Part shown: positions 1 through 64,000 of the stretch, one piece after another
How the letters are laid out: each line of letters starts with the position of its first letter
How positions within the stretch are numbered: position 1 is the first letter of the stretch
Source: a virus
Lineage: Duplodnaviria; Caudoviricetes
DNA length: 64,000 nucleotides
IMG/VR virus record: IMGVR_UViG_3300026177_000194
Location: 26,026-90,025 of that record
Direction: 5' to 3' (one strand)
The notes under the pieces: generated by a model
Told to the model about the DNA's origin: nothing
The model's database searches: none
What the model saw: only the letters and a program-made list of their open reading frames with translations
Translations under genes and position numbers: made by a program

Positions 1-345
1 AGCTTTAGAAAACTCTATTCTACACTTATAATAAGCTCTCTTTCTTTTCAAATCATCTTTTATATGTGCTGTCTTTTTTTTACAACTACGTAAACCTGTT
101 AGTAAAGAAAGATCAATTTTTTCTCCAATTTTACCGCCAACATATCCTCCTGCGACAACCCAACCGGCCATAGCCCCACCAAGAATAATCGCACTGATTG
201 GATCAATAAATTCAGTTAAAATTTGTTCTGCTCTCTCATCGCTAATTTTATCAACCTTTTCAGACATTTTCAAAAATCGATCTACATCAATCTTGTCATT
301 AACAAAACTTTCTGTAATAATTTCATGCAATTTTTCTTTACTCAT
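1..345 (-). CDS. Putative virion/internal head protein, truncated by the window edge (glycine-rich hydrophobic helix followed by a Cys-containing basic domain)
   Basis: Not in the ORF track. Hand translation from ATG at 345 (GGAGG upstream, ATGA overlap with the 342-662 ORF): MSKEKLHEIITE...AIILGGAMAGWVVAGGYVGGKIG...RSCKKK...YYKCR; open to position 1. Confidence 0.7.
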   Translation of the reverse strand, partial: MSKEKLHEIITESFVNDKIDVDRFLKMSEKVDKISDERAEQILTEFIDPISAIILGGAMAGWVVAGGYVGGKIGEKIDLSLLTGLRSCKKKTAHIKDDLKRKRAYYKCRIEFSKA

Positions 346-662
346 TTTATTTCTCCTCCTGGATGTAATATTTCTAACAATTTATTTCTAACAACATTAT
401 TATCTTCAATTAGCATTGTTATTTTACCGGTTAAATCTTCTTTCATACTAATTGACTTTTCTAATAACATATTTAGTCTTTCATCTTTAGTAATTAATGT
501 ATTTCTATATTTTTCTAATTCACTAATTTTTTTATTCTTTTTTGAATACAATGAATTATTTTTAGATATGGTTATTACTTCCTGTATAAGTCTATTACAA
601 AAATCTTCTTTGTTTTTAAATTTGTATATAGATGGAAGTGATTCTAATTGAGTGATTTTCAC
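342..662 (-). CDS. Hypothetical coiled-coil protein
   Basis: 106-aa ORF tiling with its neighbours in the head module. Confidence 0.6.
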   Translation of the reverse strand: MKITQLESLPSIYKFKNKEDFCNRLIQEVITISKNNSLYSKKNKKISELEKYRNTLITKDERLNMLLEKSISMKEDLTGKITMLIEDNNVVRNKLLEILHPGGEIK

Positions 663-680
663 GTTAATAATCCTTTCTAT

Positions 681-1253
681 TTATCCTACTTGTACTTTAG
701 CTTTCTTTTCTTGTTTTTGAGCTTCGATATACTTCTTTGAGATTTTATTTAACTTTTCTTGATACAAAGGAATTAACTGCATATATCTAACTTTACATTT
801 TTGAGGATCAACAGAATCTTTACATTTTCCAATTGATGCTCTTAAAAGAGCTATTATTTTTTTACAAGTTTCTATATCACATCTATCTTTACAAACTCTT
901 CTATCTCCGGTTCCAATTTCAAAATTAGAACAATTTTGTTCATAACAATTTTTTCTAAAGATTTCACCTTGTTTTAAAATTTTACTTGTCCAGACAATAT
1001 AATTGAAATAAGCTTTTGGGTTCTTTTGATGTTGGGTGTATTGATCCTGTTCTTTATTTTGATTTGGATTCATATTCTTTTTTGCTACCTGTTTCTTTTT
1101 TATTACTTGAGGAGGAACAGGATTGTTTGGAACCTTAGGAACCCTTGTTTGTTTTTGATAAGTTGGTCTCCCAGCTTGAGGACTCTGAACCGGCGTCTTA
1201 GGGGCTACACCATATTGTTCATTTAAAAAGTGGAGGTAAGAAGTTAGTTTCAT
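681..1253 (-). CDS. Hypothetical head-associated protein (YLxFLNE leader, Pro/Gln/Lys-rich linker, Cys-containing helical C-terminal domain)
   Basis: 190 aa; starts MKLTSYLHFLNEQ; the C-terminal KCKDSVDPQKCK resembles the repeats in 6673-7536. Confidence 0.6.
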   Translation of the reverse strand: MKLTSYLHFLNEQYGVAPKTPVQSPQAGRPTYQKQTRVPKVPNNPVPPQVIKKKQVAKKNMNPNQNKEQDQYTQHQKNPKAYFNYIVWTSKILKQGEIFRKNCYEQNCSNFEIGTGDRRVCKDRCDIETCKKIIALLRASIGKCKDSVDPQKCKVRYMQLIPLYQEKLNKISKKYIEAQKQEKKAKVQVG

Positions 1254-1286
1254 TTTTAATTATCCTAAGTCTTAAACTTGTCAACT

Positions 1287-1859
1287 TTATTTTTCAACTT
1301 TTATATTTACATCACCAGGTACAAAATATGCAAAATCTTTAGTTTTTTTATAGTAGGTATATTTTCCATTTAAGTATACACCATTTTTAAAAGTATATCT
1401 GATAACGTTTTCATTTTCTTTATCAGCAATTCCTGTAAAGATTACTTTTCTATGTGGAGTGATATAATTCACGTATATACCTGGTCCATCCGGTTTTCCT
1501 TTTAAAATCATCACAGATGATACATCAATATTTCTTTTTGGTAAATCATAAAAACTAGTTATATCCCATTTTGGAAAGAATTTTTTGTTTAATGGAGATA
1601 AATACATAGCTCTATTTCTTTTTATCATTTCTTCTGGTTCTGGTAAATTATTTCTTTCATAATCAACAACAACAAACATTTGATGATCATTTTTTGTTTT
1701 TAAAATCAAACCAACAAGAGAAGCAACTGAATGTTTTGTGGCATCTTCAAATCTTTCACCAATGAATAAATATGCTCTTCCTTCTCCAGTTATGTTTTTA
1801 ATTCCATCTGAATTATTGAATCCAAATAATTCATTTAAATAAATATTTGTTTTTTTCAT
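1287..1859 (-). CDS. Hypothetical protein (head module)
   Basis: 190-aa ORF directly downstream of the prohead protease; leader MKKTNIYLNE. Confidence 0.6.
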   Translation of the reverse strand: MKKTNIYLNELFGFNNSDGIKNITGEGRAYLFIGERFEDATKHSVASLVGLILKTKNDHQMFVVVDYERNNLPEPEEMIKRNRAMYLSPLNKKFFPKWDITSFYDLPKRNIDVSSVMILKGKPDGPGIYVNYITPHRKVIFTGIADKENENVIRYTFKNGVYLNGKYTYYKKTKDFAYFVPGDVNIKVEK

Positions 1860-1862
1860 GTT

Positions 1863-2543
1863 TTAAACCCACCTATCAAAGAACTTTATAACTTTGCTTT
1901 CGATTAGTTTATCAAAATAATCTGGAAGATAACAAACTCCACCGCAACAAATTAATCCACCTTTTTCACATACACTAGATGATTCTGTTAACATAATGTT
2001 CTTGGACTCGAACTTCATTTCTTTAAAATTTACAATCGCCTGTTTGTGACTGGGACTTGAAACCAGGTCAAATGTAATAATATAAAGTGGTGATTGAACA
2101 ACATTAATGTTATTTTCTTTACGAAGTTCTGCCATCCCCCGCATGGAAGCCCCGAGTACACACTTATCAGTTAACATTCCTAAAAGATCTCTACCTTTAG
2201 AAGTTGATGCAGTTTCACATTCACCCACTAATAAATTTCCTCTAAATTCATAATCAGTAATATATCCACAAACTTCTTTTAAAAGAACAGTAGTTTGTCT
2301 CATACCATCATATGCATCATTCCCCTGAACTAAAGGATGATCCATTTCAAATGGGAGTTTCTTATCAATTCTTTCTTTAGCATCACTCATTGCGTCGGAT
2401 AATACTTTTTTAGGATACATTCTTTTATTTTGATTTACTTCATCACAAGTTTGTAGAACCATTCTATAAATAGCTTTATTAGGTTTTGATTTTATAATCT
2501 CAGCTTCTTGTAGAATTGGTGATTCCATAATAAAGTTCTGCAT
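1863..2543 (-). CDS. Prohead core protease (T4 gp21-like)
   Basis: Motifs NQNKRMYP, EMDHP, GASMRG (catalytic Ser), TFDLVSSPS; lies next to the portal. Confidence 0.85.
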   Translation of the reverse strand: MQNFIMESPILQEAEIIKSKPNKAIYRMVLQTCDEVNQNKRMYPKKVLSDAMSDAKERIDKKLPFEMDHPLVQGNDAYDGMRQTTVLLKEVCGYITDYEFRGNLLVGECETASTSKGRDLLGMLTDKCVLGASMRGMAELRKENNINVVQSPLYIITFDLVSSPSHKQAIVNFKEMKFESKNIMLTESSSVCEKGGLICCGGVCYLPDYFDKLIESKVIKFFDRWV

Positions 2544-2577
2544 TGTTATTTTAATTCCTCCGAATCATAATATAATC

Positions 2578-2594
2578 TATTTATAATTTGTTCT
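2578..2594 (-). promoter_or_regulatory. AGAACAAAT-W-rich promoter-like motif; this copy includes the T4 late consensus TATAAATA
   Basis: Minus strand reads AGAACAAATTATAAATA about 35 nt upstream of the protease ATG; the motif recurs upstream of many minus-strand genes. Confidence 0.6.
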
Positions 2595-3507
2595 AAGATT
2601 TTCCTCTTTTGTCTTCTTCTTTTTCTTCTCTTTGTTTAATTTTATAAAATCGTTTCATAATATCATACACTTGCTCTAGGAATTCATAATATATTACTAT
2701 AATATCATCAATTTCATCTTTAAACGTATCAACATTTGAGATAAGGGTTTCAAACAATTCAATAGACTGGGAGATATACTTTCTTAATTTCAAAAGAACA
2801 ATTTCAGATGAGAATGACAACTGGGATTCAATTGCTAACAACCTTGAATAAATCTTCTTTAATTCAAATATTTTTCCAACTTCTTCTGCAGTTTTAGCTG
2901 GAGGTTCCCCAAATCCTCCACCCATAGCGTTTGGATCCATTCCCATTCCAGCTGCAGCATTGGGATCTGTTCCTCCCATCATAGCATTTGGATCAGGTTG
3001 TGTTTGGGTTGGATCTATATTAGGATCTTCACCGGTTGCTGGATTTTGTTCACCCATATTAGCTTGAGCCATTTCGCCCATATCATTTTCATCTTCTTCA
3101 CCTTCTGGAGGATCATCTTGTTCAAACAAAGAATCTTCTAAAACAGATATCATTTCTTTTAATTCTGAAGTATCTAATGTATCTAGATCTATTTCGTTTC
3201 CTTTTTTATCAAATACTTCAACATCTTCTGGTTTAGCATCTTCATCTGGTGGTTCTCTAAGAATATTTTTTCCTTTTTTAGTTTTAATTTCAGGTTCTTC
3301 AAACGCATCTTCTTTTTTTACTGGGGAAACTGGTATTGAATCAGTAGTAGCTGCAGGAATTTCAATTTGTGTTTTATATTCTTTACCATCATCTAAATTG
3401 GGAACATCTTGTATACTACCTGGTAATTGTGGTTTTGTAAAATCTTGATTACTAGAATAATACAATTGTTCTAATTTTATTAAAACATCTTTGTTTAATT
3501 TTTTCAT
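2593..3507 (-). CDS. Acidic head-module protein with a Pro/Met/Gly low-complexity linker and helical C-terminal domain
   Basis: 304-aa ORF between portal and protease. Confidence 0.6.
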   Translation of the reverse strand: MKKLNKDVLIKLEQLYYSSNQDFTKPQLPGSIQDVPNLDDGKEYKTQIEIPAATTDSIPVSPVKKEDAFEEPEIKTKKGKNILREPPDEDAKPEDVEVFDKKGNEIDLDTLDTSELKEMISVLEDSLFEQDDPPEGEEDENDMGEMAQANMGEQNPATGEDPNIDPTQTQPDPNAMMGGTDPNAAAGMGMDPNAMGGGFGEPPAKTAEEVGKIFELKKIYSRLLAIESQLSFSSEIVLLKLRKYISQSIELFETLISNVDTFKDEIDDIIVIYYEFLEQVYDIMKRFYKIKQREEKEEDKRGKS

Positions 3508-3534
3508 TTTATATCTCCACTTAAGGAATAATTT

Positions 3535-5490
3535 TTAGAATCCACCGACTCCGCCCATACCACCAGTCATTAATCCGCCTCCGCCCATGCCACCTACACC
3601 ATCCAATCCGTCAGCATTTTCTGTTCCAAGACTCTTATCAATTTTTGTATCAATTTCATATTGTTCAACTTCTTTCCAATCAATACTGGATAAGTATTTC
3701 TTTTTACTCCAATCTTTTGGAACTCCAACTCTTTCTAATGTTTCAACTAGATTAGCTAAATTACTAAGATATGAGGCTTGTCTTTCAAATTGTAATGACT
3801 TTGGAGCTGGAAATGCTACTTCAACATCATTTAATATTGTTAAAGCTTTTTCTGGGTCTACAATGTTATATATTTTTGTTATTAAATCTTGAACTTGATG
3901 AGTTAAGTATTTTTGATGGTTAACAATTGTTCTTGCAAACATTACATTTTCTTCTGAGAGGTTACTCTTAGCGCTCATTTGTTCTTCCATCCCAATAAAA
4001 GCTGGAGGAACCCCAACTCCGGCAATCACGCCGTCTCTTATGAATTTCAATTCATCGGTTTTTGATCTAGTATCTGTTACTAGATCTGTCATGTTTGCAA
4101 TATCAACAAAAGCTTTTCCATCTTTTTGAGGTATGAAAATATCTTCAAAACTTGAGACCATTGATGGGATTGTATCTACACTTCCAAAGCTATCAAGACT
4201 TATCTTTCTTCTTTTAAACTCTTCTTTCAATTTTTCAATAGCTTTTGCTGCATCTCTTGGGAGTCCGACTTCGACTGTGATCTTTCTTTTTTCAATTGAT
4301 CTATTAAGTCTCAGGATTGTCATTGCTGTTTCAAGAGCTATCAGAACTTTTGCTCCGAATTGTGCACTATCAAAAATAGATTCACCATACGGGTAATATT
4401 TTACAGAGGGTCTTTGAAAGTGTTGTATTCTATCTGGCGGTACATATCTAATATTCATAGCTTTTGTAAAATCTGTTTCTTTAATCATCGACCCAACGAC
4501 ATCTTGTAAATCTTTTATATTAATACTTTGATCATCTAGACCAGGAATTTTCTTTTCAACTGACTTCAGAATTGACTGACAAATTGAATTTACTGCTTGG
4601 TTTTGTAACATTGTTTGTGGAGACATAATGGAAGCTGGAAAAATTAAATATCCAAAACAAATTGGAAACATATCACTTTGTAATTTAACTACACGTTTAG
4701 GGTCATAAAACAATAATTGCAAATCTTCTGGTTTTATTGTTGGTTTCTTATTTTTTTTATCTTTATCAATATCACTTACGAATTGTTTATTTCCTGTTAT
4801 CTTATCATTATTTATTATATCATCTAATGATGAAAAATCCATTATTATTTTCACATTAGTTTTTTCATCTATTCTTTCAGTTAAAGTTTCTTTTGATGAA
4901 TCATTTACATTATTTTGAATATGATAAATTGTTTCTGCCAAAAATGCTGATTTACTAGTTAGTGCTGTTTTTTCATCTGCAATTTCAACAAAGAAATCTC
5001 CAAATTGTAAAGTATTTTTTACAATCATATCTAATCTATCTTCTAACTTTAATTTTTGAATAATTTCTTCAACATCTTTAACATTAGATTGAGCATTTTC
5101 TGAGTCTTCAATAAAAGATTTTGGATTAACTTCTAAACTAGTTTTAGTTATATCATCAGGAGCAAGGATATTATCAGTTAAAACATCTAATGCTCTTTGA
5201 CAATAATTAATATGACTTAGAATTGCAGAGTATGCATTATATCTTGATAATCTATTTCCCTGTCCAAATGTTGCCGGAGTGGTTCCTTGTTGAAATATAT
5301 TTTGTCCAATATCCATTGATCCACCTTTGGATATTAGATTTTTTACTAGATCAATATATCCATTTCTTCCGGAATTGGATTTATATGATATAATATCTCT
5401 TACCGCACTATCTAACTTTGCATCAATTCCAGAAGTTTTAGTTCCAACAATGGAAGTTTTTAGTTTGGAAAAAGTATCTCTTAGTGACAT
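3535..5490 (-). CDS. Portal protein (T4 gp20-like)
   Basis: 651 aa; YGESIFD, ETAMTILRLNRSIEKRKITVEVG, EDIFIPQKDG, AGVGVPPAFI match the gp20 pattern; adjacent to the protease. Confidence 0.85.
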   Translation of the reverse strand: MSLRDTFSKLKTSIVGTKTSGIDAKLDSAVRDIISYKSNSGRNGYIDLVKNLISKGGSMDIGQNIFQQGTTPATFGQGNRLSRYNAYSAILSHINYCQRALDVLTDNILAPDDITKTSLEVNPKSFIEDSENAQSNVKDVEEIIQKLKLEDRLDMIVKNTLQFGDFFVEIADEKTALTSKSAFLAETIYHIQNNVNDSSKETLTERIDEKTNVKIIMDFSSLDDIINNDKITGNKQFVSDIDKDKKNKKPTIKPEDLQLLFYDPKRVVKLQSDMFPICFGYLIFPASIMSPQTMLQNQAVNSICQSILKSVEKKIPGLDDQSINIKDLQDVVGSMIKETDFTKAMNIRYVPPDRIQHFQRPSVKYYPYGESIFDSAQFGAKVLIALETAMTILRLNRSIEKRKITVEVGLPRDAAKAIEKLKEEFKRRKISLDSFGSVDTIPSMVSSFEDIFIPQKDGKAFVDIANMTDLVTDTRSKTDELKFIRDGVIAGVGVPPAFIGMEEQMSAKSNLSEENVMFARTIVNHQKYLTHQVQDLITKIYNIVDPEKALTILNDVEVAFPAPKSLQFERQASYLSNLANLVETLERVGVPKDWSKKKYLSSIDWKEVEQYEIDTKIDKSLGTENADGLDGVGGMGGGGLMTGGMGGVGGF

Positions 5491-5522
5491 AATGTATTAT
5501 TCTCTTTTCTATTTTGTAATAG

Positions 5523-5569
5523 ATATTTCTCTCGTCATCATTTTTAAATCTTAATGACGAGAGAAATAT
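5523..5569. terminator. Perfect 16-bp inverted repeat (hairpin/terminator)
   Basis: atatttctctcgtcat (5523-5538) pairs with atgacgagagaaatat (5554-5569), between the portal gene and the 5579 ORF. Confidence 0.7.
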
Positions 5570-5578
5570 AATTTAATA

Positions 5579-6046
5579 TTATGCTTTTGCTGCTTTCTTT
5601 TGTCTTGCTTTATATGCTAAATATCCACCACCAGCTGCAGCCGTTCCAAGAGCTAATGCTGCACCAATTTTACCTTTTTTTGGCATATTTTTAATCATTC
5701 CAATAGCTTTTGTTCCAGAAGATTTTGCAGCCTGTACTGATGTATGATATGCTGCTTTTAATTTTGCAACTTGATTTGCAAACCATGTTTTAATTTTACT
5801 AATTTTCTGGCCATCGCCGGCAGCTTTAGCAAGTTTTTCATCTCGCAAAGCTTTCAATGCAGCCAACTTTTCTGTAAACACTTGTTTCAACTTAGTTAAT
5901 TTATCAGTTAATGCATTTTCAACTAATACATTTAATTCTTTAGCTTCTGTGATTGTAATTTCTTTACTAGCAATTAAATACTCTTCTAAATAGTCAACAC
6001 CGCTTCCTGTTCCAATTATAGATATTACTTTTTCTGTCAATAACAT
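5579..6046 (-). CDS. Basic coiled-coil protein with a C-terminal glycine-rich hydrophobic helix (putative internal head/ejection protein)
   Basis: Ends KIGAALALGTAAAGGGYLAYKARQKK; paralogous in layout to 6067-6651. Confidence 0.6.
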   Translation of the reverse strand: MLLTEKVISIIGTGSGVDYLEEYLIASKEITITEAKELNVLVENALTDKLTKLKQVFTEKLAALKALRDEKLAKAAGDGQKISKIKTWFANQVAKLKAAYHTSVQAAKSSGTKAIGMIKNMPKKGKIGAALALGTAAAGGGYLAYKARQKKAAKA

Positions 6047-6066
6047 TTTATTTTCCTCCTTATTAT

Positions 6067-6651
6067 TTAAAGTCCTTTTTCTTTTCTATATTCTTTTGAT
6101 GGTAAAGCTAGAGCTCTATTTTTTTGGGCTCTATATCCGGCATAGGTTCCACCTGCTGCTAGTGCTCCTGTTGCAATAACTCCAGCTTTTCCAAGTTTAG
6201 TTAAATTTTTAAACTTTCCGGCTACAGACAATCCTTTTCCCGTTTTTCCGCCTTTCCAAATAGCACTTTTAACTTTTGCAACTGTTTCTTTATATGAATC
6301 AATAACATGTTGTTTTGAAGCTTTATATGCCGCTAGAGCATTCGCTTTTAATCCTTTATATTTTTTATTAATAGAATCAATTTTTGCAGCTTTAGCTTCT
6401 TTTGAAAGGTTTGATTTTCCAACTTGATCAATTGATTTAACTCTAATTCTTTCTAGTTGATCTCGTTTCTTTTTAAAATTATTCCACAATACTTTCCATT
6501 TACTTTTAACTTCTTCCTCGGCTTCTCTTAAAATATTTTTACCTTCTAATAATGTTATTCCATCTGAAAGAATTAAATACTCATCGAGAAAGGGTAATAA
6601 TGGTTTTGATATTAATTCAATTAATTGAGATTCTGTTAATACTTGACTCAT
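6067..6651 (-). CDS. Basic coiled-coil protein with a C-terminal glycine-rich hydrophobic helix (paralog of 5579-6046)
   Basis: Shared LxEYLI.S..IT..E.K leader; ends KAGVIATGALAAGGTYAGYRAQK. Confidence 0.6.
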   Translation of the reverse strand: MSQVLTESQLIELISKPLLPFLDEYLILSDGITLLEGKNILREAEEEVKSKWKVLWNNFKKKRDQLERIRVKSIDQVGKSNLSKEAKAAKIDSINKKYKGLKANALAAYKASKQHVIDSYKETVAKVKSAIWKGGKTGKGLSVAGKFKNLTKLGKAGVIATGALAAGGTYAGYRAQKNRALALPSKEYRKEKGL

Positions 6652-6672
6652 TTTATTTTCCTCCGGCTATAT

Positions 6673-7536
6673 TTACATTGGAGTCGTTTTGGTTTGTGTA
6701 ATTACAGTAGCTCCAGTTTTCTTTGTTATTTTTCTAGCTTTTGCATCTGCTTTCATTTGAGCTTTCAATTGTTCTTCACGTTTTAAAGTTTCTAACTCTT
6801 TTGTATATGCTGTCACATTATCTTTTTGAATTTGTAAATCTCTAATTGTTTTTTGAAGATGTTTATCTAATTTAGCTTTACATTTTAGTGGATTTTTATC
6901 TTGATTACATTTTGCAATTAATCCATTTAATTTTCCCAATTTTGTTGAAAGGATTTGAACTTTAATTTTAGATATACAAAGTTCTCGTTCTGGGCCACTT
7001 TTATAAACACCACATTTTCTTACTGCTTGACTAAACATAGATTGTACGGATCTATTAATTGCAAATATGGCTTTATCTACAAACATTCCAACTGCGACAG
7101 AAGCTGCCAATCCAGCGAATGCTGCGACTTGTTCATCTAAATTTTGTTGTTCTCCAAGAATTTCTGCAATTTTATTTTTATTTATTTCTATTCTATTTTT
7201 AGCTTTTTCAATTTCTATTGAAAATTTTTCTTTACAAATAGCTGGATTTTTTGCTGTACTACAACCTGCTAACATTTTTTTTGCAATTGCAATTTTTTGA
7301 GTAAGTGCTTTAATTTTTTCTCTTGCGACACATACTTTAAACCCTGGAGTGCTTTTTTTAAATCCACCGCATTTTCTAGTAGCTTGACTAAACATTACAT
7401 TTGCAGCTTTCCATGATGCTAAAGCTGCGGGCATCCACAATACTCCAAACGCAACACCTGATGCTGCGCCGGTTGCTAAATTTGTCATCACTTGTTCATT
7501 ATGTAAAAATTCTAAATAATTTTCTAAAACTGTCAT
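6673..7536 (-). CDS. Two-repeat protein; each repeat is an Ala/Gly hydrophobic helix plus a 4-Cys helical domain
   Basis: MFSQATRKCG...C...GCSTAKNPAICK versus MFSQAVRKCG...C...KCNQDKNPLKCK. Confidence 0.65.
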   Translation of the reverse strand: MTVLENYLEFLHNEQVMTNLATGAASGVAFGVLWMPAALASWKAANVMFSQATRKCGGFKKSTPGFKVCVAREKIKALTQKIAIAKKMLAGCSTAKNPAICKEKFSIEIEKAKNRIEINKNKIAEILGEQQNLDEQVAAFAGLAASVAVGMFVDKAIFAINRSVQSMFSQAVRKCGVYKSGPERELCISKIKVQILSTKLGKLNGLIAKCNQDKNPLKCKAKLDKHLQKTIRDLQIQKDNVTAYTKELETLKREEQLKAQMKADAKARKITKKTGATVITQTKTTPM

Positions 7537-7560
7537 AGAAGTTTTAAACCTCTTTTAATT

Positions 7561-7977
7561 TTAATCATTATCAACCATAATATTTTCTCTAGCTTTTTCT
7601 CGAATTTCATCATTTTCAAATCTGCTATTAAAATATTCAATTAGATTAAAGATAAATGTTTCTTCACTTCCATACAACTCAATAAACTCTTCTTTTAAAT
7701 TATCTCCAATCAATTTCATTACTAATACAGCAAAATCTTTTGAAACAACATTAAATTCTATATCATTTATTTTAACAGCTTCTAAAGAATAAATTAATAT
7801 TTTATCTTTATAAATAATATCATAAGCTTTTTTCATATGATATTCTAATATAGCAACATATGATTCAAAATGTTCTATTTTATTAATAACTCGATTCCTA
7901 TTTTGTGTATCTAATAACAATATACAAATTACAGAAAAAACTACTAAAAAAACAAATAAACATATATATTCAAACAT
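7561..7977 (-). CDS. Hypothetical membrane protein (N-terminal TM helix)
   Basis: N-terminal stretch ICLFVFLVVFSVICILLL. Confidence 0.6.
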   Translation of the reverse strand: MFEYICLFVFLVVFSVICILLLDTQNRNRVINKIEHFESYVAILEYHMKKAYDIIYKDKILIYSLEAVKINDIEFNVVSKDFAVLVMKLIGDNLKEEFIELYGSEETFIFNLIEYFNSRFENDEIREKARENIMVDND

Positions 7978-7984
7978 AATTCTC

Positions 7985-8266
7985 TTAATCCTTTATCACA
8001 TCATTTTGATTAACAACAACTGGTTTGACACTATCTATTTTTTGATTAACATTTTTTTGTTTTTTATTATCAATTTCAAAAACATTAATTGAACATATTT
8101 CTGATGGTTTTATAATTATATTTCCGGAAGTTGTTTCTAATATACAAATTTTTGTTAACTCCATTATTTTACTAATTTCTTTCGTATATGTTACTAAATC
8201 TTTTTGATCATCATCTATTAATTCTATTTCTTTAGAATCTTTTTGGTTAATGATTATTTTTTTCAT
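7985..8266 (-). CDS. Hypothetical protein
   Basis: 93-aa ORF in a tiled operon. Confidence 0.55.
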   Translation of the reverse strand: MKKIIINQKDSKEIELIDDDQKDLVTYTKEISKIMELTKICILETTSGNIIIKPSEICSINVFEIDNKKQKNVNQKIDSVKPVVVNQNDVIKD

Positions 8267-8282
8267 TTTTTATCTTCTTTCT

Positions 8283-8918
8283 TTACAATTCACTGTTTAA
8301 AAACTTTTCTAATATTGAAGATGATTTTATAGTCAATTCCTCTATTTTTACTTCAACATCAGAAGAATCTGTTCGATTAAAATTATTATTTAACAACTCG
8401 CTTACATCAATATTCTTTAATGGTTCATCTTCCTTTGTATTTATATTTTGTTCTAGTTTTTTTGTTGAATCATGATAAACTTTCATTTTAATTTCACGAA
8501 CTTCTTTTTTTGGTGAAATTGGTAAATGTGCAGGTTCTTGTTTTTGATGAACAATTTTTTCTTCTTTTTTAATATTTTTTTGTATTGGTTTAATTATAGG
8601 AGTATCTACAATTTTATTTTCAATTTTATCTGAAGGTCTTGTATTAGAAACTTTTTTAGCGGTTCTTTCTTTTTTGACAGGTTCTCTTTCCGATGGGAGG
8701 TAATCATAAACTTTTTTTTGATTAATGTCAGTTTCTGAATTATTATGATCCATAATTTCTATTTCATAGTCCCTACTTTGTAAACCATAAAATTTAATTC
8801 TTGATTGAATCAAAGGTAAATGACTTTCCGAAATAATACATTCAAAAGGAGATCTAACTGGTTTATCCTTTATTATAAACATCTTATTTGAAATTTTAAT
8901 TTTTATTCTATAATTCAT
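8283..8918 (-). CDS. Hypothetical protein (Lys-rich linker)
   Basis: 211-aa ORF with AAGGA upstream. Confidence 0.55.
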   Translation of the reverse strand: MNYRIKIKISNKMFIIKDKPVRSPFECIISESHLPLIQSRIKFYGLQSRDYEIEIMDHNNSETDINQKKVYDYLPSEREPVKKERTAKKVSNTRPSDKIENKIVDTPIIKPIQKNIKKEEKIVHQKQEPAHLPISPKKEVREIKMKVYHDSTKKLEQNINTKEDEPLKNIDVSELLNNNFNRTDSSDVEVKIEELTIKSSSILEKFLNSEL

Positions 8919-8949
8919 TGTGTAAATTCCTTTCGTTTCTTCATCGTTA

Positions 8950-8989
8950 AAAAAGGTGAGTGACTTAATTAAAAATCACTCACCTTTTT
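8950..8989. terminator. 14-bp inverted repeat, intrinsic terminator
   Basis: aaaaaggtgagtga (8950-8963) pairs with tcactcaccttttt (8976-8989), downstream of the acidic protein gene. Confidence 0.75.
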
Positions 8990-9019
8990 AAGATATTTTA
9001 AAAAATTGTTTAAATTGAT

Positions 9020-9952
9020 TTATTTTCTTTTCAGTAATTTTTTGGATTCCTTTTTTACTTTTTCTTCTTCCCTTTCATCATCATCTTCATCATCATCTTT
9101 CATATCAATATCAATTTCATCCTGTTCATCAAGATCATCTTGTTCTTTAACTTCTTCCTTTTCATCATCATCTTCTTCTTCTTCTTCGTCCTTTTCTTCC
9201 TCTTCTACTTGTTCTTTAAAAAGTTTAAAAGCTTCCTCAACTTCTCTTGCAGCTTTGACTCGAATAGGACCCATTCCTTCACCTTCAGCAGATTCTTTTG
9301 CAATTTCTTTATCTACATCCAAATCTTCTTCATCCTCATCTTTCTTTTCTTCCCCATCAATTTCTGCTTCTAATTCTGCTTCTAAAAGATCAATATCTTC
9401 TAAAACATCATCAACTTCTTTTTCATCAGCTAAATCAGTTCCTGCCTCTGTTCCGGGTTCATCCTCTTTTCCTTCATCTTCCATTTCCTGGATTAGTTTC
9501 TCGATAACAGTATTTTCCAATGCGACCATTTCACTAGTAACAACATCAGCATCATCAAGAGGTTCATCTTTTGCAACAATATCAGGATCACCCGGTTCGT
9601 AATCTTCTAATTCGAGATCCTCATCCATTAGTTCAGCTTCGAGATCATCCATTGTTTCATCAACATCATCAGCTTCTTCACCGGTTACGATTTCATTGGG
9701 ATCTTCTGCATCTTCATCTGCATCAACATCTACTGGATTTTCAGGACCATCATCCTGTTCAACCAATTTTTCTTTATTTTCATTAAAATAATATCTTTCA
9801 AGAATAGACGATGCATCCTTATGGGTTTCAATTTCTCCATCTCCCTTAAACGTGAGAATGGGTTCAGTCATTGGACCTTTATAATCCATAACTTTTGCAT
9901 CATACTCAGAGATAGCTTCTTTCAAAAGTTGAATATAAGATACTTTTTTCAT
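9020..9952 (-). CDS. Highly acidic protein, probable prohead scaffold/core protein
   Basis: 310 aa, extremely D/E-rich, many LxE/IxE sites, strong GGAGG; upstream of the head genes. Confidence 0.55.
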   Translation of the reverse strand: MKKVSYIQLLKEAISEYDAKVMDYKGPMTEPILTFKGDGEIETHKDASSILERYYFNENKEKLVEQDDGPENPVDVDADEDAEDPNEIVTGEEADDVDETMDDLEAELMDEDLELEDYEPGDPDIVAKDEPLDDADVVTSEMVALENTVIEKLIQEMEDEGKEDEPGTEAGTDLADEKEVDDVLEDIDLLEAELEAEIDGEEKKDEDEEDLDVDKEIAKESAEGEGMGPIRVKAAREVEEAFKLFKEQVEEEEKDEEEEEDDDEKEEVKEQDDLDEQDEIDIDMKDDDEDDDEREEEKVKKESKKLLKRK

Positions 9953-10054
9953 TTTTAAATTTCCTCCTAAAAATTATGTTTTTTGAATTGTTATTTCGCC
10001 ATTTGATATATGTTCTAATAAATTTACGATATTAGAACAAGTTTGTTTCTTAAA

Positions 10055-11617
10055 TTAAAATATATTTGCTATATTTTTATTATACAAATTTTGATCGCTA
10101 TTTTCTTCTGACATTCCTTTAAATGGGTTAAATTTTTCAGTTTCTCCGGTTGTAGCATTTAGAGTTTCAATTTCTATCATTTGATCTGAGGTAATATCGG
10201 GTCTTCCATCATTGGATGTTTTCAATCCATTTAAAAATTTATAATGTTTGAAATTAACTTTAAAATCAATTGCAACATTATCTTTTCCACATCTATTTTT
10301 TGTAACTTTCAAATGAACTTCATCATCTTTGGTTTGATCTTTTGACATCAAAGCAATAAAATCGGCATGTTCAACTTTCTTAATTGATTCAGACATCATA
10401 TCCATATTTAAACTTTTTGAATCTTGATTTCTATATACGGATCTCCCTAATTGTGAAACAGTTATTACTGGAATATTATATTTTACTGCTATATCTTTAA
10501 GACCAGAAGTTATAAAACCTAATTCTAATCTATACAATTCATTTGTAATATCAGCTTTTAATAAATCTAAATAATCAACATATAATCCTCTTATTGAGTC
10601 TTTTCCATATTGATCAATAACATCGTCTAGATGCATCATTATATCTGTACAACTTATAGAATACTTTTGAAAATATTTAAAAATTACAGAACAACCAGAA
10701 GTTTTAGTTCTATCTGCTATAACCTTTTTAATATCAATTCCTGCATTAATATCTCTTAAAGTTTTTACTTGATCTTTTTCAAACATCATCTGATATAATC
10801 TAAGAAGACTTTCATCTATTAAATTTTCTAATGTAATATATAAATAAACTTTACTATTATTTGAAGACTTTTTATCTTTGTTTTTTGTTATATCATTGTT
10901 GATAAAATTTAAAATCATTGTAGATTTACCAGATCCAGATCCACCACCAAAGATATATAATCTAGATTTTTCAAATCCTCCATTATCAAAAACATCTTTA
11001 TCAAAAATTGTATATCCAGTATGTATAGTATTTGTTTTATCATACTTTTTTCTAATCATATCCAATACTGGAGAATAATCATCATTAATTAAATCTAAAC
11101 TTGCAGATGATTCCAAACCAACATTTCTGCTAGATTCCATTAAATTAAAATTTGCTTCTTTAATTATTTTCTCATATTTAAAGATAATCTCATCAATAGA
11201 ATCATAATTACCAGATTTAATGATATCTAAAAATCTTGAAATTTCATCATAATTAGAAACTACCCCATTCAATTTCTTTCTCATTCTAATTTGACATATA
11301 TGATCAGATAAAACATCATCCGGTACTTCTTCATTTCTTTTAACTGCAATAAAATCAGCTAAAGTTTTATATTTTTGTCCATATAAAATACTATCAATAA
11401 CATTGTCATCTGTTTTCTCATTTAATTTTAATTTGCATACCTCATTTAAACATTCAACTTTGTTTTGAATATTGATTGGTATTTCATTCTTTTGTTTTTC
11501 TTTGAAGAAATCTAATATTTCAATAATATCCCGATACAACGATTTGTTTTTCTTAATTTTTGTAGTTTTATTTAATACTACACTAAAACATGAGTTTAAA
11601 AATAAATCCGTGATCAT
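10055..11617 (-). CDS. Replicative DnaB-like (T4 gp41-type) helicase
   Basis: Walker A FGGGSGSGKST, YITLE, Walker B YVDYLDL, VSQLGR, arginine finger KNRCG. Confidence 0.85.
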   Translation of the reverse strand: MITDLFLNSCFSVVLNKTTKIKKNKSLYRDIIEILDFFKEKQKNEIPINIQNKVECLNEVCKLKLNEKTDDNVIDSILYGQKYKTLADFIAVKRNEEVPDDVLSDHICQIRMRKKLNGVVSNYDEISRFLDIIKSGNYDSIDEIIFKYEKIIKEANFNLMESSRNVGLESSASLDLINDDYSPVLDMIRKKYDKTNTIHTGYTIFDKDVFDNGGFEKSRLYIFGGGSGSGKSTMILNFINNDITKNKDKKSSNNSKVYLYITLENLIDESLLRLYQMMFEKDQVKTLRDINAGIDIKKVIADRTKTSGCSVIFKYFQKYSISCTDIMMHLDDVIDQYGKDSIRGLYVDYLDLLKADITNELYRLELGFITSGLKDIAVKYNIPVITVSQLGRSVYRNQDSKSLNMDMMSESIKKVEHADFIALMSKDQTKDDEVHLKVTKNRCGKDNVAIDFKVNFKHYKFLNGLKTSNDGRPDITSDQMIEIETLNATTGETEKFNPFKGMSEENSDQNLYNKNIANIF

Positions 11618-11632
11618 TTTAAATCCTTTTCT

Positions 11633-12076
11633 TTATGTGAAAATGTGCATATTACTTATTGTAAAATCTCTTGAATCCGGTGTGATATTTATTGCATAAT
11701 TAACTTTTTTATTAGTTTTTATAACACCATTTGTTAAAACCACTTTTACTCCTTTAAACAAAATATTTTTCTTTATCACAATAGTTCCGCTTGTAGATAA
11801 ATCATAAATACCAGGTTTTAATTCTACAACCCCATCTTCTTTTAAATTATTGATACACCATGAGATAGATCCTTTATGATTTCTATCTCCATGATCTAAA
11901 ATAGAATTATCAGCTTCTAATATATTTGTTTCTTTCTTTCCTAAAACATTTTCAATCCATGTTAATTTTCCGTATCCATAACAATGATAACAAATTCTTT
12001 TAGTTAAACCATTGTTTGTGATAATTTCCCCAGTACCATTACATCTGTCACAAATAACAAAACTATCATTATTCAT
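11633..12076 (-). CDS. Hypothetical protein with an N-terminal CxxCxGxG zinc finger
   Basis: CDRCNGTG...CYHCYGYGKLTWIENVLG. Confidence 0.6.
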   Translation of the reverse strand: MNNDSFVICDRCNGTGEIITNNGLTKRICYHCYGYGKLTWIENVLGKKETNILEADNSILDHGDRNHKGSISWCINNLKEDGVVELKPGIYDLSTSGTIVIKKNILFKGVKVVLTNGVIKTNKKVNYAINITPDSRDFTISNMHIFT

Positions 12077-13455
12077 ATCGTCAACAATTGTCCATTTTCT
12101 GTAAGATTTATAAATTCGTCTTTACTTAAAAATTTATTAACCACATGTTTACAAAAATCTTCATCTAAGTTTGTTAACATATCTAATGACTTTATAATGC
12201 TATTTGATTTAGAAATTTGTTTTCTACTAATTTTTCCTTGGTTTAAATCCCTAGTTATTTGTTCTGATTTTGATATAAAGGTTTCAATATTACCAGATTC
12301 ATAATAAGGATAAATTTCTTCTGATTTTTGTCTCATTAATAATTCAACTTCTTGATAAAACTCTAACATGTACAACATTAAATAAATTTTAACTGATTCA
12401 TGAAAAGTTCCGGTTTGTAAATTATAAATACTATCAAAATTTAATTTTTTAAAATTATACTTTTCTGATAATTGATTCATTACATTATTACACACATCTT
12501 GTATTTTAATATCGTCTTTGAATCTCATATTTAAGTTACAGCTTCTTATATCAACTTTTTTAATTTTGTCTCCGTCCAATGTAGAAAAAAATCTCCCAAT
12601 CATTAAACCCTTGAATAAGCCTGATGAATCATAAGTTATGTTTAACTCAATATTATGTACCTTTTTTACATGATATTTAAACAATTCATAGAAAAATATG
12701 TCTCTAAATGTTGCTCCACCTAGAACATGAAAATCTAATTTGTTTCTTTTATATTTAATTGTTTCATTCAACAATGGTATTAATGGAAGTACATAAATGA
12801 TACACGGAATGTCTGAATCACCTGCTGAATTTGCGACAATTCCGCCTGTTCCAAACAGTTTGAATCTTGAATATAAATCATTATCTCGCAAAATTTTAGT
12901 GTATATGTCCCATAGTTTTGGTGTTCTAAAATGATGAATATAAATTATTTTTGATCTGACATCATCTGGAAGGTTTGCTGCAGTTAAATATGATTCTAAA
13001 TTCTTTTCATATATTTGATCAAAGTTTTTGAATATTTTACATCCCGGACCAGGAGGAATATCTAAAATAAAAGCTTGGTCGTAAACATCTTTGTAATCAA
13101 CAAGAAATGAGTAATAATGTTTTGGAAGTAGATTTGATTCTGATTCTGTTAAAATTCCAACTGAAATTTGAAAGCCCCCGCTGTCACAAATAAATTTAGA
13201 AGAATCAAATAATCTAGAGTTTCTAAGTTTTATATATAATTCAGCTTCTTTTTGATTATAATTATCGTAACTTCTCTTACCTCTAAAATTTTGTCCAAAA
13301 GAGTGAAGAAACCTATTACAAACTTGACCAAAGAAATTAGATATATCTTCTCTAGTAAAATGATTATCAAAATCATTTTTTTTATTTAACATAAAATTAT
13401 CAATTATAGTCATCAATGTTTCACATCCAGCCACGGTATATCCACTCGCCATCAT
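12073..13455 (-). CDS. dpdA: DpdA/TGT-family 7-deazaguanine transglycosylase (probably DNA-acting)
   Basis: TGT-barrel motifs CDSGGFQ, ILDIPP, HVLGG, TYDSS; QueE and QueC are in the same window. Confidence 0.7.
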   Translation of the reverse strand: MMASGYTVAGCETLMTIIDNFMLNKKNDFDNHFTREDISNFFGQVCNRFLHSFGQNFRGKRSYDNYNQKEAELYIKLRNSRLFDSSKFICDSGGFQISVGILTESESNLLPKHYYSFLVDYKDVYDQAFILDIPPGPGCKIFKNFDQIYEKNLESYLTAANLPDDVRSKIIYIHHFRTPKLWDIYTKILRDNDLYSRFKLFGTGGIVANSAGDSDIPCIIYVLPLIPLLNETIKYKRNKLDFHVLGGATFRDIFFYELFKYHVKKVHNIELNITYDSSGLFKGLMIGRFFSTLDGDKIKKVDIRSCNLNMRFKDDIKIQDVCNNVMNQLSEKYNFKKLNFDSIYNLQTGTFHESVKIYLMLYMLEFYQEVELLMRQKSEEIYPYYESGNIETFISKSEQITRDLNQGKISRKQISKSNSIIKSLDMLTNLDEDFCKHVVNKFLSKDEFINLTENGQLLTI

Positions 13456-13469
13456 TCAAACCTTTCAAT

Positions 13470-13733
13470 TCATAAATTTTTATACAATGTTAAAACATCA
13501 ACAATACTAAGTGTTTTGTTAAAAACTGAAAATTTATCTAAAACAGGATCATCTTTCCCTAAAACATTTTCAATCCAATTTAATTTTCCAGCACCTTTAC
13601 ATAATGGACAAATCTTTGTTGATACAGGACCAGGTTGAAAAACTTTAACACCTCAAACCAATAACTCTATTTTTTCAACTTGTATCTCTAATATTCCTTT
13701 TCCGCAACATTTATCACAAGTATATTCTATCAT
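13470..13733 (-). pseudogene. CxxCxG zinc-finger ORF with an in-frame TGA at codon 27
   Basis: Hand translation: MIEYTCDKCCGKG...ELLV*GVKV...CPLCKGAGKLNWIENVLGK; TGA at 13653-13655; paralog of the 11633 N-terminus. Confidence 0.65.
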
Positions 13734-14176
13734 TTACTAATCACAAAAAATCTATCATCTAACTTTTTCTTAATAACAGGTTTAATTTGTACAACCCAAT
13801 TAAATCCTCCATTACTACAACCAGGTCTCGGAAGAACAACTTTATTCCATTTCATTTTATCTGTTAACAAAACTAATTGTTCTATAGAATCCTCAATTAA
13901 ACTAAATCTAGAATTTTCCCAATAATTAACCTTTGTTGGAAACGAAACAATTGGTTTAGGTTCCCAAATTATAACTTGAACAATATGACCATTTTCTTTA
14001 ATTAAATTTCCTAATTTTAAGTCTATATCTTTAAATTTATTTTTAGCAGACAATGCACATCCCGCACCCATAACTGATCTGCCATTCTTTTTAACTACAC
14101 CATTTGTTGTTATACAAATAGCATCAGCAAAATTAAGAATTGTTAATGAAAACAAATCTCCACTAATTTCTTTCAT
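13730..14176 (-). CDS. Macrodomain protein (ADP-ribose binding/hydrolase, Poa1p/DarG-like)
   Basis: GDLF, ICITTNG, VMGAGCA, SFPTK, LPRPGCSNGG.NW. Confidence 0.75.
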   Translation of the reverse strand: MKEISGDLFSLTILNFADAICITTNGVVKKNGRSVMGAGCALSAKNKFKDIDLKLGNLIKENGHIVQVIIWEPKPIVSFPTKVNYWENSRFSLIEDSIEQLVLLTDKMKWNKVVLPRPGCSNGGFNWVVQIKPVIKKKLDDRFFVISK

Positions 14177-14336
14177 CCTTTAAATCTTTCAAATCAAAAA
14201 ATGGATTAGGAATGATATCACCAATAACTCGAACTGAATTTTCATTATTATTAATTTGTTTTTTATAAAATTCTGCTAGCATCAATTGATGCAATAAAGT
14301 AGTTCTTATGTCATTTTCATTATGAATTTTAACCAT
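14163..14336 (-). CDS. Small hypothetical protein (57 aa)
   Basis: Hand translation MVKIHNENDIRTTLL...KDERN; fills the gap between groES and the macrodomain gene. Confidence 0.5.
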   Translation of the reverse strand: MVKIHNENDIRTTLLHQLMLAEFYKKQINNNENSVRVIGDIIPNPFFDLKDLKDERN

Positions 14337-14350
14337 TATTTTTTAATTCC

Positions 14351-14620
14351 TTAACTTAAAACTCCATATATTTCATCATTCTTTAAAATTCTTTGAATAA
14401 CTCCATTAACGATTACAGCTTGACCTCCAGACTGATGGAAAACAATAATATCATCTACTTTAAGATTAGTAACTTTTTCCCCAATACTTAAAACTTTTCC
14501 ATATTTCTGGGGTTCCATTTTAACTGTTTGAGGAATAATAATTCCAGCTTCTGTTTTATCTTCTGTTTTAATTAATTCTTCAACTACCACATGATCATTT
14601 ATCGCTTGAATTTTTTTCAT
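14351..14620 (-). CDS. groES: Co-chaperonin GroES
   Basis: MKKIQAINDHVVVE...KTEAGIIIP...GKVLSIG...DEIYGVL; start moved to 14620 (GGAG upstream). Confidence 0.9.
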   Translation of the reverse strand: MKKIQAINDHVVVEELIKTEDKTEAGIIIPQTVKMEPQKYGKVLSIGEKVTNLKVDDIIVFHQSGGQAVIVNGVIQRILKNDEIYGVLS

Positions 14621-14864
14621 TTTTCTTAAAGCTCCTTTTCTTTTGTTGTTTTTGTTCATCTTTTTCGCGTCTAATTGCAGCTTCTTTTCTTTTTCTTTTT
14701 TTGAAAATGCTTGGTTTCTCATAAGCAGAATGATTTTTAACTTCTCTTAGAATTCCACTATTATTAACTTTTTTCTTGAATCTTTTTATTAATGATTCAA
14801 TATCTTCATTCTCTCTTCTTATTACAACTAATCCCATCTTCTTGTCATTAACCAGATTAAACAT
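14595..14864 (-). CDS. rpsU: Ribosomal protein bS21 (phage-encoded)
   Basis: IESLIKRFKKKVNNSGILREVKNHSAYEKPSIFKKRKR. Confidence 0.9.
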   Translation of the reverse strand: MFNLVNDKKMGLVVIRRENEDIESLIKRFKKKVNNSGILREVKNHSAYEKPSIFKKRKRKEAAIRREKDEQKQQKKRSFKKNEKNSSDK

Positions 14865-14891
14865 ACCTTTTAAAACTCACCTCCAATTCAA

Positions 14892-15077
14892 TTAACATTT
14901 TTTATTACCATGTCGATATGGTCTTGACTTATTGAATAAATGTTTTTTATTTACCTCTGATTCTATATCAATTCCTAAATATTCGCACATATCCCAAATT
15001 CTAATTACAGCATCAGCTAATTCTTCTGGTAAACTCCCTTTTTCCTCATAAGGAATATTTTGTCTGTATCCTTCTAA
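14892..15077 (-). pseudogene. MazG-like NTP pyrophosphohydrolase, C-terminal fragment
   Basis: LEGYR...EELADAVIRIWD...IDIESEVNKK..FNKSRPYRHG; the N-terminal fragment is at 16399-16500. Confidence 0.7.
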
Positions 15078-15097
15078 ACTGTTTAAACAAATAAAAT

Positions 15098-16402
15098 CTA
15101 ATTGAAACAATACAAATTAATTTTAGATTTTATATTATTTAACCTAAAAACTCTAAACTTAAAATTATTTAGAGAACTTCGATAGCTCAATTTCAAAGTT
15201 TTTGTAATGACATTAAATAATTCTATCCAATTCTTATAAATTAAATCTTTCTCTTCCTTCCATCGGTTTGAAAGATCATTTACTTCAATAAGTTTTGGAT
15301 AGAACCAATTTTTCTGCCATTTATGAAACCCTCGTCTTGAAATTTCTATAGATGAAGCAACCATATCGGGATAATTTTGTCCATATAAAACATTACCAAT
15401 AAAACTTGAATATGCAGGATTTACTTCTACAAATTCAATTCCAGAAATATTACAACGTTTATTTAAATTGTTTATTAGTTTGTTTCGATTCCAACAATTG
15501 TTAACTAACCTATTAAAACTTTTACCTTTTTTATGATTTTTAGTTAATATTTGTAATTCTTCAACTACAATTTTATAACAATTAAAATGTAAAGCTTGAG
15601 AAATTAAAAATTTAGAAACTTCAAAAATTTCAAATGTCTTTTTATTATTTTGATTTATTTGTATCGGATCATTAGAACTTACTTTTAATTTCTTATTTAA
15701 TTCTATGTTTTCAATAACTCCAGTTTTAATAACTTTAAAATTATCATCTTTATCAAATTCTAAAACTGACCATCCAATATAATTTGGATTAAGATCAATT
15801 CCTAAAACTCTATTTGAATTTAAAGGTTTAATGTTTTCTTTTAAGATTTTTTCATCGAATATAATACAAATTTCTTTATTTGATAATCTTATAGTAAATG
15901 GTATTTCATTTTTATTAGAATATTCTTCTAACAATAACAAATTTCGTTTATGATTATTTCTAAGGTTAGGTAATTGTATTTCAATTTTATCACCTCTTTT
16001 TGGTTTAAAAATTATCTTATTATTTTCAATATCTAAATCAAATTTTCTATTACCTTTTTGTGGTGCTTCTCCTTGAATACAAATAGGGTGTAATCTTAAT
16101 TCTTTTAACTGTTCTTTTGAAATTTTATTTTGTGATCTTAATTCAAAATTTCGTTTTCCACCAAATATTAATTTTCCATTAGGAACTTTTTTAAACCATG
16201 ATTGAGCTTCTCTGATTGCACATTGAATAAACCAAGAGTCTAAAAATGAATATAAATTTCTTGATTTAATCAACTGTCTTATATCTTTTTCCAATAAACC
16301 TTCAACAAAACGATTGTAAGAGAACCTAATACAAGAATTAAATTCTCTTAGATAATCATCAATATTGATTTGGTTTTTAATTGGAAGTTTTATTGCAATC
16401 AT
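15098..16402 (-). mobile_element. tnpB: TnpB (IS607-like/Cas12f-like RuvC nuclease) inserted in the MazG-like gene; no transposase
   Basis: RuvC-I GIDLN, RuvC-II VVEEL, RuvC-III VNPAYSS...PDMVAS. Confidence 0.8.
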
Positions 16403-16500
16403 TGGTTTAATAATTCTGGAACTTCTCTTTTTGTTGAGTTATCATACCAACCTTTTTCAATTGCTAAATCGTGTACTTCTTTTGGTGTCACTATATTCAT
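16399..16500 (-). pseudogene. MazG-like protein, N-terminal fragment (33 aa)
   Basis: MNIVTPKEVHDLAIEKGWYDNSTKREVPELLNQ*; its stop overlaps the tnpB ATG (ATGA). Confidence 0.7.
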
Positions 16501-16512
16501 TCAAAATCCTTT

Positions 16513-17175
16513 CTATACAAAACCATAAATGATATGATCTCTTGAACTAAAGTTAACTTTATATTTTTCTGCTACGTCAAAAACTTTTGGCGCATGATCT
16601 AATATTTGTTCTTTTGTGACGCCCTCCGGCATCAAATAAATTCTTTGATTATCAAATTCTATATTTTGTAAATGATCTAAAAATCTAATCACTAATTCCC
16701 TTTCTTCATAAACAAGTTTAATAAACACTTTTTCATCATATATAATTTTTTGAATTAATGCAACATAAAAAGAATAATCTTCTTCTGAAAAAAGTTTTGG
16801 AGACAATGAATAATTTACATTTTTTTTTGGATTTATTTTATCTATTAAACCAATTAAATTATACCCATTTGTTTCAACATTAAAAATTCTACAATTTATG
16901 TTATTTATAATATTGATGGTACTTTGTAAATTTTCACCAAATGTTGGAGAACCTCCCGTAATCATCAATCCACATTTTTCATCATTTACTATTTTTTGAA
17001 TTTCTTCAAGAGTAATTTCTGTTTCTACAGAACTTCGCATCCGAACCTGTGTATCACACCAAGGGCACCGTTTTGAACATGTTTTGAATCTTATTATTAA
17101 CAATCTCTGACCAGAATCTTTTCCCTCCCCTTGCCATGTTACAAAACTTTCAATAGTTTTAACCGCTTGACTCAT
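16513..17175 (-). CDS. queE: 7-carboxy-7-deazaguanine synthase (radical SAM)
   Basis: ESFVTWQGEG, CSKRCPWCDT, ITGGSP, VETNG, SPKL; likely start MSQAVK at 17175. Confidence 0.85.
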   Translation of the reverse strand: MSQAVKTIESFVTWQGEGKDSGQRLLIIRFKTCSKRCPWCDTQVRMRSSVETEITLEEIQKIVNDEKCGLMITGGSPTFGENLQSTINIINNINCRIFNVETNGYNLIGLIDKINPKKNVNYSLSPKLFSEEDYSFYVALIQKIIYDEKVFIKLVYEERELVIRFLDHLQNIEFDNQRIYLMPEGVTKEQILDHAPKVFDVAEKYKVNFSSRDHIIYGFV

Positions 17176-17225
17176 TTTATAATTCCTTTCCATTTATTAT
17201 TTGTTCTTACTTAAAATAAAAATAT

Positions 17226-20200
17226 CTAAAACGTTAAAATTTCTTGTTTCTTTATTAGCAACGGTTCTAATAATAAATTATATCTGTCTGTCCAACTAAA
17301 ATCTAACATTGTTTTTACATCAATGATATAATAGTTAGGAACATATTCTACTTCTTCCGGAATCACAATTATATCTAACTTCACACCTTTTTTAAGAAAG
17401 TGTTTATCATAATTTAATCTGACTTCTTCTGGTGCTTTTTCTAAATCAATACCTTTCAGTTTAAATAAATATCCTCTTGATCCTACATCAAATACTTTAT
17501 ATTCTAAATCATTCCAAGTTAACATTCCTCTAACACCTTGACTTAAAACTTTATATTCTGAAATCTTTTTTGAAAATGAAACAGGTCTTCCAATTATCGT
17601 ATGACCTTCAGAAATTAATTTTGCAAATAATTTTTCTTTTTCTTTTACGAATTCTAAAATTGGGGGTAATGATAATTTTTCAGATTTTAAGATTAATTCC
17701 AATACTTCTTTTAAATATTCTTTCGTGGTATTTGCAAAATCAGATCTTTTAATTTCTAATCCCATACTTTTAATTTCATCAACAGGATTATTTTCTTTTG
17801 AAATAATATAATTTGAGTATCTTTTTTTAGCTAGATATAAACCTCTTCTAATTACTAATTCATTTTTTAATTCTAATCTATTTCTGTTTTCATTTACATT
17901 ATGTTTTGCTATAATTTTCTTAACAATATCGCCATTTAAAAAATTTTGAACTTCTTTATTTAAATCGTTTACAAACTTTAAAATATCTTCTTTTGATTTT
18001 TCCTTTGAAATCAATGAATTATAACATAAAAATACACTATCAGTATCTCCTGTAATTAAATGTTTAAAATTAACTCCCATATTATCTGTAAACATTTGTT
18101 GTTTGGTTATCGGTTTGTATTCAAATTTTTTATTATTCTTTTTTGACTCGATATAATTTTCTCCGGATATCATTACATTTTTAATTGCTTCTTGTCCACT
18201 TAATGTAATAGATCTTGCTGAGTCAACATTGAAAAATCTAAATACTTTATTACCCAAGGCACCATATAGCGAATTAGACAAAATTTTCATCACATTTTGC
18301 CTAGTATCATATAACTGTTCTTTATCTTTATCTTTTTTATTTAATGCATCAAACATCTTCTTTTTATAAATTTTTCTTGATCCTAACAACATTTCCAATA
18401 CTTCCGCATAGAATGATAATTCATTATCATGACTTTTAAAAAAACATCCATTAATTGTATGGGTTAAATTACTATCTTTTATTTTTTGTAATAATTGTTG
18501 TTTAGACACTGTAACTAATTTTTTCTCAAAAGTTGGATCTAAAATCACTTCAATTTGTTCTGGTAGGTTATCTGGATTATATGCTAAATCATATCCTAAT
18601 TGATGGTCTTTAAATTTCATTACAAATGTATTAACACCAATATTATATGTTAAAATAAGCGAGGGATACAAAGAAGTAAAATCAAAATCAACAACAAAAT
18701 CATGTATACCCACCACGGGGGATTGTACATAAGCACCCTCAAATCTTTCATCTTGATCGATAATTTCAGCATTTTTGGAAGCATAACCTTTCTCCTTTAG
18801 AAATGAAACTATAGTTGAATCTACTTGACCCAATACAGATTTTGATCCTTTAAATGTTGACTTACATATTCTTTTTAATTCATCTTGAAAAAATACATGC
18901 TTCAATTTATAATCTAATTCTTCTAATAAATCAACGTCATTAATATTATATAATATAGCTTTATTGATATCAGTTCTAAACATTTCTGAGAAATTAGATC
19001 CTTTATCTGTTTTACCTTTTTTCAATTCTAAATTTCCAATAAAGTCTAATGAATAACTTTCTCTTCCACCAAAAGTAAATTGTTTGTATAATTCTAACAT
19101 ATCAAGAAATACTATTCCTGCAGCATCTGGATAAAATTGATATTTATTATAATCTGCTTCTCCAAATTTTGACATTTTTGTACAATCAACTCTTATTTTT
19201 TTTGATCTGTTAATTATATATTGCATATCAAAATCATTTGAATACCAACCAGTAATAACGTCACATTCAGAATTTCTTACATCATTAAAAAATGTAGTCA
19301 ATAGAGTTGCTTCTGAATTGCAAATAACTATTTCTTTATTAGTTGTATCAATAAGTTGATTAGTAATTTTTAAAACTTTTGGATCTAAAACTAATGATTT
19401 TTTAATTCCATTGTAAGAATATCTAATAATTGCGATTGGATCATTAGCATCATGCGCTGAACTATTGACTCTAGTTTCTGAATATGTTTCAATATCTATA
19501 AACATAATATTTGAAGGGACTTTTGGTTCTTCTTCCTTCTTTAATAGATAATAATCCATGGCATGTTTTGTTGTAATCTTTATATCACCTTCATATGTTA
19601 TCTTGGGATTTAAAGAATATTTTTCTTTATAAGGAATTTTAACTTGATGTAATTCATCATATTTAACAACCTTTCTAGCTTTTGATTCATCATTTATTTG
19701 ATAACAAACGTAATCATCAGTTGTTTTATAATATTCTTTTTTATTATTTTTATCTCTGAAAATATACAAAACTTCATTTGTTTTACTTAAAAATTGAACA
19801 TCAATTAGTTTATAATTTGAAGTATAATATTTATCTGGAATCTTGTAATAAAATATTCCAGTTTTTGATGTAAGATTTTTTTGATTATTTTCCGTTGGAT
19901 TTAATCCAATTAATTCAGCAACTTTTTTCATATCATTTTCAAAAGTTGATTCTAATGTTTTGACTCTGTTTATATATGAAGGATGTAACATTATAAATAC
20001 ATCCCTATTATTCCATTTAAATTTTTCTCCTCTTATATTAGTTACTCCTGCGCCTTTTGGTAATAATCCAAATGCAGAAACTGGTGAAGCTCCCATTAAC
20101 ACAATTAAATCTGGATTGCATTCTTCAATAATTTTAAAACAATTTTCTTTACATCTTTCAATAACTTCTGGTTTTGGATTTCCTGTTGTACCATCCTCAT

Positions 20201-20462
20201 TTAATGTTTGACATAAAACAACATTCGTTAATAAATATTTTTCATTATCCAAACCATATTTTTCAAAATATTTTCTAAATAATTTTCCAGCTTTACCAAT
20301 TAATGGTCTTTCTTTTTCAATCTCGTCCTTACCTGGGTTCTCAGCTATAAAAATTATTTTAACCTCATTTAAATATGTAGCATTTGTTTCTAGAATACAA
20401 GATGGTTCTGAGAATAATGGACATCCTAAACAATCCGCAAAAGAGTTTTTAATACTAAACAA
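17226..20462 (-). CDS. Family B DNA polymerase with an N-terminal family-4 uracil-DNA glycosylase domain
   Basis: UDG: CLGC, AENPG, TNVVLC, ERCK, HPSY. Exonuclease: DIETY, FDMQY, YNINDV. Polymerase: DFTSLYPS, KILSNSLYG, GDTDS. Confidence 0.9.
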   Translation of the reverse strand: MFSIKNSFADCLGCPLFSEPSCILETNATYLNEVKIIFIAENPGKDEIEKERPLIGKAGKLFRKYFEKYGLDNEKYLLTNVVLCQTLNEDGTTGNPKPEVIERCKENCFKIIEECNPDLIVLMGASPVSAFGLLPKGAGVTNIRGEKFKWNNRDVFIMLHPSYINRVKTLESTFENDMKKVAELIGLNPTENNQKNLTSKTGIFYYKIPDKYYTSNYKLIDVQFLSKTNEVLYIFRDKNNKKEYYKTTDDYVCYQINDESKARKVVKYDELHQVKIPYKEKYSLNPKITYEGDIKITTKHAMDYYLLKKEEEPKVPSNIMFIDIETYSETRVNSSAHDANDPIAIIRYSYNGIKKSLVLDPKVLKITNQLIDTTNKEIVICNSEATLLTTFFNDVRNSECDVITGWYSNDFDMQYIINRSKKIRVDCTKMSKFGEADYNKYQFYPDAAGIVFLDMLELYKQFTFGGRESYSLDFIGNLELKKGKTDKGSNFSEMFRTDINKAILYNINDVDLLEELDYKLKHVFFQDELKRICKSTFKGSKSVLGQVDSTIVSFLKEKGYASKNAEIIDQDERFEGAYVQSPVVGIHDFVVDFDFTSLYPSLILTYNIGVNTFVMKFKDHQLGYDLAYNPDNLPEQIEVILDPTFEKKLVTVSKQQLLQKIKDSNLTHTINGCFFKSHDNELSFYAEVLEMLLGSRKIYKKKMFDALNKKDKDKEQLYDTRQNVMKILSNSLYGALGNKVFRFFNVDSARSITLSGQEAIKNVMISGENYIESKKNNKKFEYKPITKQQMFTDNMGVNFKHLITGDTDSVFLCYNSLISKEKSKEDILKFVNDLNKEVQNFLNGDIVKKIIAKHNVNENRNRLELKNELVIRRGLYLAKKRYSNYIISKENNPVDEIKSMGLEIKRSDFANTTKEYLKEVLELILKSEKLSLPPILEFVKEKEKLFAKLISEGHTIIGRPVSFSKKISEYKVLSQGVRGMLTWNDLEYKVFDVGSRGYLFKLKGIDLEKAPEEVRLNYDKHFLKKGVKLDIIVIPEEVEYVPNYYIIDVKTMLDFSWTDRYNLLLEPLLIKKQEILTF

Positions 20463-20486
20463 AAATAAACACTTCCTTTCATTCCA

Positions 20487-20560
20487 TATTTGTTATTTGT
20501 TCTTGGTTATAAAATAAAAATCATGTTAAAACAAAACTTCTACATATATTAAATTATAGA
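20487..20560. promoter_or_regulatory. Back-to-back promoter-like motifs (minus AGAACAAATAACAAATA; plus CTACATATATTAAATTATAGA)
   Basis: The same pairing occurs at the strand switches near 24.8, 34.8 and 39.3 kb. Confidence 0.6.
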
Positions 20561-20631
20561 AGGAAATAGAAATAATTTTTTTCTGTTTCAAAAACTAAAA
20601 ATTTTTCAAACTTTAAAAGGAGGAAGTAAAC

Positions 20632-21315
20632 ATGTATTTGCAAATGGAAGATGTAAAATGCGCAGAAAAAAATTTCAGTCTTGACAAGTTTAAAAATGGA
20701 TATGATGTTAATAAGGTAATGTCCCGTTTTCTAAAGGGAGACATTACCAGTTTATCTCGAATTTTTACAAAAAATAATTTATTGATTCATTTGATTGAAT
20801 CAAAGAATCTTCCAATGAATTTGGAAATCCCTGTCCGTAATCAATGTAAAGATTGTCATGGACGAGGATTTGAATTAATCCCATTTGCAACCGAAAAAGT
20901 AAAATGTGTGTTGCGTGTTTACAAGGATAAAAATGGAAAAGATGTATATGAAGGATGTAATGGTACTGGGTGGAAAATTGATAAATGTACAAGATGTAAT
21001 GGAACAGGAAAGATTGGAGAAAATCCATGTCCTACCTGTTGGGATAAAGTTAAAAAAAGAAGCCGTGGTACTTACATCTACAAGAAAACAGAAAATTTTC
21101 AAGGAAAAAAATGTTTGATATGTCAAGGAACCGGTGAAGTTAAAAAAGTTGTAAAACGAGAAACTAACATTTCTGACATGAAACTTTGTACAAAATGTAA
21201 TGGTTCAGGTATTAACGATAATATTGGTACCCCAGTTATTAAACCATCAGATTTACAAAAGATGGTTGATATTCAAGATCTTGTTAAAATCACAAATGAA
21301 GTATATGCAAGTTAA
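20632..21315 (+). CDS. DnaJ-type CxxCxGxG zinc-finger repeat protein without a J domain
   Basis: CKDCHGRG, GCNGTG, CTRCNGTG, CPTC, CLICQGTG, CTKCNGSG; no HPD motif; strong AGGAGG. Confidence 0.75.
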   Translation: MYLQMEDVKCAEKNFSLDKFKNGYDVNKVMSRFLKGDITSLSRIFTKNNLLIHLIESKNLPMNLEIPVRNQCKDCHGRGFELIPFATEKVKCVLRVYKDKNGKDVYEGCNGTGWKIDKCTRCNGTGKIGENPCPTCWDKVKKRSRGTYIYKKTENFQGKKCLICQGTGEVKKVVKRETNISDMKLCTKCNGSGINDNIGTPVIKPSDLQKMVDIQDLVKITNEVYAS

Positions 21316-21336
21316 GCAGTTTTAAGTTTTACATAC

Positions 21337-21389
21337 ACTTCAAAATCATGGAGATAATCTCTATTTTTGTGTCTCCATGATTTTGAAGT
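21337..21389. terminator. 18-bp perfect inverted repeat, bidirectional terminator
   Basis: 21337-21354 pairs with 21372-21389; the right arm lies within the last codons of the convergent 21361 ORF. Confidence 0.7.
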
Positions 21390-21891
21390 TATTTTTTAAA
21401 AATTCAGAAACTGTTTCTTTTTCTTTTTTTGTTGATTTTTTCATTCCTTTTTGTTTCTTAATTGTTTCTGGTTTTTCTAAACCTAACGAATAATATATAT
21501 CTTGTTTATTCTCCATTTTATCAACTATATCGCAAAGTAATGATATATCATGTTTTTTCATAATTGGAATCTTTTTTCTTAATGAATCAAAAAGTTTTGT
21601 ATTTTTAGTTCTAGGAATAAATGGTAAACTCTTTCTTTGAACTTTAAAATCAATAACACACTTCTTTATGAATTTCATTAATTCTTCTTTATCTAAATAA
21701 TATAACCCCATGTTATTGAAATACTCATCTAAATAATGATTTAACCTCCCTTGATTTAAAAACAGTGAAATCATGTATTGATGGTTGATAGGAGATTTAT
21801 AACTTAATAAATCGGGAATCCCATTTCCCGATGGGATCTTAGATTTGGGATTCCCGTCAAATAACCAATTATTGAATGTTTTATATGGCAT
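21361..21891 (-). CDS. Hypothetical protein (replication module)
   Basis: 176-aa ORF. Confidence 0.6.
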   Translation of the reverse strand: MPYKTFNNWLFDGNPKSKIPSGNGIPDLLSYKSPINHQYMISLFLNQGRLNHYLDEYFNNMGLYYLDKEELMKFIKKCVIDFKVQRKSLPFIPRTKNTKLFDSLRKKIPIMKKHDISLLCDIVDKMENKQDIYYSLGLEKPETIKKQKGMKKSTKKEKETVSEFLKNNFKIMETQK

Positions 21892-22585
21892 TGTTTTTAC
21901 CTGCTATAAAATTATCGATTTTATTTTTTACTAATTCAATATTTCTTAATTCGTTTTCCCAGATTATTAAAGTTTTATATCCAAATTTTGCATAAAAAAG
22001 AATTTTTTCTTCTTCATGTTCTTTATTAGTAGAATAATCTCCGTTTTTAACTCTTATTTTAGGACCATGCCAATGATCTCCAAAATGTTCTATTATTAAT
22101 TTATTATTAACATCAATAAAATCTGGATTTTTTCCTCCAATTTTTAACTTATTTTTATTTCCATAATAATCATTAAAAATGAAATTATTTGGAATTTTTT
22201 CTAATATTTGTTTAATAATTATTTCTGGTTTAGTTGGTTTTAATTTATTATTTTTTTCTTCTTTTATTTTATTATGTTTACTACCTCTTTCATAAAACAT
22301 TCTTCCAAGATTCGCCAATGTTTCTAAATCTGTATTTTTAAATCCTCTATTTAATGTATATAATTTAATATTTTTCTCATCATGTCTACTTTCTATAAAA
22401 TAAGTTAACATAGAATCTTCTGTAATTCTTCTCAATTCATCTCTTACTTTTTTAGGTTCCCATTTTATAAATTCAGATATTGCTGATGCAGATATATCAC
22501 AAAATTGTTGCAAACACCACAAAGTTCCTAAATATAATTTACCATCCCACGGATTTTTTTTATCTTTTTCTAACTTGCCATTCAT
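21881..22585 (-). CDS. Vsr/DUF559-like PD-(D/E)XK endonuclease, probably a homing endonuclease
   Basis: KPEIII...NPDF...IIEHFGDHWHG...GYKTLIIWENE. Confidence 0.7.
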   Translation of the reverse strand: MNGKLEKDKKNPWDGKLYLGTLWCLQQFCDISASAISEFIKWEPKKVRDELRRITEDSMLTYFIESRHDEKNIKLYTLNRGFKNTDLETLANLGRMFYERGSKHNKIKEEKNNKLKPTKPEIIIKQILEKIPNNFIFNDYYGNKNKLKIGGKNPDFIDVNNKLIIEHFGDHWHGPKIRVKNGDYSTNKEHEEEKILFYAKFGYKTLIIWENELRNIELVKNKIDNFIAGKNNAI

Positions 22586-23514
22586 TATTCTTCTTTCATC
22601 ACCTTAACAACATTCTCATAAAACTTCTCACACAATTCATTACACAACAATTCTTTTGGTGGTAACAAATCATCATGTAACACCGCCCAAATCTTCATAC
22701 TTAGATCATCATAATTATCATAAAGATATTCTTTTGGTAACAACTCTGGATATGAAAACTTATTAGGAGCTAACACTACAGTTCCATTCATAATTGATTC
22801 CATCGTGCTATATCCAAACGTTTCTTCTTTTGTAGTAATCAATAAAATTTTACCTGAACTAAGAAACTTATAATATTGTTCCCAATTACTACATTCTTTT
22901 CTTACAATATTTGAAAAATCTCTTTCAACCCAATCTTCTATAACTTGAGTTACTTTTTGAGGATTAGATCTAGCTACTGAGATTATTTCAAATTCTTTTT
23001 TTTCTCTAAAAGTTTCAAATGGTGGAAAAGGTAAACCAACAACTACTGTATTATCCCATTTTGTTCCCAATTTATCTTGATGATATTTACTTCCAATAAA
23101 AACTTTTTTAAACAATTTTGAATGTGCTGTTTCACAAGAAAATTTAATTGAATCAAAAATATCTAAATTATTTTTGGAAGTTGCATGACAGTATGCGAAG
23201 CAATTTTTTATCGGTTTATGATAAAGAACATTAGCAAAAAAACCAGGATAGGAAATATCCATGAACAAAAGAGTATCAGCTTCTTCTAGTTTTAAATTTA
23301 GATATTCATTAACTTGAAAAAATTCAAAATTAATTGATTCTTTTCTTGGAGCAAACAATCCTTCTTCATTATTCACTTTTGATTTGATATATGATTGTCC
23401 AATAATTATTACTTCATCATAATACTTACTAAACTCTTTTGGAAATTCACTATAAAAAAATTCTTGATATCTTAATTTAGATGGATATTGAGGAACAAAT
23501 ATTAATCTCGACAT
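22585..23514 (-). CDS. GT-B glycosyltransferase (GT4-like; possibly DNA-modifying)
   Basis: EETFGYSTMESIMNGTVVLAPNKFSYPE matches the EX7E motif. Confidence 0.7.
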   Translation of the reverse strand: MSRLIFVPQYPSKLRYQEFFYSEFPKEFSKYYDEVIIIGQSYIKSKVNNEEGLFAPRKESINFEFFQVNEYLNLKLEEADTLLFMDISYPGFFANVLYHKPIKNCFAYCHATSKNNLDIFDSIKFSCETAHSKLFKKVFIGSKYHQDKLGTKWDNTVVVGLPFPPFETFREKKEFEIISVARSNPQKVTQVIEDWVERDFSNIVRKECSNWEQYYKFLSSGKILLITTKEETFGYSTMESIMNGTVVLAPNKFSYPELLPKEYLYDNYDDLSMKIWAVLHDDLLPPKELLCNELCEKFYENVVKVMKEE

Positions 23515-23727
23515 TCACTAAATCCTTTCTTTCATTCTCTAAATACATAACATTTTTTCTTATCATCTAACTTTAACTTTTTTAATTCTCCATTCCAAGA
23601 TTTAATTGTTATTTCTTTTGAATCATGACTTTTTGAAATAACATTTAATTCATAATAACTCTTAACTCCAAACATGTTCTCTGCAAAAATTGACTCAATC
23701 ATAGAAAATAAGTTCCCCCCAGAAGTA

Positions 23728-23958
23728 TTATTTAATTCCTTGTTTAGTCCAATTATAAATCCCTATTGCGTCAAAACAAATTAAAACAAAATTCTGAATT
23801 AAGAAAAAATATTGCTCATTTATAATTGCAAAATAACTCCAAAAAACTCCTGCAACTATAAATATGTATAAACCAATTTTTCTTGGAATTGAAATATATA
23901 ATGCTGCAATAACTGTTAAAACAAAAGCTATAAATTCTACTACTTTCAAATAATCCAT
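23728..23958 (-). CDS. Small PnuC-like membrane protein
   Basis: Three hydrophobic segments ending IGIYNW. Confidence 0.5.
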   Translation of the reverse strand: MDYLKVVEFIAFVLTVIAALYISIPRKIGLYIFIVAGVFWSYFAIINEQYFFLIQNFVLICFDAIGIYNWTKQGIK

Positions 23959-24434
23959 TTACAATATCCCTCAAACAAATAATATTTCGCATCATATTTC
24001 CAAAGATTCTTTTGACTGGGATATATTTTCTCTAGAAGTCTTCTTTTTCCTTTAAAATCTTTTACTTCATGCATATATGGTGCCTGCATATTAATATTAT
24101 AAAAAATAACATTTTTAAATCCCTGTCTTAATAAATCCTCACCGTAAGCACCCCATTTTCTATGATCCGGATGGAACTCATATATCGGATCAGGAAAATA
24201 AAATAAATTTTTTGGATTTAAAAACATGGAGGGAATACTTTTTTGAAATAACTGAACTTGTATAGTTTCTATATGATTTTTTAGTTTTAATGCTTCTTGT
24301 TTTCTTTCTTCATCATCTTGCATATAAATAATAATTGGTTTTATCAATGGATTGGTTAAAACCTCATATGTTCCAATTATTTCATCGTCGAAATGTGGAG
24401 TTATAATTATTGTTTCTATCTTATTTTCCTGCAT
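23946..24434 (-). CDS. PIG-L/LmbE-family N-acetylglucosamine deacetylase
   Basis: PHFDDEIIG (H-x-D-D) and HPDH motifs. Confidence 0.75.
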   Translation of the reverse strand: MQENKIETIIITPHFDDEIIGTYEVLTNPLIKPIIIYMQDDEERKQEALKLKNHIETIQVQLFQKSIPSMFLNPKNLFYFPDPIYEFHPDHRKWGAYGEDLLRQGFKNVIFYNINMQAPYMHEVKDFKGKRRLLEKIYPSQKNLWKYDAKYYLFEGYCKWII

Positions 24435-24750
24435 TCAAAATCCTTTCTCTACATTCTGGACATCTTCTTTTTAGTTCTTCAATATTTTGTTCTGAGTCTA
24501 CACACCCTTCTTCCCACAATAAATTACAACAGTCTAATGGACTTTTATGGTTATAACCTCTTCTTATCATTTCTTCAGCTAGTTCATCATGCCTCTTTTG
24601 AATCTTATCAACTTCCACTAAACCTTTAGAAATATATCCTTTTAAACTAGTTCCTTTTTTAATACACCCAAGGAAAGAATGAGATTCGTTGTGTTCTCCT
24701 AATAAATGTTGTCTACATAAACATTTTGGGTCAACCATCCATTGACGCAT
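24421..24750 (-). CDS. denV: Pyrimidine-dimer DNA glycosylase (T4 endonuclease V-like)
   Basis: LCRQHLLGEHNE...RHDELAEEMIRRGYNHKSPL. Confidence 0.75.
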   Translation of the reverse strand: MRQWMVDPKCLCRQHLLGEHNESHSFLGCIKKGTSLKGYISKGLVEVDKIQKRHDELAEEMIRRGYNHKSPLDCCNLLWEEGCVDSEQNIEELKRRCPECRERILNAGK

Positions 24751-24880
24751 AAATTAACTATCTCTCCTTCTCTTTTATTATTTGTTCTGTTGATTTTGAA
24801 AAAATTCCTATTCATTATAGATTGAATTACTAAATATATTAATTTTTAGAAATAAAAATTTATTGAAAGGAGGTACGAAA

Positions 24881-24931
24881 ATGGATTACTATGTTGACAA
24901 AAGCGGCGTAGTAGTTTGGATTCGGAAATAG
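24881..24931 (+). CDS. 16-aa peptide ORF (MDYYVDKSGVVVWIRK)
   Basis: Follows the plus-strand promoter motif; AAGGAGG SD; followed by a 13-bp terminator hairpin (24951-24980). Confidence 0.45.
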   Translation: MDYYVDKSGVVVWIRK

Positions 24932-25012
24932 ATGAACTCACCATCAGCACAAAAAGAGAAGATATCTATCTTCTCTTTTTTTACTATATAACAAAAACAA
25001 AGGAGGAATAAT

Positions 25013-25333
25013 ATGAGGTGTTACCAGCACATTGGATTGACGGAGGAAGCGAAAGCTTTTTTACGAGAGAACGTTGAGATGATTCCAAACCAAGTTTGTC
25101 CAAAATGTGGAGAAGTTCTTTCCACAAAAATGAATTGTCGTATAATTCGACACCTCGAACTCTTTTATGATGACGGCCCATCCGAGTGTGAGTACAAGTT
25201 AAAAGATGGGACTACTTGTAGAGAAATTCTTCAAGCAGCGCCATGGAGTTCTGGACCAATGGGTTTTATGTGTCTTGAAACAGACAGTGGTTTGATATTT
25301 AAATGGTCGCAAGAAGAGATGAACGAATATTAA
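25013..25333 (+). CDS. Hypothetical protein (CPKC motif)
   Basis: 106 aa, AGGAGG SD. Confidence 0.65.
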   Translation: MRCYQHIGLTEEAKAFLRENVEMIPNQVCPKCGEVLSTKMNCRIIRHLELFYDDGPSECEYKLKDGTTCREILQAAPWSSGPMGFMCLETDSGLIFKWSQEEMNEY

Positions 25334-25343
25334 TCTCCTCTTT

Positions 25344-25377
25344 AAAAAATGAATGAGTATTAAATCATTCATTTTTT
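25344..25377. terminator. 13-bp inverted repeat, bidirectional terminator overlapping the thyX stop
   Basis: aaaaaatgaatga pairs with tcattcatttttt. Confidence 0.6.
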
Positions 25378-26720
25378 GTTTCAAAAATCTTTTCATATGT
25401 TTCTTTAAATTGATCTTTTCCACAACATAAGGACATTCCAGCTGGACAAACTTTTGATACTAGTTTATGCATCTCATTAGCTAATTCTCTAATTTCCCAT
25501 TGAGCATGATTATCCATTCTCATTCTGCAAAAATGATACATTTCTCTTAGATTAATTTTTACTTGAACAAATCTAGTATGAGAATTTGTCAAACAATATG
25601 GTGTTTCATATTTATCATAAAAATCATTAGTTTTATTAATAATTTCTCTAAATTTTTTTGTCATTTTTGTTTCTTGAACAGATTTAGGAATTACTATTGA
25701 ATGCCAAGTTTGATATGGTCTAGGGAGGATTGTCATCATTCTATGTCTTTTTAATTGTGCAAAACATGATGAACTAACTTGCAAAATAAATTGAAAATCA
25801 ATAACTTCAAATTCTCTAGGAGCAGAATCAAATGGTTCCATTCCTTTTAAACGTTCTAAAATAATATCGTTAGTTCGAGCTTTATCAAACATTAATCTTC
25901 CTGATCCAAAAGATTGAGCTAATTTATAATCTGCAAATTTTGGATAAGAAATCAATTGAACTTTCTTTCTGAACCATAATCTAGTTCTATCATAATCACT
26001 AGATTCAAATAACCTTCCTTTATTTTTAAATTCTAAAGTTGAAGGTTGAGTATATGGAAATAATGATGGGGTAATTTCATATACTTTATCGTATAACATT
26101 TTTGCTAATTGTCTTGCTTCTATATAAGGACATGCATTTAATCTTCTAATTAATAATTCTAGATTTCTTGCATTAATAGTCATTCCTAACTGTGTTTGAG
26201 TTGCCATAGAAATAATATATCTTGCATCTTCTTTAGCCCATCCTTCAACAGTTTTATAATCATTTTCATATTTTTCTGGATTATTCTTTTTAAAGTATTC
26301 TAATAGGACTGGGTATAATTCCTGATAAAAATTATTTTGTTCTTCAATTAAATTAACAAATTTATTTTTTGCTTTTTCATCTAATTCTAGAGGTATAGTG
26401 TAATCACCTTTAAATAATACATATCTTTGAGATTTTTCTGTGTACGATGCTAATCTGTGACTTTCAATTTCCTCTACTATAAATCTAGAGACTCCCATTA
26501 TATCTATATTAAACACAACATGTTCTGCAATAGAAGAATGACCTATCCCAAAAACAATATTTGTATTTGATTGTCTAGCTTTCTCAACATCTAATTTTGC
26601 TTCCTCTCTAATTTCTGGAATTGTTTTTTCACTTCTACTAGTTCTAGCATACGACGCAGAAATAACCTCTGGACTAAAACCGTCAACTGTTTTATTGTAT
26701 CCTGAAATAATAACTTCCAT
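25365..26720 (-). CDS. thyX: FAD-dependent thymidylate synthase, two-domain form
   Basis: GHSSIAEH...SHRLASYTEKSQRY...NARNL, then a second domain with QLKRHR...NLREMYHF...HAQWEIR. Confidence 0.85.
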   Translation of the reverse strand: MEVIISGYNKTVDGFSPEVISASYARTSRSEKTIPEIREEAKLDVEKARQSNTNIVFGIGHSSIAEHVVFNIDIMGVSRFIVEEIESHRLASYTEKSQRYVLFKGDYTIPLELDEKAKNKFVNLIEEQNNFYQELYPVLLEYFKKNNPEKYENDYKTVEGWAKEDARYIISMATQTQLGMTINARNLELLIRRLNACPYIEARQLAKMLYDKVYEITPSLFPYTQPSTLEFKNKGRLFESSDYDRTRLWFRKKVQLISYPKFADYKLAQSFGSGRLMFDKARTNDIILERLKGMEPFDSAPREFEVIDFQFILQVSSSCFAQLKRHRMMTILPRPYQTWHSIVIPKSVQETKMTKKFREIINKTNDFYDKYETPYCLTNSHTRFVQVKINLREMYHFCRMRMDNHAQWEIRELANEMHKLVSKVCPAGMSLCCGKDQFKETYEKIFETKNE

Positions 26721-26740
26721 ATCTAAAAATAAATCCTTTC

Positions 26741-27307
26741 TTATTCATTCAATCCTGATTCATAATGTAATTTTAAAATTACAAAAGGTTTTTTTACTAA
26801 TGAAAACTCAGATGCACATTGCAAAGCTTTTTCTACTCTTTTAATTGGATTCATATTCTTTTTTTCCATAGACCAAAAAGCTCCTAATGCAAAATCTTCT
26901 CCACATCCCGCTGCTTCATAATTTCTATTAGTTTCTAATATTTGAAAATTATCTTCAATTTTATAAATTTTTTGATTATATCCAACTAAAAAAGTTCCAG
27001 GTACAGTTATAGCATTATCTAACACATGAGCATATTTTTTATCTTCATATCTTGTCATTAATTTATCCATAAAAATTGAAATTAAATAGGTATAATCATC
27101 CATACCCTTCGGATGTACTGGAATATCAAAATCATATTGTAATATTTGACCCATTCTTAACCAGCCAGCAAATCCAAAAATCATATTACTTTTAATAAAT
27201 ACTTTTGGAACATTTAGAGTTATATAAGTATATTCATTAAAAGCTATTGAATCTCCACCCATAAAAATATTTCCAAAAGAATCTCGGTACGATGCGATGC
27301 AAGTCAT
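26741..27307 (-). CDS. HslV/proteasome-beta-like Ntn hydrolase
   Basis: N-terminal MTCI, GGDS, AAGCGEDFALGA. Confidence 0.7.
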   Translation of the reverse strand: MTCIASYRDSFGNIFMGGDSIAFNEYTYITLNVPKVFIKSNMIFGFAGWLRMGQILQYDFDIPVHPKGMDDYTYLISIFMDKLMTRYEDKKYAHVLDNAITVPGTFLVGYNQKIYKIEDNFQILETNRNYEAAGCGEDFALGAFWSMEKKNMNPIKRVEKALQCASEFSLVKKPFVILKLHYESGLNE

Positions 27308-27357
27308 TCGTCTACCTCCTCGTAAATTTCATCAAATAAACTAAATTGATTTGAATT

Positions 27358-28770
27358 GTCAATTACTATGGTTCTGAAGAACCATAGCTTGATACGAAGA
27401 TTGATTTTTAAAGAATCCTTATTCGTAATGGACTATTGACAAGTCCTCTAGACAATTTTTCAAAAATTTCATTTTTGAAATTTTGCTTACTTAAAAACTT
27501 TTTCATGATATTACAAGCACCATTAATATCAGAATTAACTAAAATGCCTTTTTCACTTTGAAAAAGACCTCTTTTGATTCTTTTACCTTTATAGTTATCA
27601 TGTTTGTGTATTTCTTCATTATCTAAAAAAGAGCATTTGGAGGTATACGATTCTTCTTGATATTCAATATTTATAGAATTCAAAAAACATTTATTTCTAA
27701 TTTTAGTACTTAATTTAGAAAATGGTATTTGTACAAAGTTTTGGTTGTTAATTTTTCCCATTTTAGAATTTCTTTGAATATCTTTTAAATCACCAATTAC
27801 AATATTACCAATTTCATTAGAAATACAGTATGTAATAATTTTATTAGTTACTAAATTTAAATATTCATTAACTATATTATTTCTTTTTTCTACAACATTG
27901 TACATTCTATTTGAATATCTTTTGGAATTTGGTTCTTGTTTATCAAGAATACTTTTTAACCTTGCTATTTCTTTATTGAATCCTTGGTTTATTGATTTTA
28001 GTTTTTTACCATCTATTATAAAAGATGTCCCTTCAGAATCAATACATGAAGCAAGATTAGATACTCCTAAATCTATACTCAGAAACTTATCTGGATTTAA
28101 ATGTTCATTTTTTATTTCCTTCTTTTTATAAGTGATATGTATTGTAAAATATTTTGCTTTTTGTCTTGGAACTATTTTAATTTCTTTAATGGAATTTTTA
28201 TCAATGTGTTTTGGAAGGTCAAAGAATAAAAATCTTTTACTAATATTAAATTTTTTTTTAAACTCACCAGTCATTGAAAGCCGAATTTTATTATCTATAA
28301 CTTGAAACATTTGTTTTTGCCAAATTATTGGATAATAAGAGTTTTTGTCTAAATACCCTGGTAAATTAACTTTACCCAAATCAATTCCTTCTTTCTTCTT
28401 TTTAACTAGTTCAAAAAAAGATCTAAATGAAAAATCAACAGATCTTAACACGTTTTGACCAATTTGAACTAAAAATTTATAATTTTCATTATATTTACAA
28501 TCATGGTAATTAGAAAAATAATTTGTATACTTTCCTTCAAATATAAATTTTTGTCTCACATTATAGACGCCTACATTGTACATATTCTTGCATAATCTTG
28601 ATAATAATACAAGAATCTCAAATGATTCTTTATCAATGTTCCTAAGCTTGTTGACTTGTGTAAGATACATTTTTCCTCTTATAATAATTATAGATTTAAT
28701 ATTTGTTCTAAACAAATCAGAAGATCGGTTCAAATTCATCTAAGGGTCTAAAGACCACTTAGTTTTCTTT
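27358..28770 (-). mobile_element. Non-autonomous IS200/IS605 element (TnpB only)
   Basis: Left-end hairpin ctaag-ggtc/gacc-cttag near 28740-28762; right-end hairpin ctatggttct/agaaccatag ending TTGAC at 27358; removing it joins the two flanks in frame. Confidence 0.75.
27408..28670 (-). CDS. tnpB: TnpB (IS605 OrfB), rearranged-RuvC type
   Basis: SIDLG; IVIGDL (Gly in place of the canonical Glu); QEESYTSKC; NSDINGA; start MYLTQ with AGAGG. Confidence 0.85.
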   Translation of the reverse strand: MYLTQVNKLRNIDKESFEILVLLSRLCKNMYNVGVYNVRQKFIFEGKYTNYFSNYHDCKYNENYKFLVQIGQNVLRSVDFSFRSFFELVKKKKEGIDLGKVNLPGYLDKNSYYPIIWQKQMFQVIDNKIRLSMTGEFKKKFNISKRFLFFDLPKHIDKNSIKEIKIVPRQKAKYFTIHITYKKKEIKNEHLNPDKFLSIDLGVSNLASCIDSEGTSFIIDGKKLKSINQGFNKEIARLKSILDKQEPNSKRYSNRMYNVVEKRNNIVNEYLNLVTNKIITYCISNEIGNIVIGDLKDIQRNSKMGKINNQNFVQIPFSKLSTKIRNKCFLNSINIEYQEESYTSKCSFLDNEEIHKHDNYKGKRIKRGLFQSEKGILVNSDINGACNIMKKFLSKQNFKNEIFEKLSRGLVNSPLRIRIL

Positions 28771-28908
28771 GACCGAATTATATAAATCTTCTGAACTTTG
28801 AAAACCTTTTGGATCTATTTTTAAAATGTTTCTGAAAATATTTCTTATCTCTTCATGAATACTGCAAATAGTAAAATATGGTTTACTATTAACATGAAAT
28901 TTTTTCAT
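28771..28908 (-). pseudogene. 5' part of a small ORF interrupted by the TnpB element (3' part at 27304-27357)
   Basis: MKKFHV...DLYNSV joins in frame to NSNQFSLFDEIYEEVDE*. Confidence 0.5.
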
Positions 28909-28918
28909 TTCATTATCC

Positions 28919-29221
28919 TTACTTAAATTTCCTCTTTTTCATTTCTGCAGAAATCTCACCCCTTAATTTAATTACACAAGGTGGTTTTATTAAACCAGAT
29001 CTAAATCCTGACCCAGTTAAGTAATTCATTACTATTCTTAACTTATCATCACTTGTAGTTGAAATATTTCCAAGATATTTTCTTAATTGTAAACAACACC
29101 ATTCAGATCTAACTTTCCATTGACCTAATAGTGATTTTCTAACTTTTTGCCACTCTTCATTTTTAACCAATTCCATCATTGGTTTTTTGTTAGATTCTGT
29201 CATATTAATCTCCTGTATCAT
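28919..29221 (-). CDS. Hypothetical protein
   Basis: 100-aa ORF. Confidence 0.6.
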   Translation of the reverse strand: MIQEINMTESNKKPMMELVKNEEWQKVRKSLLGQWKVRSEWCCLQLRKYLGNISTTSDDKLRIVMNYLTGSGFRSGLIKPPCVIKLRGEISAEMKKRKFK

Positions 29222-29390
29222 CTTGAAGTTTACACCAATTTGGAAAATAATTAAATTCTCTAGCTAGTTTCTTTTTGTTTACATTTCTAGATGATTTTTT
29301 ACAATAATAAGATTGATAAAAATCAGAATAATCTTTATGAATTAAAAATGGACATTCAGAACAACTTTCAATTACTATTTTTTTACTCAT
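29205..29390 (-). CDS. Small Cys-rich hypothetical protein
   Basis: CSECPF...YYC...FPNWCKL. Confidence 0.6.
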   Translation of the reverse strand: MSKKIVIESCSECPFLIHKDYSDFYQSYYCKKSSRNVNKKKLAREFNYFPNWCKLQDDTGD

Positions 29391-29571
29391 ATTCTGATAA
29401 CTCCGTATAATCTTTTTCTGGTGATTCTATAAAACATCTTTTTAAATAATCTTTACCACCATCTACTGAAACTCTTCCGCAAAAACATGATTTGAAATCA
29501 TGTCTATGTACAGATTCAATAATATCTTTACAAAAGTTGCATTGAATCTTATTAGTCTTTATAATAATAAC
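29383..29571 (-). pseudogene. 3' part of a small zinc-ribbon phage gene split by the IscB element (first 3 codons at 31060-31068)
   Basis: Removing 29572-31059 restores MDKVIIIKTNKIQCNFCKDIIESVHRHDFKSCFCGRVSVDGGKDYLKR... Confidence 0.75.
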
Positions 29572-31059
29572 GAAGAAAACTAAGAGGTCTTTAGACCCTT
29601 AGATGAATTCGTTAAAATTCTGTTACCATTGAATTTGATCTTCTTTTTAAAATTTTAACTTCTGTTAATTTTACAAGTTTCTTCATGCTATTGTTAAATA
29701 TATCCATAACAATAGCATATCCTGTTGACATCCTTCCCTTTACAAAACAAATAATATTATTACATTTAATTTTATCAAATTTTCTAACATTCATAATTTT
29801 CCCAGTTGGTATTTTCATTTGACTTCTAATTCCTTTTGTTTGTTGATAATCACCTTTTGATATATTTTTAATATGAAATCTATTATCTGGAATTACATCT
29901 AGAATTGAACAAGCATTATTTATTGGATTGTGTTCTAAATTTAAATTTTGTCTTTTTGATTTAACTAAAAAACCATAGGTTTCAATTGAATTTTCAATAA
30001 TAGAATTCTTTCTGATTATAGATAATTCAGTGTCAGGTTTTCCTTTATATACATTTTTATCAATATTTAAAATTATCTTTCCTCTATGATATTCAACATG
30101 ACAAGTTTTACAAAGTGTTATAATATTTTCTATATTATCTTCTCCTCCATGTTCTCTATGAATAACATGATGAGCATGAAGTTCATAATTTTTGGATTTT
30201 CCTTTACAATGTCTACATCTAAAATTATCTCTTTCAAAAACTTGTCTTTGTAAATTTAACCATTCTAAATCTTTAGGACCTTGATAATCTTTTTTTATAG
30301 AATTTTTAACAATAATCCAATTTAGATTTGGAAGTATTTTTTCAACCCTTCTAATTTCTCTTTTATGACTTTCTATTTTTGATGTTATTGTTGGATTAAA
30401 TTTTCTATTACTTTTTCTATTTAAAAATCTGCATTTTCTATATCTAGTTTTTCTATTTCTTCTGGTAATTCTATATGATTTTCTTCTTTTCATTTTCATT
30501 GAAATGTCATTTCTTAATTCTATTGTTGAACTATATACACACTTATTGTTTGCTCTTGATGAAATTCCAATTTTACTTGAACTTGGAACAATTGATGATT
30601 CAACTTTTTGTCTATAACCACTTGATCCATATAAAAGTTTAATTGTGAAAGGACAATTATTTACAACTTTTGCTTTCCCATCTTCTAATAATTTTCTTGC
30701 TTTTCTTGGTTTACATGGCATTAAAGGTTTACCATGTTTGTTTAGTACAAAAACTAACATATGAGTTTTTTCTCCTATTCCTGAGTTATGGCTGTTTTCA
30801 ATCTTTTACCAATTGAAAATTAGCAACTTCCTCTCGACAATGTTATTTTAGCTTACTCATTTAAAACGAGTCAATCTGGGTTGACTAAGAGTTTCCTCTT
30901 TGTTTACAGTGCCCACTTAGAGCCAGAAACTGAGGCGACATTTCTGGGTAAGATAACTAAAATAACGTAGGTAAAATTTCTTTTACCTTAGTCTGGTGAA
31001 CCAATTACTCTTCTAGATCACTCCAGAAGCCTTAACTCTTAAGAGTTAAGGTGATTCAC
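29572..31059 (-). mobile_element. Non-autonomous IS200/IS605-type IscB element
   Basis: Terminal hairpins at both ends (ctaagaggtc...cccttag; ccttaactct/agagttaagg...TTCAC); precise excision restores the host ORF. Confidence 0.8.
29612..30760 (-). CDS. iscB: IscB (PLMP-RuvC-bridge helix-HNH) with degenerate RuvC
   Basis: GKPLMPC, RRNRKTRYRKCRF, HHVIHREHGG..N..TLC..CH; the RuvC D/E/H/D positions read V/K/P/N. Confidence 0.85.
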   Translation of the reverse strand: MLVFVLNKHGKPLMPCKPRKARKLLEDGKAKVVNNCPFTIKLLYGSSGYRQKVESSIVPSSSKIGISSRANNKCVYSSTIELRNDISMKMKRRKSYRITRRNRKTRYRKCRFLNRKSNRKFNPTITSKIESHKREIRRVEKILPNLNWIIVKNSIKKDYQGPKDLEWLNLQRQVFERDNFRCRHCKGKSKNYELHAHHVIHREHGGEDNIENIITLCKTCHVEYHRGKIILNIDKNVYKGKPDTELSIIRKNSIIENSIETYGFLVKSKRQNLNLEHNPINNACSILDVIPDNRFHIKNISKGDYQQTKGIRSQMKIPTGKIMNVRKFDKIKCNNIICFVKGRMSTGYAIVMDIFNNSMKKLVKLTEVKILKRRSNSMVTEF

Positions 31060-31083
31060 TTTATCCATTGTTTTAAATTCCTT
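30775..31083 (-). ncRNA. IscB omega-RNA (HEARO-like) with 5' guide
   Basis: GTGAATCAC...GGTTCACCAGACTAAG...CTACGTT...CCAGAAATGTCGCCTCAGTTTCTGGCTCT...AACATTGTCGAG upstream of iscB; boundaries approximate. Confidence 0.75.
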
Positions 31084-31159
31084 TGGCGTCGGTAATTGGA
31101 TTTGAACCAATGTTGACCGAGTGTTAGGGACTCGCGCTAAACCTCTCAGCTATACCGAC
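31084..31159 (-). tRNA. tRNA with CUA anticodon (amber-suppressor type), atypical C33
   Basis: 76-nt cloverleaf: GTCGGTA/TACCGAC, D stem GCTG/TAGC, anticodon stem CGAGT/ACTCG with loop CC-CTA-AC, T arm ATTGG-TTCAAAT-CCAAT, encoded CCA. Confidence 0.8.
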
Positions 31160-31160
31160 A

Positions 31161-31475
31161 TTATTCTAATAAATTTAACGAACTTAAAAAACCAGAATCT
31201 TCTTCATTCACAAGAGCACAAAATGCAGTCATCTCATTATTTAAATCCGGTTCATAAAAAACACTAGTTTCAATGTTTCTTTTTTCAAATTTAAATAACC
31301 AATTTTTTAATTTTTTTAAATTTTCAACTTGTAAATAAACCAGAATATGATTATTCCATATAGTTGAAAACCTGCTGCGCAAACAAAATTCCGCAGTAGC
31401 GTGACCAGCTTGCACAGCAGGTGATGAATAATCTAAATCCTTACGCACAAGCACGTATAGCTTGCTCTGCTTCAT
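31161..31475 (-). CDS. Peptidyl-tRNA hydrolase PTH2-like protein
   Basis: KLYVLVRKDL...AVQAGHA...FYEPDLNNEMTA. Confidence 0.7.
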   Translation of the reverse strand: MKQSKLYVLVRKDLDYSSPAVQAGHATAEFCLRSRFSTIWNNHILVYLQVENLKKLKNWLFKFEKRNIETSVFYEPDLNNEMTAFCALVNEEDSGFLSSLNLLE

Positions 31476-31743
31476 ATTTGTCTAAAATTTCCTTTTTGAT
31501 TTTGTCGATATAACTTTGACTTGGTTTGTTTGATTCTGATGGTTTTTCAATTTGATGTCTGCTTCTTCCTCGTAGTTCACAATATGCTATGTGAGTATGT
31601 CTAAAATGATATCTTAACTGATTCAGATTAGACTCAATTTCCCATAACTTTTTGGCACCACGATTTTTTAAGGGTCTTTGATTTTTTAAAGCTCTAATTT
31701 CAGATGCAATACTTTTTAACTTTGATTTTGTTTCTCTTAACAT
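31441..31743 (-). CDS. Hypothetical basic protein
   Basis: 100 aa; HTHIAYCELRGR..QIE. Confidence 0.65.
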   Translation of the reverse strand: MLRETKSKLKSIASEIRALKNQRPLKNRGAKKLWEIESNLNQLRYHFRHTHIAYCELRGRSRHQIEKPSESNKPSQSYIDKIKKEILDKYEAEQAIRACA

Positions 31744-31749
31744 GATTTT

Positions 31750-31809
31750 GTCCTCCTTGGATTGATTTGTATTATTGTATTTTTAACATGACATCAATCC
31801 AAGGAGGAC
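31750..31809 (-). promoter_or_regulatory. 17-bp perfect hairpin sequestering the Shine-Dalgarno of the 31743 ORF
   Basis: 31750-31766 pairs with 31793-31809; on the minus strand the 3' arm contains AAGGAGGAC just before the ATG. Confidence 0.65.
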
Positions 31810-31883
31810 CTCTAAATTGTTGATTTAAATAATTATTAATCTACTTCATTTTGTCACCACCTTTTAGTTTTATTTTGAACCGA

Positions 31884-32096
31884 TTAAGCTTTTGGAGCTC
31901 TGGTTTTTGTCGGCATAGCCTTTAGAGCATCCATGGTTGCAACTCTAATGTCCTGCCAGAGTTTCTTACTGATCTGGGCTTCTTTCCGGACCTTTCCTGC
32001 TGCAACCTTTTTACCCTTTTCAAACTCAGCAATTTCAACTTTCGCTGCATTCAAACTTGCTTCCAACTTTTCTACCAATTCATTTAATACACTCAT
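31884..32096 (-). CDS. Histone H1-like (Hc1-family) nucleoid protein
   Basis: EFEKGKKVAAGKVRKEAQISKKLWQDIR resembles the Hc1 pattern (GNKAAGTRARK). Confidence 0.6.
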   Translation of the reverse strand: MSVLNELVEKLEASLNAAKVEIAEFEKGKKVAAGKVRKEAQISKKLWQDIRVATMDALKAMPTKTRAPKA

Positions 32097-32225
32097 TTTC
32101 TATTCTCCTTCTCTTTAAAAATTTTGTTTTATTAGTTTTATGTAACCCCATTATTCGCCGCTTTTTAATTCTCATTTTTAATTTGTTCTAAAATTTTAAG
32201 TAAGAAGATTGTACTAAAAAAGATT

Positions 32226-32675
32226 TTAAATATGAGGCATGGTGTTAATGATGAACATAATTTCATTTAAGCATTTATTATGAACCATAGCGTCGCCATA
32301 CGCAGAATCGCAGACGCACTTATCACAGCAATATAAAATTAACAACCCTTCCATACATCCTCGTTTAATAGAATTATAATGCTTAACCATTCCATCACTT
32401 AAAAAACCACAATAATTTCTAATACCTTGGATGCTTCCATCTAAAAATCCATTTTGTTTAGCTTGATCTGTTAAATCATAAATAACCTGATCTAGATCAT
32501 TTAAATTTGCATCACATATGCATGCGCAAAAAAGCGGCCAGCCCTCTACCATTGTTTTTCTGACCAAGAGGGGAGACCAATTCTTATCTAATAATCTTGT
32601 TACTGTTTTACTATCATCTCTTGTAAATCCCGCGTTCGCCTCTTTTCCCATATTTACCATTGTTGCTTCACTCAT
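32226..32675 (-). CDS. Cys-rich hypothetical protein
   Basis: 149 aa; CACIC, CCDKCVC. Confidence 0.55.
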   Translation of the reverse strand: MSEATMVNMGKEANAGFTRDDSKTVTRLLDKNWSPLLVRKTMVEGWPLFCACICDANLNDLDQVIYDLTDQAKQNGFLDGSIQGIRNYCGFLSDGMVKHYNSIKRGCMEGLLILYCCDKCVCDSAYGDAMVHNKCLNEIMFIINTMPHI

Positions 32676-32802
32676 TTTTCTTTCCTTTCTTAAATACTAA
32701 TTTTCGTTTTTAATATAAAAAAATAAATAGTTTTTATTTCCTCGTCAACTAAAAGTTTCTATTTTATGATTTGTTCTCAAAAATAAAAAAAGTTTCTTGT
32801 TT

Positions 32803-33093
32803 TTAAGTTAAATACACAATTTCCCAATCATTTGATAAAATATCTGTCTGACTTGCTAACCACGGAACTATTTTTTCATCGAAAGTTTTCATAGCGATAA
32901 ATGGCAAGTTTTCATAATTATCATTAATTTCGTTTGTATATGTCCAATTTTTTATAATAAAAATATACATGTTTTTACCATTCCAATTTTTCCTACATAA
33001 TCTGTTTCCGTCTTTTAATAACATCAATGCATCACTAAAATTATAATTCATAATGTTCTCCATTTTACTTTTTTTAAATAATTTCCCAATCAT
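32803..33093 (-). CDS. Tad2-like (DUF2829) signal-sponge anti-defence protein
   Basis: FSDAL..LKDG....RKNWNGKNMY...MKT.D.KIVPWLASQTDILSNDW matches SPO1 Tad2. Confidence 0.8.
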   Translation of the reverse strand: MIGKLFKKSKMENIMNYNFSDALMLLKDGNRLCRKNWNGKNMYIFIIKNWTYTNEINDNYENLPFIAMKTFDEKIVPWLASQTDILSNDWEIVYLT

Positions 33094-33316
33094 CAGAATG
33101 CAGATCTGTATAATTAGATAACCATGGAACTATCAAACCATCAATATACTTAGTGATTGAGAATGAAAAATTTAATCCTCTTCTTTTATTCCAATTTTCA
33201 ACAAATAATGATTGTTTTTGACATGAATAAATTAAGTAAATATTTTTATTATACCACCCAACTCTACTAATCTTTTTTCCATTTTTAAGATGTTTAAAAG
33301 CTTCTTGAAATAACAT
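33074..33316 (-). CDS. Second, diverged Tad2-like (DUF2829) protein
   Basis: FQEAF..LKNGKKISRVGW...IVPWLSNYTDLHSDDW. Confidence 0.7.
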   Translation of the reverse strand: MLFQEAFKHLKNGKKISRVGWYNKNIYLIYSCQKQSLFVENWNKRRGLNFSFSITKYIDGLIVPWLSNYTDLHSDDWEII

Positions 33317-33317
33317 C

Positions 33318-33752
33318 TTATTTTTCTTTACTTAGAATAAATTCAAAACAATCTTTAACTGTATTGAATCTTGCTTCACAATGAAATTTCAACCATGGAT
33401 TTTCCAACAAATTATCATCAGAACTAATTATAAATACTGGAATACCTTTTGTATGTGCATACATTATTTCCATAAAAGTTCCAATCATAATTTTTCCTTC
33501 TGGTAGATGTTCAACCTTCGCGATCAACATATCACATTGATTAATCATTTTCTTATCGCGTCTTATTAAATAAATATCTGATAATTCTTTTCCAATATCC
33601 TCATACACTTCATCAAATGTTATTGTCATTGGGTCTAAAATATTAAAATGTTCCCCATAGTTTTCTTTAACTTCTTTTCTATATTCTAAATCCTTGTTAT
33701 AACCTGCTAAATAGATTGTAAATTTCAAGCTTGGACGATTTTTTATGTTCAT
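33318..33752 (-). CDS. Nucleoside 2-deoxyribosyltransferase-family protein
   Basis: IYLAG, DP, D..MI..CD.LIA, GTFMEIMYA...GIPV. Confidence 0.75.
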   Translation of the reverse strand: MNIKNRPSLKFTIYLAGYNKDLEYRKEVKENYGEHFNILDPMTITFDEVYEDIGKELSDIYLIRRDKKMINQCDMLIAKVEHLPEGKIMIGTFMEIMYAHTKGIPVFIISSDDNLLENPWLKFHCEARFNTVKDCFEFILSKEK

Positions 33753-33764
33753 TTCTTTTCCTTT

Positions 33765-34256
33765 CTATACATAAATCTTTTTCCCATCTCTTCTAACAAA
33801 TGGGTGTTCTACAATAGATCCGGTATACTCTCTAATTTTTACTCCTGCTTCTTCAAATAAAACTAATGTTCTTTTATTATGTTCTTCCCATATTTTACTT
33901 TCGTATGGTTGTAAAACATGATATATAACTTCAATTATTCCTGATTGAACAATCCCTCTTGCGCAATCCATACATGGAATTCCAGTTACATATAATTTAC
34001 ATCTATCTAAAGAAACACCATTTTTTGCAGCATTATAAATTGCATTTCTTTCTCCGTGCTCAAACCAAAAATATTTTTCAGGTCTTTCTTGTCTTTCTGG
34101 AACATAATCATTAATACCAGATGGAAAAGAATTATACCCTGTTGATTTAATTCTATTAAAACAATCAACAATTATAGTTGCATTTTGAGTTTTCATGTCC
34201 TTACTTTTCATAGCTACCAAATATAACATCGAAACAAAATATTCATCCCATTCCAT
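33765..34256 (-). CDS. dCMP deaminase
   Basis: HGERNAI and PCMDCAR zinc motifs. Confidence 0.85.
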   Translation of the reverse strand: MEWDEYFVSMLYLVAMKSKDMKTQNATIIVDCFNRIKSTGYNSFPSGINDYVPERQERPEKYFWFEHGERNAIYNAAKNGVSLDRCKLYVTGIPCMDCARGIVQSGIIEVIYHVLQPYESKIWEEHNKRTLVLFEEAGVKIREYTGSIVEHPFVRRDGKKIYV

Positions 34257-34807
34257 TATTCAAACTCTCCATATCCACTAAAAATATCATTTGAATTTAT
34301 ACTATATAATTTTAACATTTCTTTAATTAATTCTTTACTCATTCCCAATAATGGAGCATAAACAGTAATTGGTTTTGCTCCGCTAATTTTTAAAAGTTCG
34401 TTCATCTTCCCAATATATGGTTGCAAACAATCTGGGAAATCTAATTCAAAATCTTGCCAATTTGCACCAAACCAAATCTCAGTAATATTTTTAGATTCAG
34501 CAATTCCTGCCGCTAAAGTTAAAAATATTGAATTTCTTTGGGGTACATTATGAATATTAACACCTCGATAAATTCCTTTTTCTCCATTACCAGTCAATGC
34601 TGAATTAACCTCATAACCATCAATTTTAATTGTCATGTTTTTAATTTTATTTTTTTCACAATATCTCTTTGCAAATTCCAATTCTTGAATATGTAGTTGA
34701 TTATAATCTATCATTAAAGCTAGCGGTTTTCTGTTAATTTTTTCTGCGATTTTTAATAACAATGTTGAATCAGCTCCACCAGAAAATAATATTACTAAAT
34801 CTGTCAT
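34256..34807 (-). CDS. queC: QueC-like 7-cyano-7-deazaguanine synthase lacking the C-terminal zinc-binding motif
   Basis: PP-loop SGGADS, YNQLHIQE, VPQRNSIFL, FPDC; ends FSGYGEFE at 183 aa. Confidence 0.8.
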   Translation of the reverse strand: MTDLVILFSGGADSTLLLKIAEKINRKPLALMIDYNQLHIQELEFAKRYCEKNKIKNMTIKIDGYEVNSALTGNGEKGIYRGVNIHNVPQRNSIFLTLAAGIAESKNITEIWFGANWQDFELDFPDCLQPYIGKMNELLKISGAKPITVYAPLLGMSKELIKEMLKLYSINSNDIFSGYGEFE

Positions 34808-34936
34808 ATTTACAAACTATCCTTTCTTTTTGTTTATTTGTTCTATTCTTTCTAGAAAATATCCTGTTTAAAAATTCAGTATTCTAAGATCTACTATATA
34901 TATTAATTTTTGAAATAATTAAAAAAGGAGATGTAT

Positions 34937-35062
34937 ATGACGGAAATTATTGATGTTGTTAAAAAATGTTGGAAGGAAGATCCTAAAAGAGTTATTGCGC
35001 AAGTAGTAACTATAATTATGATCTTCATTTTAATAATTGCGTTTTTACAACCAAGCTTTTAA
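34937..35062 (+). CDS. Small membrane peptide (41 aa)
   Basis: AAGGAG SD; VIAQVVTIIMIFILIIAFL; follows the plus-strand promoter motif. Confidence 0.55.
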   Translation: MTEIIDVVKKCWKEDPKRVIAQVVTIIMIFILIIAFLQPSF

Positions 35063-35075
35063 GGAGGAATTAAGA

Positions 35076-35252
35076 ATGGAAGAGAACAAAACAAATGAAG
35101 TGGTTGAAAAGAAATGGTATCAGAAAACGTGGGTTATCGCTACCGGTTTGATCCTTACCCACATTGCTGCCGCCGCAGTCGGTTATGTTATCGGCGCCAA
35201 TTCCGGCGATGAATCCGGCGAGAACGCAGACACGGATTCTCTGGATAACTAA
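35076..35252 (+). CDS. Small membrane protein (58 aa)
   Basis: AAGGAGG SD before ATG 35076; WVIATGLILTHIAAAAVGYVIG. Confidence 0.6.
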   Translation: MEENKTNEVVEKKWYQKTWVIATGLILTHIAAAAVGYVIGANSGDESGENADTDSLDN

Positions 35253-35390
35253 CCATTATTAATGGTTAGAAACATTTACAAAAATGAGAGAGCAATCTCT
35301 CATTTTTTGGTTGTTATTTTTTTTGTATAGATTGTTTTACTATATATATTAATTATTGAATAAAACTAAATAAAAACAGGAGGAAAAATT

Positions 35391-35738
35391 ATGGCAACTT
35401 TACATCAAGACGATGCATTCTTTGAGATTGCTCTAGAAAATTTTCCAAGATTATTAATGAAATTTAATAAATTGGGAAAAGAAGATTACAGAAGTTTTGA
35501 AAGAAAAATGGTTGATGGTTTATCGATTGATCCAGTTGATAGAGCATGTGACATTGCTTTATCAAACAAAAAGTTTAAAGCGGCTGTTTCGGGAATCAAC
35601 AAAATTAAAAAATTTAAAAACGAAAGAGTTTTCGAGTTGAAGGAAGACATTAATAACCGGGTTAATGTGATGGAGCATACACCTGGTAAAAAATCTTTCT
35701 TTGGAAAAATTTTCCGAACAGTACTGGACAATCTTTAA
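35391..35738 (+). CDS. Hypothetical protein
   Basis: 115 aa; own promoter motif (35338-35360), AGGAGG SD and a terminator at 35746-35782. Confidence 0.65.
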   Translation: MATLHQDDAFFEIALENFPRLLMKFNKLGKEDYRSFERKMVDGLSIDPVDRACDIALSNKKFKAAVSGINKIKKFKNERVFELKEDINNRVNVMEHTPGKKSFFGKIFRTVLDNL

Positions 35739-35787
35739 AAAAATTAAAAATAACTTCCCATTATATCAGGGGGGTTATTTTTTGATA

Positions 35788-36051
35788 TCAAATTTTATTT
35801 TTTTTTGTTTCATATTTTATTACTGACTTTTTAGGAATTGTCAAAACTAATCTTTCTGAATTTGTTATTGGTTCGAAATCTTGTGAAATAATTATACAAT
35901 CATCATCTTGATACACTAGTATACCAACTGAATATATTTCTTTTGGTTTAACTTCATCAATCTCTTCTTTATTAACACATCCTTCAATTCTATAATAAGT
36001 TGAATCAATCCATTTAATTATAGCAATTTCAAAAGTCATAATTACCTCCAT
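35788..36051 (-). CDS. Hypothetical phage protein
   Basis: IIKWIDS...SVGILVYQDDDCIIISQD. Confidence 0.6.
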   Translation of the reverse strand: MEVIMTFEIAIIKWIDSTYYRIEGCVNKEEIDEVKPKEIYSVGILVYQDDDCIIISQDFEPITNSERLVLTIPKKSVIKYETKKNKI

Positions 36052-37043
36052 AACTCAATATTTTTTTTACATATTTCATCCATAGAAAACATATTCAAAT
36101 TATCAATTAAATCTTTTTTTAAATCTTCATATCTTTTATCAGCTACCATAAAAACTCTTAAAAATGTTCTATCATTAAATTGTGCAACACCATATTTTTT
36201 ATAATAAGTTAATAATCTTGTAGAATCTTTTAAGAGCAATGGTGTTCCAGATGTTAATATTTCAGTAATAACTCTTGGACACCCATCTAAAGAATTTGAT
36301 GAAACAATTCCAAATTTACTCTGATTCAATACGTTGTTAATTTCAGATCTTTCTAATTGACCTAAAAATTCAATATTTGTTATATTTTTTTCTTTACATA
36401 ATTGAATTCCAATTTCTTTTTTATTTCCAATATGACAAATTTTTAAATTTTGTAAAAATGAGTTTTTTACAATTTCAGTAATTATAAAATCAAATCCTTT
36501 ATATTTTAATTGCGTAAAATTTGAAATAATACATAAATCATATTTTTTATTTAGATTTAAAGGTTTAAAAACATTTGGATTGGTCGTTTTATAAAAAGGT
36601 ATTGAATTTAAAACTTTGTCTCTTTCATCCTCAATTAATATTTTATCGTAAATTCCCCCATATTGTGGTAATAATCTTTTACCAGCTGCTAGATACAATT
36701 TTAATCCAAAGAATTTAGGATTTCTTTTTGTTATTTCACAATATTCTTTAAACCCACCTCGAAAAAATGTTATGTCAGGTTTATCATATTTAAAAACTTC
36801 ATTAAAATTATTAACCCATTTTTGAATAAATTTCTTTCCATTAATATTAAATATTATATCATTATGATTTGTATTAGTTAATCTCCAAATTATAATTTCA
36901 TCAAAATAATTGTTTTCTAAGAACCATGTACCTTGTGTTAAATAAAAGTCATGACATTTTTGTTTAAACTCATCTAGTTCATTATACTTATGATAATATT
37001 CTAGATTAGTCAAGTTTGTTCTGAAAATATATAATTTTCTCAT
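36042..37043 (-). CDS. Glycosyltransferase (GT4-like)
   Basis: [18 protein letters not shown]. Confidence 0.75.
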
Positions 37044-37606
37044 TTACAATTCTCGCAAACAACATAATCTCTTCCATAATTTTTTCCGCATTTACAAATC
37101 ATCCATTTATAAATAGCGGGATTTCCGACTACAACTTCATTTTTTCCAACATTTTTTGTAACAACAGCACCTGCTGCAACTAAAGAATACTCACCAATTA
37201 TATGACCACAAACAATAGTAGCATTAGCTCCAATAGAACAACCTTTTTTTAATATTGTCTGTTTAAATTCATTTTTTCTAGATATAGTTGACCTTGGATT
37301 CAAAACATTTGTAAATACTGCTGATGGTCCAATAAAAACATCATTCTCTACAATAAGTCCTTCGTATAAAGAAACATTGTTTTGTATTTTTACATTGTCC
37401 CCAATTATAACGTTTGGACCAATAGATACGTTCTGACCAATAGAACAATTTTTTCCAATTTTTGTATTTGATAGAATGTGTGTAAAGTGCCAAATTTTAG
37501 TTCCCTCTCCTATTTCAACATTGTTATCAATATAACTCGACTCATGAACAAAATATGGTTTTTCTTTTTTAAAAAGTTTTTTGATTTTATCCAACCATTT
37601 TTTCAA
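37040..37606 (-). CDS. WbpD/WlbB-like sugar N-acetyltransferase (left-handed beta-helix)
   Basis: [13 protein letters not shown]...IGQNV...[11 protein letters not shown]...[10 protein letters not shown]. Confidence 0.85.
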
Positions 37607-37620
37607 AATGCAATCCTTTC

Positions 37621-37815
37621 TTAATTTAAAAATTTCTTAACACTTACCTTTTCAACAATTTGAGTTGGAGTCATTATTGTATCTTCTGGAATAACAAAAG
37701 GTTCACACCAACAATCAATTCCATCTAAATGTGATCCTGGTAAATTTCTATGTATAATCAAAAATCCTGGTTCCTCGTCTTTTTCATTTTCCATTACCAC
37801 CCCCAACCAAATCAA
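37621..37815 (-). CDS. Small hypothetical protein (H...DCWCEP motif)
   Basis: 64-aa ORF between sugar genes. Confidence 0.5.
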
Positions 37816-38524
37816 CTAAATCATTTGGTTTAAACTCAATTTGTTTTCCTAGTATATCATACCCATGTCCATATATTAACCCCGCTTTTTCCATTAACCA
37901 ATTTAAAAACATGGTATCTTTAGGTTTAATTCCTTTATTATTAAAACATATATCATGATACATTTTTACATATAAATTATTCATATCTACAGAATTTAAA
38001 TCAAATTCATCTATTTGTCTTATTTGTTTTCCTTCTGGAATTACTAATCCAGAAAATCTCGCATCTAATTTAATTGCTAAATCAAGATAATGTATAAATA
38101 ATAATGGAAAAACTCCACCTGTTGACTGAATGTCACCTTTCCAAGATTTAAAATATTTTTCATCCCTAACCATAACAACTTTTATTAAGTTAGCTTTTTT
38201 TGGAAAATTATCTAGCCAATTAAATTGTAAAACAACATTTATATCATCATTATCTATAATCGGGTTCCAACTTAATTGTTGGGGTTTTTCAACTATTACT
38301 TTTCTATTATTTTTTAATGCTAATTTTATATGTTCATAATGATAATTAGATGGACTACAAATAACAGTATAATCAAAATCATATCTAAATAAATTTTCTA
38401 TATTTTGCAAATTAGATAATAATGGATCATATGTTTGAACTAATTCTCCACCAATTTCATTTATAGCATTAATATGTCTTTCTGATATTTTTCCTTTTCC
38501 AATTAAACCAAAAGTTATCGCCAT
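37784..38524 (-). CDS. Gfo/Idh/MocA oxidoreductase (WbpB/WlbA-like)
   Basis: FGLIGKGKISERHINAI, ICSPSNYH..H, VEKP, IHYLD. Confidence 0.8.
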   Translation of the reverse strand: MAITFGLIGKGKISERHINAINEIGGELVQTYDPLLSNLQNIENLFRYDFDYTVICSPSNYHYEHIKLALKNNRKVIVEKPQQLSWNPIIDNDDINVVLQFNWLDNFPKKANLIKVVMVRDEKYFKSWKGDIQSTGGVFPLLFIHYLDLAIKLDARFSGLVIPEGKQIRQIDEFDLNSVDMNNLYVKMYHDICFNNKGIKPKDTMFLNWLMEKAGLIYGHGYDILGKQIEFKPNDLVDLVGGGNGK

Positions 38525-38537
38525 TCTAGTACCTCAG

Positions 38538-39224
38538 TTAAATTATTTTTGCTTCTTCTTTTCTAAAATTCTTAACCTTCTTTAAAGTAACTTCCATACA
38601 TTTTAACCCAATTATTGATAAAGAATGTAAAGTTATGTAACCAGCATTATAAACATTTCTATTCAAATCAATATTCGGAATATTTCTAAATTTTTTATGA
38701 GCTATTGTATATTTTTTCTGTATGTTATTTTCAATTAAATGATTAAAAAATATTTTTCTAATATCTTCAATTCTATATTCACCATATAAATCAACTTTTA
38801 AATGAAAAGCTTTTTTACCACTAAACCGAATTTGTAAATCCTTTGTAAATTTTGCTTTTTCCATTATATTATGAATATCAATTATTGCATCTTTAGCCTT
38901 ATCAAAATTATCAGTATCTATATCAATAATTCCATAATTAGAATATTTATCCATTACAGAATGAAAACTTAATGTTCTTCCACTAACAATTGTATTATAA
39001 TCAGTTGGTGTTAATCTTATTAAACCTTTAGATTTGTTTTTTCTTATTACTATAGTCTTATTTAAACTTGTTGCAAAGAATACAATTAATGTTTTTCCTA
39101 AAGTTTCTTTTAAAAGATTTCTGCGATTTTGTTGATAATAATTCCAAATATCAACCTCTTTTAAACCACCCGGATAATACTCGTTTTTAACAATTATTTC
39201 ATATGGATTTTTTGGATAGGACAT
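38538..39224 (-). CDS. Archaeo-eukaryotic primase (LigD polymerase-domain-like) protein
   Basis: IIDIDTD (DxD), FSGKKAFH, NIDLNRN...HSL. Confidence 0.6.
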   Translation of the reverse strand: MSYPKNPYEIIVKNEYYPGGLKEVDIWNYYQQNRRNLLKETLGKTLIVFFATSLNKTIVIRKNKSKGLIRLTPTDYNTIVSGRTLSFHSVMDKYSNYGIIDIDTDNFDKAKDAIIDIHNIMEKAKFTKDLQIRFSGKKAFHLKVDLYGEYRIEDIRKIFFNHLIENNIQKKYTIAHKKFRNIPNIDLNRNVYNAGYITLHSLSIIGLKCMEVTLKKVKNFRKEEAKII

Positions 39225-39316
39225 GAAGATTCATCCTTTTTATTTTTGTTCATATTTTCAAAAATTTTATCTAAAAATTTTTCAGTATAGATGTAATTAC
39301 TACATATATTAATAAT

Positions 39317-39462
39317 TGAATGGAGGGAGAATGTTGATTTAGTTTTTCTTGCTGGGAGAATAGTTAATGATTATCCAGAAAATCATTGATGAAAAAACTT
39401 AAATCAAGAGGTCTCACCCCCGAGGGGGTTAATTCCAAGGTTCGAATCCTTGACTCCATTCA
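39317..39462 (+). ncRNA. tRNA-like structured RNA
   Basis: 9-bp terminal stem tgaatggag/ctccattca; T arm caagg-TTCGAAT-ccttg; acccc-cgag-ggggt arm; long ttgatttagttttt/aaaaaacttaaatcaa stem; follows the promoter motif. Confidence 0.6.
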
Positions 39463-39526
39463 TTTATTAGTATGTAACTGAGAAAAATAAAAACCAAACT
39501 CCATTGGTCTCAACTCAGTTTACATA

Positions 39527-39573
39527 AAAGATCCATCCTAAGATAACATCAAGCGGGTGGATCTTTCTCTTTT
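39527..39573 (+). terminator. Intrinsic terminator
   Basis: aaagatccatcc pairs with gggtggatcttt, followed by a T-rich tail. Confidence 0.65.
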
Positions 39574-39630
39574 GATTTTGAAGGGATATATAAATATATC
39601 CCATAAATATAATAAAAGAAGGAGGGTGTC

Positions 39631-40314
39631 ATGAACACAATTAAAAACATTTTTAAGATGTATATTGAAGTTTTCAAACAGATTACTTTGAAGGGAAGAA
39701 TGTCAAGAAAGGATTATTGGACATTCTTTATTATTAACGTTGTAATCAGTTTCAGTTTGGATTTTATCTCCAATGAAGTATATCGCATTTTCCTGGGAGT
39801 TTCAATTCTTCCCGGATTCTGTGCTGGGTGGAGAAGAATTCAAGACGCAGGCTACAAGGGTTGGTTTATCTTAATTCCAGTTGTTGGGTTTATAACTTTA
39901 TTCTTTAAGAGAAAGGAAGAAGTTGAAATTGGAGTTAAGATATTCACAAATAACTTTCCTGAAGTTCCTTGGTTGGAAAATGCTAATGCTAATCAAGTAA
40001 CAAATTTCCTTCTTAGTGATTGTGGATGTTCCTTTACAAATAATGGTTCCGGAGAATTAGTAAAGGGAGATAAATGTATTTGGTATCTTGGACTTTCTGA
40101 TAAATTTGGGAAGTTGAGATATAAGGATCAAGTCATCGAATGGGGATTTAATGAAGCAGATTTTAACATTGTTGAATCTTTCGTTCAGGTGATGTATCTT
40201 GATGGCTTCCTGAATAAACATCAGAATCGTCTTTTAAATGAAGCGATTGAGGAAGGGAGGAAGATTAAATCCATTTATGAGATTGGTGACTATTTAAAAA
40301 ATAAACAAATCTAA
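39631..40314 (+). CDS. DUF805-like membrane domain fused to an unknown C-terminal domain
   Basis: KGRMSRKDYWTF...WRRIQDAGYKGWFILIP. Confidence 0.7.
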   Translation: MNTIKNIFKMYIEVFKQITLKGRMSRKDYWTFFIINVVISFSLDFISNEVYRIFLGVSILPGFCAGWRRIQDAGYKGWFILIPVVGFITLFFKRKEEVEIGVKIFTNNFPEVPWLENANANQVTNFLLSDCGCSFTNNGSGELVKGDKCIWYLGLSDKFGKLRYKDQVIEWGFNEADFNIVESFVQVMYLDGFLNKHQNRLLNEAIEEGRKIKSIYEIGDYLKNKQI

Positions 40315-40336
40315 AACAAAAAATAGGGGGTGCAAA

Positions 40337-40489
40337 ATGTACAAGATTGCGGGAAAACATCTTCAGTGGTTAGCAAAGTCGATTTGTTATTCAAAAACGT
40401 CACGCTCATCAAAAGACAAAACCCCGGTTAAGTACGGGACGAAAGTCGTGAAGAAAGTTAATGGTGTTTTGGTCCCTGTCTCTGCCTGA
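40337..40489 (+). CDS. Small basic hypothetical protein (50 aa)
   Basis: Hand translation MYKIAGKHLQW...LVPVSA; GGGGG SD; followed by a hairpin. Confidence 0.5.
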   Translation: MYKIAGKHLQWLAKSICYSKTSRSSKDKTPVKYGTKVVKKVNGVLVPVSA

Positions 40490-40550
40490 GAAAAATAAAA
40501 AGGAGACACTACATCTCCTTTTTTAATAAATTTTAATGGAGGTCAATTAA

Positions 40551-40739
40551 ATGGACATGTCCCAAAAAACGGTAGCTAATTGGGTTGACTGGTGTCGGTA
40601 TATCAGAAAAATTCTTCCGGACCAGAAGTTTAATATCAAGTTTGCTGGTTATCAGTGGCAGCTTTATTGGTCTGGAGAAAGAGGTTCTGTCATGTGGGAT
40701 CTCGCCATCTATCTGATGGATAAATATGGATATGAATAG
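40551..40739 (+). CDS. Trp-rich hypothetical protein
   Basis: 62 aa; GGAGG SD. Confidence 0.6.
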   Translation: MDMSQKTVANWVDWCRYIRKILPDQKFNIKFAGYQWQLYWSGERGSVMWDLAIYLMDKYGYE

Positions 40740-40744
40740 GAGCT

Positions 40745-41839
40745 TTAAAGCTCCTTTTTTGCCGATTTTATTTTTTCTAAAATTTTTTGTCCAGTTTTTC
40801 CATCTCCATATAAATTTTGATTAAAATTATTATTATCAACTATAAATTTTTCAAATGCTTCAATTATTTTATTTTCATTTAATCCTGTTAATACATTCAT
40901 ATCTGTTGATAATAGTTCTATCCATTCTGTTTGATTTCTTAAAGTTATACATGGTGTTTTTGCAAAATATGCTTCTTTTTGTATCCCTCCAGAATCTGTC
41001 AAAATAATTTTAGCATTAATTTCTAATTCGATCATTTCTATATAAGATACTGGAGTAATAAAAATAATATTTTCAAAATCTTGAAATATAAAAGAATTTT
41101 TTTCTAAAAATATTTTGATTCTAGGGTGCATTGGAAAAACAAAACTATAATTATATTTTTTTGATAATTTATTTATAGTTAATAATATTGAATATACCTT
41201 TTTAAAATCATCAGTATTTTCTTGTCTATGTAAAGTTAATAAACAATATCTTTTTGGTTTTAATGCTAAAAGATTTAAAGGTGAATCTTCTTTATATGTT
41301 TGTTTATATTTTAAAAAAGAATCATACATTATATCTCCAACTAATTCTACATTTTTGGTAATTCCCTCTTGTCTTAGATTTTCAATCGCTACAGTAGTTG
41401 GACAAAATAAATAATCTGAAATATGATCTGTTAATTTTCTATTTATTTCTTCCGGCATCTTTTTATAAAAAGATCTTAAACCTGCTTCAATATGACAAAC
41501 AGGAATGTTTAATTTTGAAGATACCAATGCTCCTGCCAATGTCGAATTCGTATCACCATAAACTAAAACTAAATCAGGATTTTCAATTAATAAAATCTTT
41601 TCAATTTCTTCCATCATTCTTCCAGTCATTGCTCCATGTGATAAACTGGAAATGTTTAAATTATATTTTGGTTTTGGAATTTCTAATTCACTAAAGAAAA
41701 TATCAGACATCATTAAATCAAAATGTTGTCCGGTATGAATAATTATTTCTTCTATATCTGGATCTTTATTAATTAAATTAGATAATGCAGAAGCCTTAAT
41801 AAACTGAGGTCTTGCTCCCAGAATTGTTATAATTTTCAT
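40745..41839 (-). CDS. wecB: UDP-N-acetylglucosamine 2-epimerase (WecB/WbpI-like)
   Basis: GARPQFIK, HTGQH, GDTNST, HIEAGLRS, PEEINR, TDSGGIQKEA. Confidence 0.9.
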   Translation of the reverse strand: MKIITILGARPQFIKASALSNLINKDPDIEEIIIHTGQHFDLMMSDIFFSELEIPKPKYNLNISSLSHGAMTGRMMEEIEKILLIENPDLVLVYGDTNSTLAGALVSSKLNIPVCHIEAGLRSFYKKMPEEINRKLTDHISDYLFCPTTVAIENLRQEGITKNVELVGDIMYDSFLKYKQTYKEDSPLNLLALKPKRYCLLTLHRQENTDDFKKVYSILLTINKLSKKYNYSFVFPMHPRIKIFLEKNSFIFQDFENIIFITPVSYIEMIELEINAKIILTDSGGIQKEAYFAKTPCITLRNQTEWIELLSTDMNVLTGLNENKIIEAFEKFIVDNNNFNQNLYGDGKTGQKILEKIKSAKKEL

Positions 41840-42771
41840 AATTTCTCATACTCTCTGAACCAGTTAACAAATTTTTTAATACCATCTTCAAAGTCTACTT
41901 TTGGTTCAAACCCTAATATTTTTCTAGATTTAGTTAGATCAGGATTAGCTTCAACTATATCACCATCCTGCATCGGCTCATATTCTTTCTTAGGTTTTAT
42001 TCCTAAATAATTGGATATACAATCAACAGAATAATCGATATCTACTAATTTATCAGATCCTAAATTAAACTTTTCAATATTTCCATCTGAGGTCATTGTA
42101 GATATTATTCCAGGAATTAAATCATCAATGTATGTCCATGATCTTTTATTTTTTCCATAGTTAAAAACTTTAATTGGTTCATCTTTTAAAATTCCTTCTG
42201 TCCATTTCCATAGAGACAGATCTGGTCTTCCCCAAGGTCCATATACAGAAAAGAATCGCAATCCAACGGACTTTAATCCAAACATTTCAAAATATGAATC
42301 CGCTATAGATTCTGCTGAGATTTTAGTTGCACCATATAAACTAATTGGTTCTGATAAATTCATACTTTCATTCCATGGTATTTTATTCTTTCCATATACT
42401 GAAGCAGAGGAAGCATATATAAATCTTTCACATTCACATTTTTTTGCAAAATCAATTAATCTAAATGATCCAACAATATTTGAATTAATATATGATTCAG
42501 GATTTATTAAACTATATCTAACTCCAGCTTGTGCTGCTAAATGAATAATTAAATCAACTTTTGGTAATATTGAATATATCTTTTCATCTTCAATATTGCC
42601 ACTTAAAACATCAACATCATTTCTTATTAGTTTATATCTATCATATTTTATTTGAGGATCATAGTAATCATTAAAATTATCAATTCCAATAACTTCATGT
42701 CCTAATTCTAATAATTTTAAACAGGTATGAACTCCAATAAATCCACATGAACCACTAACTAAGATTTTCAT
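41836..42771 (-). CDS. NAD-dependent nucleotide-sugar epimerase (UDP-glucuronate 4-epimerase-like)
   Basis: GSCGFIG, LAAQAGVRYS, YASSASVYG, YGATK, RFFSVYGPWGRPD. Confidence 0.9.
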   Translation of the reverse strand: MKILVSGSCGFIGVHTCLKLLELGHEVIGIDNFNDYYDPQIKYDRYKLIRNDVDVLSGNIEDEKIYSILPKVDLIIHLAAQAGVRYSLINPESYINSNIVGSFRLIDFAKKCECERFIYASSASVYGKNKIPWNESMNLSEPISLYGATKISAESIADSYFEMFGLKSVGLRFFSVYGPWGRPDLSLWKWTEGILKDEPIKVFNYGKNKRSWTYIDDLIPGIISTMTSDGNIEKFNLGSDKLVDIDYSVDCISNYLGIKPKKEYEPMQDGDIVEANPDLTKSRKILGFEPKVDFEDGIKKFVNWFREYEKL

Positions 42772-42824
42772 ATTTTACTCCACATAATCCATTATAAAAA
42801 CTATTACTAAATATATTATTTTTT

Positions 42825-42960
42825 GAGAGAGGAGGTTTATTAAAGGTATAAGTTTTGATATGGCGCGAAACGTATCAAAATGAAAGCCTGCTGTTCGCGC
42901 AGTTCAAGGCTTCGTAGACAGATGCTTATTGCGCTGGATACGAAGCCTTACTCCTCTTTC
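42825..42960 (+). ncRNA. GC-rich structured RNA with a predicted pseudoknot
   Basis: 10-bp closing stem, two internal stems and a 7-bp loop-linker pairing; begins right after the promoter motif at 42805-42826. Confidence 0.65.
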
Positions 42961-42977
42961 ATTATTAATATTAGAGA

Positions 42978-44126
42978 TCAAGTAAATACTTGATCTCTAA
43001 TCTTCTTTAAAACATCAATAACATAATCAATTTCTTCTCGTTTCAATTTATAAAACATTGGTAATCTAATTGATCTATTATAAACATCTTTTGAAATTTC
43101 ACAATTATCATCTAGATTATTATAACAAGGCTGAATATAAGAACAATAGGTTCCAATCTGACATTGTATACCATTATCTTTTAATAATTGTATTAACTTA
43201 TTTCTATTTACAACTGGAGTAACTAAACAACTATATCCTTGAAAATTGTGAATATTTCCTTTCCCTTTTCTAGTATATGGTGCTTTAATATAATCAATTT
43301 CTTTTAACCTTTTGTTCCAATATCTAGCTAAAGCATTTTTCTTTTTAATAATTTTATCTAATTTTCTAAATTGTGCAATTCCAACTGCAGCAGCTAAATC
43401 ACTAAGTTTATAGTTAAATCCAATATTTTCAAATACCGGAATTTCAAATTCTTTACTATTTTCTCTACTCCAAGTATTCAATCCAAACGTTCCAAAACTT
43501 CTCGCTCTTAAAGCTATATCATCATCATTAGTTACTAGAAGTCCACCTTCTCCAACCCCAACACCTTTGGTTGCGTGCATTGAAAAGCATCCTATTTTTC
43601 CAATGGTTCCACAATATTGTCCTTTATATTTTGATCCCATAGCACAAGCGGCATCTTCAATTACCGGAATATTTTTTTTGTTTGCAATCTTCATAATTTT
43701 ATCCATATCTGCAGCTTGACCAAAAGTATGAACTACTATAATAGCTTTTGTCTTCTTTTTATTTATTTTCTTCTTTAAATCTTTATAATCCATATTATAA
43801 GTTTTTGGTTCTATATCAACAAAAACTGGTTTCATTCCACAATACTTTACTGAGTGTCCTGTTGCTGGATATGTATAATCCGCAACTAATATTTCCGGTT
43901 CTTCATCCTCTCTAGTTATAATTCCCAATCCAATTAAAGCTAAATGTAATGCAGTAGTACATGAAGAACAACATATAACATGTTTAACTCCCAGATATTC
44001 AGAAACCATTTTTTCTAATTCAATATTCTTTGGACCTTTTGTTAACCAACCAGTTTCTAATACTTTTTTAATTTCAATTAATTCATTTTTATCAATCCAT
44101 AATCTGCTCAATGGTACTTTTCTCAT
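42978..44126 (-). CDS. DegT/DnrJ/EryC1/StrS sugar aminotransferase (WbpE-like)
   Basis: SSCTTALHLAL, VHTFG, IEDAACA, FSMHATK..GVGEGG, GFNYKLSD. Confidence 0.9.
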   Translation of the reverse strand: MRKVPLSRLWIDKNELIEIKKVLETGWLTKGPKNIELEKMVSEYLGVKHVICCSSCTTALHLALIGLGIITREDEEPEILVADYTYPATGHSVKYCGMKPVFVDIEPKTYNMDYKDLKKKINKKKTKAIIVVHTFGQAADMDKIMKIANKKNIPVIEDAACAMGSKYKGQYCGTIGKIGCFSMHATKGVGVGEGGLLVTNDDDIALRARSFGTFGLNTWSRENSKEFEIPVFENIGFNYKLSDLAAAVGIAQFRKLDKIIKKKNALARYWNKRLKEIDYIKAPYTRKGKGNIHNFQGYSCLVTPVVNRNKLIQLLKDNGIQCQIGTYCSYIQPCYNNLDDNCEISKDVYNRSIRLPMFYKLKREEIDYVIDVLKKIRDQVFT

Positions 44127-44718
44127 TTTTTCTCTCCTTCACATATGTTTTAAATAGAAATAATTTATGATGAGGTTTTCCTTTTTTAATCATTTGGTTT
44201 TTTTCTTCTGTAAATTGTACTACATCTGAATATCTTTCTTCAACTTTGTTTTGATTTTCAAACCATCTAACATGACCATGACCAGAAATATTTGGAACAG
44301 AAAAAATAAATAAAGAATTTTCTGGAATACATTTAATAATTTCTTTATCATTTTCTATATGTTCTAATACTTCAAAACAAACAAAAACATTTCCTTTTTT
44401 AATAATTTTTTTTGGCACTTTATCTGTTATTAAATTTCCACATATAAATCTATATTCTGGAAATCTTTCCTTTGCTCTATCGATCGCTTTTTCTGAAAAA
44501 TCTATTCCAACATATTTCTTAAAACCAAACTGTTTTAAGTATTTTGCAAATGCTCCAATACCACAACCAATATCAATAATTGGTTCATCTAATGAAATAT
44601 TATTTTTAATTAACATAACACATGCTGAAGTATATAATTCATCATATCTGTGTTCACTTTTTTCCATATCAATAATATTTTTATCATAAAAAATAGATGG
44701 TTTTTCTAAAGATTTCAA
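44092..44718 (-). CDS. Class I SAM-dependent methyltransferase
   Basis: IDIGCGIG, GIDFSE, EVLEHI. Confidence 0.85.
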   Translation of the reverse strand: MKSLEKPSIFYDKNIIDMEKSEHRYDELYTSACVMLIKNNISLDEPIIDIGCGIGAFAKYLKQFGFKKYVGIDFSEKAIDRAKERFPEYRFICGNLITDKVPKKIIKKGNVFVCFEVLEHIENDKEIIKCIPENSLFIFSVPNISGHGHVRWFENQNKVEERYSDVVQFTEEKNQMIKKGKPHHKLFLFKTYVKERKNEKSTIEQIMD

Positions 44719-44721
44719 TTA

Positions 44722-45669
44722 TTATTTTCCTCCAAATAATTCTCTATTCACTATATCAGTAAATTCTTTTACTCTTATATCAGTAGTATGATTTTGTAAA
44801 ACAAATTTCATTCCTTCTTTTGCTATTTTTTCTCTTTCTTTTTCATGTTTTAAATAATAATAAATTTTATTTTCTAAATCCTTTAAATCTTTATAGATAA
44901 CTAAATGTTTTCCATCAACATATCCTAATTTTTCTAAATCCTCTGGTTTATCCGCTAATAAAAATCCTCCGCATGCTAAAACTTCAGTATATCTCATACT
45001 TAAAGAATTCCATAAATTATTACTTGTTATGATAATTTTTGATTGATTAATTAATCTAACATGATCATTGTGTTTGTGTTTTCTTGTAACTGATTTTATT
45101 CCTTTTAATTTACTTACCATTCTTTGAATATTTTTTCTTCTTGGATATGCGGATGAAGAATTAGAAAATACTGCCATTACATCAATAACTTTTTCTAAAT
45201 CTAGTTTTTTATATGTTTGTATATCGACAGAAAAAGGTAATAAGAAATTCTTACTGCAAAGTTTATGTTTAATTAATCCATTCAAAACTGTAGTAACCGG
45301 AGCAAAGATGATTTGTGGTTTATATTCTTTAAAGAATTGATCATATCTATTATATTTTGATGAACTATCATATTGTCCTTTATAATTTCCAGTTTTATCA
45401 AAAAAATCAATCTCAATATGAACTCGTTTATAATTCTGTAATTTATCTAAACCTTTTAATGTATAAGACCTTTTAGCAAGATATGTCAAAATTAAATCAG
45501 GTTCCCCATACATAGATATTACATGAGAAATTGTCATATCTGGATCAAAATTTTTATGTCCTTCTCCCCAGTAAATACATTCATGATGTCTACTAAATGA
45601 ATTTAAAAATAGTTGATGTCCCCAATTTTTTCTAGCTATTCCATTTTTTCCAAGAATTAAAATTTTCAT
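44722..45669 (-). CDS. Glycosyltransferase (CgeB-like GT-B)
   Basis: SMRYTEVLACGGFLL...YYLKHEKEREKIA. Confidence 0.75.
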   Translation of the reverse strand: MKILILGKNGIARKNWGHQLFLNSFSRHHECIYWGEGHKNFDPDMTISHVISMYGEPDLILTYLAKRSYTLKGLDKLQNYKRVHIEIDFFDKTGNYKGQYDSSSKYNRYDQFFKEYKPQIIFAPVTTVLNGLIKHKLCSKNFLLPFSVDIQTYKKLDLEKVIDVMAVFSNSSSAYPRRKNIQRMVSKLKGIKSVTRKHKHNDHVRLINQSKIIITSNNLWNSLSMRYTEVLACGGFLLADKPEDLEKLGYVDGKHLVIYKDLKDLENKIYYYLKHEKEREKIAKEGMKFVLQNHTTDIRVKEFTDIVNRELFGGK

Positions 45670-46550
45670 TACTTTCCCCTATATAATCCGACATATCTTA
45701 CTATTTTAGTTGAATCTTTTTTCCCGGGAACTTTTTGAATGTGTCGATGACATGAAAAATATAACATATCTTTATCAGTAATTGTAGTATAAACTCCTCT
45801 GTTTCTAAAAACTTTATCTGGTGTATACCCATATTTTTTAAAAAGGTCCGGAATTGGAACTCCAGCAGATATCACATATTTTGTTGAAAAACCAATCTCT
45901 AAAAATTTCTTAAATTCAATTTCTAAATTATGTTTTTTTGAATAAAAAATTGGATGAATTTCTAAAATGATTAAACAATTCCCATCATTATTATTTTTAA
46001 AATATTCATACATTCCTCTAAAAATTTCTACTTCTGCTCCCTCTGTATCCATTTTCACAAAGTTTGGGTAAGGTTTATTTTTTAACAATGAAGTTAGAGT
46101 CAAACAATTAACATCTATTTTTTTATTAGTTGAATTTTTAGATGGAATAATACTGGATAAATTTGAAGATTTTCCAATATAAAAACATATTTTTTTATCT
46201 TCATCACTAATTGCTAAATTTATCGGTTCTACATTTTTAATTTTATTAAGTTCTAAGTTATATTTCAAAATTTCAAAATTTTCTGGTTCCGGTTCTATGG
46301 CTAAAACTTTTCCTTTCTTACCAACAAGATCTGATAATAATAAAGTTATATAACCAATATTAGCTCCCAAATCTATTGCAGTAAAACCTTCTTTAACTTC
46401 ATCTTTAATAGTATTTAATAACTCTGGTTCTCTTTCTTTTGTACTTCCTTTTTTCATTTTTCTAAGGTCTGAATGAATTCCCCCTTCCTTAGATTTAATT
46501 CTCATTTTAAATTTACCAATTTCTTTCTCTAAATATTTCATCTTATACAA
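45669..46550 (-). CDS. FkbM-family methyltransferase
   Basis: IDLGANIGY, IEPEPENF, VKMDTEGAE. Confidence 0.9.
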   Translation of the reverse strand: MYKMKYLEKEIGKFKMRIKSKEGGIHSDLRKMKKGSTKEREPELLNTIKDEVKEGFTAIDLGANIGYITLLLSDLVGKKGKVLAIEPEPENFEILKYNLELNKIKNVEPINLAISDEDKKICFYIGKSSNLSSIIPSKNSTNKKIDVNCLTLTSLLKNKPYPNFVKMDTEGAEVEIFRGMYEYFKNNNDGNCLIILEIHPIFYSKKHNLEIEFKKFLEIGFSTKYVISAGVPIPDLFKKYGYTPDKVFRNRGVYTTITDKDMLYFSCHRHIQKVPGKKDSTKIVRYVGLYRGK

Positions 46551-47467
46551 TTCTCCATAACTTGTAAATATTTTTTTGCTGTAGTTTCAATATATAATTC
46601 TTCTGGTAAAATTATTCGTCTTCTATCTTTTGAAATTTGAATCATGCTTTTTAAAATTCTTTTTTTCAAAACATCCGTTAAAATATTCCATTCATCTCTA
46701 TAAACATAATCCGGTTCAATTGTAATTTTATCACCTTTACAAATTACACAACCATCAGTCATTGAAGCCATTTCAGTTGCTCCACCACAAGCTTCTGTTG
46801 TAATTACCGGCATCCCAACACCCAAAGCTTCAGAAACTGTTTTTGGACATGCATCATTTTTTGCTAGATGAATAAACATATCTCCAGTTCTATAAATTTC
46901 TGACATTTTTTTAAAGTCAACCATTCCATAATAAATTATATTTGGATGTTTTATAGGAACATTTTCATGAAGTCTTCCTAAAATATGTAATTTAGAATTT
47001 GGAACAGTTTTTTGAAAACCCAAAAATAAATCTATAATTTCTTTTAATCTTTTAAATCTTCTCCATTTAGCTGATGTTACTATATTAATTCCTTCATGTT
47101 CTATAAAACTTCCCGCCCAATTTGGATCTATCCCATTATATACTATATCATAATTTTTAGTTCTTCTTGGTGATAAAAATTTTTCACACATTATCATACA
47201 GGATTTACTTTGATATATAATTCCAGATGATAAAGAATGAGCTTTTGAAATTGGTTTGTTTTTTCCTCTATATGGTATTGCTAAATCATAGTATATTCCA
47301 TCTAGTCTTGTAGTGATCGGCAGTTTTGTTTTATGTCTTAAATATACTAAAGATAACTGAACATCACAATTTTTTGGGTCTCTTGAAATAATAGAACCTG
47401 ACTGATTAAATATTGGTTCTAATCTTTGTATTTGTATATGTTTTTTAGAATCTAAAAATATTTTCAA
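46538..47467 (-). CDS. Glycosyltransferase (GT4-like)
   Basis: [30 protein letters not shown]. Confidence 0.8.
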
Positions 47468-47868
47468 TGTTGTACATCTCCGATCTTTTTAGCAGGATTT
47501 CCAGCCCAGATTTCATAATCAGGAATATCTTTAGTAACAACAGACCCAGCACCAACCACAGAACAAACACCAATATATTTACATGTACTTAAAATAATAA
47601 CATTAGCACCAACAAAACAATATTTTTTAAATACAGTATCTTTTTTAGAATAAATTGGAGGCAATTTTCTCCAATTAGCTTTTTCAAATTGATGTGTATG
47701 AGTATATACTCTTATACCACTAGAAAAAGCTACATCTTTTTCTATTACTACACGGGAGCCTGTTAAATCAAAAAACACATAAGGTTCTTTTGGCCACCGA
47801 AATTTATGCGGAATTGATAATGGGTATTTCCCAGCAAACTGATAACCTTTAGCTGTAATTAATGCCAT
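47464..47868 (-). CDS. Hexapeptide-repeat O/N-acetyltransferase
   Basis: FVGANVIIL...[21 protein letters not shown]. Confidence 0.8.
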
Positions 47869-48764
47869 AATTTTTTCACCGTATTTTTATAATTTATAGT
47901 TTCTTTCCATTTTGTAATATAATTTATTCTGTTATTAATATCTTTTAAATTTGTCAATAATAGATCTAATTTGTTATACAATTCATTTTCATCATTTACA
48001 TTTATAACTGGAGGTCTTATTTTTTTCGGTATATCATTAAAACCATTTACAGAAGATAGGGTTATACAATTTAAAGAAAGAGCTTCATATCCATTTTTTC
48101 CAATTCCGCCAACTTTAGGATTTATTTGATCAATAAAAATGTGAGATTTAGATTTTCTTTTTAGACATTCATTAAAAGGAACACCTACTATATGATCATA
48201 ATCAAAATCATATTTTTGTTTTAATCTATTTATTACAGATATGATTATTGGGGTGCCTTTCTTTTCAGGTCTTTCTTTTAATCCAGGTGCATGACTAATA
48301 GTTATTCTTGAATTTTTAACTATTGAAATATCATACTCCATTGGATGAGGTAAGAATATATTTTTTTCAGGATTTAATTTTATCATTTCCGCTTCACAAA
48401 ATCTTCTATCAAAATTCATATGATCTAATGATTTATTCCATTTTTTATAGTTTTTTATATATTCAGTTCCTGTTATAAAAATTACCTTATTTTTAATATT
48501 TTTTAAAAATTTAGAAAAATTTGAATCTGTTTTTCGCATAATTGTATTAATAGTTATTGGAGAACATATGACTAATAATTCAGATTTTTCAACATATGGT
48601 CTTAAATTTTGTTTATTGATAAAAATAATTTCTTCTTTTGATATTCTTTCATATGGATCTTTTCTTAAACATAATAATTTGGTTTCATATCCACATGATT
48701 TAAATGCTCTGTAAAAATTATCAGAAGCACCCCATGCGGGATGTTTAGATAAAATTACAATCAT
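47859..48764 (-). CDS. Glycosyltransferase-like protein (GT-B)
   Basis: SHAP...KKGT...HIFIDQ...[10 protein letters not shown]. Confidence 0.6.
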
Positions 48765-49420
48765 TTTTCTATCACCAAAATTTGATGTTTATAGTTTTCA
48801 GTTTTTGGTCTCTTTTCAAAATAATATCTTTTGATTTTTTTATCTTTTGTTAATTGATCTAATTCTTTTTTTAACATTGGAACACTAATAGCCCAAGAAA
48901 GTTTTCCAATTTGTTTATCAATATCTTTATTAAAATCTATGAATTCAAAAGATGGCCCTGTAAAAACAACATATCGCTTTGATACCCTAATCATCTCTAA
49001 GATAGATTCTAATGAACCTCCAACATGCATACAAACATCAACTTGATAAACTAAATCATATTGATTATCATCAATGGGAATATCCCAGCAACTTCCTTTT
49101 ACAAAGTTTACAGGAATGTTATTTGATTTAAAAACATCTGATGCCAATTCAATCATTTGAGGTGATATATCGACACCAGTTATAGATTTTGAAACATCTT
49201 TCATAACCCATAAAAAATGACCAGGACCTGACCCAATTTCTAATACTGATGGTTTCTCTTTAAATGTTTTAGCGATTTTTTTTAAAACTCTAATAACTGA
49301 CTGTTTGTTTTCTCCTCTACCACCACCTGTTTCTTCATAAGTTTCATAACTACCAAATCTTTTCTGTAATTTTAAACACTTTTCTTTGTTCATCCAAAGC
49401 TCGGATTGTTTTTTTCCCAT
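48761..49420 (-). CDS. Class I SAM-dependent methyltransferase
   Basis: VLEIGSGPG, GVDISPQM, YDLVY. Confidence 0.85.
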   Translation of the reverse strand: MGKKQSELWMNKEKCLKLQKRFGSYETYEETGGGRGENKQSVIRVLKKIAKTFKEKPSVLEIGSGPGHFLWVMKDVSKSITGVDISPQMIELASDVFKSNNIPVNFVKGSCWDIPIDDNQYDLVYQVDVCMHVGGSLESILEMIRVSKRYVVFTGPSFEFIDFNKDIDKQIGKLSWAISVPMLKKELDQLTKDKKIKRYYFEKRPKTENYKHQILVIEK

Positions 49421-50193
49421 TCTGTAATCTCCTCAACATTTTTTAGTCTTAATCCTCTTCTAGTTCTTGCTTCATTATAAACTTTATATCTCATAATTTT
49501 TACAAATGTTCTGTATTCTTTATTTTTCTTTCCTATTGATTTTGTTAAATTATCTCTTCTCTGACGATATAAATATAATTCTTGATCCACATGTATTAGT
49601 TTACCAACTTCTTCTAATTTTAAAACTAAATCTTTATCAACAGTTTGTCTTAAATTTCTGTTTACACCAGGTGTTTTATCATAAAATGATCTTTTAAAAA
49701 CTTTAAAATGACTAATTCTAATTTTTGTACCCAAATATGTTTCATGATCCAAAATTTGTCTTGTTTTAAATTTTTTAATTTTTTTAAGGCCCGGATTACA
49801 TTCCCAATAATTACTATATACTAAAGAAGCTTCTGGATGATCTAGATGAACATCAACCATAATTTTGATAGATTCCTTTGAAGCCAAAGCATCATCCGAA
49901 TCTAAAACCGCTACCAATTCCCCAGAAGAATTTGCTATAGCATCATTTAAACTTGTACCACAACCACAATTTTTTTCATGATTAATTATTTTTACTTTCT
50001 TAGATATTCCAAATCTTTCTATAGATTTTTTTACTATTCTCATTGAATTATCTGTTGAAAAATCATTAACAATGATTAATTCCCAATTTCTATATGTTTG
50101 GTTTGCAACCGTTTTAATTGCATCTGCTATAAATTTTTCTGAATTATAACATGACATAACTACACTAACCAATGGTATTTTGTTTGTTATCAT
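49390..50193 (-). CDS. Glycosyltransferase family 2
   Basis: VSVVMSCYN, VNDFSTD, VLDSDD (DxD). Confidence 0.9.
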   Translation of the reverse strand: MITNKIPLVSVVMSCYNSEKFIADAIKTVANQTYRNWELIIVNDFSTDNSMRIVKKSIERFGISKKVKIINHEKNCGCGTSLNDAIANSSGELVAVLDSDDALASKESIKIMVDVHLDHPEASLVYSNYWECNPGLKKIKKFKTRQILDHETYLGTKIRISHFKVFKRSFYDKTPGVNRNLRQTVDKDLVLKLEEVGKLIHVDQELYLYRQRRDNLTKSIGKKNKEYRTFVKIMRYKVYNEARTRRGLRLKNVEEITEWEKNNPSFG

Positions 50194-51044
50194 ATATACT
50201 GAGTAAATTCCTTTCCGTTTGTAGTTAATGCAAATTTTAATGGATGATGAATTGTTATAGTTAAGTAAGCTTTTAACCTAGATGGCATTCCTTCTCCGCA
50301 CCAATAATCAATTAATGATCCAATATCAAATGCTCTGCCACCTTTAAATTTAATTAATCCGGGATATATTCTTCCTAGTTCCCCAGCAGCAATTAACCAT
50401 AAATCATATTTAGTTGCGCATGAATCAATTTTTTCAATTACTTTTTCAAAAGAGTTAATATATTGGTTTTCAAATTTTCCATTTATTTTTAAAACATCTA
50501 TATCATAATCTAAAAGTTTTTCATTTACATCACATCTTGAAGTTATGCAACATATTTTTTTATTTTTCATTAAATCCGGTAAACATTTTTTTCCGTATTT
50601 ACCAATAATGCATGATAAAAAATTAACTTCTGGATTACAATAATTTTCATTAACAATACCAATTTTAGAATATAATTTTTTCCACATTTTTAATCTCATA
50701 ATTGTTTTTTCGCTCATAGCTTTCTTTTTTAAACCTTTTGTTCTTCCCCAAAACTTATCAGAAAAATAAACCTCCGGAGTATCAATATAATCACAATGAT
50801 TAGCCGATGTTTTCCAGAAGTCAATAATTCTATCAAAAACTGAAATTGGTATTCCCTCTTGTTCTGATATATTTATTATTTGTTTATAATCTTTGTTTAA
50901 AAAAGAATGTATAGCTTTTGTTGTACCATCCCCAAATCTAACAAGTCCAAAAGATTTTTTATTATTAATAGCATAATCTAATCTGTTTAATATTTCAGAT
51001 GTTTTTGCTATTTGTATGTCATTTATTATTATCTTATTCGTCAT
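50190..51044 (-). CDS. GT-D fold (DUF1792-like) glycosyltransferase
   Basis: GLVRFGDG...LIAAGELG...AFDIG. Confidence 0.6.
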   Translation of the reverse strand: MTNKIIINDIQIAKTSEILNRLDYAINNKKSFGLVRFGDGTTKAIHSFLNKDYKQIINISEQEGIPISVFDRIIDFWKTSANHCDYIDTPEVYFSDKFWGRTKGLKKKAMSEKTIMRLKMWKKLYSKIGIVNENYCNPEVNFLSCIIGKYGKKCLPDLMKNKKICCITSRCDVNEKLLDYDIDVLKINGKFENQYINSFEKVIEKIDSCATKYDLWLIAAGELGRIYPGLIKFKGGRAFDIGSLIDYWCGEGMPSRLKAYLTITIHHPLKFALTTNGKEFTQYI

Positions 51045-51049
51045 GATTT

Positions 51050-52045
51050 CTACAAATCTTCTTTCAATAGTTTTATAAATTTTTTCATGTTTTCTTTTCT
51101 ATCCCCTAGAGATAATATTTTTTCTCTTCCTTTTTTCCCCAATTCAGATCTTAATGTTTTATGTTTAATTAAAATCTCTACATTAGCTAAAAAAGATTTA
51201 AAATTATTTTCTGAAATCAATCCTGTTTCATGATCGATTAAGTAGTCTTCAGTGCCGTTAAGAAATGAATTATTCCCAACTACTACACATTCAGTCAACA
51301 TAGCTTCTGCTGGAGCAATATGAAGACCTTCCAATTCACTTGGGGATAACCAGATATCAATTTTATTATAAACTTCATTTTTCAATTTAATATCTGGATT
51401 TTTAAAAAACTTATCCAAAAATAAAGAAGATGGTGTTCCATCGGATCCAAACATATATAATTCTATATTATGCTTATATTTTAACATACTATAACAATCT
51501 AATATCCAACTTGTTCTCTTTTTTGATCGTTTTTTTCCTTCATTGTATAATCCACCTAAAATTATTTTTTTATTATTTTTTCTAACATCTAAAGGAAAAA
51601 TTTCATTAAAATTATGACCTGGTCTTATAATAACAGATTCCATTTCATGTTTTTTTAATTTTTTTTGAAGACAAATACTATTAACTATTTTTTTTGTTTT
51701 AGATTCCTTTAACATATTTATTAATTTAGATTCTGCAACATTCCAAACTTCCCATCCTCTAATCCAAAAATATTTATTTTTTATTTTTGATTTATTTGTA
51801 TGATCCAAACTTCCAATTCCAGTTCCAATTATAATATCACCATCTATTTCATTAATATTATTTAACTTTATATGTGGAACTTTAATCGGTCCCCATGTAT
51901 ATCTGGAAGAGCCAGAATCTACAATAACTACATCCTCACCTAAATCAAAAAGAGTATTTGCTGAGTTGATTAGTGTTGACGATCCGCCATTATTTCCCAA
52001 TCCCACACCTATAAGATTAAACACTATCTTCATATCAACCCCCAA
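51050..52045 (-). CDS. Glycosyltransferase (GT4/WsaF-like)
   Basis: NNGGS, EGLHIAPAEAMLTECVVV. Confidence 0.8.
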   Translation of the reverse strand: MGVDMKIVFNLIGVGLGNNGGSSTLINSANTLFDLGEDVVIVDSGSSRYTWGPIKVPHIKLNNINEIDGDIIIGTGIGSLDHTNKSKIKNKYFWIRGWEVWNVAESKLINMLKESKTKKIVNSICLQKKLKKHEMESVIIRPGHNFNEIFPLDVRKNNKKIILGGLYNEGKKRSKKRTSWILDCYSMLKYKHNIELYMFGSDGTPSSLFLDKFFKNPDIKLKNEVYNKIDIWLSPSELEGLHIAPAEAMLTECVVVGNNSFLNGTEDYLIDHETGLISENNFKSFLANVEILIKHKTLRSELGKKGREKILSLGDRKENMKKFIKLLKEDL

Positions 52046-52340
52046 CTATAACAGTTCCATCACCAGTTGTAATTGTTCCTGTAAAAATTCCAACAAATGT
52101 ACTTCCAACTCTAGCTTTATTTAAATTATTAATATTAACTGTCGATGAAGATGTTACTATAATTCCAACATGTCCGCATGTTCCAAGAACAATGCTAGTA
52201 TTATAAGCACATGATATATTTCCAGCTTTTACATTTGGTGAACCTGTGATTATAGTTCCAACCATTGGGATTGGAGGTAAAGGTGGATGACCAGCACATA
52301 TTCCTACTCCTACACTTCCAATTTTTGCAGCGTTTGTCAT
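52035..52340 (-). CDS. PAAR-like spike-tip protein (T4 gp5.4-like)
   Basis: CAGH...ITGSPNV...CGH...SSTVNIN...ARVG...TGDGTV. Confidence 0.75.
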   Translation of the reverse strand: MTNAAKIGSVGVGICAGHPPLPPIPMVGTIITGSPNVKAGNISCAYNTSIVLGTCGHVGIIVTSSSTVNINNLNKARVGSTFVGIFTGTITTGDGTVIVGG

Positions 52341-52570
52341 TTATTTTTATCTTCCATAAGGGTTTTAATTTTATTTTCTAATTCTGTGATTTCTTTCCTT
52401 AGATTATTCATAACAAATTGATAATTAGCAATTGTTTTAATAATCACATTTAAATCTACTTTTGTGTCCCATGATCCTGAAAATTTACATTCTTGTAAAA
52501 AATGTAATAATTTATCAGTTTCTTTATTTTGTTTTACATACATTTCTTCTGTGTATTTTATCATCATCAC
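52337..52570 (-). CDS. Hypothetical coiled-coil protein
   Basis: 77-aa ORF. Confidence 0.5.
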   Translation of the reverse strand: MMMIKYTEEMYVKQNKETDKLLHFLQECKFSGSWDTKVDLNVIIKTIANYQFVMNNLRKEITELENKIKTLMEDKNK

Positions 52571-52576
52571 TCTCCT

Positions 52577-53296
52577 TTATTCAAATGGTGCTAAAATTGT
52601 TATTGAATCATTAACTTTTGTTCTATTTGCAAACAATAAGTTCTTCGCTAATGTTAATTTTGCTATGTTATCTAAAATCCCATATGTTCCGGAAGTTCCC
52701 ATTGGAAGAACTAAATAATCATGACCAAAATCCCACTGTGTTTTAAAATCATCTATTGTTTGATCATCACTTGAAATATATGAATATTTGAATTTCCAAA
52801 TCTCTAAAAAAGTAGCTGGATCTAAAACTGTATCATCAATAACCACAGTGGTTTCATCATTTCCTGCATCATATGTTGATGATTGTATTGTACTATAAAC
52901 CCTTGTTGATGGGGATAAAATAAAAGAAATATTTTCAGTTGGAATAAAATCTGAAGTAGTATCTCCTTCCGTAACAAATTCTGTAGTAGATGAACATGTA
53001 GCATCGACATTAATTATCTCATATATTTTCCAATCCACAAGACTTCCAGATGAAATTAGAGATTGATTATAATCTGATCCTTTTTGCATATAAAAATTGG
53101 AGACAGGCGCAAATTTTGTTCCCATTAAATATGATTCTAAATCAGTTGCAACTTTATCACAAACACTTCCTTTTATAGAATCTCTTTTATCTTCAAAAGC
53201 TGATATTTGTTCATCTATATTATCTATACTTGCATCCAATTTAACTACTTGATCTGGAGCGTCTAAAATCATCTCTTTTATTATTACATCTGACAT
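52577..53296 (-). CDS. Hypothetical protein (possibly structural)
   Basis: 239 aa, acidic and Ser/Thr-rich; upstream of PAAR. Confidence 0.55.
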   Translation of the reverse strand: MSDVIIKEMILDAPDQVVKLDASIDNIDEQISAFEDKRDSIKGSVCDKVATDLESYLMGTKFAPVSNFYMQKGSDYNQSLISSGSLVDWKIYEIINVDATCSSTTEFVTEGDTTSDFIPTENISFILSPSTRVYSTIQSSTYDAGNDETTVVIDDTVLDPATFLEIWKFKYSYISSDDQTIDDFKTQWDFGHDYLVLPMGTSGTYGILDNIAKLTLAKNLLFANRTKVNDSITILAPFE

Positions 53297-53308
53297 TTTT
53301 ATTTTTCC

Positions 53309-54193
53309 TTATTTTAAAATTTTTAGAATTTCATGATATATTATTTTTGGAGATATTTCATATTTTAAATCTTCTAAAAATGTAACTTTTGTTTTTCTAA
53401 TATTATATGTAACTGTATGTAAATGTTTTTGATGACCCCATTCTAATGCATGAACACCAAACAATAAGGATATATTTGGAATTGCAGATTGTGATCCAAT
53501 TGTTAATACAGATTTTTTCATACATTCCATTGTTAATCCAATTAAACTTGTATTAATATTTTGATCCATTTTATTAATATCTAAGAATCTATCTTTTTGA
53601 TCCGGAACATAATCTGGATATCTTCCACATATTACAAAATTATATTTATCTGTTAATTTTTTTGTTTCCCATATCATATCATATAATTGATTCCAATGTG
53701 GCCAATTTCTTCTAAAACCATGTCTATATCTAGGAGCTAAAATTACAACAGGTTTGCCATTCATATATTTTTGAATCATTTCTAAATTTGCTTTTCTTGG
53801 TGAATACTCATAACTCATTTTATCTTTTGGATATTGATTTCTATTCACATATTGTTTTTTTGTAATATCAGGATATATAGTTTCTATTATTTGATATCTA
53901 TCTTGAAACTGTTTTTTAAATAAATTTATTATTGATATATATTCTTCTTGTTTTAAATTATCTAATCTGAAACAATTTGGTTTGTATTTAGTATCATCCT
54001 TTAATCTGAATGGCACCAATATGTCAGCGTATCTCCCATACATATCAAAATTTTCTGGGCGAGTCATTACTATAAATTTTACATCATCTTGTTTTTTATA
54101 TTGTTTCTTTCTTTTCCATATAAAATGGGGAACAAATCTTCCAAACTCCCAGTACATTTCTCCAGACATATGAAATAAAACGGCTTTTGTCAT
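53309..54193 (-). CDS. Glycosyltransferase-like protein (GT9-like C-terminus)
   Basis: LTIGSQSAIPNISLLFGV resembles the GT9 IGxDSGxxHLA motif. Confidence 0.5.
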   Translation of the reverse strand: MTKAVLFHMSGEMYWEFGRFVPHFIWKRKKQYKKQDDVKFIVMTRPENFDMYGRYADILVPFRLKDDTKYKPNCFRLDNLKQEEYISIINLFKKQFQDRYQIIETIYPDITKKQYVNRNQYPKDKMSYEYSPRKANLEMIQKYMNGKPVVILAPRYRHGFRRNWPHWNQLYDMIWETKKLTDKYNFVICGRYPDYVPDQKDRFLDINKMDQNINTSLIGLTMECMKKSVLTIGSQSAIPNISLLFGVHALEWGHQKHLHTVTYNIRKTKVTFLEDLKYEISPKIIYHEILKILK

Positions 54194-54200
54194 TTTTAAT

Positions 54201-55040
54201 TCACCAGTTGTTAATCATTTCTTTATTATTAATAATCATTTTATAAAATTCATCAAAGTTCATTGAATCTAGTTTATTTTCAGCATCTTCAAACTTAATT
54301 AATTCTTCTGGATTTCTTTGTTTTAAATTTTTATTTTTTGTAAGAACATTACAAACTGATCCAGCAATAGATCCAACGTGTATACACAATTTATAATTCA
54401 ATCCAAGAATATAATCTTTTCCGTTTGTAGATTTTTCTAATTTGGTCCAATAATGTTGATCATGTTTTTTATTAAATCCAACTAAATTTTTTACATCTAA
54501 ATAGCCAACATCCTTTGCAAATGTAGGAAGCATTGTCCAAAATCCAGAACCTCCTAATTTTCCAATTTTATTTCCCTTTATTCCTGCAATCTTTTCATTA
54601 ACAACTGTTTTAGATTTTATTCCTCCAGGAAGTTGACCAATAACTTTTACATTATTCATTTTATATTTTTTAACATCCAACCAAGCATCTCTTATAATCC
54701 TATCCCAACCAGGAGTAACTATAATATCATTATCTAAACAAACTAAAAATTCACATTTATCTTTATTAGGATCTTGTTCATGATTTAATAAAAATTGATT
54801 AAACGCTACAGCTTTGCTAAATGCATTAAATGTAGATTCTTTTGTATTAACAGTATATTGTGTAATATATCCTTTTTCATATAATAAAGAAAAATACATA
54901 AAATGTTCTTTGATTTTATGATTAGTGCAATTATCATAAACATATAATTGATGTTCTAGAACAGAATGTTTTCTTAACGCTGTGATAAATTTTGTTGTGC
55001 ATGATAGTCTGTTCCGCACAGTAACAAATATTTTATACAT
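54201..55040 (-). CDS. Glycosyltransferase family 2
   Basis: YVYDN.T, VCLDNDII (DxD). Confidence 0.7.
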   Translation of the reverse strand: MYKIFVTVRNRLSCTTKFITALRKHSVLEHQLYVYDNCTNHKIKEHFMYFSLLYEKGYITQYTVNTKESTFNAFSKAVAFNQFLLNHEQDPNKDKCEFLVCLDNDIIVTPGWDRIIRDAWLDVKKYKMNNVKVIGQLPGGIKSKTVVNEKIAGIKGNKIGKLGGSGFWTMLPTFAKDVGYLDVKNLVGFNKKHDQHYWTKLEKSTNGKDYILGLNYKLCIHVGSIAGSVCNVLTKNKNLKQRNPEELIKFEDAENKLDSMNFDEFYKMIINNKEMINNW

Positions 55041-56294
55041 TTATTTACTAATTAACCTTTCAATTTTTTCAACACATAAATCAAAATTTAAATTGTTGTA
55101 ACATTGAGAATATCCGCCTATTGAATGTTTGCAAGGTTGCATTCCATGTTGGAAACAAGGCGAACATCCCTCTCTTTCTACATCAATCCAATCATTATTT
55201 TTATACGTTGAAAATCTAATTTTTCCAGGGAATGGACCCATTATAGAAAATGATTTTGTATTTAAACTTTCTGATATATGATTTAAAGCTGAATCTGTTG
55301 CAATTGTTAATTTGGCTAAAGAAACCATTGCTATTGTATCTGCTATTGTTGCGGAATATTGGCAGAAATTTTTAACCTTATCTTTATTATCTAATTTAGA
55401 AATAAAATTATCAACATCCGGCGACTTATGAGGGGAATCAGTAATTAAAATATTATAACCTTTCTCGGTTAAAATATTTATTAATTTTTTCCATAACTCA
55501 GGATTTGGTGTTCTAATTGGAGATGATGCTGTCATTTGAATTAATATAAAGTTTTTTTCTTCGATATTAAACTCTTTTAAAATACTTCTACATTTATCAA
55601 CTAATTCTTCATTGGGTGTTTGTTTTGGAATTAATAAATCATCAGAAAGATTTAAACCCATCCAACTTGAAAATAAGTTATATGAACAAATATTTTCTGC
55701 CTCTTTGCACCGTTCGATAACTCCCTCGAAAACACAATGATAATTAGAACTGAACATTTCACTAACAACAAAAGGTAAATCTAATACCTCATCAATACAA
55801 TCCCACTCACTAATCATAGACTGATATTGCGGACCGCATGCAAATTTAATTGTACATGTGGGATATTTTTCTTTGAGGTAAACTAAATTTGGTTGGATAA
55901 AGAGAAGATCACCGATTCCGCCTTGTCTAAATACTAATAATGATTTATTATCTAAATTTTGACCACTATAATGTTTATATATTTTTTTAAATTGTATAGC
56001 ACTCGGTTTAAGTATTTCTACATTTGTTCTAGTATCATAATGGAGTTGTAAATAAATACCAGCTCCCATTACGTACTTATTCTTTTTCTTTAATTCTTGT
56101 TGTCTAAATCTATTTTGTAAAAATCTTACACTTTTTATACACTCTGCAACAACAATATTTGGCGGACTATTTTTTAATTCATCCAATGTGTTTACAATAT
56201 TAAAATTATCAGAAGGAATTCCTAAAGCATATAATTCCATTTGAGACAATTTTTTTGGATAAAAAGTAGATTCGTTTGGATTATTTCTATTCAC
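55041..56294 (-). CDS. Glycosyltransferase family 9 (heptosyltransferase-like)
   Basis: RQGGIGDLLF, ATDSALNHIS, MGPF, CSPC. Confidence 0.8.
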   Translation of the reverse strand: MNRNNPNESTFYPKKLSQMELYALGIPSDNFNIVNTLDELKNSPPNIVVAECIKSVRFLQNRFRQQELKKKNKYVMGAGIYLQLHYDTRTNVEILKPSAIQFKKIYKHYSGQNLDNKSLLVFRQGGIGDLLFIQPNLVYLKEKYPTCTIKFACGPQYQSMISEWDCIDEVLDLPFVVSEMFSSNYHCVFEGVIERCKEAENICSYNLFSSWMGLNLSDDLLIPKQTPNEELVDKCRSILKEFNIEEKNFILIQMTASSPIRTPNPELWKKLINILTEKGYNILITDSPHKSPDVDNFISKLDNKDKVKNFCQYSATIADTIAMVSLAKLTIATDSALNHISESLNTKSFSIMGPFPGKIRFSTYKNNDWIDVEREGCSPCFQHGMQPCKHSIGGYSQCYNNLNFDLCVEKIERLISK

Positions 56295-56320
56295 TGTTTC
56301 ACAATTCCTTTCTTAAAAAA

Positions 56321-56536
56321 TTATTTTTTGTTTTTCTGTTTAGCCCAACCAGTTTTTAATTCATTAAAGAATTTTTTTCTCTGTTCACCTTTTAGTTGCA
56401 TAGGGGATTTGACTCCATATTTTTTTAGCATTGATTTAAAAAATTCTTGATATGCAGTCGTCTCCATCAAAATCATATCCAAAGATTTATCGACTATTTC
56501 ATTTAATAGATCTACATGTTTTTCTGATAATTTCAT
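56321..56536 (-). CDS. Small T4-like head-associated protein
   Basis: YQEFFKSMLKKYGVKSP..L....KKFFNE...W pattern seen in T4-like phages. Confidence 0.55.
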   Translation of the reverse strand: MKLSEKHVDLLNEIVDKSLDMILMETTAYQEFFKSMLKKYGVKSPMQLKGEQRKKFFNELKTGWAKQKNKK

Positions 56537-56552
56537 TTTTATTTCTCCTCTT

Positions 56553-57617
56553 TTACTTTTTGGTTTGGGTTGAAAAATCCGAAACGGTTTTAATTAACAA
56601 TCCTTGAGCGACTGCAGTTAATGGATTTTTAGCTCTTCTAATTTCAGAAATTTCAAATGGTAATTCATATTTGTTAATTGTATTTTTAAATAGTTCTAAG
56701 AATCCTTCAGGAAGTGAAGTTCCTCCAGATATTACTATTGGAATCTTTTCATCAATTTCCGTGTCAACATTTTCATGAAATTCATTAATTATTTTTTTAA
56801 TTGTATAATCAACTAAATTTTCATAAAAATATGTTAAGGATTCAAGAACCCTCCTTATTTTTTTGTTCGGTTCTTTTTGAAAACCATCATGTAAATTTAA
56901 ATGTTTTTCTTTGATGGTTGTTACTCTATTTTTTACAATATTCAATGATTCAGAAACATTTTTATCAATCCAGTCTCCACTCCTTGCAGTAGAAAATTTA
57001 AATGTTTCAATCCCCTTATATCCTACTGCGCAATTGCACATTCCTGCACCAAATGAAAGCGCCACGCCGGAGTATTTTTCATCAGCACATTCTGAATATA
57101 TGATTGCCATTGCTTCATTAATTGGTCTAAAATTTACACCAAATGCTGAAAGTATTCTCCCAAATACTTTTTCATGATAAGTCACTGATCTTCCTTCATC
57201 AATAGATTCAGCTGGAATACTATAAGATACATAAACATCTTTATCTTTAATATCTCCAAGAAGATCTCTTATCATAATAGTTAATACATCAATAGCATTA
57301 ATTTCTTTATTTGAAATCAATCCTTTCTCCATTGGTCTTGAAACTTCTTTACCAAAAATATTAGCTAATCTGAAGGCGTCCTCTCCAACGATATACAAAT
57401 TATTATCATTCTCAACATAACTAATGTCAGATAAATCAGAAATTGAAATTTCATCAGATTTTAACTCCAAAAAAACATTTCTCATTATTTTAATATCATC
57501 AGAATCACTTCTGGCTGCTTGCAGTGTCATTGTCCCAAAGTCAGCCCCAATATATAAATTATTGTTTTTTATTTTCTTTTTTTCTATCGTAGGTTCAGTT
57601 TTTATCTCTTCACTCAT
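56553..57617 (-). CDS. Actin-like ATPase (MreB/ParM superfamily)
   Basis: Phosphate-1 ADFGT, connect-1 INEAMA, phosphate-2 SFGAG, adenosine SGGTS. Confidence 0.75.
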   Translation of the reverse strand: MSEEIKTEPTIEKKKIKNNNLYIGADFGTMTLQAARSDSDDIKIMRNVFLELKSDEISISDLSDISYVENDNNLYIVGEDAFRLANIFGKEVSRPMEKGLISNKEINAIDVLTIMIRDLLGDIKDKDVYVSYSIPAESIDEGRSVTYHEKVFGRILSAFGVNFRPINEAMAIIYSECADEKYSGVALSFGAGMCNCAVGYKGIETFKFSTARSGDWIDKNVSESLNIVKNRVTTIKEKHLNLHDGFQKEPNKKIRRVLESLTYFYENLVDYTIKKIINEFHENVDTEIDEKIPIVISGGTSLPEGFLELFKNTINKYELPFEISEIRRAKNPLTAVAQGLLIKTVSDFSTQTKK

Positions 57618-57619
57618 TT

Positions 57620-58204
57620 TTATAAATCTCCTTTTTTATTTTTCGAAACGTTTTTTAATTTTTCTGCATTGCTTAAATCTGTTTTATTTGTTATTTTTCT
57701 AGTCGATGATGTTCCCTTTAATTTAATATTTTCTAAATTAATAGATGGAATAAAATCATCTACAGAGTCATCAAATTTTTTCTTTGGTTTTGTAAAACCA
57801 ATTTCTTCCTCCGCTCTTTTTCTTTCGTATGATGTTTTACTCGTTAATATATCACTATTTAAAAACTTTTCTAAAAGCCCCTCAATTTTTAAAATTGATT
57901 TTTGTTGATTTTTTATATTTTTTAAAATTTCAGATGAATCATCAATTTTTTTAATTTCTGTAATGTTATTCCTAACTGAATTTCTTTTAACTATCATTCT
58001 ATCAATAGTTTTTTCCAAAGATATACTATCATCAGAAATAATTCTATATCTCTCAATACCATTCTTTTTTAATTCAGAGATTACAAGATTAATATTAACT
58101 TTTGTGATGTCAACTTCTGCTGGAGTTCTAAATGGTATAAGACCAGGAATATTAATGAACATTCCTTTTGTTTTTATTAATAACTTTACCATTTTGTTTT
58201 CCAC
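57620..58204 (-). CDS. Hypothetical protein
   Basis: 194-aa ORF. Confidence 0.6.
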   Translation of the reverse strand: MENKMVKLLIKTKGMFINIPGLIPFRTPAEVDITKVNINLVISELKKNGIERYRIISDDSISLEKTIDRMIVKRNSVRNNITEIKKIDDSSEILKNIKNQQKSILKIEGLLEKFLNSDILTSKTSYERKRAEEEIGFTKPKKKFDDSVDDFIPSINLENIKLKGTSSTRKITNKTDLSNAEKLKNVSKNKKGDL

Positions 58205-58728
58205 CTTCTTTGTGTTTCTCCAATTACTTCTTTTGTTTTTGGATAAACAATTATTCTTTCATCTTGATTTAAAACTTTTGAAATTGTCTTTTTCATCTCA
58301 GATGGCACCAACAATTCTACTTCTCCAACCGCTGTAATCCATCTATAATCTTGGTGTTCAAATGATAATTTAATTTTTTGATTTGGATTTTTCATTCTAC
58401 ATAAAAAATTATATTGTGTTGATTTTCTTTTTCCTCTGTCAGCAATATATTCATATTTATCAATAAATTCTATAATCTCTACATCTAAACCGGTCTCTTC
58501 TTTAACTTCTCGTTTTAGACAATCTTCTAGTTTATTTTTATCACCTTTATCACATTTCCCCCTTGGGAACTCCCAAATATTAGGAAAATGGTCATCATGA
58601 GATCTTTGAATTAATAATACTGATTGAGTTCCTTCATCATCATTTTTTATAATTACAGCGCCTGCTACATTAACTTCTTTTACAACCAAATCTTCTTGAC
58701 CTATTAAAAATTCTTGATATAATTTCAT
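58186..58728 (-). CDS. Nudix hydrolase with a T4-like capsid-targeting leader
   Basis: Nudix box PRGKCDKG...REVKEETGL; N-terminus MKLYQEF. Confidence 0.85.
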   Translation of the reverse strand: MKLYQEFLIGQEDLVVKEVNVAGAVIIKNDDEGTQSVLLIQRSHDDHFPNIWEFPRGKCDKGDKNKLEDCLKREVKEETGLDVEIIEFIDKYEYIADRGKRKSTQYNFLCRMKNPNQKIKLSFEHQDYRWITAVGEVELLVPSEMKKTISKVLNQDERIIVYPKTKEVIGETQRRWKTKW

Positions 58729-58731
58729 ATT

Positions 58732-59811
58732 TTAAACTCCAATAATATTTTCTATATCTTTTTTAATTTTTTCTGTTGATGGAACTTGCTTTATATAATC
58801 TACCGGATAATATCTAATTAATTTCCAACCATATTCTTCTATTTCTTTTTGTCTAATCAAATCTTTTTCTTTATTTTGATGCCACCAAGATCCATCTGAT
58901 TCAAACCAAATCATTAATTCTGGAATTACAATATCTAAACAATAATCATGTTTATTTTTTCCCCTATAAAGAGGATAATTTAAAATTGCTGTAGGATATA
59001 TTTCTTTAATTCTATTAAATAATTCAACTTGAGGTTTTGATGGATTTTTAATTTTTGAATTCATATAGGCAGCATGTCCATTTAAACAATATTGTCTGCT
59101 TCGTTCTCTCTCTTTTTCACTTTGATGTTGTAATCCAACTTTACCTTTATTCCATGGAATAAATCCAGGTTTTCTATTTTTTCTCATTAATTCTTTTGAT
59201 TCTTCTTTTTGTTTACGACCTGTCATTGGATTTCCATATTTTTTATTTCTTAATATTTGAGATTCACACATTTTTTTATGTGTTTCTCCACTTATAATCT
59301 TGTTTTTACTTCCAGCTCTTATTCTTTCTAATCCTTCTTTTGAATGAATACCTTTCTTCCCTTTACACCACGGAACTTGTCCTTTACTTGTTTCACTATT
59401 TCTTTTCCTTTTATCTGGACATTTATTAACAGATTCTGAACAACAATATTTTGTATTTCCTATTTTATATAATGCTATTTGTCCACATCCATAATCACAT
59501 AATATTTTTGTATTTATATTAATTATTTTTTTTGAATCAACTTTCGCTTTTTTACTTCGTCTCTTTTGTTCTGGACATCGATGTGTATTACTTTCACAAC
59601 ACCACTTATTAACATTTTTAAAATAAAATTTAGGTTCTCGTCCACATCCATAATCACAGACATCAGGTTTCTCTCTTGGAACAACTTTATTTATATTTTT
59701 ACCTGAACATCGATGTGTATTACTTTCACAACACCATTTTCCATTTTTAAACTGATGCATGGCTTTCTGACCACAACCATAATCACATAATTTCATTTCA
59801 ATAATCTCCAA
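58732..59811 (-). CDS. Homing endonuclease: CDYGCG..WCC zinc repeats, NUMOD3-like segments and a Vsr/DUF559-like nuclease
   Basis: Three CDYGCG units; SKPQVELF...LDIVI...ESDGSWWH...D..RQ. Confidence 0.75.
   Translation of the reverse strand: MEIIEMKLCDYGCGQKAMHQFKNGKWCCESNTHRCSGKNINKVVPREKPDVCDYGCGREPKFYFKNVNKWCCESNTHRCPEQKRRSKKAKVDSKKIININTKILCDYGCGQIALYKIGNTKYCCSESVNKCPDKRKRNSETSKGQVPWCKGKKGIHSKEGLERIRAGSKNKIISGETHKKMCESQILRNKKYGNPMTGRKQKEESKELMRKNRKPGFIPWNKGKVGLQHQSEKERERSRQYCLNGHAAYMNSKIKNPSKPQVELFNRIKEIYPTAILNYPLYRGKNKHDYCLDIVIPELMIWFESDGSWWHQNKEKDLIRQKEIEEYGWKLIRYYPVDYIKQVPSTEKIKKDIENIIGV
59575..59736. repeat. 30-bp perfect direct repeat (2 copies) inside the endonuclease gene
   Basis: acatcgatgtgtattactttcacaacacca at 59575-59604 and 59707-59736; encodes WCCESNTHRC twice. 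Confidence 0.9.
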
Positions 59812-59812
59812 C

Positions 59813-61030
59813 TTAAATGTATTGATAAATAGAAATTTCTAATATATCATCCAATTCTAAAGTTACTGTAGTTTTATCAATTTCAATAACACTACCAGAT
59901 GATATTATATTATAATGATCACCATATATTAATTCTCCATATTTTCCGGATAATCTCAATAAATTATTATCTGTAACTACTTCAGGTAGAGAAATATTTA
60001 TAACAGAGGTAGAATCTACTTCTGATTGTGTTACAATATGATAATATCTTGTTTTAAATAATCTGCTTTTCTTATTATTTATCGTTGTTTCATCTGGAAA
60101 TACAATTGTTGAATTTGCTGTTGAATCCAATCCATGATCAACATTTGATTCAAAAGAATCTATGTTTGCTGGTATTTCATCTGCAGTTTCATAAGCTTTA
60201 TTTGCAGTATAACAAGAACCATATTTTACATTTATTTTTAAAGTTTCAGCTAAATAATTTGTTTCTAAAACTATAAAAGTTGGAAGTTCAATTTCATATG
60301 AGATAGTAAATCCCAATTTCCAATCTGGTAATGAATCTGTTCCTCCCAATCTTGTTGAGGAATCAGATATACTAGTTAATTTATATCTCGGTAAAATAGT
60401 ACATGGATAAACCAATTCATCAGTAGCTGTTGTTTTAACTAAATGATTATAAGAATCTTCAATATTTATTTTATAAGATTCTCCTGTAATATCATTCGTA
60501 TATCTATAGTTATAAACATCTTCTGGCAGAATAATAAAAGATGTAAACCATCTTGGATATATAAATCTTTCCATCCCTCCAAATATGAGATTTAAAAATA
60601 CTCTCATATCTGTGTATTCGTAAAAAGAAGACATTAAACCAATAAAATTTAATTCTCCAACCATTCTACTAAATGCAACAGTTATTAAAACATTTTGATC
60701 TTGATAAATTGGATGAAACATATATTTTGCAAAACCTGGTGCTAAATTAGGATATCTCCAAGGTTGTTTCCCATATGTTTCATCAAAAGAAAATTCTCCA
60801 GATGGATCACATATTAAAGCTGGACGCATAGGCTGATCCGTCTCGCGGGCGTATTGAACCTGTTTATTTAAATATTCCAATGCTTTATCGTACGTGCCAA
60901 CCACTTTCCATTGAAATCTTGGATACAAATAATCAGCAAAATAATCCAATGTATCTTTTACAAAATGACCAAATACATTATGCACCCAAAAATAATTATA
61001 TCTGGTTTCAATTTTATCAGAATCTGCCAT
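59813..61030 (-). CDS. Hypothetical structural protein (neck/tail-completion-like)
   Basis: 405 aa, beta-rich; position only. Confidence 0.5.
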   Translation of the reverse strand: MADSDKIETRYNYFWVHNVFGHFVKDTLDYFADYLYPRFQWKVVGTYDKALEYLNKQVQYARETDQPMRPALICDPSGEFSFDETYGKQPWRYPNLAPGFAKYMFHPIYQDQNVLITVAFSRMVGELNFIGLMSSFYEYTDMRVFLNLIFGGMERFIYPRWFTSFIILPEDVYNYRYTNDITGESYKINIEDSYNHLVKTTATDELVYPCTILPRYKLTSISDSSTRLGGTDSLPDWKLGFTISYEIELPTFIVLETNYLAETLKINVKYGSCYTANKAYETADEIPANIDSFESNVDHGLDSTANSTIVFPDETTINNKKSRLFKTRYYHIVTQSEVDSTSVINISLPEVVTDNNLLRLSGKYGELIYGDHYNIISSGSVIEIDKTTVTLELDDILEISIYQYI

Positions 61031-61059
61031 TTTATTTCTATTTCCTTACTAATTTAAAA

Positions 61060-61671
61060 TTAGTCTATAGTTATTATTTCATCTGAGATTACTCTTTTTG
61101 TAACATCTTTAATTTTACTATCTCTTAATTCATTATTAAATTCATCTATTAAATCAATTGATGAGGATGTTGCTATTTGTATTGCGCTACTTCTTACAAC
61201 TTTCTTTTGTAATTTTGAAATAATGTTCTGTCTTTCTGCAATTAAAAACACATATTCATTCATATAAGCTGATAATGTAAAACAATATAGATTTAAACTA
61301 TCATAAAAAGAAGAGTTATCCACTACAATTTTTGACATAGTAACAGATTCATTAAATAAAAAATTAACATCATTTGTATATTCTGGTTTAATTTCTTTAA
61401 ACTGATTGATAATATCTAGAGATTGATTTCTATAACTATGAAGATTTAAAAATGTTTCACAAAATTTTGATGATTCAATATTTTTAAACATAGCTACTTT
61501 AATACTACGTTTCAAATCTTTTGATTTTGATTGTGTAAAATCTGAATCAACACTAAATAATAAAAAAGATGATTTGTTATTATAAAATAATCCTACATCA
61601 TAAAAACCATCTAAAAATGGCAATCTAATTTTATAGTTTCTATTAAAAGATTTACCTAATTGTAAACTCAC
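61060..61671 (-). CDS. Hypothetical protein
   Basis: 203-aa ORF. Confidence 0.6.
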   Translation of the reverse strand: MSLQLGKSFNRNYKIRLPFLDGFYDVGLFYNNKSSFLLFSVDSDFTQSKSKDLKRSIKVAMFKNIESSKFCETFLNLHSYRNQSLDIINQFKEIKPEYTNDVNFLFNESVTMSKIVVDNSSFYDSLNLYCFTLSAYMNEYVFLIAERQNIISKLQKKVVRSSAIQIATSSSIDLIDEFNNELRDSKIKDVTKRVISDEIITID

Positions 61672-61686
61672 TTATTTATTCCCCTT

Positions 61687-63702
61687 TCAAAGAAGTTCAA
61701 AATTCCATTCATCTTCTTTTGATTTATTGTTTTCTATTGTTGATCTATATTTTGCAATAATTAACTCTTTTGTTAATAAACAATCTTCTAATTTGGTTCT
61801 AAAAGTGGTTAATGGTTCTTTTTTATTATCTGATTCATTCCAAACATATAATGCTTTAACTATATTATCTCCTAACTCTTCTTCTTCATAAATAGAATTT
61901 GAAAAATCATAATTATTATTTTTTAAATTCTCAATATAATTAAAAAATTCGTTTCTATATTTCTCTGGTATTTCATTATTAAAAAACTTTACTGTTTTCA
62001 AAATATTACTAACTGATTCTTTTTTTACTTCTAGTGGTTTTTCAACAATATCTTTTTTATGAAAAATATTTAATATTGTTTCAGATACATTCATGTTTTC
62101 TAAAACTTTCTTTAAATTGTCACTTCCTTCTGTTAAATCAACTCCATTTTTTTCTAAAACTTCTAACGGAACTAACTCATTTATTATTTGTTCTATACTT
62201 AGATTATTATCGGAATTTATTCTTAAAAATCCCGTTTTATATAAATCTTTATGTTTTCCATCAATTGTTACAGAAAACACTTCTTCTTTCTTTAATACTT
62301 TTTCATATAATTCATTACAAAAGTTTCTAATATCACTAACAGTAATTTCTTTAAAACCATTTGTAGTTAAAATATTTTGATAATGATTAAAAAATCCCAA
62401 TTCTGAATATTTTTCAAAATTTGTAGATAATGAATTTAAAATGATTTTAGATTTAATTGGATTAATAAATGAATAAGCTAATGGATCTAAAAATGTTCTT
62501 AATCTTAAATAAAACAATGCACCATTTTTATTAGCATCTGATTCTCTAGATTCCATTCTACTTCTAAACTCTTTTATAAATCCAAAGATTAATAAAATAT
62601 CATATGCTAAATTAATATTAAATGGATCAATTGAATTAATATCATCTACTTTATATTTTAGTATTTGAAAACCACTTGGAATAGAAACATTTTTATTAAT
62701 GTATAGATTTAAATATGTATCATGAGTAATCTTTGAAATATACAATAAAGATTTTAAATCATCTTTATTAATATTGGGTAAAAAAGAAAATGATGAATCT
62801 AAATTCATACTTCTTCTAAATCCTTCAAATATCGATATCATTGGATCAGGTCTAGTAATAGCTGCAGATAACATTGATTCCAAAACTGATAAATCCTTAG
62901 TTAATGTTTTATTTATCAATAAACTATTAACTTCTAAATTTTTAGGTTTTTCTTCAAGTATTACTTTACTATTAAGATCTGGAACCTGAATATTTTCCAT
63001 ATCTTTTCCTAAGAATTTATCAAAGTCATCTATTGTTTCTTCTATATTTGTAGTTGGAAATTCTTCGTTTGATTCCTTAATAGAATTTTGAATTAAATCA
63101 ATATTTGCTTTGTTTTCAATTAAAGTAGATGGAAGAATCATTATTCCATTTCTGATCATTTTATTCTGTTCTAATATTTCTGTTAATAGATTTCTTGAAG
63201 AAAAATCAAAAGAAATCTTTACAAATTCATTAACAAAATATTTTAAAATTCCAATAGCAAAAGATGAAAAAACAGAATATGGAACTACCACTTTTGTAAA
63301 ATCAGAACTACTGTGTATTACTGATATTGAAACAACTCTATCTCCCATGTTTTGAATTTGTATAAATTCAAATTTTAAACTTCTATCAAATTGATATTTC
63401 TTTAATAATACATTATTTCTGTTTGTAGAATAAATTGTTTCTATGTTTGCTAGTATATCCTTGATTGATACGAACAAATCTACTGAATCAGAATAATTTA
63501 AAGAACATAGTCTTCTTAAATTGTTTTCTCCTATTACTGAAATATGTAATGTTGGAGCTGAAAAAGTTTTATAATCTGTTGTATTATTACAAATACTCAC
63601 TTCTAAACTTCCACCAGAATTATAAGTTTTATCCTTGTGATATAACATATTCTGATTGAAGTAAATCCTTTCTAAATCATTTTGATTCATTCTTTCACAC
63701 AT
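61687..63702 (-). CDS. Large hypothetical protein
   Basis: 671-aa ORF; no motif recognised. Confidence 0.7.
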   Translation of the reverse strand: MCERMNQNDLERIYFNQNMLYHKDKTYNSGGSLEVSICNNTTDYKTFSAPTLHISVIGENNLRRLCSLNYSDSVDLFVSIKDILANIETIYSTNRNNVLLKKYQFDRSLKFEFIQIQNMGDRVVSISVIHSSSDFTKVVVPYSVFSSFAIGILKYFVNEFVKISFDFSSRNLLTEILEQNKMIRNGIMILPSTLIENKANIDLIQNSIKESNEEFPTTNIEETIDDFDKFLGKDMENIQVPDLNSKVILEEKPKNLEVNSLLINKTLTKDLSVLESMLSAAITRPDPMISIFEGFRRSMNLDSSFSFLPNINKDDLKSLLYISKITHDTYLNLYINKNVSIPSGFQILKYKVDDINSIDPFNINLAYDILLIFGFIKEFRSRMESRESDANKNGALFYLRLRTFLDPLAYSFINPIKSKIILNSLSTNFEKYSELGFFNHYQNILTTNGFKEITVSDIRNFCNELYEKVLKKEEVFSVTIDGKHKDLYKTGFLRINSDNNLSIEQIINELVPLEVLEKNGVDLTEGSDNLKKVLENMNVSETILNIFHKKDIVEKPLEVKKESVSNILKTVKFFNNEIPEKYRNEFFNYIENLKNNNYDFSNSIYEEEELGDNIVKALYVWNESDNKKEPLTTFRTKLEDCLLTKELIIAKYRSTIENNKSKEDEWNFELL

Positions 63703-63819
63703 TCCTTTCGTTTTGTCATCTAAGTTGAAATTTTAATATTCTTATTGAATATTACCTTATCAAATGTTTGTTCTGATTAATAAAAATTATTTCTTATAAA
63801 TATTTTTATACACGATGGA

Positions 63820-63884
63820 GGAAAAGATAACCTGAAGAGGAGACCCGCACCAAGCGTGGTCGTATTGAAAGGTTATACTTTTCC
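63820..63884 (+). other. GC-rich extended stem-loop in an intergenic region
   Basis: ggaaaag-ataacct pairs with aggttat-a-cttttcc, with an inner gacc-cgc/gcg-t-ggtc stem; TATAAATA at 63795-63802. Confidence 0.55.
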
Positions 63885-64000
63885 GATACGAATGTTAGAA
63901 GTTTTTCTCTTGTTGAATTAGCTCTAAATCTCATTATTTGTTTAAATTGATATCTAATTTTTGTTCCTATTAAACTAGATATTATCTAAGTTTCAATTCG

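Follow-up and report, generated by a model that had tools for sequence, protein, structure and literature searches.

A phage-borne IscB lineage without RuvC catalytic residues, a possible natural omega-RNA-guided, target-strand-only nickase

The iscB gene of this locus raises the question of whether an IscB that has lost one of its two nuclease sites is a natural RNA-guided nickase, an RNA-guided binding protein or simply a decaying gene. The window analysed here comprises 64,000 nt (bases 26026-90025 of a 90-kb IMG/VR record that CheckV rates as 19% complete), and the host genome can be assigned to a large T4-like phage because it carries genes for a T4-like portal, a family-B polymerase fused to UDG, a DnaB helicase and ThyX. 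Read along the minus strand, the locus consists of a PTH2-like gene, a tRNA-CUA, a HEARO RNA, iscB, two small ORFs and a tnpB-like gene, with the following features.

27408-28739, minus strand: tnpB-like gene
29383..29562, minus strand: remnant of a 67-aa Cys-rich phage ORF, cut by the insertion after codon 3
29558..29562, plus strand: TTTAT transposon-adjacent motif, which abuts the left end and reads ATAAA on the iscB strand
29563..31059, minus strand: whole IscB element, 1497 bp, non-autonomous and of IS200/IS605 type, delimited with exact junctions by BLAST against the contigs L071, L072 and L073
29563..29611, minus strand: transposon left end (as read on the plus strand), with a subterminal hairpin at 29585-29598
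29612..30760, minus strand: iscB, 382 aa, identified as IscB by Pfam, PDB sequence matches and fold; its parts are PLMP, a split RuvC fold with dead positions, a bridge helix, an intact HNH and a C-terminal TAM-interaction region (TID)
30823..31059, minus strand: omega-RNA scaffold (HEARO, RF02033), matching the full Rfam model (positions 1-211 of 211) with 113 bits
31060..31083, minus strand: guide region, 24 nt of native flanking phage sequence that separate the scaffold from the CCA end of the tRNA
31084..31159, minus strand: tRNA with anticodon CUA, in the flank and outside the element
31161-31475, minus strand: PTH2-like gene

The 382-aa ORF matches RRXRR/PLMP (PF14239, 6e-42, residues 3-147) and HNH (PF01844, 2.5e-10) in Pfam, and a PDB sequence search with it places IscB chains on top (OgeuIscB, 2e-20). 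An AF2 model of moderate confidence (pLDDT 76.6) retrieves IscB first in Foldseek (8csz, E 1e-18; also 9k30 and 7xht), the top matches all being IscB or IsrB. Model and structural matches show that the split RuvC fold is kept, and the profile alignment runs through RuvC-III, but the catalytic D/E/H/D set that defines the RuvC site of IscB is missing. In RuvC-I, HMMER aligns SSIVPSS with LGIDPGR of OgeuIscB, placing V58 at the position of D61 (7xht numbering), and in RuvC-II it aligns IIVKNS with VVLELN, placing K152 at E193; in RuvC-III, the profile alignment pairs EHNPINNA with PKDHYLDA, where H340 and D343 are replaced by P279 and N282. The codons were read directly as GTT for V58 (30587-30589), AAA for K152 (30305-30307), CCA for P279 (29924-29926) and AAT for N282 (29915-29917), so that the replacements which the initial annotation had read as SSIV, IVK and P..NA are confirmed at both the protein and the codon level. 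The second nuclease site is complete, with H197, H198, N212, H221 and H225 of the HNH domain and the Cys4 zinc site (C182, C185, C217 and C220) all present, as are the PLMP motif and an invariant Arg-rich bridge helix (R93, R97, R100, R101, K104 and R108). Pfam, alignment and Rfam likewise bear out what had been claimed of the rest of the system, namely that HNH, PLMP, bridge helix, open reading frame and full omega-RNA are retained. The protein is therefore an IscB by its architecture and its RNA, yet one without RuvC catalytic residues, and its sequence predicts cleavage of one strand at most.

The loss of the RuvC site is shared by a whole lineage. A search of a 5.8-billion-protein set returned 27 homologs of 340-416 aa, graded in identity from 99% down to about 50%, and in the alignment the RuvC-I Asp, RuvC-II Glu and RuvC-III His are absent from every one of them. 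At the position of the RuvC-III Asp the nearer homologs have Asn, and only one sub-clade retains the Asp. For the RuvC-II column we used a localpair alignment, as the large MAFFT alignment misplaced this column owing to a deletion. Whether homologs share the substitutions had been proposed as a check on the original idea, and the nearest homologs do share them, with none showing an intact RuvC. The residues now found at the former catalytic positions drift within the clade (V/I/T/A at 58, K/R/C/S at 152, P/A/Q/E/S at 279 and N/D at 282), and two deletions are common to all 27 homologs, one of ~16 aa after RuvC-II and a second after RuvC-III. In a quick IQ-TREE phylogeny the homologs are monophyletic (SH-aLRT 100, stem length 0.76) and stand beside canonical Methanosarcina-type IscBs, and in an exhaustive search of a 50%-representative library the clade is a single representative at 548 bits, followed by a canonical IscB at 265 bits. 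Other IscBs on viral contigs keep the D/E/H..D residues in 35 of 35 cases, which makes the loss lineage-specific rather than a general trait of phage IscBs or an artefact of alignment. The lineage itself was met only on phage-like contigs, its loci lying in phages alongside genes for baseplate/gp25, tail sheath, topoisomerase, clamp loader and glycosyltransferases, all co-oriented.

The boundaries of the element and its natural target could be read from unoccupied alleles. A metagenome scan with the 3′ half of the tRNA returned three sister-phage contigs, 95-99% identical in the flanks, which have neither the IscB element nor the tnpB element. Their empty site reads ...GGATAAA followed, across the point of insertion, by ATAAAGAC..., and in the occupied allele GTGAAT...TTATTATT is inserted at this point; because the two alleles differ by exactly those bases, the element is 29563-31059. 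Insertion took place 3′ of TTTAT on the plus strand without target duplication. At the left end, ~49 nt after the iscB stop are conserved in five clade loci and are always followed by ATAAA (the window, L057, L002, L058 and L049). The empty site of L071 and L072 is identical to the guide at 24 of 24 positions and continues with ATAAAG, such that the TTTAT motif, as ATAAA on the iscB strand, would lie 3′ of the protospacer. A homing or retention role fits the element because this natural target exists, a full guide match with an adjacent ATAAA. By homing we mean OMEGA-type transposon homing and not that of a free-standing homing endonuclease gene, since what the genome holds is an IS200/IS605-type element together with TnpA. 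The geometry equals the model of Meers et al. for IscB, in which the guide comes from the right-end flank and the TAM is shared with TnpA at the left end (PMC10055086), and ATAAA-type TAMs are known for IscB, as in OrufIscB with NTAAA/ATAAA (PMC13180657, PMC11666462).

The flanks are those of the phage. A PTH2-like gene paired with tRNA-CUA is also seen in phages that have no IscB, as well as in the contigs with the empty site, and the tRNA can be counted as flank because the IscB-less loci L060-L064 show it; these loci, found through the PTH2-like neighbor, are only 40-50% identical, which is too little for comparing empty sites. No exact match to the tRNA 3′ half was returned from IMG/VR, and a nucleotide search of a phage GenBank collection with the locus gave only an irrelevant 109-nt match. 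The host ORF that the insertion interrupted begins within the guide region, which contains its codons 1-3 (ATG GAT AAA), and the remnant of this 67-aa ORF has no ATG, GTG or TTG start codon in frame upstream. In a contig-based survey of public runs, contigs of X14 and X17 join 29562 to 31071, which is the joint of an empty allele, and contigs of X1 and X14 run from the element end at 31059 into different flanks, which represent other insertion sites. Taken with the presence of clade members at different phage loci, these joints and flanks indicate that the element has been recently mobile.

The omega-RNA is preserved along with the protein. Its first hairpin is also the right-end hairpin of the transposon (31029-31052, then GATTCAC), and beyond the HEARO the sequence stays conserved as far as the ribosome-binding site of iscB (about 30770), which is itself conserved. 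Every clade locus having upstream DNA contains a full HEARO (100-114 bits), and across nine clade loci 27 of the 65 predicted pairs show compensatory changes. Conservation upstream of the clade genes begins exactly at GTGAATCACC, and the sequence 5′ of it is unrelated between loci, with the part of the guide in use probably being the 3′-most ~16 nt or more. A 254-nt contig from an RNA library matches 30782-31033 at 100% identity and gives a weak hint of omega-RNA expression, coming as it does from one low-depth contig of a library that may contain DNA.

We consider it fairly probable that the phage protein is an omega-RNA-guided HNH nickase of the target strand that drives retention and homing of its element. 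Transcription of the omega-RNA would start from the flank, probably in a joint transcript with the tRNA that directly precedes it, and the adjacent phage sequence would thereby become the guide. The resulting RNP would recognize the unoccupied allele, by the guide match and the ATAAA that follows it, whether this allele came from a co-infecting sister phage or was the donor joint that the phage's own Y1 TnpA leaves behind when it excises the element. The HNH domain alone would then cut, nicking the target strand (the transposon top strand) close to the TAM; a target-strand nick only is expected because RuvC catalysis is missing and HNH is the sole cutter. The recombination-dependent replication of a T4-like phage could turn this nick into a recombination substrate that is repaired from an occupied copy, and the repair would restore or spread the element without a two-ended double-strand break, corresponding to what has been termed restorative or non-restorative transposon homing (PMC13565253). 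In this scheme we infer the formation of the RNP, its choice of strand, the length and processing of the guide and the conversion of the nick into recombination. That the protein nicks rather than only binds is suggested by its invariant HNH residues and, by analogy, by RuvC-inactivated D61A IscB, which serves as an editor nickase (PMC13180657, PMC11666462). The two deletions in the RuvC lobe could impair R-loop formation or HNH activation, however, and for these the point mutant D61A is no model. The further proposition, that this phage-restricted lineage has been selected as a natural omega-RNA-guided nickase of the target strand only, we regard as evenly poised.

The alternative that survives best, although we hold it to be unlikely, is an RNP that only binds, forming an R-loop at the empty site without a cut and serving, like the TnpB-derived TldR, as a roadblock, regulator or marker. 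There is precedent for OMEGA proteins that lost their nuclease residues and became RNA-guided repressors (10.1101/2023.11.30.569447), and the trimmed RuvC lobe of the phage clade would suit such a role. TldR resembles the phage protein in being an OMEGA effector with a natural loss of RuvC that is often phage-borne (10.1101/2023.11.30.569447), but it has no second nuclease and directs fixed guides against host promoters, whereas the phage IscB combines an HNH domain with a guide taken from the insertion flank. The HNH domain is where binding alone fits least well, because the five HNH positions (HHNHH) are identical in 27 of 27 clade members, down to 50% identity, and the zinc ligands are unchanged apart from C217, which is Asp in a sub-clade of six (P0020-P0024 and P0027). 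The guide also argues against it, being the flank at the landing site and differing from locus to locus as in mobile OMEGA systems and unlike that of a fixed regulator, in an element that was recently mobile. In the 90-kb record there is no second match to the guide, the best other sites having 3 mismatches, about equal to the control. A separate exact scan with the 20-nt guide hit three unrelated genes by chance, with neither the TAM nor the scaffold after any of these matches.

A second alternative shifts the role of IscB from homing to insertion itself, with the protein helping Y1 TnpA to insert at a guide-matched TTTAT by way of an R-loop or a nick, in a CAST-like manner and without recombinational homing. 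A suitable transposase is at hand, as the same virus record encodes a 128-aa Y1 TnpA (Y1_Tnp, 5e-39; L065:901-1287) that adjoins a tnpB and a copy of the left-end motif, and this TnpA is a candidate trans partner of the IscB element. The 50-nt left-end motif recurs in inverted orientation at 28733-28782, upstream of the neighboring tnpB (86% complementary), and the third copy, the one beside this TnpA, is found beyond the window, where it precedes a TnpA+TnpB element (G000:C1:~11464); TTTAT also abuts both tnpB-type elements. The neighboring TnpB had no match in the PDB by phmmer. The TnpA with a matching left end thus speaks for assisted transposition, as does the predicted HNH nick, which would be placed in the top strand like the TnpA insertion point and a few bases away from it, and CASTs show that nuclease-impaired effectors can guide transposases (PMC10734217). 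A guide copied from the flank matches only the site already used, however, and so cannot direct insertion to new loci; the clade members sit at many unrelated loci with TTTAT alone in common, as expected for TnpA acting alone; and the strand that TnpA targets is paired with the guide rather than displaced as a single strand. We accordingly rate assisted transposition as very unlikely.

It is highly improbable, too, that the gene is a functionless relic in which RuvC was lost by neutral decay and which merely hitch-hikes as a selfish gene on TnpA-driven transposition. TnpA by itself is able to move non-autonomous IS605 elements (PMC10055086), and individual copies do decay, since the L002 copy has an in-frame TAA at the otherwise invariant Q51, a nonsense codon of the kind expected for selfish elements. 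Against this, the genes remain open and full-length over 50% divergence, and pairwise NG86 estimates among nine clade genes give dN/dS of 0.14-0.30 at dS 0.1-0.9 for all unsaturated pairs; the HNH positions are invariant, the omega-RNA covaries and the ribosome-binding site is conserved. The initial annotation had attributed the coordinated loss of one active site to selection rather than decay and had named purifying selection among homologs as a check, and both points are upheld by the clade of 27 homologs, these dN/dS values and the compensatory changes in the omega-RNA. Judged from sequence comparison, the clade is under purifying selection and its RuvC loss is not local decay. Least credible of all is a rewired RuvC, in which other residues would complete the metal site and the enzyme would still make double-strand breaks, although relocated catalytic residues are known from some TnpB/Cas12 lineages (PMC10691335): all four catalytic positions are lost and each varies within the clade, in the main among non-acidic residues, the segment after RuvC-II is deleted, and the alternative acidic residues that could have undone the original claim are not found in the sequence comparison, the only clade-specific conserved ones being D164 in the linker and E193 in the HNH domain, both outside the RuvC motifs.

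The nickase reading can be placed among known effectors. The phage protein agrees with canonical IscBs (OgeuIscB, GstIscB of ISGst5 and OrufIscB) in its PLMP-RuvC-bridge helix-HNH-RuvC-TID order, and its locus agrees with theirs in having a HEARO upstream, a flank-derived guide, IS200/IS605 ends, an AT-rich TAM shared with TnpA and the empty site as target (PMC10055086, PMC13180657). It differs from them in the replacement of four RuvC residues, in the two RuvC-adjacent deletions and in its length, 382 aa against roughly 420-500. [quoted passage not shown] The phage protein is predicted to share its functional state with engineered nickases, as D61A IscB and D10A Cas9 are likewise RuvC-dead and HNH-active and nick the target strand (PMC13180657, PMC9755519), but these carry single laboratory substitutions, whereas the phage clade is natural, old and selected, and has lost the whole site along with flanking segments. 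IshB, as secondary papers describe it, is a protein of about 180 aa with PLMP and HNH that is without the whole RuvC domain. The phage protein is not an IshB, because it is 382 aa long and still has its RuvC fold, together with the bridge helix, the TID and a complete HEARO omega-RNA, the components through which guide RNA and heteroduplex are bound in solved structures of IscB. In the searchable literature we found no natural, conserved, omega-RNA-bearing lineage of full-length IscB in which the whole RuvC site is lost. The nearest precedents are the short IshB and the engineered D61A nickases, and the concept itself is not new.

Phage HNH homing endonucleases of the I-HmuI and I-BasI class cut a single strand of the empty allele, and this is enough for homing during co-infection. 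Their recognition is protein-based, and they are intron-encoded or free-standing, neither RNA-guided nor transposon-borne. If the phage IscB is a target-strand nickase, it would link OMEGA biology to this older observation that phage HNH homing enzymes are nickases, and it would complete the OMEGA series, with IsrB nicking the non-target strand, IscB cutting both and the phage lineage nicking the target strand with full RNA-guided architecture. A double-strand break would then be dispensable for the function of a selfish IscB element, at least in T4-like phages, whose recombination-dependent replication readily makes use of nicks, and nick-initiated transposon homing free of double-strand breaks would constitute a distinct OMEGA strategy in recombination-proficient phages. 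The same protein would offer a compact 382-aa nickase chassis of D10A type with an ATAAA-type TAM, a polarity used in base and prime editors, and the clade alignment shows which segments of the RuvC lobe are deletable. The locus itself is an unusually complete natural experiment, with occupied and empty alleles, guide, TAM, TnpA and sister elements all identified. Separately, the alignment suggests further independent losses of RuvC with HNH kept (P0125, P0127/P0148, P0213 and P0249), which, if true, would mean that this combination arose independently in several other IscB lineages.

Loss of RuvC residues seems to have occurred at several places in the IscB family. Five representatives outside the clade of the window protein (P0125, P0127, P0148, P0213 and P0249) have neither the Asp of RuvC-I nor the His of RuvC-III but keep a nearly intact HNH motif, with P0249 carrying Arg in place of the first His of that motif; they are scattered over the IscB tree and look like independent RuvC losses. 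Within the RuvC-dead clade itself, a sub-clade consisting of P0020–P0024, P0026 and P0027 has retained the RuvC-III Asp (NDA), with D, E and H still lost, and in all of these proteins except P0026, where C217 is intact, this HNH zinc ligand is replaced by Asp. An 80% identical copy at another locus of the clade (L002:529-1677) carries a stop codon (CAA to TAA) at Q51, a residue invariant in the clade, and the remainder of iscB and the omega-RNA are intact.

Two further transposon-related features lie in the same virus record:

Window 27364-28781: tnpB-type element, inserted relative to the sister-phage contigs L071 and L072.

G000:C1:~9964-11500 (L065, beyond the window): IS200/IS605 element encoding a 128-aa Y1 TnpA and a TnpB, with a 60-aa ORF upstream.

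The left-end hairpin and TTTAT are common to the TnpA-bearing element and both window elements, and comparison of the window with L071 and L072 shows that TTTAT precedes the tnpB-type element too. At the 27364 junction of this insertion, the window is missing about 125 nt that L071 has between two of its TTTAT sites, which may represent a TnpA-associated deletion. The window TnpB reads IVIGDLKD at the position of LVIEDLKN in the TnpB of L065, suggesting a RuvC-II E to G change, and it also seems to be without the usual CxxC zinc-finger cysteines. It may be a second RuvC-impaired OMEGA effector of the same phage.

In three other loci of the IscB clade (L002, L058 and L049), the final bases of the element left end, downstream of iscB, are GGAGGT, and these lie approximately 8–11 nt upstream of the position where the next phage gene starts its coding sequence; the native GAGGA of L058 is found displaced at the opposite junction of the element. 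On this basis, an element landing between a ribosome binding site and a start codon may supply a replacement Shine-Dalgarno sequence.

In run X15, which is a metatranscriptome library, a 254-nt contig matches the omega-RNA over window 30782-31033 with 100% identity, and the iscB ORF is without cover among the contigs of that run; this weakly hints that the omega-RNA is the abundant species. The neighboring genes are as follows:

Window 31084-31475: PTH2-like peptidyl-tRNA hydrolase gene, with a CUA-anticodon (amber suppressor) tRNA directly after it.

This pair forms a conserved module that is also present in related phages (L060–L062), at a protein identity of only 45–50%.

Follow-up and report, generated by a model that had tools for sequence, protein, structure and literature searches.

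In the mascRNA of MALAT1 and in the tRNA-like/miRNA transcripts of murid herpesvirus 68, tRNA-like folds serve as handles for RNase P or RNase Z. What these eukaryotic systems have in common with the phage RNA described here is a tRNA-like fold that does not decode and that stands beside other RNA modules. The tRNA-like domain of tmRNA, which has phage-encoded examples, is also like it: an acceptor stem and a T arm are combined with a long helix replacing the anticodon arm, and the domain does not decode alone. In mycobacteriophage DS6A, an RNA consisting only of such a domain (TLD) may titrate SmpB (PMC4131195), and bacterial Y RNAs mimic tRNA (PMC4201824). YrlA, some copies of which are phage-encoded, is likewise non-coding and contains a tRNA-mimicking module. 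Y RNAs and tmRNA had been named as known mimics of the tRNA elbow/acceptor domain in an earlier description of the locus (the sequence-only reading), but the closest precedent was missed. This is species 1 RNA of T4, also called rnaC or 'RNA C' (139 nt; NC_000866, 70908-71046), which arises from a long precursor (PMC2330249) and whose function is unassigned (PMC3014915, PMC9697503).

The window, that is the whole 64,000-nt stretch of DNA that was analysed, is part of a 90-kb record. It contains a tRNA-like RNA of 146 nt on the plus strand, at 39317..39462 (all features below lie on this strand), carried by a small set of large phages, distantly related to T4, that come from digester and wastewater samples. 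The neighbourhood is a glycan-gene region without tRNA neighbours, and the sole tRNA of the record sits 8 kb away. The pattern GGTTCRANYCC occurs three times in the window, against 0.15 expected; one of these occurrences belongs to the real tRNA. The tRNA-like RNA, variants of which span 139-149 nt, is real, conserved and linked to a promoter. It mimics the acceptor/T-arm half of a tRNA and is unable to decode. The closest known thing is T4 species 1 RNA, with which it shares architecture without convincing sequence homology.

The minimum free energy (MFE) fold of -48 kcal/mol (z = -3.9) was equalled by none of 200 shuffled sequences, and its layout was the one described earlier. The building plan is a four-way junction of an acceptor-like stem, a T arm, a dispensable hairpin and the helix of a long arm. 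In the terminal stem, TGAATGGAG (39317-39325) pairs with CTCCATTCA (39454-39462). The 9 bp first attributed to this stem are present in the sequence, but its conserved part is 8 bp (G2-G9), found in all variants and formed here by the 5' strand GAATGGAG (39318..39325) and its partner at 39454-39461. One variant (L038/L053) has a G-C pair where A-U stands here (39324/39455), and its terminal stem is 10 bp long. The 3' strand consists of CTCCATTC plus one base (39454..39462); this last base is A here and T in two variants, and no CCA is encoded after it, so that a free CCA is absent as claimed. The T arm CAAGG-TTCGAAT-CCTTG, read from the sequence at 39436..39452, is indeed canonical, with the UUCRANY loop and the 5-bp stem of a tRNA T arm. 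Four of its five stem pairs are invariant, and the loop is TTCGAAT in three variants, TTCGATT in one and TTCGAAAC in one. A UAAU-type linker precedes it, and a conserved unpaired A at 39453 lies between it and the 3' acceptor-like strand. Mimicry of the tRNA acceptor/T-arm domain was thus borne out by the fold, by the five variants and by the RNAalifold helices described below.

At the D-stem position, helix P1b pairs GAGA (39327..39330) with TCTC (39412-39415). It is GAGA/UCUC here, AAGA/UCUU in variant L023 and AGG/CCU in variant G001, and an unpaired GG on its 3' side (39410-39411) is invariant in all five variants. Judged as a D arm, the region has a 3-4 bp helix with compensatory changes and the GG, but an arm of approximately 80 nt replaces the D loop. 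The long irregular stem said to replace the D and anticodon arms is present (39327-39415, from the sequence and the MFE fold), except that the D-stem position keeps a short helix and the GG. At the anticodon-arm position stands a GC hairpin, ACCCC-CGAG-GGGGT (39416..39429), with 5 bp and a CGAG tetraloop. This hairpin, described before as GC-rich and variable-like, is not conserved: elsewhere its place is taken by different hairpins, whose loops measure 12 nt or 6 nt, and in G001 by an 11-nt linker. In place of a 5-bp stem with a 7-nt anticodon loop, there is a loop of 4, 12 or 6 nt, or the hairpin is missing. No anticodon loop is conserved across the variants, in agreement with the reported absence of an anticodon.

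The stem of the long arm, P2 (39334..39407; 39334-39341 paired with 39400-39407), encloses a nearly invariant tip of approximately 55 nt (39343..39398), which is the block of highest conservation in alignments A3 and A6. The 5' and 3' segments of P2 form a duplex in every variant despite differing sequence, with for instance a G-C pair here and A-U in L023. The tip is made of two hairpins, P2a (39343-39361) and P2b (stem 39363-39372 with 39381-39390, loop ATCCAGAA at 39373-39380), with invariant CUGGGAGAAUA and AUCCAGRA, and the tail GATGAAAAAAC at its 3' end. P2b shows one compensatory change, seven one-sided cells that still pair (at four positions) and one break. CTGGG (39352-39356) is complementary to TCCAG (39374-39378); both are invariant, and this was the only internal complementarity found in the RNA, making a pseudoknot within the tip possible on sequence grounds. 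Against the 90-kb record, the invariant tip had no complementarity of at least 10 nt beyond chance-level AT-rich words.

The fold is kept in five diverged variants, which stem from independent samples (JGI, ENA and Logan) and score 72-186 bits with the covariance model. Standard pairs occupied 96.3% of pair cells, against 33-52% with slid partners, and none of 500 shuffles equalled this value; the alignment was, however, fitted to the model and mis-registers the terminal stem of one variant, so that it overstates the number of double changes. When the variants were aligned independently with MAFFT, RNAalifold found four helices again (terminal stem, T arm and the two tip hairpins) and two compensatory pairs. 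Compensatory changes, the kind of covariation across homologs that had been called for, fall in the terminal stem, the long arm and a tip hairpin. The family is narrow. Exact-pattern scans gave G001 as the only match in IMG/VR and five contigs in the JGI/ENA metagenomes, and blastn against 50,697 phage records gave no match to the RNA. Family model R3 detected no further copy in G002-G004, model R1 had no match in phage SPP1, and locus searches in IMG/VR with each of the two flanking proteins singly found nothing; relatives were reached by a homologue search with an anchor protein. An exact-pattern scan of 185,579 bacterial and archaeal species, each represented by a single genome, found neither the tip motif nor the T-arm/acceptor 24-mer, so that at this stringency there is no host copy or attB-type source.

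Known families did not account for the RNA. Rfam RF00005 gave no match at its gathering score, nor at E<=10 in a 501-nt search, and ARAGORN at default threshold called no tRNA or tmRNA in any of the five variants, whether introns were allowed or not. At the lowered stringency of -ps80, ARAGORN proposed the inconsistent anticodons Pro(ggg), Thr(cgt), Lys(ttt), Leu(taa) and Pro(ggg), with differing intron sites. An ordinary or intron-bearing tRNA was rejected, as ARAGORN -i was negative and the -ps80 models share no tRNA across the variants; an anticodon loop at CUGGGAG or at the 8-nt loop AUCCAGAA was also rejected, for want of a fitting 5-bp stem and because the ARAGORN models were inconsistent. 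The tmRNA model RF00023 matched the T arm only, with 9.6 bits against a cut-off of 47, and YrlA had no Rfam match at E<=10. The Infernal/Rfam check against these three families thus returned no family call. The RNA differs from the tmRNA domain in having no G3-U70, CCA, D-loop analogue, pseudoknots or credible tag; every variant has A-U as its third acceptor pair and either A or U as its discriminator. It had been called too short for tmRNA and without a tag ORF, and indeed bears no tmRNA tag marks, although a 12-codon frame ending in UGAUGA and a micro-ORF exist. YrlA uses its ends for the Ro60-binding stem and has its tRNA-like part inside, whereas here the ends form the acceptor-like stem. 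TROVE/Ro60 (PF05731) is absent from the incomplete records G000, G001 and G002, and no SmpB gene was found in these three, which says nothing on the host. A K-turn, a C/D box and a hammerhead at UGAUGA were considered and discarded, as other defining elements were missing and SNORD matches were at chance level. Aminoacylation is probably not to be expected, and the variable discriminator base and the unencoded CCA speak against a synthetase-directed role.

A promoter-like region (39281..39320) lies at the 5' end of the RNA, with TTCAGT at 39281-39286, an 18-nt spacer and TATATT at 39305-39310; the assignment of these hexamers and of a +1 at 39317/39318 is predicted from the sequence. TATATT belongs to a conserved motif, ACTACATATATTAATAATTGAA (39299-39320). 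With up to two mismatches, ACTACATATATTAATA is found four times in the window, always on the plus strand, against 0.35 expected, and the 90-kb record holds approximately 10 copies of the motif, on the plus strand only. Seven copies are followed by a Shine-Dalgarno sequence (SD) and ATG 16-25 nt past the motif end, one more at 62 nt, and three precede RNA-like sequence. In every variant the motif directly abuts the RNA. The RNA had been said to start just past this motif; the motif is there, but the first four bases of the RNA, TGAA, are its conserved 3' end.

The presence of the RNA in RNA libraries, proposed as a check, was confirmed by contigs. Nine runs recorded as RNA, from three studies, contained 69-80% of the sampled words, and contigs from two RNA studies span 39326-39818 and 39333-39742, joining the RNA, the downstream hairpins and the start of an ORF. 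Only contigs were available, and their depth cannot rank the abundance of a small RNA against that of mRNA. The RNA-library contigs start 9-16 nt past the predicted +1, at a place that DNA-like runs read through; this hints only weakly at a transcript 5' end. In the informative RNA runs X7 and X11 the flanking minus-strand genes were uncovered; as the absence of a contig proves nothing, this was not used. Run X6 covers everything evenly, like run X1, which is probably DNA. That the RNA is expressed early is a guess.

The RNA opens a plus-strand unit of approximately 1.3 kb that comprises hairpins, a leaky terminator-like hairpin, a DUF805 gene and small ORFs. Since the RNA-library contigs run through the downstream hairpins into the DUF805 ORF, a free-standing gene was rejected. 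The first hairpin (39473..39527) has an invariant loop, AAACCAAACTCCATTGG, identical wherever the hairpin is present, on a stem that in relative L031 is entirely different; it is not a dispersed repeat, as its loop motif CCAAACTCCATYGG is single-copy in G000. It is followed by the terminator-like hairpin GATCCATCC..GGGTGGATC then TTTCTCTTTT (39530..39573), recognised from the sequence and conserved in the variants. RNA-library contigs cross it, and a simple terminator scanner does not call it because its loop is 16 nt. A palindromic hairpin, GGGATATAT-AA-ATATATCCC (39583..39602), lies immediately 5' of the ribosome-binding site and is found, with covarying stems, also in the relatives G002, L034 and L035, which lack the RNA. 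The DUF805 ORF (39631..40314; 227 aa; Pfam PF05656, E = 1.6e-11) comes next, and the ORF downstream of the RNA differs among variants; paralogy between the two 227-aa plus-strand ORFs was rejected. Among related phages the RNA is an exchangeable cassette: at this site a relative may have a different RNA, the two RNAs together, or nothing. Against Rfam at permissive thresholds, the tRNA-like RNA, the alternative RNA of L031 and the second plus-strand RNA all matched at chance level only.

The likeness to rnaC is one of plan. Both RNAs are of similar length, both have a terminal acceptor-like stem stacked on a canonical T arm (GGUUCGAAUCC in rnaC) and no anticodon, and in both a long irregular arm is entered through a short helix, AGG/CCU (3 bp) in rnaC and GAGA/UCUC here. 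They also share the second hairpin and the UAAU-type linker that come before the T arm, a T4-type phage as carrier and inclusion in a longer transcript. This architecture was found in the rnaC folds that were compared (T4, IME523, KM16, KaAlpha and NM4.3). Outside the 3' third, similarity by sequence or covariance model does not convince: rnaC model R2 gave no match to this RNA with default filters, and 14 mis-registered bits with filters off, while R1 (15.6 bits, E = 0.017) and R3 (16.1 bits, E = 0.084) both ranked the 3' third of rnaC first within the T4 tRNA region. There are also differences. rnaC ends a tRNA gene cluster, whereas this RNA has its own promoter motif. Two traits of all five rnaC sequences, invariant loops complementary to each other (UUGACG/CGUCAA) and a terminal stem with a UU/UU mismatch, do not occur here. 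Here it is the tip of the arm that is conserved and the second hairpin that is dispensable; in rnaC it is the reverse.

With moderate confidence, we explain the whole as a phage non-coding RNA built on the plan of T4 rnaC, with an acceptor/T part serving as a processing handle and the tip as the working part. Transcription would start at G 39318, so that the 5' end would be born base-paired. The acceptor/T minihelix would then offer a handle to the tRNA-maturation machinery of the host: an RNase Z-type cut after the unpaired 39462, perhaps with CCA addition and T-loop modification, would release and stabilise an RNA of approximately 145 nt, and the invariant tip would bind some protein or RNA. 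A protein of the CCA-adding-enzyme family is encoded by the related phage G002, and was counted for the handle proposal; against it, G002, the very record with the enzyme, lacks the tRNA-like RNA. In tRNA, the minihelix gauged by RNase P, RNase Z and the CCA enzyme is 7+5 bp long. The extra unpaired A and the 8-10 bp stem depart from this measure, there is no canonical D loop with which to build a tRNA elbow, and the contigs show the RNA joined to downstream mRNA. The GG as an equivalent of the D-loop G18 G19 is only suggestive. Also counted against the explanation are the low scores of the rnaC model and the missing kissing loops and UU/UU mismatches.

Two other functional readings give the RNA a different task. 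Lying between the +1 and the first ORF, upstream of the terminator-like hairpin, with a 5' end predicted to be paired and RNA-library contigs continuous into the ORF and beyond, the RNA could be a cis-acting leader, be it a paired 5' cap against decay that depends on the 5' end, a punctuation of the mRNA 5' end or a put-like element for terminator read-through. We find this unlikely, as the RNA occurs in G001 with no terminator-like hairpin, the downstream hairpin and the terminator-like element occur in L031 with no RNA, and several relatives express the same leader with neither; moreover, the downstream gene varies, and a canonical T loop with a 55-nt invariant tip far exceeds what a 5' cap needs. 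A decoy or sponge, the idea of the sequence-only reading, would shield phage or host tRNAs from a host protein that recognises the acceptor/T-arm half, and extends rather than contradicts our preferred explanation. The candidates would be a defence nuclease that cleaves tRNA, an enzyme of tRNA modification or processing, or a Ro60-type protein. Having a canonical T arm and an acceptor-like stem but nothing to decode with suits such a role, as do the presence in RNA libraries, the patchy, cassette-like occurrence in the company of small accessory genes and downstream of a strong phage promoter, typical of counter-defence loci, and the precedents of the tRNA-mimicking Y RNAs (PMC4201824) and of the possibly SmpB-titrating phage RNA (PMC4131195). 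We regard it nevertheless as unlikely too: no TROVE/Ro60 gene was found in the incomplete records G000-G002, anticodon nucleases recognise an anticodon loop that is missing here, and the most conserved part is the non-tRNA tip, superfluous for a pure tRNA decoy.

Readings that assign coding to the tip, or no function to the RNA, fared worse. A dual-function RNA whose tip also encodes a micro-peptide, M-I/V-I-Q-K/E-I/T-I/N-D-E/D-K..., is suggested by the SD GGGAGA, 7-nt spacer and AUG or GUG start, kept in five of five variants, and by ten similar first residues. It is very unlikely given an ORF length of 11, 12, 18, 19 or 32 codons, entering structural parts and in one variant the T arm, substitutions without third-position bias, a start codon and SD inside conserved helices, and a sequence more conserved upstream of the start than in the ORF. 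A minimal tmRNA, or a mimic of its tRNA-like domain, that adds a short tag or titrates SmpB would be in keeping with the acceptor stem, T arm and long helix in place of the anticodon arm, with the published TLD-only phage RNA (PMC4131195) and with a 12-codon frame with double stop, open in all five variants (xCU GGG AGA AUA GUY ARU GRU UAU CCA GRA AAY YAW UGA UGA). Yet the third acceptor pair is A-U and not G-U, CCA is unencoded, the discriminator varies, and pseudoknots and D-loop analogue are lacking; two variants would resume at GCU and three at ACU, the tag would end in NH, NY or NQ rather than in hydrophobic residues, substitutions suit the hairpin as well as the frame, ARAGORN -m was negative and Rfam stayed at 9.6 bits against 47. 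This makes it most improbable. The tRNA-like T arm and acceptor, and an aberrant 112-nt tRNA-like gene in a related phage, could also point to a functionless tRNA pseudogene, an intron tRNA or an attP-type copy of a tRNA 3' end. We hardly credit this at all, in view of the compensatory changes and the nearly invariant 55-nt tip across five variants, the inconsistent intron-tRNA models, the absence of the 24-mer and the tip motif from the bacterial and archaeal genomes scanned, and a fully paired 5' strand that an attP fragment does not need.

Since the 1970s T4 species 1 RNA has been without an assigned function. With a further, independent RNA on the rnaC plan, from a very distant T4-type phage, one can see which features are kept (the acceptor/T minihelix, the short junction helix and the long arm) and which are free (the hairpin at the anticodon position and the genomic location). 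The new RNA also points to the T loop, the GG and the invariant tip loops as targets for mutagenesis. With five variants from digesters and wastewater, the value of this narrow family is at present comparative and not direct. The own promoter, the compensatory changes and the presence in RNA libraries support the view that phages repeatedly make tRNA frames non-decoding. More speculatively, and we think this improbable, this RNA, T4 rnaC and other anticodon-less phage tRNA look-alikes may form one class, in which the 'top half' of a tRNA hijacks the processing and stabilising machinery and displays an exchangeable arm, the tip here capturing one particular host factor, such as a protein of tRNA-directed defence or of quality control. 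In that case these RNAs would amount to a general device, made of RNA, for counter-defence or host takeover, and this clade would open a route into the 50-year-old question of rnaC.

The 90-kb record to which the window belongs as bases 26026-90025 (19% complete by CheckV, about 27% G+C, nearly all genes on the minus strand) codes for a family B DNA polymerase, a portal, a helicase and further phage proteins. The closest cultured relatives of the polymerase are those of T4-type cyanophages, a Pelagibacter phage and Straboviridae, with identities of just 27-30%, and the source phage is, judging from these sequences, a very distant T4-type phage. The tRNA-like RNA (39317-39462, plus strand) lies in a sugar-pathway region, where a minus-strand gene of no assigned family (38538-39224) and a plus-strand DUF805 gene downstream (39631-40314) diverge; it occupies the gap that separates them.

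With up to 2 mismatches allowed, the 16-mer ACTACATATATTAATA matches the plus strand of the window four times and the minus strand never, versus 0.35 expected, and the whole record holds about ten copies of this promoter motif, every one on the plus strand. A Shine-Dalgarno sequence plus ATG stands within 16-25 nt downstream of the motif end at seven copies, and at 62 nt in one more. RNA-like sequence follows three copies: the copy before the RNA at 39317, another at 42806 and a third beyond the window. The sequence-only reading had put the RNA just after the motif; the two do adjoin, but the first bases, TGAA, fall inside the motif, because it runs on as wTTGAA. A promoter made of TTCAGT, TATATT and the 18 nt between them would place +1 at 39317/39318. 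With structured, ORF-free plus-strand sequence also found at 42806-42960 (no Rfam match within 42750-43000) and at G000:C1:8836-8960, where it ends in a clear stem and T-run terminator, the phage seems to produce three or more small RNAs from promoters of this kind.

The 9-bp terminal stem (39317-39325 with 39454-39462), the T arm caagg-TTCGAAT-ccttg (39436-39452), the GC hairpin (39416-39429) and the long arm were all present as first described, and the minimum-energy fold reproduces this layout, long arm included (z = -3.9; no shuffle equals it). The T-loop word GGTTCRANYCC occurs three times in the window versus 0.15 expected; one of the three belongs to the sole true tRNA, and the third, GGTTCAAACCC at 41903-41913 within a minus-strand epimerase gene, is probably due to chance. 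The fold can be read as a cloverleaf having an acceptor stem, a D-stem-like helix, an arm of about 80 nt replacing the D loop, a sealed dispensable hairpin at the anticodon position, a variable region of 5-6 nt and a normal T arm. The earlier statement that the D arm is missing is correct for a canonical D loop; a helix of 3-4 bp lies at the D-stem position.

Direct DNA searches of phage records gave no match to the RNA. A polymerase search led to three related IMG/VR contigs, of which G001 carries the RNA at 76% identity; it was the only further carrier in pattern scans of IMG/VR. A flanking 228-aa protein has many homologues, and variants were collected from their contigs and from one metagenome pattern scan. 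Five distinct variants, whose JGI, ENA and Logan samples are independent of each other, were obtained: the window type (shared by the loci L025 and L039-L041), L023/L024, L029/L030/L054, G001 (L010/L037) and L038/L053. The family is narrow, and both the tip motif and a T-arm/acceptor 24-mer were absent from 185,579 bacterial and archaeal species, at one genome per species.

Across these homologs the fold is kept with compensatory changes. In the model-fitted alignment, standard pairs make up 96.3% of pair cells, versus 33-52% when the partners are slid, and none of 500 shuffles does as well; its double-change count is too high, because the terminal stem of one variant is misplaced by two columns. 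An independent MAFFT/RNAalifold run recovered an 8-bp terminal stem, the T arm and two arm-tip hairpins. One A-U pair of the terminal stem becomes G-C in L038, whose stem has 10 bp, and the second tip hairpin shows one compensatory change, seven one-sided, still-paired cells (4 positions) and one break. The junction helix pairs despite different sequences (GAGA/UCUC, AAGA/UCUU, AGG/CCU). Just above this helix, an AU-rich stem likewise differs among variants with pairing kept. The GC hairpin is not kept: in its place other variants have small hairpins whose loops are of 12 or 6 nt, and G001 has an 11-nt linker. Best conserved is the tip of the long arm, of about 55 nt (39343-39398; UUUUCUURCUGGGAGAAUAGUYARUGRUUAUCCAGRAAAYYAWUGAUGA); also invariant are a GG left unpaired beside the junction helix and the unpaired A that separates the T stem from the 3' strand.

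The RNA-seq check that had been suggested was positive at the contig level. Nine RNA-labelled runs from three studies (wastewater, anaerobic digester, activated sludge) hold 69-80% of sampled words of 39250-39700. Contigs cover 39326-39818 (digester run) and 39333-39742 (sludge run), so that reads run across the 3' end of the RNA and the two downstream hairpins into the start of the ORF, and more contigs extend to about 40400-40600; as assembled contigs, they do not resolve a separate 145-nt species. Both start 9-16 nt past the predicted +1, where DNA-like runs go on, a weak hint at the 5' end.

ARAGORN found a single tRNA (CUA) in the whole record, 8 kb away, and made no call at the RNA. The Infernal/Rfam check for tRNA, tmRNA and YrlA gave nothing at gathering scores; at E<=10, the 501-nt stretch matched only tmRNA (9.6 bits), by the T arm alone. 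An ordinary tRNA with a removable intron, which the sequence-only reading had kept in mind, is rejected: ARAGORN with introns finds none, and at low stringency returns five inconsistent models (Pro, Thr, Lys, Leu, Pro). A tmRNA is rejected too, as the third acceptor pair is A-U, CCA and pseudoknots are missing, and ARAGORN -m and Rfam are negative. That identity had been dismissed earlier for short length and want of a tag ORF; the dismissal stands, but a frame of 12 codons is open, ending UGAUGA, starting with ACU in three variants and giving a tag ending in NH, NY or NQ. YrlA is rejected as well: Rfam gives no match, the RNA has another topology, and no TROVE gene was found in the incomplete records G000-G002 (this record and two related contigs). 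A micro-ORF with Shine-Dalgarno sequence and AUG/GUG (MIIQKIIDEKT in the window) is kept in all variants, yet it is unlikely to be the primary role: its length ranges from 11 to 32 codons, it extends into structural parts, and the substitutions suit the hairpin at least as well.

T4 species 1 RNA, or rnaC (139 nt, L022:1909-2047), has a terminal stem stacked on a T arm (CCGGG-UUCGAAU-CCCGG), a long arm set on a 3-bp helix AGG/CCU, and, before the T arm, another hairpin with a UAAU linker. Diverged copies keep this fold with a covarying T stem, so the building plan is the same as that of the tRNA-like RNA. The likeness is architectural, without convincing sequence or model similarity beyond the 3' third of rnaC. 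The rnaC family model gave no match at loci of the tRNA-like RNA with default filters, and 14 mis-registered bits with filters off; our own models ranked the 3' third of rnaC first in the T4 tRNA region, at only 15.6 and 16.1 bits. Phage SPP1 gave no match to our model of the tRNA-like RNA. The invariant complementary loops UUGACG/CGUCAA of rnaC and its UU/UU mismatch have no counterpart here, and rnaC is located in a tRNA cluster. Five diverged rnaC copies all have UUGACG within the apical loop of their long arm and CGUCAA within that of the second hairpin; these two invariant words likely form a 6-bp kissing pair. rnaC is cut out of a 1.75-kb precursor (PMC2330249), is classed as a late RNA (PMC9697503) and has no assigned function (PMC3014915; PMC9697503). 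Rfam has no rnaC family, and one GenBank record labels it tRNA-Lys. A second precedent is a phage RNA consisting of little beyond the tRNA-like domain of tmRNA, which possibly titrates SmpB (PMC4131195). In the related contig G002 there is an aberrant class-II tRNA-like gene of 112 nt (L048:517-628, minus strand; G002:C1:25316-25427) with normal acceptor, D arm and T arm and a 20-nt 'anticodon loop' (RF00005 28.9 bits, slightly under cut-off; no ARAGORN call).

From the promoter to the palindromic hairpin at 39583-39602, the site behaves as a cassette whose content varies among relatives. It holds the tRNA-like RNA with or without two intervening hairpins, a different RNA of about 190 nt (L031/L032), both RNAs (L038/L053), or nothing (G002, L034, L035, L026, L049, L050). 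The ORF behind it varies as well, which argues that the RNA is an accessory module in its own right and not a built-in regulator of a single gene. A purely cis-acting leader, the main rival, is in our judgement improbable. The RNA of about 190 nt (L031:2076-2500, minus strand) is GC-richer, stands behind the same promoter and has no Rfam family. At the second plus-strand RNA, a relative's contig from one RNA-library run has 311 other letters for 204 window bases (42778-42983), another sign of exchangeable RNA sites. The hairpin at 39473-39527 has an invariant 17-nt loop, AAACCAAACTCCATTGG, which repeats the 3' acceptor strand ACTCCATT of the tRNA-like RNA; its stem is entirely different in L031 (GTTAACATTCTTG/CAAGAATGTTAAC), L038 and L053 have two copies each of the loop motif, and it is no dispersed repeat. 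The hairpin at 39583-39602 is a perfect AT-rich palindrome with GGG/CCC clamps directly before the ribosome-binding site; it is present in all relatives, short-leader ones included, with covarying stems, and may serve as an operator or as a site of RNase III type.

Transcription would start with the terminal stem, at its first base. tRNA-maturation enzymes, drawn in by the acceptor/T minihelix, would cleave the transcript behind 39462, possibly attach CCA, and make the RNA stable, and the invariant tip would bind the real target. We give roughly even weight to this reading of a tRNA-like handle, processed by tRNA-maturation enzymes, with a target-binding tip. A CCA-adding-enzyme/poly(A) polymerase family protein (451 aa; PF01743, 112.8 bits; L047, G002:C1:97598-97954) is encoded in G002, which is without the tRNA-like RNA. 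The decoy role first proposed could extend the handle-and-tip reading, and we hold it quite doubtful.

The stretch 39317-39462 is a real phage RNA with a conserved fold, found in RNA libraries, linked to a promoter and carried in a cassette. It belongs, as its own variant, with the known, unexplained class typified by T4 species 1 RNA, and its main value, a moderate one, is the comparative leverage that it gives on the old rnaC question.

Follow-up and report, generated by a model that had tools for sequence, protein, structure and literature searches.

A structured non-coding RNA as the predicted cargo of an exchangeable early cassette in an uncultured jumbo phage

In phage genomes, functions for counter-defence and host take-over gather in accessory hot spots, and to our knowledge the cargo described at such sites so far is nearly all protein. 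In T4-type phages, recombination between the conserved promoter and stem-loop ends of PeSL cassettes shuffles the cargo that lies between them (Arbiol et al. 2010, PMC2839356). Short promoter-to-terminator units that lack a coding sequence have been found by transcriptomics as intergenic small RNAs of phages 201phi2-1 and phiKZ (PMC11512511). Phage RNAs that sequester a host defence protein are represented by the Racr repeats, which serve as RNA decoys against CRISPR (PMC10651486), and by phage-encoded viral single-guide RNAs (bioRxiv 10.64898/2026.06.01.729453). Here we describe a locus that is reminiscent of each of these systems, and at which a small structured RNA lies between two protein-coding genes of an uncultured jumbo phage.

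The window that we analysed is a 64,000-nucleotide stretch, with a mean G+C content of 27%, of IMG/VR record IMGVR_UViG_3300026177_000194 (here G000; 90,025 bases, completeness rating 19%). Nearly all genes in the window are on the minus strand. The encoded proteins include a T4-like portal, a family B DNA polymerase, a DnaB helicase, ThyX, TnpB, and IscB with a HEARO RNA. An earlier note on this DNA, made by a model from the sequence, had placed an RNA between two sugar-pathway genes and on the strand opposite to them; we find that the RNA is indeed antisense between the genes for a DegT aminotransferase and an NAD-dependent epimerase (Table 1). We propose that it is the product of a stand-alone non-coding RNA gene of about 136 nt (about 185 nt with the terminator hairpin), borne on a promoter-RNA-terminator cassette whose insertion point would lie precisely after the DegT stop codon and before the ribosome site of the epimerase. 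We consider it very probable that the plus strand carries here a genuine accessory gene for a non-coding RNA. The fuller reading, in which an exchangeable early cassette specifies a kissing-loop four-way junction, is the one that we favour on balance.

The locus shares with the PeSL cassettes and morons of T4-type and other phages the organization of a small unit with a strong 5′ early promoter (here a predicted one) and a 3′ terminator stem-loop and the location in a variable region, and it is likewise gained, lost or replaced among close relatives. It differs from them in its promoter, which resembles those read by the virion polymerases of AR9 and phiKZ whereas that of PeSL is sigma-70-like, and in its cargo, which is a structured RNA whereas that of PeSL is an orphan, protein-coding ORF. 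The small RNAs of 201phi2-1 and phiKZ are also short non-coding units in jumbo phages that have their own RNA polymerases; they have no sequence in common with the RNA described here, whose four-way junction and kissing loop are known from sequence alone.

We note several features of the neighbouring genes. The nearest named homologues of the window DegT protein beyond the phage clade are 52-55% identical to it (approximate values) and are annotated as archaeal, the annotations being Methanophagales, ANME-2, Methanosarcinales and Thermoplasmatales. TnpB (OrfB_IS605 and Cas12f1-like TNB domains) and IscB (RRXRR and HNH domains), the latter with a full HEARO RNA, are encoded at window positions 27408-28739 and 29612-31159, both on the minus strand, and adjoin a tRNA whose anticodon is CUA; some sister phages have a TnpB gene directly upstream of the DegT gene (L118, L121 and L122, positions 1-1050). 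The family B DNA polymerase (window 17226-20462, minus strand) carries an N-terminal domain of the uracil-DNA glycosylase superfamily (PF03167, E 3.8e-20).

Table 1 Features of the RNA cassette in the window, their counterparts in the homologous RNA of L002, the states of the DegT/epimerase site in relatives, and polymerase genes of relatives. Locations without a prefix are window positions.
Feature	Location	Strand	Description	L002 counterpart
NAD-dependent epimerase/dehydratase gene, flank	41836-42771	-	Pfam PF01370, E 3.6e-47	
Cassette-borne epimerase leader	42772-42804	-	ribosome site and conserved TTTTATAATG block	
Phage early-type promoter motif	42805-42826	+	core ATATATTATTTTTTGA at 42811-42826; predicted +1 at G42825 or A42826	
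P1, whole stem		+	11 bp	9 bp
P1, 5′ strand	42825-42834	+	pairs with 42951-42960; holds SD-like GGAGG	
J1/2	42835-42843	+	A/U-rich single strand, 9 nt	10 nt, A/U-rich
P2 arm	42844-42889	+	46 nt; 4-bp outer stem, 4x4 internal loop (AUAA/GAAA), 11-bp inner stem, 8-nt loop L2	47 nt
L2-L3 kissing interaction (predicted)	42863-42900	+	6-7 bp; 42863/4-42869 with 42894-42899/900	
J2/3		+	single G	single G
P3 mini-hairpin	42891-42902	+	3 bp (CUG/CAG); 6-nt loop L3 (UUCGCG) at 42894-42899	5 bp, 7-nt loop
J3/4		+	3 nt	3 nt
P4 long hairpin	42906-42949	+	44 nt; 11-bp perfect stem at 42906-16/42939-49 and distal 3+3 bp	21 nt
J4/1		+	1 nt	1 nt
P1, 3′ strand	42951-42960	+	CUCCUCUUUC; pairs with 42825-42834	
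Intrinsic terminator	42970-43010	+	14-bp hairpin at 42970-43001, then T-rich tail; 1 found vs 0.1 expected	
DegT/DnrJ/EryC1 aminotransferase gene, flank	42978-44126	-	Pfam PF01041, E 3.3e-99	
Site filled by family A RNA	window, L002			
Site filled by family B RNA			about 210 nt, at least 4 variants; 16 base pairs with double changes	
Family B members (alignment A4)	L014:3650-3905, L096:1905-2150, L109:2372-2610, L117:2354-2576, L119:1397-1640	-		
Site filled by family C, a third RNA	L100-102; L100:2349-2578	-	about 170 nt, promoter-driven (predicted)	
Site filled by non-coding insert	L113-116		321 nt, without promoter motif	
Site filled by small ORF in phage G002	L003:5170-5370	-	homologue of window ORF 40551-40739 (+)	
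Empty sites			only 14 nt between DegT stop and epimerase start	
RNA polymerase beta-like genes, G001 (two loci)	G001:C1:130412-131686 and 168843-170135			
RNA polymerase beta-like gene, G002	G002:C1:145730-147220			

On the plus strand the RNA has a predicted folding energy of -63.8 kcal/mol (z -8.4), which none of 200 shuffled sequences equalled, against -44.8 kcal/mol for the minus strand. The plus-strand fold contains seven G-U pairs, each of which would be an A-C mismatch if read from the other strand, vs two G-U pairs in the minus-strand fold. The RNA is predicted to form a four-way junction of helices P1-P4, in which all of the stems listed in the earlier note are present at the positions it gave. 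Its closing stem P1 has the 10 bp described there, one of them a G-U pair (11 bp if U42824-A42961 is counted); the 9-bp stem that it called P2 is contained in an 11-bp inner stem (42852-62/42871-81), beyond which there is an outer stem (42844-47/42886-89); and the 11-bp stem that it called P3 is retained here under the name P4, because the short hairpin with the TTCGCG loop takes the name P3. The loop-loop pseudoknot of the note is also upheld: L2 (42863-42870) has the sequence GCGCGAAA, within which GCGCGAA (42863-69) is exactly complementary to TTCGCGC (42894-42900), and each of these two heptamers occurs once in the 90-kb record. Pairing of the P2 and P3 loops over 6-7 bp would lock the RNA into a compact shape, and we infer that this pairing takes place within one molecule. 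The G+C content of the RNA region, 46-50% vs the window mean of 27%, agrees with the impression of the note that the RNA is more GC-rich than its surroundings.

No ORF in the RNA has a ribosome site and none is shared by the window with L002, the record that carries its homologue (see below), in keeping with the absence of a convincing ORF reported in the earlier note; for these reasons we rejected a small peptide gene. When the 4227 models of Rfam 15 were searched over the window, the sole gathering-score matches were to HEARO and tRNA, both away from the RNA, and at E values up to 10 the matches were at chance level (17.6 bits or less), with none spanning the RNA body. At gathering and permissive thresholds alike, L002, L014 and five other loci also gave no family. 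The opinion of the note that this is not a known ribozyme or riboswitch agrees with these Rfam results. A BLAST search with the region as query, over 50,697 phage records, found no match. The note had concluded that the RNA was a novel phage small RNA, such as a protein decoy, an antitoxin mimic or a ribozyme. What stands of this is a structured plus-strand RNA behind a predicted promoter and outside the Rfam families; the decoy, antitoxin mimic and ribozyme are not among the supported points.

Several other candidate identities were rejected. A retron msr-msd RNA was rejected because G000 and its two relatives G001 and G002 contain no RVT_1 and Rfam gave no msr match, and a Y RNA (YrlA) because the same three records contain no TROVE (Ro) gene. 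A tRNA-like RNA was rejected because ARAGORN found no tRNA or tmRNA at the RNA; the P3 loop, UUCGCG in the window and UUCGCAC in L002, has no equivalent of A58 of the canonical T-loop (U54...A58). The P2 stem appears to resemble a Cas9 repeat:anti-repeat stem, and the 5′ end the msr of retron Ec86; neither likeness is present in L002.

The promoter motif, whose wider consensus is CTACATATATTAAT(T/A)TTTGA, precedes every RNA cassette at the DegT/epimerase site in conserved form. With at most one mismatch, ATATATTAATTNTTGA occurs at 26 sites in G000, G001 and G002 (5 in G000, and 12 and 9 in the two relatives) vs none in a reversed control. All but one of these sites are on one strand per record (25 of 26), opposite to most genes, and a ribosome site and small ORF are found 25-45 nt after most of them. 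We predict that the motif serves the phage as a genuine promoter, specific to one strand, and is not a chance AT-rich string. It is similar to the early promoters of AR9, which have the consensus AAATATATATTAT-(6N)-G+1 and are read by a virion-packaged multisubunit polymerase (PMC5312081), and of phiKZ, which have the sequence TATATTAC (PMC7058600). The spacing rule of AR9 would put the start of transcription at G42825 or A42826, the first base of P1. The earlier note had likewise placed +1 at the closing stem, a position that fits this rule by analogy.

RNA polymerase beta-like genes of the phage multisubunit type are present in both G001 and G002, and by analogy the two loci of G001 fit the pair of virion and non-virion polymerases of AR9/phiKZ-like phages. 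No RNA polymerase gene was seen in G000, a 19%-complete fragment that is too incomplete to show one. By the same analogy, the RNA is likely to be an early transcript made by the phage's own polymerase; the early virion-type enzyme would transcribe it right after infection, and expression would be early.

At the other end of the RNA, the terminator hairpin starts nine bases past P1. The sequence that forms the 3′ arm of this hairpin encodes, on the opposite strand, the final residues of DegT, and the 5′ arm repeats it in inverted form; the RNA cassettes of L002 and other relatives likewise end in terminators made of a hairpin and a T-run. In the epimerase leader, on the minus strand, the block TTCATTATAAAA is conserved at filled sites and missing at empty sites, and the TTTTATAATG block may be a minus-strand -10 element.

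A homologue of the RNA is found in L002, a record of 268,812 bases whose DegT protein is 87% identical to that of the window. At the same place between the DegT and epimerase genes, L002 has a G+C-rich RNA with the same promoter motif before it and a strong terminator after it. The two RNAs are only about 45% identical, against 87% for the flanking DegT proteins, and their MAFFT alignment has 65 invariant columns of 147, the loops being misaligned by MAFFT; their architectures correspond in 15 of 15 segments (Table 1). The loop-loop pair of L002 is GUGCGAA/UUCGCAC, in which a C-G pair has become U-A through a double change at the same position as in the window; the duplex energies are -10.4 and -8.9 kcal/mol for the window and L002, respectively. 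At the third pair of the outer P2 stem, a double change has replaced G-C with U-A. The covariation of this family, which we call family A, amounts to two double changes across two distinct members, too few sequences for a covariation statistic. A covariance model made from a single sequence, that of the window RNA, and run with filters off aligned the L002 RNA from end to end and ranked it first in that locus (10.5 bits, E 0.44, which is not significant alone), in an alignment that also holds 20 junk rows; with default filters the model missed L002. The strand of the RNA in L002 is assigned from the orientation of the promoter and terminator, because the two strands fold nearly alike (-37.6 vs -35.4).

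Between the window and L002 the sequences of J1/2, the P2 stem and the junction strands differ, and the conserved letters concentrate in L2, L3 and J2/3. Pattern scans of IMG/VR for the core of family A gave, among the matches listed, L002 and chance matches in G+C-rich DNA, and a pattern scan of the three records G000-G002 detected a single copy in G000, a single copy in G001 and no copy in G002. Among DegT relatives in public assemblies there is one further family A copy, which comes from a different sample and has the sequence of the window (100% identity); samples that contain this phage are from digesters or sludge, JGI 3300027914 being an example. A third distinct family A sequence was not found among close DegT relatives in these assemblies. 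We conclude from these comparisons that the L002 RNA is a covarying homologue of the window RNA.

The states of the site were compiled among relatives with DegT proteins at least 68% identical. These relatives carry at the same position RNAs of other families, a non-coding insert, a small ORF or nothing (Table 1), and many family B, family C and empty sites are seen among DegT relatives in public assemblies. In family B, which has no Rfam match, a 5′ hairpin loop (GUUGAAC-like) is joined by a covarying 7-bp contact to an internal loop on the 3′ side, in the terminator stem. The segment by which filled sites differ from empty ones runs exactly from the stop codon of DegT to the ribosome site of the epimerase, with no duplication or terminal repeats at the junctions. 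An IS200/605-type miniature element was rejected, the filled/empty junctions having neither terminal features nor target duplication. Across the RNA cassettes the promoter end is conserved, the terminator-side end is partly common to L002 and family B, and the interior is replaced. In G002 a homologue of a window ORF fills the DegT/epimerase slot, and therefore protein and RNA cargo are interchangeable at this site. As judged from the sequences of these relatives, the site is a hot spot where an exchangeable cassette carries the RNA as its cargo, and exchange presumably takes place by recombination at the conserved ends, in analogy to PeSL. We note that the window copy of the ORF encodes 62 aa and belongs to no known family, and that G002 has a family B-like RNA behind the same promoter at another position (G002:C1:81599, L248).

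One slot behind the same early promoter is thus occupied in sister phages by at least three unrelated folded RNAs, two of which keep long-range loop-loop pairings through matching mutations. The locus amounts to a natural swap experiment, in which the same phage backbone carries different RNAs, and the small size of the RNA would allow its structure and binding to be studied directly. Should these RNAs prove to be expressed and active, they would represent an unexplored layer of early RNA effectors in jumbo phages.

As to what the RNA does, we suggest tentatively that it may act via its shape and not by base-pairing to a message. A possible role, which we put forward tentatively and with a prior taken from context, is that of a shape-specific decoy or sponge whose target would be a protein of the host or of the phage, during take-over or counter-defence. 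We favour this role because the RNA is near-fully paired and has neither a conserved long single strand nor a complementary target in the 90-kb record, because its shape is preserved in the helix lengths of the junction and the loop-loop lock, and because it turns over between sister phages in the way that is seen at accessory and anti-defence loci.

Most characterized phage small RNAs base-pair in trans, and the RNA could in principle do the same, with J1/2 or a loop pairing to a host or phage message and altering its translation or stability. Its own promoter, its intrinsic terminator with a U-tail and the A/U-rich single strand at J1/2 would suit this mode of action. Nearly all of its nucleotides are paired, however, the J1/2 sequence differs between the window and L002, and in the 90-kb phage record there is no complementary site of at least 12 nt beyond chance; we therefore consider base-pairing unlikely. 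We give about as little credence to the idea that the RNA is functionless, a by-product of a cassette that insulates the sugar operon transcriptionally by means of a terminator and a new epimerase promoter and ribosome site. The cassette does replace the epimerase ribosome site and bring a conserved TATAAT-like block on the minus strand, and empty sites indicate that the operon works without it. An insulator would, however, need neither a 136-nt four-way junction nor a loop-loop complement kept by double change at about 45% overall identity, and the same slot holds at least two unrelated, internally covarying RNAs, family B with its 16 doubly changed pairs among them.

The purine, lysine and SAM-I aptamers are built in a similar way, with several helices that meet at a junction and are locked by a contact between loops; SAM-I has a four-way junction with a pseudoknot, and in all of these a Watson-Crick contact between loops or between loop and junction compacts the junction, as it would here. 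This likeness, together with the terminator directly after the RNA and the gathering of conserved letters in L2, L3 and J2/3, raises the possibility of a ligand-sensing aptamer, either a small-molecule sponge or a riboswitch-like element whose folding would set whether polymerase stops at the terminator or reads through antisense into the DegT operon. We regard this as improbable: riboswitches are 5′ leaders that control a gene on the same strand, whereas here the RNA is followed by a terminator and a convergent gene, with no plus-strand gene downstream; no Rfam riboswitch model matched even at E 10; and no alternative antiterminator pairing is evident. Two fully complementary hairpin loops of 6-7 nt on neighbouring arms of very unequal length could also pair between molecules, L2 of one with L3 of the next, to give dimers or rings comparable to phi29 prohead RNA or the ROOL and GOLLD cages, and full pairing of loops of this size is a typical feature of kissing complexes between molecules. 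The prohead RNA is comparable in size and also has a junction of several helices and a pair of hairpin loops complementary to one another, but its loops are of 4 nt; here none of the Rfam models Phage_pRNA, ROOL and GOLLD matched, and the genome is that of a jumbo phage, whose packaging system is not phi29-like because its portal is T4-like. Self-assembly is accordingly a very improbable role. We think it least probable that the RNA is a new self-cleaving or otherwise catalytic RNA. Small pseudoknotted phage RNAs are often ribozymes, and the size of this one and its combination of a junction with a tertiary contact are compatible with catalysis, but no ribozyme family matched in Rfam, the junction strands are short and differ between the window and L002, and a stand-alone unit with its own promoter and terminator has no obvious need for processing.

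For the protein decoy or sponge that we favour, the nearest functional models are the Racr repeats and viral single-guide RNAs, which are likewise stand-alone structured phage RNAs with a promoter and a terminator in accessory loci. These have a free 5′ guide, whereas the 5′ end of the RNA described here is paired in P1 in both the window and L002. Rfam, which covers catalogued repeats only, gave no CRISPR-DR or tracrRNA match, and the P2 stem varies in sequence. By these sequence features the RNA is outside the Racr and viral single-guide RNA families. A sponge for CsrA was rejected, the GGA motifs differing between the window and L002 when compared by eye. That uncultured AR9/phiKZ-like jumbo phages carry swappable RNA effectors fired from the early promoter of the virion polymerase, with the present RNA as one class, a kissing-loop-locked four-way junction that would serve in the first few minutes after infection as a decoy or sponge for a host target of defence or take-over, is an extrapolation that we regard as less probable still. 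If phages do hold such a repertoire of decoys, it would be the RNA counterpart of anti-defence proteins, swapped likewise between phages.

Other short non-coding units with the same type of promoter are seen elsewhere in these genomes. A second promoter-driven non-coding RNA is predicted at window positions 39304-39470 on the plus strand, with the RNA itself at 39317-39462 (z -4.0). It has a 9-bp terminal stem beside a canonical T arm (CAAGG-UUCGAAU-CCUUG), belongs to no Rfam family, gives a weak match to a tmRNA end (E 0.07), and is conserved in G002, where its homologue (L245) is located at G002:C1:81999-82150. In G001 several short RNAs are found behind the same promoter, one of them about 85 nt long with a terminator (L252, G001:C1:31050-31472, minus strand), and a tiny unit near position 254461 of G001 (L260) consists of a hairpin, T-arm-like and with the sequence GGUUCGAGUCC, and a T-run after it.
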